Part shown: one piece after another, positions 1 through 14,427 of the stretch
How the letters are laid out: each line of letters begins with the position of its first letter
Position numbering within the stretch: position 1 is the stretch's first letter
DNA from: Candidatus Altarchaeum sp.
GTDB lineage: Archaea; Altiarchaeota; Altiarchaeia; Altiarchaeales; Altiarchaeaceae
DNA length: 14,427 nucleotides
NCBI GenBank assembly: GCA_018260615.1
Contig: JAGWDQ010000015.1
Coordinates: 1-14,427, forward strand
Direction of reading: 5' to 3'
Made by a program: the position numbers and the translations under genes
Notes under the pieces: model-generated
Seen by the model: only the letters and a program-made list of their open reading frames with translations
The model's database searches: none
Told to the model about the DNA's origin: nothing

Positions 1-92
1 TAAAAAATCTCACAGATTTTTTAAAGATTGAAAATTCTCAAAGAATTTTCAGTATATTTCTCCTTTGTGTCCCGGTGTCTCCGTGTGAGGAT

Positions 93-276
93 AATAAAAC
101 GAACTTTCCTGTACGATAAAAAAAATCAGAAGAATACTCACACAAAGTCACAGAGCAACATTGCCCTTTGTGTCTCCGTGTCTTGGTGCGATTTTCAAAA
201 CGCGGAGTTTTTGAAAATATCCGAGCAACAGCGAGGTTAGAGAACAATAAAACGAACTTTCCTGTACGATAAAAAA
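93..276 (+). repeat. 31-bp perfect direct repeat pair (93-123 and 246-276)
   Basis: AATAAAACGAACTTTCCTGTACGATAAAAAA occurs identically at 93-123 and 246-276. Confidence 0.9.
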
Positions 277-312
277 TTTCATTTTTGATGCTGCCCTTTT
301 TTATATTTAAAA

Positions 313-450
313 TTATATTTCGGAAAGCCATATTTCCAAATTCCGTCTGTCCCTGATTTTCCTGAATAGTTCTGCCTGTCAGGTACTAAATTCCTCTTTT
401 CTCTCTTCCCAGTCCTTTTTCCACAAGGTGAAAAATTCTTTTTTATTCAT
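313..450 (-). pseudogene. Possible small ORF remnant with internal TGA
   Basis: Hand translation from ATG 450: MNKKEFFTLWKKDWEERKEEFST*QAELFRKIRDRRNLEIWLSEI*; looks like a charged helical peptide and lies in the only repeat-free stretch of 1-1001. No family recognised. Confidence 0.25.
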
Positions 451-1034
451 TTTAGAATTTAGGGAAAATTCTAAAATGTCCGAACGAAGTGAGGTCATTT
501 TAAAAACTTGTTTTTAAATACTGAAAATCTACAAGATTTTCAATCTTATTTTCAAAATCGCAATTTTAAAAACGAAGTTTTTAAAATACACGAACGAAGT
601 GAGCGTAAGATTTTGAAAATCTCCGAACGAAGCGAGGTGACAAAATGTTCCAAACATTTTGTAAATGTCCGAATGAAATGAGGTCATTTTCATATTTTAA
701 TTCCATGAATAAATTTTAAGTATTTGTTTAGCACCACAGAGGCACAGAGAAAATAATTTTATGTCTAATTTTTGTCTTTATTAGTCCTTTAAAAAACCTC
801 ACACAAAGTCACAGAGCCATTTTCAAAACGGAGAGTTTTGAAAATCTCCGAACGAAGTGAGGTGACAGAGTATATATCTTATAGTTCTTTGTGTCTTTTT
901 CAAAATCAATAGATTTTGAAAATCTCCGAGCATTTCAAACTTGTTTGAAATACACGAACGGAGTGAGCGTAAGAGCGAGGTGACTGTGTCTCCGTGTGAG
1001 GAATTACATTTTAATTATCTAAACAATTACAATT

Positions 1035-2393
1035 TTAATATGTCTTTCCGGCATAAGCAACCTTTCTCTCTTTGCCGCACACAACACATTTCTCTTCCTT
1101 TTCCTCTACCCCAAGTACACTCACATAATTTTCAATTTCATTTCTGCATTCTTCTTTTTCACATAGTCCTACAGTTATAATTCCTTTCCCCGCCAAATTT
1201 TTTACTTCGTCTATGCCCCCTGCCGTAAAAATCGCCTCATTAAATTTCTTAACTGCCATCTCTCTTAAATTTTTATCTATATCTTTAAAAATCTCCGAAA
1301 TCTTTTCCGGTGTTAATTCGTCCTTTTTTATTTTTTCTTTTTTTCTCGTATCCCTTCTGACTACAACAACTTCATTATTTTCAATGTCTCTCGGTCCCGC
1401 CTCAATTCGCAGCATCGCTCCTCTCTTTTCCCAGTAATAAAATTTCTCCCCCGGTGTTTTGTCGCTTTCATCCAGTACAACCCTGAATTGAACTAATTTT
1501 TCCTTTATCCCCCTGCAATATTTCAATACATCTTCTTTATTTCCTTTTGCGAATATCGGCACGAGCACTATTTGCGTCGGTGCAAATTTTGCAGGAAATT
1601 TTAAACCGTTTTCATCTTTATGAATGTTAAGAATGGACGCTAGCAATCTTCCGAAACTTGGCCCGTAACATGTCAAACGGACAAATTTATGGTTACCTTC
1701 TTCATCTTCATACTTTATGTTAAATGCCTCTGAAAATTTCTCACTCAGGTTGTGAATTGTCGCAATCTGTAAAATTTTGCCCTCAATGAGCGTGTCATAA
1801 GCGAGTGTGTAAGATGCTCCCGGAAATTTATCCCATTCCGGTCTGCGGTGAATTCTGTATGGAATGCAGAGGTCATTAAGCAAATCACCGTAAATTTTTC
1901 TAATCTCCTCTACATTCTTTTCGGCATCATCCAAATTTTTAAACGCAGAATGTCCTTCATTCCACAAAAATTCCCTGCCTCTTATTAATGGTCTCGTCTG
2001 CTTTGTTTCATATCTATACACTGCACAACTCTGATGAACCTTCATTGGCAAGTCCTTATGGCTTCTTATCCATAATGAAAACATCGTATAAACAGGTGTT
2101 TCCGAGGTTGGCCGCAGGGCGAGTTTTTTGTCAAGGACTTTTTTTCCTGCTTCTGTAACCCAAAAGACCTCTGTTTCAAAGCCCTTAATGTGTTCCGATT
2201 CCTTCTTTAAAATATCCTCGGGAATTAAAACAGGAAATAATACCGGCTCATGTCCTGCTTTTTCTAAATTTTCCTCTAAAATTTTCTGCATCTCTCTTAC
2301 AACAATTAACGCTGCTTTTCGGTATATTAGCATTCCCTGAACCGCATACCTGTTGTCATAAAATTCTGTTAAAATTTCATCGTCAATATCCAT
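1035..2393 (-). CDS. proS: Proline--tRNA ligase, archaeal/eukaryotic type
   Basis: LALRPTSET, YRYETKQTRPLIRGREFLWNEGH (motif 2), GPSFGRL (motif 3), anticodon domain with GEKFYYWEKRG, C-terminal 4-Cys zinc domain ending in Tyr (GKTY). Confidence 0.97.
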   Translation of the reverse strand: MDIDDEILTEFYDNRYAVQGMLIYRKAALIVVREMQKILEENLEKAGHEPVLFPVLIPEDILKKESEHIKGFETEVFWVTEAGKKVLDKKLALRPTSETPVYTMFSLWIRSHKDLPMKVHQSCAVYRYETKQTRPLIRGREFLWNEGHSAFKNLDDAEKNVEEIRKIYGDLLNDLCIPYRIHRRPEWDKFPGASYTLAYDTLIEGKILQIATIHNLSEKFSEAFNIKYEDEEGNHKFVRLTCYGPSFGRLLASILNIHKDENGLKFPAKFAPTQIVLVPIFAKGNKEDVLKYCRGIKEKLVQFRVVLDESDKTPGEKFYYWEKRGAMLRIEAGPRDIENNEVVVVRRDTRKKEKIKKDELTPEKISEIFKDIDKNLREMAVKKFNEAIFTAGGIDEVKNLAGKGIITVGLCEKEECRNEIENYVSVLGVEEKEEKCVVCGKERKVAYAGKTY

Positions 2394-2458
2394 TTTATTT
2401 TGGTTTTAAATTTTAATTTTATGAGTATATAATTAACAATACTTTCAAAAATTTTAAT
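2394..2458. promoter_or_regulatory. Divergent promoter region proS/acyP
   Basis: 65-bp very AT-rich gap between divergent starts with TATA-like runs (TTTTAAA, TATATAA); exact elements not resolved. Confidence 0.45.
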
Positions 2459-2749
2459 ATGAAAAGAGTTTGTGTGTTTGTTTCGGGAATTGTGCAGGGT
2501 GTCGGATTTAGATATTTCGTTGAGAAACATGCAAAAATGCTAAATTTAAACGGTTATGCGAGAAATATTTACGGCGGAGAAAGAGACATGCAGGTTGAGG
2601 CGGTTTTTGAAGGAGATGAAAAAAGTGTTGATGAAATGCTCGGATTGTGCCATAAAGGACATCTATTTTCGCAGGTAAAAAATGTTGAAATTATTGAAGA
2701 AGAAGAAATTTCAACGGGAAAATTTTCCGATTTTAAAATTTTGAGATAA
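2459..2749 (+). CDS. acyP: Acylphosphatase
   Basis: Signature VSGIVQGVGFRY, catalytic Asn in GYARN, VEAVFEG; 96 aa. Confidence 0.95.
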   Translation: MKRVCVFVSGIVQGVGFRYFVEKHAKMLNLNGYARNIYGGERDMQVEAVFEGDEKSVDEMLGLCHKGHLFSQVKNVEIIEEEEISTGKFSDFKILR

Positions 2750-2758
2750 TAAGTCCGT

Positions 2759-2793
2759 ATACAGGGAAATAAAAGACGAAAGTTTCCCTCTAT
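2759..2793. terminator. Hairpin between convergent acyP and DUF1616 genes (terminator-like or degenerate repeat copy)
   Basis: ATACAGGGAAA (2759-2769) pairs with TTTCCCTCTAT (2783-2793) with one mismatch. Confidence 0.4.
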
Positions 2794-2825
2794 GGAAGGA
2801 AATTTATAAAAATTTAACTCTTATT

Positions 2826-3728
2826 TTAAATTTGCACATCCATCCACAAATGCAATTTCCTGTAAATTTCATTAGTATCGTCTTTATATAGTAAAAATTC
2901 CAGCTTTTTTGTCTCTTTTGTGTCTTTGACTGTATCCTGCGTAGTGTTTTTAATATTTGCGGTAAAGGTAAAATTTTCGTTAAATGTTTCATTATCCCGC
3001 AGCCAAATATACCTCCAATACAAAATTTCATCGCTTTCATTCCATTTAATTATTAGTTTGTATTTTGTTGTCGCGTGTTCGTGGCAAACAATATTCACAT
3101 TTATGGTAAAATTTTCACCCGCAGTTAAATTTGTGGAGTACCAGTTTGCATTTCCTTCCGTATTTAAAATATAGAATTCCGTAAATTTCTCACCTTCTTT
3201 TGGAACGGAAATAACGAATATTAATGTAAATACGCAGAAAGCAACAGAAAAGAGCAATAATACAAATAGTGCTTTATCTGTCCGGTTTTCGGGAAATTTC
3301 AGACCTCCTGAAATTTTTGAATATACCTTTGAAAAAGTTAAATTTTCATTATAACCTTCTGCTTCGGGAATATTTTTTAATTTCAGGTATGTTAAAATCG
3401 TAAAGATGACTATAAATGATGACAAAATTATAACGAGCGGAATAAGACGAATTCCGAAAGGTGTGAAATTTAAAATCAGTCCCAGAACAGGAGTAATTGC
3501 AGCACTCAATCCGACACTCATGGCAATTCGTTCAATCAAATCCATATCCTTTTTTTCCGGAAAAAGAAAGGCAATTAAAACATAGCCAGGAAAGAATAAT
3601 ATCAAAGTCCATGCAAAAATTATCCTTAAAAATGTGTCATTTAATACGGGTGCAAAAATGAATATACTCGTTAAAATAGTCCAGGTTATTACTATCTTCA
3701 AATCAAAGGGAAATTTTTTGTTGTCCAT
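2826..3728 (-). CDS. DUF1616-family membrane protein
   Basis: LILFFPGYVLIAFLFP, ERIAMSVGLS, GLILNFTPFGI, EKFTEFYILN..G.A..Y, KLEFLLYK and YRKLHLW match DUF1616; several TM helices plus a C-terminal extracellular domain with N-x-S/T sequons. Confidence 0.9.
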   Translation of the reverse strand: MDNKKFPFDLKIVITWTILTSIFIFAPVLNDTFLRIIFAWTLILFFPGYVLIAFLFPEKKDMDLIERIAMSVGLSAAITPVLGLILNFTPFGIRLIPLVIILSSFIVIFTILTYLKLKNIPEAEGYNENLTFSKVYSKISGGLKFPENRTDKALFVLLLFSVAFCVFTLIFVISVPKEGEKFTEFYILNTEGNANWYSTNLTAGENFTINVNIVCHEHATTKYKLIIKWNESDEILYWRYIWLRDNETFNENFTFTANIKNTTQDTVKDTKETKKLEFLLYKDDTNEIYRKLHLWMDVQI

Positions 3729-3816
3729 GTTGTTTATAAAAAATTTATTGATAAAAATTTAATTGTTTTTAAAATATCTTTTAAAAGTATTTGTTTAAAG
3801 TATTTATTTATAAAAA
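3729..3816. promoter_or_regulatory. Divergent promoter region DUF1616 / sugar-biosynthesis operon
   Basis: 88-bp almost pure A/T gap between divergent starts with several TTTA(T/A)A boxes. Confidence 0.45.
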
Positions 3817-4905
3817 ATGATTCAAATTGCAAAACCTTTAATTGAAAAGGAAGAAGAACAAGCGGTCTTAAATGTCCTGAAATCAGGAGTAATTGCTCAG
3901 GGCCCAAAAACAGAGGAATTTGAGAGAAATTTTGCAGAGTATTGTAATGCGAAATATGCAGTTGCGGTAAATTCAGGAACTGCTGCTTTACATCTTGCTT
4001 TGATGGCAATGGATATTAAAGAAGGGGATGAAATAATAACAACACCTTTCAGTTTTATTGCATCTGCAAATTGTATTCTTTATGTCGGAGCAAAACCTGT
4101 ATTTGCAGATATTGATGAAAAGACATTTAATATTTCTCCGGAATCAATAATTGAAAAAATCACGGATAAAACAAAGGCAATAATTCCGGTTCATTTATAC
4201 GGGCAGCCATGTGATATGAAAGATATTATGAAAATAGCAGAAGACCATCACTTGCTTATTTTAGAGGATGCCTGTCAGGCACACGGTGCAGAGTATGAAA
4301 ATAAAAGGGTTGGTTCTTTTGGAGATGCGGCAGCATTTTCTTTTTATCCTACAAAAAACATGACAACAAGCGAGGGAGGAATGATAACAACAAATTCTAA
4401 AGAAATTGCGGAAAAAGCAAAAATTTTTAGAAATCACGGACAAATTAAAAGATATTATCATGAATTTTTGGGGTATAATTTGAGAATGACTGATATTTGT
4501 GCTGCAATTGGGATAGAGCAGTTAAAGAAATTGGATAAATTTACACAAAAAAGGATAGAAAATGCTCAATATTTAAGTGATAAATTAAAAAATATAAAAG
4601 GAATTGAAGTTCCGTACGTAGCAGGTAATGTAAAGCATGTTTTCCATCAATACACAATAAAAATTGAAAATGGAAAAAGAGACGAAATTAACAAAAAGCT
4701 GAATGATGCAGGAATCGGAACAGGAATTCATTATCCGATTCCGATAAATGACCAGCCATTTTACAAAAAAATGGATTATAATGCTGATGAGACACCTGCT
4801 GCAAGAGAGATGGCAAAAAATGTCTTGTCTTTGCCAATTCATCCTTCTGTAACAAGAGAAAATCTGGACTATATCGCAGAAAAATTAAGGGAAATTCTAA
4901 AATGA
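3817..4905 (+). CDS. DegT/DnrJ/EryC1/StrS family PLP aminotransferase (WbpE/WlbC-like)
   Basis: VNSGTAALHLAL, EDACQAHGA, FSFYPTKNMTTSEGG (PLP lysine), GYNLRMTD. Confidence 0.95.
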   Translation: MIQIAKPLIEKEEEQAVLNVLKSGVIAQGPKTEEFERNFAEYCNAKYAVAVNSGTAALHLALMAMDIKEGDEIITTPFSFIASANCILYVGAKPVFADIDEKTFNISPESIIEKITDKTKAIIPVHLYGQPCDMKDIMKIAEDHHLLILEDACQAHGAEYENKRVGSFGDAAAFSFYPTKNMTTSEGGMITTNSKEIAEKAKIFRNHGQIKRYYHEFLGYNLRMTDICAAIGIEQLKKLDKFTQKRIENAQYLSDKLKNIKGIEVPYVAGNVKHVFHQYTIKIENGKRDEINKKLNDAGIGTGIHYPIPINDQPFYKKMDYNADETPAAREMAKNVLSLPIHPSVTRENLDYIAEKLREILK

Positions 4906-5147
4906 CCTCACTTCGTTCGGACATTTTAGAATTCTCTGTAAATTTTAAAATGACCTCACTTCGTTCGGACATTTTAGAATTCTCTGTAAATTTTAAAATG
5001 ACCTCACTTCGTTCGGACATTTTAGAATTCTCTGTAAATTTTAAAATGACCTCACTTCGTTCGGACATTTTAGAATTCTCTGTAAATTTTAAAATGACCT
5101 CACTTCGTTCGGACATTTTAGAATTCTCTGTAAATTTTAAAATGACC
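4902..5147 (+). repeat. Perfect tandem repeat, 5 x 48 bp plus partial sixth unit
   Basis: Unit ATGACCTCACTTCGTTCGGACATTTTAGAATTCTCTGTAAATTTTAAA starts at 4902, 4950, 4998, 5046, 5094; ATGACC at 5142-5147; units identical; reverse complement closely resembles 448-505. Confidence 0.98.
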
Positions 5148-5243
5148 AACTCGCCTGAAATAAAAAAATTTATTCGTGAAAATATTTCGCTGTTTTTGGG
5201 AATCAAAGAACAGGAAAGAAATTTTAAAAAAGAAAATGAGTAA
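4902..5243 (+). CDS. Repeat-derived ORF, (MTSLRSDILEFSVNFK)x5 plus 33-aa tail; may not be translated
   Basis: ATG overlaps the aminotransferase TGA (ATGA); TAA overlaps the DUF1016 start by 8 bp. No family recognised. Confidence 0.25.
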   Translation: MTSLRSDILEFSVNFKMTSLRSDILEFSVNFKMTSLRSDILEFSVNFKMTSLRSDILEFSVNFKMTSLRSDILEFSVNFKMTNSPEIKKFIRENISLFLGIKEQERNFKKENE

Positions 5244-6282
5244 AACCAAAACACTCGCATCTCAGAATTACGACAGGATATTAGAAAATATTATAGAGCA
5301 TATTGAGCAGTCAAAATTCAGGGCATTTTCTGAAGTAAACAAAGCTCTTTTGCAGGCATATTGGAACATTGGAAAAGAACTCAATGAAAACGCGGCTTAT
5401 GGAAAATCAGTAGTAGAAAAACTTTCCATGGATTTGAGGTTAAGATACCCTGATGTGAGGGGATATTCAGAAAGAAACCTGTGGAATATGAAGCAATTTT
5501 ACGAGACCTATGAGAAACTGCAGCCAGTGGTTGCAGAATTGCTTTTCAAGATATCATGGACTAATCATGTAATTATTTTAAACAAAACCAGTTCTAACGA
5601 GGAAAAACAGTTTTATGTGGAACTATGCGTTAAAGAAAAATGGAGTAAGAGAGAACTGGACCGGCAGATTGATTCCTCTTTATTTGAGAGATACATGCTT
5701 GCTGATAAGCCGGAAAGAGTGACTGCTTTAATACCAAAACATGAATCAACAGATGTTGCCAAACACTTTAAGGACGAATATATGATGGAGTTTCTGAATA
5801 TGAAAAAGGATTACTCCGAACAGGAACTGGAAAAGGCCATTCTGGATAACCTGAGAGATTTCTTTTTGGAATTCGGCAGATCTTTCACTTTCGTCGGCTC
5901 GCAGTATGCCATTGATATAGGTGGCAGGGAAAACCGGATTGACTTGTTATTCTTTCACAGAGAACTAAAATGTTTAGTAGCAGTTGACCTAAAAATTGAT
6001 GAGTTTAAAGCAGATTATGTTGGCCAGATGCAGAAATATCTGGCTGCACTGGATGAAAAAATACGACTTCCTGATGAAAAAGAAAGTGTTGGCTTAATAC
6101 TCTGCAAATCCAAAAATCACGAAGAGGTCTGGTTTGCTCTTGCTAAATCATTATCTCCTATCAAAGTGGCAACCTATAAAACAAAACTGCCTGACAAAAA
6201 TCTCATACTCAAAAGATTGAAACAATTTCGTATTAACAATGAATCCGAAAGTAACAGGAAAGAAAAAACAAAACTAAATTAA
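5236..6282 (+). CDS. YhcG/DUF1016 family PD-(D/E)XK nuclease-domain protein
   Basis: [83 protein letters not shown]. Start placed at ATG 5236, not GTG 5176. Confidence 0.93.
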
Positions 6283-6286
6283 GAAA

Positions 6287-6877
6287 ATGATATTTATACA
6301 TCCGACAGCAGAGGTATCAGACAAAGCAAAAATCGGAGACGGAACAAAAATCTGGCATCACGCACAAATAAGAGAAAATGCAGAAATCGGAGAGAACTGC
6401 AACATTGGAAAGGGCGTTTATATTGACTTTGGCGTAAAAATCGGAAACAATTGTAAAATCCAAAATTATGTTTCGGTTTATCATGGCGTTGTTATAGAAG
6501 ATGATGTTTTTATTGGGCCATCAGTTACATTTACAAATGATTTATATCCGAGGGCTTTTATTTGGAGTGAGGAAAAAGTCAGCAAAACATTAATAAAGAA
6601 AGGTGCTTCAATAGGTGCAAATTCAACGCTCATATGCGGCATTACGATTGGAAAATTTGCGCTCATTGGTGCGGGAAGTGTCGTAACAAAAGATGTCCCG
6701 GATTATGCATTGGTCTATGGAAATCCTGCCAAAATAACCTGTTTTGTTTGTGAGTGCGGACGAAAATTAGAAAATTTTGAAGATAACAAGAAAGATAATT
6801 TGGTAAAAGGAATATGTAAATTTTGCAAAAAAGAAATTTTTATAAACAAAAACAATTTCAAAAAATGGAAAAAATAA
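6287..6877 (+). CDS. Hexapeptide-repeat N-acetyltransferase (WbpD/WlbB-like) with C-terminal Cys-pair extension
   Basis: IHPTAEV, hexapeptide repeats, [35 protein letters not shown]; CECG...CKFC at the C-terminus. Confidence 0.93.
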
Positions 6878-7830
6878 AAGTTGCCGTAATTGGTGCAGGA
6901 AATATGGGCAAAAATCATGTCAGAATTTATTCCGAAATGAACAATGTTGAATTAATCGGAGTGGCAGATTTAAACGAAGAAGTCGGGAAAGATATTGCGA
7001 ATAAATTTAATACGAATTTTTATAAGAACTACAAAGAAGTTATAGGTAAAGTTGAGGCAGTAAGCATAGTTGTTCCGACAAAATTTCATCATAATATAGC
7101 AAAGGAATTTTTGAATAGGGGAGTTGATGTGCTTATTGAAAAGCCAATAACTATAAATTTAAATGAAGCGGATGAATTAACTGCTTTAGCAGATAAAAAT
7201 AAATTGATTCTTCAGGTAGGACATGTTGAGAGATTTAATCCTGCAATAATTGAATTAAGCAAATATATTAAGCCCGATGAAATAATTTCAATTGATGCTT
7301 CTCGTATAGGTCCATTTGGAGCGAGAATTACGGATTCCGGAGTTGTTCTTGATTTGATGATTCACGATATTGATATAATTTTAGATCTGGTTAAGGACGA
7401 AATTGAGAACATTAACGGTTATGGAAGAAAGATAAAAGGAGAACATGAGGATTATGCAACCGCATCAATAAAATTTAAGAACGGAGTTATAGCAAATTTA
7501 ACAGCGAGTAGAATAACACAGCGAAGACAGAGGACATTAAAAATAACCGAAATTGAGAAATATATGAAGGTTGATTATATGAATAAAATTCTGGAAATTT
7601 ACAGGCAGTCACAGGCAAAATATGTTACGGAAGACAATGATGTTAAATTTATTTACAGCGATATAGTCGAAAGACCATACATTTCACAGGAAGAGCCACT
7701 AAAACTTGAGTTGAAATCGTTTATTGAATGTGTTAAAAGTAGAAAACAGCCGGTTGTTGACGGAATTGCGGGAAGAAAAGCACTTGATGTTGCGTTAAAA
7801 ATTTTAGATGAAATCAATAAAAACGAATAA
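6865..7830 (+). CDS. Gfo/Idh/MocA oxidoreductase (WbpB/WlbA-like UDP-GlcNAcA 3-dehydrogenase)
   Basis: [35 protein letters not shown]. Start placed at ATG 6865, overlapping the upstream gene. Confidence 0.93.
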
Positions 7831-7831
7831 A

Positions 7832-9100
7832 ATGAAAGATACAGGCATTAAAATTGCTGTTTACGGGCAGGGAAAGATGGGATTGCCGCTTGCTCAGGTA
7901 ATTGCTCAATATTACAAAGTTATTGGGGTTGATATTAACAAAAATTTAACTGAAAATTTAAACAAAGGAATAAATCCAATAAACGATGAACCAATGCTTA
8001 CCGAATTGCTTGAAAAAAATTTAAAATCAAAAAATTATGAAGCAACAACTGACTTTGAATATGCTGCACAAAATTCAAATATTCATATAATTTTAGTTCC
8101 TACGCTTATAAAAGAAAATAAGCCGGATTTAGGTCTTGTCAAAGATGTTGCAAAAAAGATAAAAGAGGGATTGAAGAGAGGTGATATTATAATTACTGAA
8201 TGCACGATGCCTCCGGGTTCAACTGAAATGTTAATTCCAGTTCTTGAAGAAAGCGGATTGAAATACATTGCTGACTTTGGGCTTGCTCACTGTCCCGAGC
8301 GGACGATGACCGGAACAGCAATTAGGGATATAACAGGACAATATCCTAAAATTATTGGTGCCAGTGATGAAAGAACATTAAAGATTGTTAAAGAAATTTA
8401 TGAAAAGATAAACAATAAAGGAGTAATTGTTATGTCTTCAATTGTTGCTGCTGAAATGGTTAAGGTTTTTGAGGGCTGTTACAGAGATGTAAATATTGCA
8501 CTTGCAAACGAATTAAGTTATGTTTGTGAAAAATACAAAGTTAATTCGGAAGAAATTTTTAACGCAGCAAATTCCCAGCCGTATTGCCATATTCATAAAC
8601 CGGGTTATGTCGGAGGACACTGCATCCCCTATTATCCATGGTTTGTTATTGATGAAAATACAGAACTAATGCGAACAGCAAGGAAAGTTAATGAAAATGT
8701 TATTGACCGGCTGATTATGAAAGTTATTGAGGGTTTAAATGAATGTAATGTTGCAATAAAGGACTCAAATATCCTGATTTTAGGGCTGACATTCAGGGGG
8801 GATGTTTATGAATTTGCGCATACTCCAGCAAAACCATTTATTGAAAAATTAAAAAAATTCAACCTAAATATTTATGCCTATGATCCTCTTTGTAAGGAAG
8901 AAGATTATAAGCGATTTGAAGTGGAGGAATTTAAGGACGACTTCAAAAATATTGACTGCGTTGTGATTTTAACAGATCATAAGGAATTTTATAAAATTGA
9001 CTGGAGTAAAGCAGGCAGAGAAATGAGAAATAAAGTAATAGTTGACATTAGAGGGATTGTTGATGAAAGCAAAGCAAAATTGAGTGTTCTTAAATTATAA
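7832..9100 (+). CDS. Nucleotide-sugar 6-dehydrogenase (WbpA/WecC/TviB family, UDP-N-acetylhexosamine dehydrogenase)
   Basis: GQGKMG, HCPERT, KVFEGCYRDVNIALANEL, GGHCIP (catalytic Cys), LTDHKEF. Start placed at ATG 7832, 1 nt after the upstream stop. Confidence 0.93.
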   Translation: MKDTGIKIAVYGQGKMGLPLAQVIAQYYKVIGVDINKNLTENLNKGINPINDEPMLTELLEKNLKSKNYEATTDFEYAAQNSNIHIILVPTLIKENKPDLGLVKDVAKKIKEGLKRGDIIITECTMPPGSTEMLIPVLEESGLKYIADFGLAHCPERTMTGTAIRDITGQYPKIIGASDERTLKIVKEIYEKINNKGVIVMSSIVAAEMVKVFEGCYRDVNIALANELSYVCEKYKVNSEEIFNAANSQPYCHIHKPGYVGGHCIPYYPWFVIDENTELMRTARKVNENVIDRLIMKVIEGLNECNVAIKDSNILILGLTFRGDVYEFAHTPAKPFIEKLKKFNLNIYAYDPLCKEEDYKRFEVEEFKDDFKNIDCVVILTDHKEFYKIDWSKAGREMRNKVIVDIRGIVDESKAKLSVLKL

Positions 9101-9126
9101 ATTTATTTCATTATAAAAATTTTACC

Positions 9127-9912
9127 GTGACTTCAAATAAAACGATTGCCGGCTTAATATTGTACTTATTGGTGTTAGGAATAGCAGAACTTTCCATAGC
9201 ATATTATTCCCCTGTTTTGGGCATAGTTATTCATCTGATTTTAATGTTCTTCCTGATATATTATTCCTCAATGGTTGAGAATAAAGAAAAATCAAATTTT
9301 TTAATGGCTTTGGCATTACCTTCATTATTAAGAATTATTTCTACATCTATCCCGCTCATTGTCTTTGCAAATACTGCAGTTATACAATTTTTTATAATAT
9401 ATATTCCTTTACTTGTAGCCGCCTTTCTTTTAATAAGAAGTCAAAATTTAACCAAAGCGGATGTTGGATTTACGACAAAAAAATTTTACCTGCAGTTAAT
9501 TATCGGTGCAACCGGGCTGTCATTTGGCCTTATTGAGTTTTTTATATTAAAGGAAGAAATACTTCCGCTCGTAACAATAAATTTTGCTGAAATTTTGATT
9601 TATGCAGTAATTTTAATGATTTTTACAGGGCTTACCGAAGAGTTAATATTCGGGGGAATAATATTAAGCAGAACAGATGTATTTTTCGGAAGGGATAAAC
9701 GACTGTACAGTTTAATTTTTGTCAGTGTAATATTTATGCTTTTACACGCGGGATGGAAATCAGTAACTGATTTAATTTTTGTTTTTTTTGCTGGTGTTTT
9801 TTATGGCATAATGTTCCTTAGAACAAAAAGCATTGTTGGTATTTCAATATCACACGGCATTACGAATATCATGCTGTTTATCATCCTGCCTGCCACATAT
9901 TCTTTAGGGTGA
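9127..9912 (+). CDS. CPBP (Abi/CAAX protease-like) intramembrane glutamic endopeptidase
   Basis: Multi-TM; EELIFGG (motif 1, Arg replaced), FMLLH (motif 2), HGITN (motif 3); GTG start. Confidence 0.9.
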   Translation: MTSNKTIAGLILYLLVLGIAELSIAYYSPVLGIVIHLILMFFLIYYSSMVENKEKSNFLMALALPSLLRIISTSIPLIVFANTAVIQFFIIYIPLLVAAFLLIRSQNLTKADVGFTTKKFYLQLIIGATGLSFGLIEFFILKEEILPLVTINFAEILIYAVILMIFTGLTEELIFGGIILSRTDVFFGRDKRLYSLIFVSVIFMLLHAGWKSVTDLIFVFFAGVFYGIMFLRTKSIVGISISHGITNIMLFIILPATYSLG

Positions 9913-9983
9913 TGTTTTTATATTTAATTAGTGCGTGAAAAATGAAAAAATAAATGCTCTTAATCTTTGGTTTTTAATAATTT

Positions 9984-10388
9984 TTAGATTTGTTGGGACT
10001 CGTTATAACATTTAAGTATTGAAAGGACAATGCTGATGGAGAGAATAGTTGTTATGGAAATTCATAAAAAGGCAAATATTCCAATTGTAATATCACCAAT
10101 TGCCAGATAAAAAAGATCAATAAATGCCCCGATCATAAAAGAAACCGCTACCAAGGAAAAAGATACAAAATTTTTCTCCACATATCTTGACATTCCACGC
10201 ACTTTTATATCCAAACCGACATCCCGACCATCATTATCTCTCAAAAGAAGGTTTTTTCTTCCTTCTTCATTAGAATATTTGCTATTAAGTATATTTAGAG
10301 ATAGCGACATCATAGCAAAAGACAAACCTGCAAAAATCAGCAGTGATCCAAAATACTCTCCATCGGCCAATGCAGAAAATAAAGGCAT
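9984..10388 (-). pseudogene. Small multi-TM membrane protein with in-frame TGA at 10062-10064 (108-aa ORF extends to 134 codons)
   Basis: After ...IGIFAFL* the same frame reads ISITTILSISIVLSILKCYNESQQI*, completing a TM helix cut by the stop. Confidence 0.6.
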
Positions 10389-10389
10389 T

Positions 10390-10875
10390 TTAAATTTCTT
10401 CTTTCACACAATATTTTTTCCAAATTTCCTCCATGTCCTCTTTCAAAATCTCAGCAAAATGTGGTGCATTAAAACAAATCCTGTTTTTTATGTTTTCAGA
10501 TGTTGTTTCATTCATATCATAGGGATGCGAATCTTCTATTCTTATGTGTTTATCGTCAATTATCATTATATGTCTTATCTTTTCTGTGCTTCTTTTAATC
10601 TCAATCTTTCCATTCTTTATTTCATCTTTCATCCAATCCACTGGCTTTCCCCCGTCTTTATCTATGACTATTCTGAGTTTCACACCTGTATATATTGCTT
10701 TCTCAATACTTGTTTTAATACCTCCCTCATTATAAAAACCTGAGTAAAGTCCCGTTGACATAAAGACATCTTTTTTTGCTAAAGAAAAAATTTTTGGTAT
10801 CTCATTTTTAAAATCCTTTGCTAAAACATCCTTTCCATAAGGAAGCCCCAGAACACGACGAATATTTACAATCAT
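10390..10875 (-). CDS. PLD-fold (phospholipase D/TrmB-like) domain protein with degenerate HKD motif
   Basis: SLAKKDVFMST, IEKAIYTGVKLRIVID, KIEIKR, RHIMIIDD (HxK-type Lys replaced), FNAPHFAEILKEDMEEIW follow the PLD single-domain pattern. Confidence 0.75.
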   Translation of the reverse strand: MIVNIRRVLGLPYGKDVLAKDFKNEIPKIFSLAKKDVFMSTGLYSGFYNEGGIKTSIEKAIYTGVKLRIVIDKDGGKPVDWMKDEIKNGKIEIKRSTEKIRHIMIIDDKHIRIEDSHPYDMNETTSENIKNRICFNAPHFAEILKEDMEEIWKKYCVKEEI

Positions 10876-13790
10876 TTTTGTTGAATTTTTTCATATCTCT
10901 TTACCTTTACTTTATTTTCTTCTGCCTTCTTTGCTGTTTCATCATTAGCAGTTAATAGGTCAACATTCAATTGTTTTGCTCTTGCAACATGCTCATCACC
11001 GCATTCTTTTAAGTAATTTTCACCTTTTTCATCTAAATCCGCAAATTCAAATTTATTCTTTATTTTATCTCCTATGTCCATTCCATGTATTTGGCCATAT
11101 ATCTTTTTTGAGACATAAATTTTGCTATATTTACATGATATGTTTTCAAGTTGTCCTTCTTTAATTGCTTTATTTACGGATTCTTCGTCTGCATAAATTT
11201 TCTTCTTTCTCAATAAGAGGAAAAGCAAAAGTGCTATCAATACCAGTAATAATAACAATATCCAGCAGGGCAATCCAAAGAATACACATGGACAATCTTT
11301 ACACTTTGCTGTTCCTTCAATACATCCGCATTTACAGGATGTAGGACATAAGGTTATAATCTCTTTTTGTACAACTTCGGTTTCTGCACTTGAAGATCCA
11401 TAAAAGTCCTTTGTTGCTAAAAAATTAATTTTGCCCGCATTCTCTGCAGGGAGTGAAATTTTACCATTTTCATCACTTATTTTTGTTAATTCAGTTCCAT
11501 TAGACAATGTTATCACAATAGTTGCATTTTTAATTAAAGTCCCGTTTTCATCTGTAACATTACATATTATTGTTTCATTTACATAAACACTTTTCGGACA
11601 CAAAATATTTAATTTTACCAAAAATATATTTCCTAAAAAGGTTGCATTACTATAACAACCTTTATGTGCTTTTATGTCAAATCTTCCGCTTACCCCATCA
11701 GAATTAAATTTAATCGTGCCATCTGAGGACATATAAGAAAATGTTTTATTTGGCAATGTAACATTCACAAAAACATCTTTAATTAAATTTCCATTATCAT
11801 CTTTAATTAAATATATTAAATCCTGCGTTGTTTTTACCTCGGATAATCCTTCTATATGCAAGTTGCCATAAGTTGTTGTTATTGTTTTGCTGTATTCATT
11901 TCCACAAACTCCTTTTGGAATAGTTATTGTATAAATTCCGCATCCAAACTGATAGCAAATTTCGCCATTTGCATTTGTGCTGGCATTAATATTGCTGCCG
12001 TCAGAAAGTGTCAATAATATATTTGCTGCGCTTGGCACATTTTTTGTAATGCCTGTTGTTAATTTTCCATCCTGATAGGTATTTGTTGTACATTCTATTT
12101 TAAAACAACGACTTCCGGGGGTTGTTGTATCCGAAATGTTTGTTGAAATTTGTTGTGTTGTTGTTACTTCTCCAACGGGAATTCCCTGATATTGTTGCGG
12201 ACCGCATGTTGTGCAACTTCCTCCGGTGCTAACTGTAGTTACAGCAGTGCCAACATTTACTGTTACAGTTGCACCCGAAATTCCGGGAGTTCCAAATCTA
12301 TAAGTTGTTACTCCGAACATTGCTGTTACAGTTGCTATGTTTGTTTCTGTTGATGTTAATGTTTTTGTGCAGTTGCAGAGCATTGAGTCCCCAACGGAAA
12401 GATAATTATTCGGACAAATCACCAGAGAACATTTATTATCGCTGACAGTAATATTACTTAAAGGAACATTTCCAGTATTTTTTATAGTATAATAATAAGT
12501 TACGTTTCCTCCGCCTGCCGGTAATGAATAATTACTTGCGGTTTTGCTTAAAATTATGCCTGGTGCAGGTGTAGCACTCACAATTACTTCTGCCTTAGTG
12601 CATCTGAATATTCCGGCATTTTCATTCTGGAGTGTAGCATAAACACATGCTTCGTTAGTAGTATTTGCCTTTAAAAATGCGGTTGCGTTACAGGAATATG
12701 ACGCCTCTGCTGTAAGATTGGGAATATTACATATTGTCCCAAGTTTGTCGTCTTTTATAGTTAAATCAGTTAAATTAATACAGCCATTATTTGTTACATT
12801 GTAAGTATAGGTTACATATCCTGGAGCTGATAAATTTGTTGCATTTGGTGTTTTGACAATGGATATATTTGCATAACATCCACCACAATAACTTGCACAC
12901 ACTTTAAAGCATAAACATCCCAAATCACTAATATTTACCTGCTCGTTGCCAATATAATCGCCATTTACATAAGTTCTCGAATTATTTACAGTTATATTGA
13001 AAATTTTGCAATCTTTACAGCATCCATAAGGAGTTGCAAGTAAGATAGTTCCTTGGGCAAGGATGTTATTATTAATAGTTGCATTAATTACATGTGCACC
13101 CTGTGGAAGCGTTGAATTTATAATATTTGAGTTCATAACACTATTATTTTGTAAAGTGCTGCCAGATATGTCTGAATTATTAACATTTGAACCAATTACA
13201 TTTGAATTGCTGACATTTGAATATCTGACTATTGAGTCATTTATTGTTGAATTTTCAATATAAGAACCTATTATTGTCGAATTTGAGATATTTGAATTTA
13301 AAATTTTATTAACATTAAAATATCCTGTGTTATTAGCATTTTTCCCCCCAGCACTCATACTAACTTTTATATTATACTTTCCGGCATTCCAATTATTAGG
13401 TATTTGCCAGAATATCACATAATAATAAGTATTATTACCTCCATATTGGTAGCAGTCATAATACTTTTGGGTTAATGTAACATTAATATTATGTCCACCA
13501 CAACTACGATTAATATAAATTCCAAAATCAGTTGGCAAAGAACAAGATAATGAATTTCCATCCGTTATGCTAAAATTTACAGAATCTAATAAACAATATC
13601 CCACTTCATCTACAATACTAATATTAAATTCAATTTTTACAACATCGCCCGCATTATATGTCTGATTATCCGTTATTATTGAAGATACCGAAACATCTGC
13701 CAGTGCGATATTTAAAATCAATATTGCGAATATAAGACCAAAAATTACACCTAAATTTTTTCCGTTTCTTAAAATTTTTATACTTTTCAT
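10872..13790 (-). CDS. Large single-pass surface glycoprotein: signal peptide, pentapeptide repeats, two DUF7507/DUF11-like domains, Ig-like domains, Cys-rich stalk, TM helix, cytoplasmic PIN-like domain
   Basis: Signal peptide ending ALA; about 40 N-x-S/T sequons (hand count) before the TM; VTYTYNVTNNG and VTYYYTIKNTGNVPLSNITVSD repeats; poly-Leu TM followed by RKKK; 108-aa tail with PIN-like pattern. Confidence 0.85.
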   Translation of the reverse strand: MKSIKILRNGKNLGVIFGLIFAILILNIALADVSVSSIITDNQTYNAGDVVKIEFNISIVDEVGYCLLDSVNFSITDGNSLSCSLPTDFGIYINRSCGGHNINVTLTQKYYDCYQYGGNNTYYYVIFWQIPNNWNAGKYNIKVSMSAGGKNANNTGYFNVNKILNSNISNSTIIGSYIENSTINDSIVRYSNVSNSNVIGSNVNNSDISGSTLQNNSVMNSNIINSTLPQGAHVINATINNNILAQGTILLATPYGCCKDCKIFNITVNNSRTYVNGDYIGNEQVNISDLGCLCFKVCASYCGGCYANISIVKTPNATNLSAPGYVTYTYNVTNNGCINLTDLTIKDDKLGTICNIPNLTAEASYSCNATAFLKANTTNEACVYATLQNENAGIFRCTKAEVIVSATPAPGIILSKTASNYSLPAGGGNVTYYYTIKNTGNVPLSNITVSDNKCSLVICPNNYLSVGDSMLCNCTKTLTSTETNIATVTAMFGVTTYRFGTPGISGATVTVNVGTAVTTVSTGGSCTTCGPQQYQGIPVGEVTTTQQISTNISDTTTPGSRCFKIECTTNTYQDGKLTTGITKNVPSAANILLTLSDGSNINASTNANGEICYQFGCGIYTITIPKGVCGNEYSKTITTTYGNLHIEGLSEVKTTQDLIYLIKDDNGNLIKDVFVNVTLPNKTFSYMSSDGTIKFNSDGVSGRFDIKAHKGCYSNATFLGNIFLVKLNILCPKSVYVNETIICNVTDENGTLIKNATIVITLSNGTELTKISDENGKISLPAENAGKINFLATKDFYGSSSAETEVVQKEIITLCPTSCKCGCIEGTAKCKDCPCVFFGLPCWILLLLLVLIALLLFLLLRKKKIYADEESVNKAIKEGQLENISCKYSKIYVSKKIYGQIHGMDIGDKIKNKFEFADLDEKGENYLKECGDEHVARAKQLNVDLLTANDETAKKAEENKVKVKRYEKIQQK

Positions 13791-13831
13791 TTTTAGTAAA
13801 ATAATAAATCCTTAAATTTAAATATTGAATA

Positions 13832-14116
13832 TCACAAAATGACGATAATCTTATAAAGAATTATTGATACGAATGAATAAATCAAAGGGATTATAAATAT
13901 TGTTGATGAACTAAGAAACGATGAAAGAACTCTCTGGGTTTTCGGAGATGAATTTTTTACATCTTCCTTTGCACACATTAAAATATCCCTGATAATCAAC
14001 AAGACAATTAGTCCTATAATTGCAAAAATTCCTATTGATATAATATTTGCCCCGACTGCCGCAGTTGTTGTTGTGGTAGTAGTTATTGCAGTTGTGGTTG
14101 TAACTGTTGTAATCAT
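13832..14116 (-). CDS. Small two-TM membrane protein with N-terminal poly-Thr tract
   Basis: MITTVTTTTAITTTTTTTAAVG (13 Thr in the first 18 aa) then two hydrophobic helices. Start placed at ATG 14116 because GTG 14152 lies inside the MITE. Confidence 0.8.
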   Translation of the reverse strand: MITTVTTTTAITTTTTTTAAVGANIISIGIFAIIGLIVLLIIRDILMCAKEDVKNSSPKTQRVLSSFLSSSTIFIIPLIYSFVSIILYKIIVIL

Positions 14117-14140
14117 TGTTATAACAATAAATAAATAAAG

Positions 14141-14241
14141 GTAACTACTCACAGGTTAACAAAATTTACCTATAAAACTTTCAAAAAAATACGAAAAATC
14201 AAAAAATTTACCTGTAATTTTTTGGGAGGGTGAGTAGTTAC
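14141..14241. mobile_element. 101-bp MITE with IS66-type ends
   Basis: Perfect 12-bp terminal inverted repeats GTAACTACTCAC (14141-14152) and GTGAGTAGTTAC (14230-14241); 8-bp direct repeat AAATAAAG at 14133-14140 and 14242-14249; no ORF. Confidence 0.85.
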
Positions 14242-14427
14242 AAATAAAGTTTGATATTAGATAAATATAGTGAAAATGCTAACCTTTGATACTAATACCG
14301 AACTCGTGCGCATTAAATTAAAGCATCAAAATTGATATTTTGACTATAATTAAATTTCAGATATTAAATAAATAATAAAAGTTTGATATTAAATGAATAA
14401 TAAATTAAATTTAACAAATTTAACTTT

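Follow-up and report, generated by a model that had tools for sequence, protein, structure and literature searches.

In Haloquadratum walsbyi, PATEs (palindrome-associated transposable elements, among them terminal-only forms of 52 bp) and SMR-A are transposase-free repeats that produce no target duplication and enter near-terminal palindromes of other elements; they are mobile although no working IS200-type transposase is evident, and the movement of such small haloarchaeal repeats has been termed enigmatic (PMC3119063). For archaea, the highest MITE density reported is that of Ca. Altiarchaeum hamiconexum (PMC11602168). We analyzed a window of 14,427 nt from an Altiarchaeum genome (G000, 2.23 Mb) and found that PATE and SMR-A are the closest described elements to the module that recurs in it. 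They are all archaeal, tens of bases long and palindrome-based, they lack terminal inverted repeats or target duplication, and one small element preferentially enters the palindromes of another.

The recurrent feature of the window is a GA...GA motif at the core of a hairpin. All copy coordinates in a preliminary description of the window were correct on re-check, and the cores are as follows.

480-494 and 848-862, plus strand: exact 15-mer core CCGAACGAAGTGAGG
4906-4920 to 5098-5112, minus strand: five copies of the core CCGAACGAAGTGAGG, one per array unit
669-683, plus strand: core variant AT[GAA]AT, with a compensated inner stem
955-967, plus strand: core variant AC[GGA]GT
221-236, plus strand: core variant GC[AACA]GC (CCGAGC-AACA-GCGAGG)
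587-607 and 951-971, plus strand: TACA/CGTA outer stems
623-637, plus strand: core with a single A.C mismatch

In a 39-48-nt two-hairpin element without a transposase of its own, the GA...GA motif makes up the conserved 3' hairpin (H2). The other hairpin (H1), which abuts H2, has an A/T-rich stem of 6-12 bp and variable sequence, with TTT at its start and AAA at its end. The H2 consensus is T-N-T-C-C-GA-R-Y-loop-R-Y-GA-G-G-T-N'-A, predicted to fold into six Watson-Crick pairs broken by a T.T mismatch and a tandem G.A/A.G step; the loop has 3-4 nt, with a purine first and A last. The G.A step forms, in every copy, a symmetric 2x2 internal loop with Watson-Crick pairs on either side.

Stem covariation, which had been proposed from the window, was strong over the genomic copies of G000 and of three or four other Altiarchaeales genomes. 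Compensatory changes occurred at five of the six H2 pairs, and the N:N' pair showed all four Watson-Crick types. The third outer-stem pair from the core in G000 was C:G in 195 copies, A:T in 154, T:A in 15 and G:C in 11; i.e., 375 Watson-Crick pairs compared with a shuffled mean of 187. In the inner stem, one pair was A:T (262) or G:C (116) and the other C:G (343) or T:A (32), and the full 2x2 set (AC/GT, GC/GC, AT/AT and GT/AC) was seen. Other Altiarchaeales genomes contributed 101 hairpins, of which 59 were distinct; in this set of 101, pairing held in 87.6% of cells versus 73.0% upon shuffling, and 47 cells were changed on both sides versus 16.4; none of 500 shuffles reached the observed value of either measure. 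The window variants likewise mostly keep the fold: the compensatory nature of AT[GAA]AT and GC[AACA]GC and the one A.C mismatch at 623-637 were confirmed.

The GA steps had been regarded as invariant, which holds in the window but not genome-wide, where context-anchored copies kept both in 245 of 273 and in 36 of 39 cases. They are the best-conserved positions, with each of the four kept in 54-59 of the 59 distinct sequences from other species, and their replacement by Watson-Crick pairs was never seen. The Y-GA-R context was kept in all subfamilies; the pair inside the GA step was only A:T or G:C and the pair outside only C:G. The GNA triloop proved to describe about half of the family: 176 of the 200 copies of the main subfamily had it, and the 107-copy GC/GC subfamily had 4-nt loops, AACA, AAGA and AGGA among others.

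The core CCGAACGAAGTGAGG was present in 84 exact copies in G000, compared with approximately 0.004 expected, and the wider repeat family comprised approximately 400 copies. A reversed-pattern control gave no match across four Altiarchaeum genomes. Core copies numbered 113, 25, 67 and 19 in the four Altiarchaeum species, and the core was essentially absent from 57 other Altiarchaeota genomes. The wider pattern gave 79, 173 and 64 copies in three sister species and approximately four true copies in one genome of another family; apart from these few copies, the repeat is confined to one genus. A single match in a viral contig lay in a coding region of 48% GC and was judged to be chance, and a 'Methanoperedens' match was a mis-binned Altiarchaeum contig, 97% identical to contig C98 of G000. 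Copies in G000 were 88% intergenic, compared with 17% of the DNA. In addition, 45 of 148 contigs ended within 300 nt of a repeat copy; the repeats thus fragment Altiarchaeum assemblies.

The module is mobile DNA and inserts as a discrete unit. Pairs of filled and empty sites gave approximately 13 distinct junctions in unrelated host repeats. A 48-nt module lies in frame in the tnpB copies of contigs C42 and C26, whereas five other tnpB copies have no module, and the repeat content of orthologous intergenic regions differs between species. No consistent target duplication was found at the filled/empty junctions, where overlaps were -1 to 2 nt in most cases and larger ones were due to the T-run at the start of H1. 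At 11 of the 13 distinct junctions, an A stood directly 5' of the element, often as CA or GA, and no longer motif was common to them. In-frame modules add 16-residue inserts to proteins. The two-hairpin modules of the window, several of them nested, are as follows.

191-239, plus strand: module; H1 at 191-218 (A/T stem), abutting H2 at 218-239 (core 221-236)
449-497, plus strand: module; H1 at 449-477, H2 at 477-497 (core 480-494)
548-640, plus strand: composite; host H1 arms at 548-562 and 608-619, host H2 at 620-640 (core 623-637)
563-607, plus strand: inner module of the 548-640 composite, interrupting the host H1 loop (core 591-603, TACA/CGTA outer stem)
638-686, plus strand: module; H1 at 641-664, H2 at 666-686 (core 669-683)
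819-865, plus strand: module; H1 at 819-845, H2 at 845-865 (core 848-862)
896-983, plus strand: composite; host H1 at 896-922, split H2 with TCT CCGAGC at 923-931 and GCGAGG TGA at 975-983
933-971, plus strand: 39-nt inner module of the 896-983 composite, in the AAGA loop of the host H2 (core 955-967)

The module at 191-239 sits inside a 159-bp repeat (119-277), copies of which on C113, C36, C59, C135 and C24 lack these 47-48 nt, and the module at 819-865 has an empty site in a paralogous repeat on C60. The module at 449-497 carries G:C at the covarying outer-stem pair. An H1 loop insertion like that in the 548-640 composite has an empty counterpart elsewhere (C70:8983 versus C96). The composite type at 896-983 was seen in 10 copies, and its empty host form, with an AGGA loop, is on C107.

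Loops of existing H1 and H2 hairpins were strongly preferred as targets. Approximately 45 insertions were found in H2 loops, at GA^A, A^ACA or A^AGA; because nested copies are often amplified composites, the independent loop insertions may number approximately 10 rather than 45. Insertions sitting directly in a host loop all shared the orientation of the host hairpin, and this same-orientation landing leads to nested composites and side-by-side copies; neighbors less than 60 nt apart were direct in 66 cases and inverted in 2. A second element, of 57-61 nt, also enters the H2 loop and does so in a single orientation throughout. That nested insertions keep a fixed orientation is an argument for a process that tells one strand from the other.

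We consider it probable (roughly 0.7) that the motif belongs, as the conserved H2, to a tiny non-autonomous mobile element of Altiarchaeum and is kept for recognition as a folded single strand by an enzyme acting in trans. Selection would keep H2 because the trans-acting enzyme must recognize the folded single strand during mobilization, the substrate of which would be ssDNA. The non-Watson-Crick positions, which are G.A/A.G and T.T in one strand and C.T/T.C and A.A in its complement, may let the enzyme tell the strands apart; imperfections serve strand discrimination in IS200/IS605 ends, REPs and attC sites. That ssDNA rather than RNA might be the acting form, with the GA strand alone mattering, is a suggestion drawn from textbook G.A and GNA chemistry.

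Recognition of the GA strand in particular, as proposed in the preliminary description, drew no support from these data: the copies were unbiased by strand, and neither folding energies nor wobbles singled out the GA strand. The orientation of copies alternates within contigs, which IS200/IS605-type insertion into the lagging-strand template does not predict, though the contigs are short and their replication direction is unknown. Short H2 hairpins had nearest-neighbor DNA energies of 0 to -1 kcal/mol with the two strands equal, energies that are uninformative because the model credits neither sheared G.A pairs nor GNA loops. An A.C mismatch on one strand is a wobble on the opposite strand. 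Among single-defect copies, A.C outnumbered G.T by 68 to 11; however, 47 of the A.C cases came from one subfamily, without which the counts were 14 and 11, and therefore no call was made from wobble pairs.

The mobilizing enzyme may be either missing from the draft genomes or of a family not yet linked to transposition. A search for HUH/Y1, GIY-YIG or tyrosine recombinase genes flanked by the motif, which the preliminary description had suggested, found none. The Y1 HUH transposase (PF01797) was absent from the four Altiarchaeum genomes, all of which are drafts (65-87% complete), whereas control genomes matched. Rep_trans had no match in five genomes searched; Y2_Tnp had none in five genomes but also none in 14 control genomes, so that this negative carries no weight. 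G000 has no GIY-YIG gene, its sole tyrosine recombinase (PF00589) lies 6 kb from the nearest repeat copy, and its one IS110 copy, on C73, has no hairpin near it. No gene family was consistently flanked by the motif, and the 12 genes bracketed on both sides were housekeeping or unnamed. Bracketed or multi-copy families (archaeal ATPases, TPR, Schlafen/AlbA_2, Bro-N, RhuM and ABC transporters) were not enriched beside copies. TnpB was rejected as a partner, the adjacency on C42 being a module within the tnpB gene; six resident TnpB-only elements end in a 15-bp inverted repeat, GAGTGATTTCGCTTT / AAAGCGAAATCACTC, and have no H1 or H2 at these ends. Split hairpins, their halves separated by as much as 6 kb, were searched for an autonomous element in between and yielded only nested repeats no longer than 240 nt or chance matches in genes. 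The earlier interpretation thus stands as to a dispersed, mobile, REP-like archaeal repeat whose hairpin is kept by compensatory change, but not as to ssDNA recognized by an HUH-type enzyme.

A more specific possibility, which we consider less probable, is that an ssDNA transposition system with an enzyme other than HUH Y1/Y2 uses H2 both for recognition and as its favored point of integration. The G.A and T.T positions would then be a strand-selection code, and self-targeting of loops would make 'hairpin farms' grow by nested and tandem addition. The enzyme could be of an unrecognized Altiarchaeum family or could be supplied by an unbinned plasmid or virus. The orientation of copies alternates within contigs, which IS200/IS605-type insertion into the lagging-strand template does not predict, though the contigs are short and their replication direction is unknown.

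It is improbable that H2 acts as RNA; i.e., as a protein-binding or regulatory hairpin that has spread over the genome and serves transcript stabilization, processing or termination. Proteins commonly bind tandem G.A motifs in archaeal RNA, and RNA parameters, which credit tandem GA, favor the GA strand by 2.5-3.4 kcal/mol, in long-stem copies only. Some 4-nt loops are GNRA-like (e.g., GTAA), and convergent spacers, where 3' ends meet, hold copies at a somewhat higher density (1.16 per kb) than tandem (0.86) or divergent (0.59) spacers. However, orientation relative to co-directional flanking genes was random (90 versus 87), and these spacer densities together with the absence of an orientation preference are a selfish-DNA distribution. 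Restriction to one genus, variation at orthologous loci and in-frame copies inside coding genes also speak against an RNA function. No Rfam family matched the motif. K-turns and K-loops are defined by a 3-nt bulge, which makes their loop asymmetric; the symmetric 2x2 G.A loop of H2 has none.

The five minus-strand cores belong to a tandem array beside a nuclease gene.

4903-5147, minus strand: tandem array of 5.3 units of the 48-nt module (period 48, 99% matches)
5176-6282, plus strand: YhcG/DUF1016 PDDEXK nuclease gene

The outer stem of the first array unit overlaps the last codons and stop of a DegT-type aminotransferase gene. The orthologous locus has one unit in G003 and none in G001, and a paralogous operon on C89 of G000 has no array unit. 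A lone unit can be amplified in place into a 47-48-bp tandem array; the 4903-5147 array is of this kind, and a sister species carries its unit only once. The array and the YhcG gene were co-inserted between the aminotransferase gene and a hexapeptide acetyltransferase gene as a 1.39-kb insertion with AAAATGA at both ends (4899-4905 and 6284-6290).

We weighed whether the modules are attC-like cassette recombination sites, with the array and YhcG gene as a cassette captured by a tyrosine recombinase. The module stands exactly at the left edge of this single-gene insertion, and attC sites are likewise folded single strands whose imperfections set strand choice. We nevertheless consider this quite improbable: of the approximately 400 copies, most stand alone, are nested or form tandems with no intervening gene, the genes bracketed by copies have ordinary housekeeping functions, and the lone tyrosine recombinase has no copy in its vicinity. 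A copy lies near only two of five YhcG genes, and the C98 module is inside, rather than at the edge of, the duplicated segment around a cassette. YhcG/DUF1016 was also rejected as the partner of the repeat; the gene occurs in six other Altiarchaeota genomes, five of which were scanned and had no true repeat copy.

Least probable of all is that a host protein (nucleoid, topoisomerase or regulator) binds H2 as duplex or cruciform and that the repeats are kept for chromosome organization, as proposed for some bacterial REP/BIME elements. High copy number, intergenic position and partial dyad symmetry would suit this reading. However, a reader of duplex sequence would not tolerate four different base pairs at a single position with matched changes in the other arm, presence varies at the same loci between sister species, and copies interrupt one another.

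Altiarchaeum, a groundwater archaeon, forms nearly pure biofilms. Its repeat family is a clean substrate for asking how transposase-free small repeats move: the element is only two hairpins long, filled and empty sites are clear, and the preferred target, its own loop, is defined. The H2 signature is unusually explicit: it combines tandem G.A pairs set in Y-GA-R context with a T.T mismatch and a loop of R..A form.

Classical MITEs and Rickettsia RPE-type repeats are similarly non-autonomous and mostly intergenic, with occasional in-frame copies in genes, which are tolerated here because a unit of 48 nt is 16 codons; unlike classical MITEs, whose terminal inverted repeats match a DDE transposon, the Altiarchaeum element ends in two unlike hairpins, without terminal inverted repeats or a consistent target duplication. 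In integron attC sites, too, the non-paired bases of a folded single strand, rather than its sequence, are conserved and set strand choice, but the modules are not cassette-spaced, lack R and L boxes and have no associated integrase. Ends of IS200/IS605 elements (IS608 and ISDra2) share subterminal, imperfect hairpins on one strand, absence of terminal inverted repeats and target duplication, insertion by a short sequence and strand-specific behavior. In contrast to them, the two hairpins of the module are unlike each other, the target is little beyond A, and there is neither a TnpA nor a long-range orientation bias. Cleavage inside hairpin loops is not the geometry of IS608.

REPs and REPINs of Proteobacteria are also short imperfect hairpins in hundreds of extragenic copies and clusters, with lineage-specific sequence and conserved structure (PMC3116915). 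The Altiarchaeum repeat differs in having no RAYT/Y1 gene, no gene flanked by inverted copies and no GTAG-type 5' tetranucleotide, and REPINs are inverted doublets, whereas close neighbors here are direct. Compared with PATEs, whose palindromes match resident IS605-type ends, the Altiarchaeum TnpB-element ends are unrelated to H1 and H2, and the derivation that defines PATEs therefore fails. Both PATEs and the module have palindromes near the two ends. PATEs insert 3' of a fixed 4-6-nt targeting sequence; the module lies 3' of an A at 11 of its 13 distinct junctions. SMR-A elements measure approximately 110 bp and have prominent inverted terminal repeats. Two features set the Altiarchaeum module apart from both PATE and SMR-A: a single hairpin that is strongly conserved and carries tandem G.A and T.T mismatches, and the targeting of its own hairpin loops.

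The repeat in the window is the conserved half of a mobile module of 39-48 nt. Position-specific counts and clean insertions define the module as a pair of directly adjoining hairpins. The first, H1, is an A/T-rich palindrome of variable sequence with TTT at its start and AAA at its end; H2, the conserved hairpin with the GA...GA motif, lies directly 3' of H1, its last base being the A of T-N'-A, where N:N' is a freely covarying outer pair. Every motif coordinate in the preliminary description was correct when we re-checked the window, which carries copies at two main places.

Window 1-1034: gene-free repeat field downstream of the prolyl-tRNA synthetase gene.
Window 4892-5147: 48-bp array with a DegT-type aminotransferase gene on one side and a YhcG/DUF1016 nuclease gene on the other.
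H2 hairpin, GA steps and T.T mismatch included: TCTCCGAACGAAGTGAGGTGA.

The source genome (G000) is a draft of 2.23 Mb in 148 contigs, with 33% GC and 87% completeness; the window is contig C15 (14.4 kb) in full. The core of H2, CCGAACGAAGTGAGG, has 84 exact copies there, compared with approximately 0.004 expected, and 215 when as many as two mismatches are allowed. With CGA..GAG as the sole search anchor, four real subfamilies stood out from approximately 1000 chance matches.

Copies of the H2 subfamilies in the source genome, named by inner stem and loop:
AC/GT, 3-nt loop: 200
GC/GC, 4-nt loop: 107
AC/GT, 4-nt loop: 35
AT/AT: 29

The family totals approximately 400 copies. Because 45 of the 148 contigs have an end no more than 300 nt from an H2 copy, the repeats are a main cause of assembly breaks, and these copy numbers are therefore lower bounds. 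Exact motif matches in public genomes all came from Candidatus Altiarchaeum or Altiarchaeales assemblies, bar one "Methanoperedens" contig that shares 97% identity with C98, a contig of the source genome, and is evidently mis-binned. On C98, a flavoprotein-like gene has a module close to its 3' end that is translated in frame (also locus L029). The final 247 nt of the gene, module included, form direct repeats (25906-26152 and 27144-27390) flanking a segment of approximately 1 kb with two small ORFs; the "Methanoperedens" MAG has this segment too, as a 1306-bp contig whose ends match. Approximately four true H2 copies (e.g., CCGAACGAAGTGAGGTTA and CCGAATGAAATGAGGTTA) were found in G052, a genome of another Altiarchaeota family, whereas the genus Altiarchaeum has hundreds; this suggests either ancient common descent of the element followed by loss, or its horizontal transfer.

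Mobility is seen directly in tnpB, where two copies carry a 48-nt module in frame and five others, nearly identical apart from it, lack it; the product is 427 aa long with the module and 409-414 aa in the five sister copies.

C42:5506-5553 (locus L048) and C26:12275-12322: module of 16 codons in the C-terminal part of tnpB.

Downstream of the insertion, the sequences of the two filled copies fall into different subtypes, suggesting that IS copies have recombined. In total, approximately 13 distinct filled/empty junctions were found in unrelated host repeats, including those of window modules 191-239 and 819-865. Junction overlaps were mostly -1 to 2 nt, and the T-run that opens H1 accounts for the few larger values; thus, there is no target duplication. 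An A precedes the module at 11 of the 13 junctions, often as CA or GA. Further repeat families of the window, unrelated to H2 and present in 10-30 copies at 85-100% identity, act as hosts for module insertions.

Window 1-123, 119-277 and 711-1040: non-H2 repeat families, among them a 159-bp unit ending ...AATAAAACGAACTTTCCTGTACGATAAAAAA and units containing CACAAAGTCACAGAG or CTTTGTGTCTCCGTGTGAGG.

H2 itself is a target. Looking for split H2 hairpins, we located approximately 45 modules inside H2 loops, at GA^A, A^ACA or A^AGA, nested to two or three levels in some cases; many are amplified composites, and from the differing H1 sequences and host types we estimate about ten independent events. 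All insertions directly in a host loop share the orientation of the host. H2 loops are also occupied, in a single orientation throughout, by another element, unrelated to the module and 57-61 nt long with two A/T hairpins; a few copies of it lie outside H2 (C100:31039).

C13:12490-12570, C117:264-440 and C70:9046-9180: examples of this second element, imperfect ends ATATCAAAAAT...ATTTTTGCGAYA.

Among neighbours separated by less than 60 nt, 66 pairs were direct and 2 inverted. The constancy of this relative orientation is the strongest evidence that the process tells the two strands apart. At longer range, orientation was random (28 versus 27 at 0.5-3 kb) and alternated within contigs, and it was unrelated to the direction of flanking genes (90 versus 87). 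H2 copies were 88% intergenic, with twice the density in convergent as in divergent spacers, the usual pattern when selfish insertions are purged from promoters.

Orthologous loci were then compared among the source genome and three sister Altiarchaeum genomes (G001-G003). Downstream of the prolyl-tRNA synthetase gene, the repeats differ among G000, G001 and G002, and the spacer of G003 is almost empty. The aminotransferase/acetyltransferase junction is unbroken in G001 (C50) and in the paralogous operon on C89 of the source genome; it holds one module and a decayed YhcG gene in G003 (C29), and 5.3 modules and an intact YhcG gene in the window. The 48-bp array therefore arose from one unit by local amplification. 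Together, array and YhcG gene form a 1.39-kb insertion (window 4899-6290) with AAAATGA at both ends, which splits an otherwise overlapping aminotransferase/acetyltransferase gene pair. The whole sugar operon is duplicated at C89:1-2588, 84-88% identical and without the insertion.

The compensatory covariation proposed for the stem was borne out both within the source genome and in other Altiarchaeales genomes. Outward from the core, the stem consists of C:G, a conserved T.T mismatch, the freely covarying pair (C:G 195, A:T 154, T:A 15 and G:C 11 in G000) and T:A; in TACA/CGTA, the other form of the outer stem, A.C replaces T.T. A fourth inner-stem combination, GT/AC, was found in one sister species, so that all four compensated inner stems of the 2x2 set are represented. 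Watson-Crick pairing at every H2 pair in the source genome was far above the column-shuffled expectation, and these counts, anchored only on the GA steps, are free of model-fitting bias. A covariance model built from ten copies and run on loci of other Altiarchaeales genomes found 101 hairpins, 59 of them distinct, with 87.6% pairing against 73.0 +/- 1.4% in shuffles and 47 cells altered on both sides against 16.4, in an alignment that leans towards structure as it was fitted to the model. None of 500 shuffles matched the observed pairing or double-change value, slid-partner controls were far lower, and five of the six pairs carried compensatory changes.

We assessed the GA steps using the flanking stems as anchors and leaving the GA positions free. 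GA/GA was kept in 245 of 273 and 36 of 39 copies; the steps are the most conserved feature and, although invariant in the window, not fully so across the genome. Each copy without GA/GA had a single purine change, and none had turned into a Watson-Crick pair. In the other species, the four GA positions were kept in 54-59 of the 59 distinct sequences, above any stem position. The pairs flanking the GA steps varied only as A:T/G:C and C:G, compared with all four orientations for the outer pair; therefore, the proposed 5'-Y-GA-R-3' context is always kept. Established work on sheared tandem G.A pairs would call for this context. The GNA triloop applied to 176 of the 200 copies of the main subfamily and did not extend to the GC/GC subfamily, which has loops such as AACA, AAGA and AGGA; the general rule is that the loop opens with a purine and closes with an A.

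Nearest-neighbour energies were uninformative: modelled as DNA, short H2 hairpins scored approximately 0 kcal/mol on either strand, and RNA parameters favoured the GA strand by 2.5-3.4 kcal/mol in long-stem copies only. Stem covariation is symmetric and thus carries no information on strand, or on DNA versus RNA, and no Rfam family matched H2. Single-defect copies had A.C 68 times and G.T 11 times, A.C being a wobble on the complementary strand; the TACA/CGTA subfamily supplied 47 of the A.C cases, and without that subfamily the count was 14 versus 11. The orientation and wobble analyses weaken the claim that only the GA strand is recognized. From G.A/GNA chemistry and by analogy, we infer that the folded molecule may be single-stranded DNA.

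The preliminary description had suggested looking for HUH/Y1, GIY-YIG or tyrosine recombinase genes flanked by the motif, and none was found. PF01797 (Y1 HUH) had no match in the four Altiarchaeum genomes and matched in control genomes; Rep_trans was not found in five genomes, GIY-YIG was not found in the source genome, and Y2_Tnp matched neither the five genomes nor the controls and is hence uninformative. The sole tyrosine recombinase lies 6 kb from the nearest H2 copy, and the single IS110-type transposase gene (C73:28-1300) has no copy nearby. It lies at a contig edge, where it is followed by tandem AAAGCAAAAGTA repeats and a gap in the assembly. There are nine TnpB-like genes, six of which belong to one IS; no TnpA was detectable in the source genome or its three sisters.

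C13, C24, C42, C69, C70 and C119 (loci L033-L038): six near-identical TnpB-only ISs with a perfect 15-bp inverted repeat, GAGTGATTTCGCTTT.

We rejected this IS as the source, as its ends are unrelated to H1 and H2. YhcG was rejected as a partner: an H2 copy lies near only two of the five YhcG genes, and the family is present in six other Altiarchaeota genomes, of which the five scanned held no true repeat copy. Nothing unusual was seen among genes with a copy on each side or among families of multi-copy genes. Neither a gene-carrying version within a split hairpin nor a viral carrier of the repeat was found. Since all four genomes are drafts and the repeats break assembly, the missing enzyme is not proven absent.

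The module works like REP/RAYT, PATE, MITE and attC elements and is a member of none, each failing on a defining feature. The proposed REP-like character holds for how it works; however, it has no RAYT, and its copies are direct rather than inverted doublets. Unlike MITEs, it lacks terminal inverted repeats and target duplication; unlike attC sites, it has neither cassettes nor an associated integrase; and H2 lacks the 3-nt bulge of a K-turn. Candidatus Altiarchaeum hamiconexum is reported to have the highest MITE density among archaea, in work that does not describe the H2 family (PMC11602168). The nearest described system is that of Haloquadratum walsbyi, whose PATEs (down to 52 bp) and SMR-A repeats are mobile without an evident transposase and without target duplication, SMR-A elements inserting into PATE palindromes (PMC3119063); the ends of the Altiarchaeum module, unlike those of PATEs, are unrelated to resident IS605-type elements.

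Follow-up and report, generated by a model that had tools for sequence, protein, structure and literature searches.

A PIN-like domain as the probable cytoplasmic end of adhesin-type surface proteins in Altiarchaeota

A transmembrane (TM) helix, a lysine cluster (KKK) and a PIN-like domain together form a cassette that stands behind interchangeable adhesin-type ectodomains and that is so far known in Altiarchaeota only. The protein through which we describe it, 972 residues long, is translated from an open reading frame at 10872..13790 (-) in a 14,427-nucleotide stretch of Candidatus Altarchaeum sp. DNA, hereafter the window (GCA_018260615.1, contig JAGWDQ010000015.1, positions 1-14,427, forward strand). 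Its C-terminal 108 residues, hereafter the tail, represent a new, unannotated family within the VapC-like group of the PIN-like superfamily, and the nearest relatives of this family are the minimal PIN protein SSO1118 (COG2405/DUF3368), Nob1 and the PIN-TRAM proteins. Known PIN domains serve as soluble toxins or RNA-processing enzymes, or else follow a multi-pass anchor at the N-terminus. Tethering of a PIN to the membrane is in itself familiar from the COG4956 PIN-TRAM proteins (PMC5499597). In the family catalogue and the literature searched, no description was found of a TM-KKK-PIN surface-protein architecture, with a PIN-like domain as the shared cytoplasmic end of a set of glycosylated adhesin-like surface proteins.

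The protein runs from a signal peptide through a Cys- and sequon-rich ectodomain and a Leu-rich TM helix to the sequence RKKK and the tail (Table 1), and a hydropathy scan finds two hydrophobic segments only, at about residues 13-31 and at 836-860. A preliminary description of this DNA had placed the tail at 10872-11198, which is right, being the span of residues 865-972 together with the stop codon, and every peptide string that it quoted occurs in the 972-residue translation. The N-terminal portion of the ectodomain is a domain common to the relatives P0010 and P0016; the ectodomain further includes a pentapeptide-like Asn/Ser repeat at about residues 166-222, two DUF7507 domains (best stretch 409-490; Pfam), a Thr-rich linker, and CarboxypepD_reg-type Ig domains at 744-806 (Pfam).

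Table 1. Features of the tail gene and of the open reading frame downstream of it, in window coordinates
Feature	Coordinates	Strand	Residues and remarks	Basis
Start codon and signal peptide	13695..13790	-	Residues 1-32; hydrophobic core 13-31; ALA/DV	Hydropathy, translation
Ectodomain	11349..13694	-	Residues 33-814	Pfam, sequon and Cys counts, regional identity to paralogues
Cys-rich juxtamembrane stalk	11286..11348	-	Residues 815-835; seven Cys, CPxxCxCGCxEGTxxCxxCPxC	
Single Leu-rich TM helix	11211..11285	-	Residues 836-860	
Basic stop-transfer RKKK	11199..11210	-	Residues 861-864	
Predicted cytoplasmic PIN-like domain	10875..11198	-	Residues 865-972; modelled as 862-972	AF2, Foldseek, VIA, atlas, alignments
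Stop codon TGA	10872..10874	-	Overlaps ATG of next ORF (ATGA)	
Downstream 161-aa ORF	10390..10875	-	Translationally coupled at this locus; weak NucT/PLD-like match, E 0.016	

Very probably, the protein is Sec-exported, N-glycosylated and disulfide-rich, of type I topology, with its last ~110 residues forming a PIN-like alpha/beta domain on the cytoplasmic face that begins 2-3 residues past the TM helix. Judged from sequence, it combines the features expected of a type I (N-out, C-in) protein, namely a cleavable signal peptide, one stop-transfer TM helix, a positive-inside flank and a glycosylation and disulfide signature confined to the N-terminal side. The 41 sequons (N-x-S/T) before the TM helix, against 19.2 +/- 3.8 expected from shuffled composition, all lie in the ectodomain, as do 31 of the 38 Cys residues before the helix, while the tail holds one sequon (N883) and two Cys. 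The same asymmetry is found across 30 family members, with 2.69 sequons and 6.66 Cys per 100 residues in the ectodomains and 0.21 and 0.51, respectively, in the tails. A fall in sequons from about 40 to one across the helix, already remarked upon in the preliminary description, is thus borne out, and the inside position that it assigned to the tail is supported by the positive-inside rule, by the sequon and Cys asymmetry and by a relative in which two tails stand in tandem. Of the two membranes of Altiarchaeum (PMC4460559), the inner one is the probable site of insertion of the 972-residue protein.

The tail was modelled with AF2 from a 17-sequence alignment (pLDDT 92.4, pTM 0.82), with predicted elements in the order b-a-a-b-a-a-b-a-a-b-a-b (E-H-H-E-H-H-E-H-H-E-H-E) and with K863 and K864 of RKKK as part of strand 1. 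By the criteria of Matelska et al. 2017 (PMC5499597), which include a parallel sheet S1-S5, the predicted structure shows the three-layer alpha/beta/alpha fold of the PIN-like superfamily with the crossover helix before S4. Structural searches with the model point the same way: among the 50 Foldseek matches listed against the PDB the first 43 are all PIN (best 1y82, TMq 0.70), PIN domains fill the top 26 VIA-align matches among 48,161 PDB representatives (Z 9.8-6.8), with HAD proteins appearing from Z 6.8 downward only, and the ESM Atlas neighbours are PIN, DUF3368 and PIN-TRAM clusters (TM 0.68-0.77). The model of a sister subfamily (pLDDT 93.5) matches 2mdt at Z 13.2 and Nob1 at Z 12.0; PIN proteins make up all of its best 38 structural matches. 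The preliminary description had named structure prediction against PIN families as a test that could overturn its assignment, and the assignment stands on both the fold and its neighbours.

At the level of sequence, scanning the tail directly against Pfam and NCBIfam returns no significant family, and the tail falls below every gathering threshold of the Pfam PIN clan (PF01850, PF13638, PF11848 and others), the best Pfam match among 17 tail members being to PIN_4 at E 0.0012 for one sequence. Because the PIN-clan thresholds are not reached, the tail is a new family at the sequence level, clearly distinct from the ordinary PF01850 matches of its own genome, of which there are at least 22 above the family cut-off (24 at E <= 0.001). 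Profile matches to true PIN domains are weak but specific. The tail profile finds an Altiarchaeota PIN-TRAM protein at E 1.8e-4, a target that itself matches PF01850 at E 2.9e-9; its best PDB sequence match is 2mdt (E 0.064), over the ...LA.QL.A.LLT...A... half; and hhalign scores the tail at 19.4 against 19 canonical own-genome PINs, compared with at most 11.4 for 30 column-shuffled controls. With this margin over the shuffled controls and a PIN fold from AF2, the motif match that had been made by eye exceeds chance.

Comparison with characterized PIN proteins places the tail nearest to SSO1118 of Sulfolobus solfataricus (2mdt; COG2405/DUF3368, PF11848), which shares its fold, is of nearly equal size and gives a VIA Z of 9.2 for the tail and 13.2 for the sister subfamily. 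No PIN that has every core element is shorter than 2mdt, at 103 aa (PMC5499597). Both its group and the tail family include members with incomplete active sites; SSO1118-type proteins, however, are small, soluble and mostly in toxin-antitoxin-like pairs, whereas the tail is fused behind the TM helix of a surface glycoprotein and no partner gene was found. VapC toxins (PF01850; 1y82, 5sv2, 6sd6) share with the tail the alpha/beta/alpha PIN fold (Z 9-10), an Asp after strand 1, a putatively equivalent acid at the N-terminus of the pre-strand-4 helix and a Thr ending strand 4, but the tail lacks the Glu that follows strand 2 as well as a VapB antitoxin, is tethered to the membrane and has an identity to VapC of ~10-14%. 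The PIN-TRAM integral membrane proteins (COG4956, YacL type; 3ix7, 3i8o), like the tail, tether a PIN domain at the cytoplasmic membrane face, and an Atlas cluster of this type matches the tail at TM 0.68. Their PIN is canonical and is combined with a TRAM RNA-binding domain and with four TM helices at the N-terminus, and they lack an ectodomain (PMC5499597), in contrast to the one TM helix, extreme C-terminal PIN and 800-residue glycosylated ectodomain of the tail protein.

A search of 1.84 billion proteins yielded 13 cluster representatives that match the tail, and every member that is taxonomically placed or named belongs to Altiarchaeota, in which 12 of 61 genomes have a tail match; the genome studied here carries at least four tail genes (C15, C68, C133 and C1). 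A search for sequencing runs gave two DNA runs, both from one groundwater study, and no RNA run. The full-length representatives all have a TM helix and a basic cluster followed by the C-terminal tail, the two shortest being fragments. A search for paralogues with other ectodomains, which the preliminary description had called for, found the same tail behind varied adhesin-type ectodomains (DUF11/DUF7507, CARDB, beta-helix, SdrD_B and CarboxypepD_reg), and no soluble stand-alone relatives were found, the only short forms being truncated gene calls or a short TM segment with the tail. One relative (P0010/L041) has a tandem pair of tails and repeats KKKK ahead of the second domain. Between the 972-residue protein and its paralogue on contig C68, identity is 93% in the TM helix and about 82-83% in the tail, against 37-76% in the ectodomain; the juxtamembrane stalk shows 70% paralogue identity, and tail dN/dS values of 0.17-0.30 indicate purifying selection. 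A further profile match in the same genome, on contig C135 (E 3.8e-4), was rejected as a chance hit to the FG-GAP/VCBS-like repeats (DLNNDGKKEI) of a giant protein. Identity with a subunit of the hamus (grappling hook) was also rejected, since the hamus protein is, by its published description, soluble and has only a helix at the N-terminus (PMC4460559).

From the model and the alignments, the candidate PIN active-site residues of the tail are D868, D932/E933, T947 and D950/E951. In the AF2 model D868 directly follows strand 864-867, as the Asp after S1 does in PIN domains, and D932-E933 immediately precede helix 933-940. T947, the Thr of the T-x-D motif of PIN domains, is shared by at least 90% of a 17-sequence alignment of nearer relatives, and D932 is conserved to the same extent in subfamilies A and B; hhalign places D932 one column past the canonical Asp, and the acid at this site lies at tail position 70, 71 or 72 depending on the subfamily. 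After T947 the protein reads N949-D950-E951, and in relatives the acid falls at T+1, T+2, T+3 or T+4. On the usual catalytic Glu column hhalign places Gln900, leaving the fourth acid absent; relatives have Q/K/N/D/E/R in this column, and a Ser/Thr at 894 is conserved instead. The residues that had been singled out before modelling (an Asp after strand 1, an Asp before the pre-strand-4 helix, Asn-Asp after LLT, and Gln for Glu) agree with the model secondary structure and the hhalign register.

Outside one subfamily, that of ~540-aa proteins, both D868 and D932 are kept by nearly all members. Column 868 is Asp in the 24 sequences from outside this subfamily that cover it, bar one Glu, and A/S/T within it; the subfamily has both residues replaced and keeps the fold, and even it may not be dead, since acids remain one or two positions off the canonical columns (D/E at tail position 9, E at 72). 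The two residues changed together in two lineages, the ~540-aa subfamily and P0013 (E and N). Over all subfamilies the best-kept residues of the tail are K887, Y898, G923, the A-K-Q-L helix at 938-941 and A956.

We favour, with about even confidence, a reading in which the tail, a PIN-like domain tethered to the membrane, serves mainly for binding, as a pseudo-nuclease or as a nuclease of weak activity at best, because its best-kept residues are non-catalytic, the Glu is absent, the position of the acid after strand 4 varies, and one subfamily keeps the fold with neither of the Asp columns. Under the surface protein, such a tail would tether RNA or a cytoplasmic partner to the membrane or, alternatively, would let surface proteins self-associate. 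For the 972-residue protein itself a three-carboxylate metal site (D868, D932/E933 and D950/E951) is possible, so that residual or regulated Mg2+-dependent RNase activity may remain. The retention of D868 and D932 in nearly all members outside one subfamily, with their joint change elsewhere, is the pattern expected of a working active site and, with the conservation of T947, counts against a pseudo-nuclease.

That the tail is instead an active metal-dependent PIN endonuclease, restrained as a tethered monomer until clustering or perturbation of the ectodomain (adhesion, virus binding) leads to RNA cleavage, is a possibility that we take seriously while doubting it; its logic would be IRE1-like or abortive-infection-like, without shared ancestry. 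Conservation of three of the four PIN acidic positions and of the Thr in subfamilies A and B, the loss of D868 and D932 only jointly, and purifying selection on the tail all favour an enzyme, as do the variable, multi-copy ectodomains and the natural tandem tail of P0010/L041, which suits a unit that works as a dimer, as VapC does; lytic viruses, moreover, attack Altiarchaeum heavily (PMC8324899). Against these stand the unconserved Glu position, a post-strand-4 acid without fixed position, the displacement of D932 in profile alignments and the one whole subfamily without both Asp columns, and no inhibitor or antitoxin gene or conserved neighbour was found; COG2405, the family of the nearest structural neighbour 2mdt, lists both predicted active and predicted inactive members (PMC5499597). 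By analogy, Altiarchaeota surface proteins might even be sensors wired to a cytoplasmic PIN RNase, with contact to a ligand, surface or virus causing clustering, tail dimerisation and RNA cleavage, although we consider this unlikely. The likeness to IRE1, a type I membrane protein with a lumenal sensor ectodomain and a cytosolic RNase activated by oligomerisation, is one of logic only, the kinase and KEN domain of IRE1 being unrelated in fold to the tail. If true, the sensor reading would amount to a one-protein device for outside-to-RNA signalling or abortive infection, IRE1-like in logic and VapC-like in domain.

Neither an antitoxin nor an immunity gene nor any further conserved neighbour was found around the paralogous and syntenic tail loci, and the conserved adjacent small antitoxin gene that marks VapBC pairs is missing, the neighbours differing between these loci. 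The 161-aa ORF was rejected as a conserved partner or immunity protein: the C68 tail is followed by an unrelated gene, paralogues of the ORF on C95 and C125 lie away from tail genes, and the ORF is absent at the syntenic locus of a sister genome. These findings bear equally on whether the protein is a polymorphic toxin or contact-dependent inhibition protein, delivering its PIN domain to neighbour cells with the overlapping ORF as immunity protein, a reading that we regard as scarcely credible. A large surface protein, rich in repeats, that ends in a nuclease-fold domain and is followed by a small ORF in translational coupling would suit such a system, but here the pattern is reversed, with a conserved tail and varying N-terminal regions, and a 25-residue Leu-rich stop-transfer helix with RKKK stands ahead of the tail. 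PIN domains are, in addition, reportedly unused in polymorphic toxins (PMC3482391).

Present names of family members are 'hypothetical', 'DUF7507 domain-containing' or, wrongly, 'LPXTG-anchored', and the label 'LPXTG-motif cell wall-anchored protein' given to one member by JGI would fit a C-terminal sorting or anchoring signal, in which the TM helix, basic cluster and tail are processed by an archaeosortase-like enzyme or a neighbouring CPBP protease and the mature tail is functionless. A CPBP/Rce1-like protease gene (Pfam) does lie near the 972-aa gene and adjoins the tail gene in the sister genome; the flanks examined of the C68 and C133 paralogues contain no CPBP gene. Known sorting signals stop a few basic residues past the TM helix, whereas here a confidently folded 108-residue domain under purifying selection follows it and is duplicated in tandem in one relative, and we judge a sorting signal very unlikely.

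Altiarchaeota are abundant uncultivated primary producers of the subsurface, whose double membrane is unusual and whose surface structures are elaborate, and the cassette bears on how their envelope proteins are anchored or signal inward. The tail defines a new domain family fit for addition to libraries, and the cassette offers a concrete small target, about 110 aa and well-folding. If active, the tail would be a direct link from membrane to RNA in an archaeon; if inactive, it would clearly exemplify a nuclease fold taken into use as an adaptor next to the membrane, and would give a handle on the inner partners of surface proteins.

The largest ORF of the window encodes a surface glycoprotein in which a hydropathy scan detects two hydrophobic segments only, a signal-peptide core and a Leu-rich transmembrane (TM) helix (see table). 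The preliminary description had placed a TM helix and RKKK before a 108-residue tail; translation and hydropathy scan bear this out, the tail coordinates were exact, and every peptide quoted is present in the translation. Two DUF7507 (DUF11-like) domains and one CarboxypepD_reg-type Ig domain are recognized by Pfam in the ectodomain, where sequons (N-x-S/T) number 41 vs 19.2 +/- 3.8 in shuffles. As described earlier, sequons fall sharply past the TM helix, to one in the tail, and the ectodomain carries 38 Cys vs two in the tail. The same asymmetry extends to 30 relatives, whose ectodomains average 2.69 sequons and 6.66 Cys per 100 residues vs 0.21 and 0.51 in their tails. This asymmetry and the run of basic residues behind the TM helix together support a predicted type I topology (N-out, C-in). 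Immediately ahead of the TM helix comes a Cys-rich juxtamembrane motif, CPxxCxCGCxEGTxxCxxCPxC, shared by subfamily A and the relative P0016; a subfamily of ~540-residue proteins has another Cys knot, DCGGxCxxC, at this position. The hamus subunit, reported to be soluble and to have a helix at its N-terminus only (PMC4460559), was ruled out as the identity of the glycoprotein.

Positions of the glycoprotein gene, its segments and neighbouring features in the window
Feature	Window position (nt)	Strand	Residues	Remark
Glycoprotein gene	10872-13790	minus	972 (total)	largest ORF
Signal-peptide core			13-31	N-terminal, then ALA|DV; hydropathy scan
Cys-rich juxtamembrane motif	11286-11348	minus		
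Leu-rich TM helix			836-860	then R861-K864; hydropathy scan
Tail	10875-11198	minus	108 (total)	after RKKK
Glycoprotein stop codon	10872-10874	minus		
161-aa ORF	10390-10875	minus		
106-aa membrane protein	13832-14152	minus		
DUF1016/YhcG gene	5176-6282	plus		

The tail had been read as a PIN-like domain, and in the structural searches PIN proteins lead every list. An AlphaFold2 model built from a 17-sequence alignment (pLDDT 92.4, pTM 0.82) has the element order b-a-a-b-a-a-b-a-a-b-a-b, and PIN proteins make up the first 43 of the 50 Foldseek matches listed from the PDB, including 1y82 (TMq 0.70), PAE2754, AF0591, VapCs, SSO1118, HARP and Nob1. In an independent all-against-representatives structure search, ranks 1-26 are all taken by PIN entries (Z 9.8-6.8), and HAD entries come next as the first from outside the PIN group (Z 6.8). 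In the ESM Atlas, the neighbours fall in PIN, DUF3368 and PIN-TRAM clusters (TM 0.68-0.77). For a second model, of a ~540-residue subfamily tail (pLDDT 93.5), PIN proteins fill all top 38 rows, with Z 13.2 to SSO1118 and 12.0 to Nob1. Predicted fold and topology signals thus support the architecture originally proposed, a surface glycoprotein with a TM helix and a cytoplasmic PIN-like tail.

Links to known PINs at the sequence level appear weak but consistent. The tail profile matches 2mdt (SSO1118, the minimal PIN of Sulfolobus solfataricus) at E 0.064 and an Altiarchaeota PIN-TRAM protein at E 1.8e-4, whose identity Pfam confirms (PF01850, E 2.9e-9; TRAM, E 9.6e-8); one family member matches PIN_4 at E 0.0012. 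With hhalign, the profile aligns to 19 canonical PINs of its own genome in the correct register (score 19.4, 67 columns), the best of 30 column-shuffled control alignments scoring 11.4. No Pfam or NCBIfam model matches the tail at threshold, which marks it, as judged by sequence, as a new family within the PIN-like superfamily. Membrane-tethered PINs are already known, namely COG4956 PIN-TRAM (PMC5499597); our literature search found no paper tying Altiarchaeota to PIN domains and none on a PIN tail of type I surface glycoproteins. The 2.2-Mb assembly of this organism is very rich in ordinary VapC-type PIN genes, with 24 PF01850 matches at E <= 0.001 (22 above the family cut-off), one of which (contig C87, 13908-14228) lies inside a 518-codon frame.

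PIN domains have three near-invariant acids, one downstream of S1, one at the N-terminal end of H4 and one downstream of S4, and usually a fourth downstream of S2 (Matelska et al., PMC5499597). In the tail, the model and profile alignments recover the acid pattern first noticed by eye: D868 follows strand 1, D932-E933 lie just before the helix preceding strand 4, T947-A-N-D950-E951 follow strand 4, and Gln900 occupies the PIN Glu column. D868 and D932 are retained in subfamilies A and B and the beta-helix group, and are replaced together by E and N in the relative P0013 and by A/S/T and A in the ~540-residue subfamily. This paired retention or loss speaks for an active RNase under ectodomain control, as does the relative P0010 (also found as locus L041, contig C234 of genome G060), whose two tandem tails after the TM helix (residues 656-764 and 768-876, KKKK before each) suggest a dimeric working unit, as in VapC. 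We nevertheless regard an active RNase as a tentative reading and favour a binding module or pseudo-nuclease, to which we give even chances, because the acid set is incomplete and wandering (the Glu column varies, the acid that follows strand 4 shifts in position, and D932 sits one column past the canonical Asp in profile alignments), because the subfamily lacking the canonical Asp residues, with acids 1-2 positions off, keeps the fold intact, because the conservation pattern is non-catalytic, and because no inhibitor accompanies four or more copies per genome. Most of the best-kept residues across the family (K887, Y892, Y898, L919, G923, D932, A938, Q940, T947 and A956) are non-catalytic. 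Conservation of D868 and D932 is itself no proof of catalysis, since both are also helix N-cap positions and the replacements S/T/N are N-cap-compatible.

No VapB-like gene lies beside tail genes, and no shared neighbour was seen at the loci of distant relatives. The 161-aa ORF, which overlaps the glycoprotein stop (ATGA), shows weak similarity to NucT/PLD-like proteins (NCBIfam E 0.016), with H-x-M replacing H-x-K. It was rejected as a conserved partner: the paralogue on contig C68 is followed by an unrelated gene, the ORF's own paralogues (contigs C95 and C125 and one sister genome) never adjoin a tail gene, and it is absent at the syntenic sister-genome locus (UDP-glucose dehydrogenase, CPBP protease, tail gene). 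A membrane protein with a poly-Thr tract and no family match is encoded immediately upstream of the glycoprotein gene. Elsewhere in the window, a DUF1016/YhcG PD-(D/E)XK nuclease gene sits between a DegT aminotransferase and a hexapeptide acetyltransferase, in an operon otherwise coherent for nucleotide-sugar metabolism (aminotransferase, acetyltransferase, Gfo/Idh/MocA oxidoreductase, UDP-glucose/ManNAc dehydrogenase).

Just 13 matches to the tail were found among 1.84 billion cluster representatives; the two shortest are fragments, and in the full-length matches the tail forms the very end of the protein, with a Leu-rich helix and (R/K)KKK immediately ahead of it. Proteins nearly identical to the glycoprotein, from a groundwater metagenome, bear MSIBF_ locus tags, the tag series of Candidatus Altiarchaeum hamiconexum (PMC4460559), and a more distant family member carries the name Candidatus Altiarchaeales. 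A profile of 17 tails matched 12 of the 61 Altiarchaeota genomes searched, the matches including the well-populated ~540-residue subfamily and a group whose ectodomains are NosD/beta-helix or CARDB. This group and the paralogue on contig C133 (tail 38% identical, ectodomain different) carry the tail behind other ectodomains, a combination for which the preliminary description had proposed a search; a search for soluble stand-alone relatives yielded fragments only. One ~540-residue protein, P0020, is annotated by JGI as 'LPXTG-motif cell wall-anchored protein', probably a mis-call set off by the TM helix and basic flank. In a sister-genus genome (G003, contig C50), the locus that matches the window in synteny (UDP-glucose dehydrogenase, CPBP protease) has a 141-codon stop-to-stop frame (L006:1489-1914, minus strand) made up of a TM helix, KKRK and the PIN-like tail alone, without an ectodomain. 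Either a gene was truncated here and this frame is what is left of it, or the family also has a minimal TM-anchored form; the contig ends 160 nt upstream.

The tail of the C68 paralogue is ~82-83% identical to that of the glycoprotein, and between close paralogues identity is 93% in the TM helix, 83% in the tail and 37-76% in the ectodomain. For the tail, dN/dS lies at 0.17-0.30. A cleaved sorting signal is unlikely, the tail being a predicted folded domain of 108 residues under selection. A polymorphic toxin was rejected: conservation lies in the tail and variation in the ectodomains, no immunity gene is common to the tail loci, the tail follows a stop-transfer helix, and such systems are reported not to use PINs (PMC3482391). 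The tail is a conserved, portable module. On contig C1 of the glycoprotein's own genome, a 3343-codon open frame closes with a TM helix and a divergent tail (L058:1501-1803, plus strand; VVVDDE ... GNDVLAYA ...), from which the cassette of TM helix, basic cluster and PIN-like tail would be used by giant surface proteins too.
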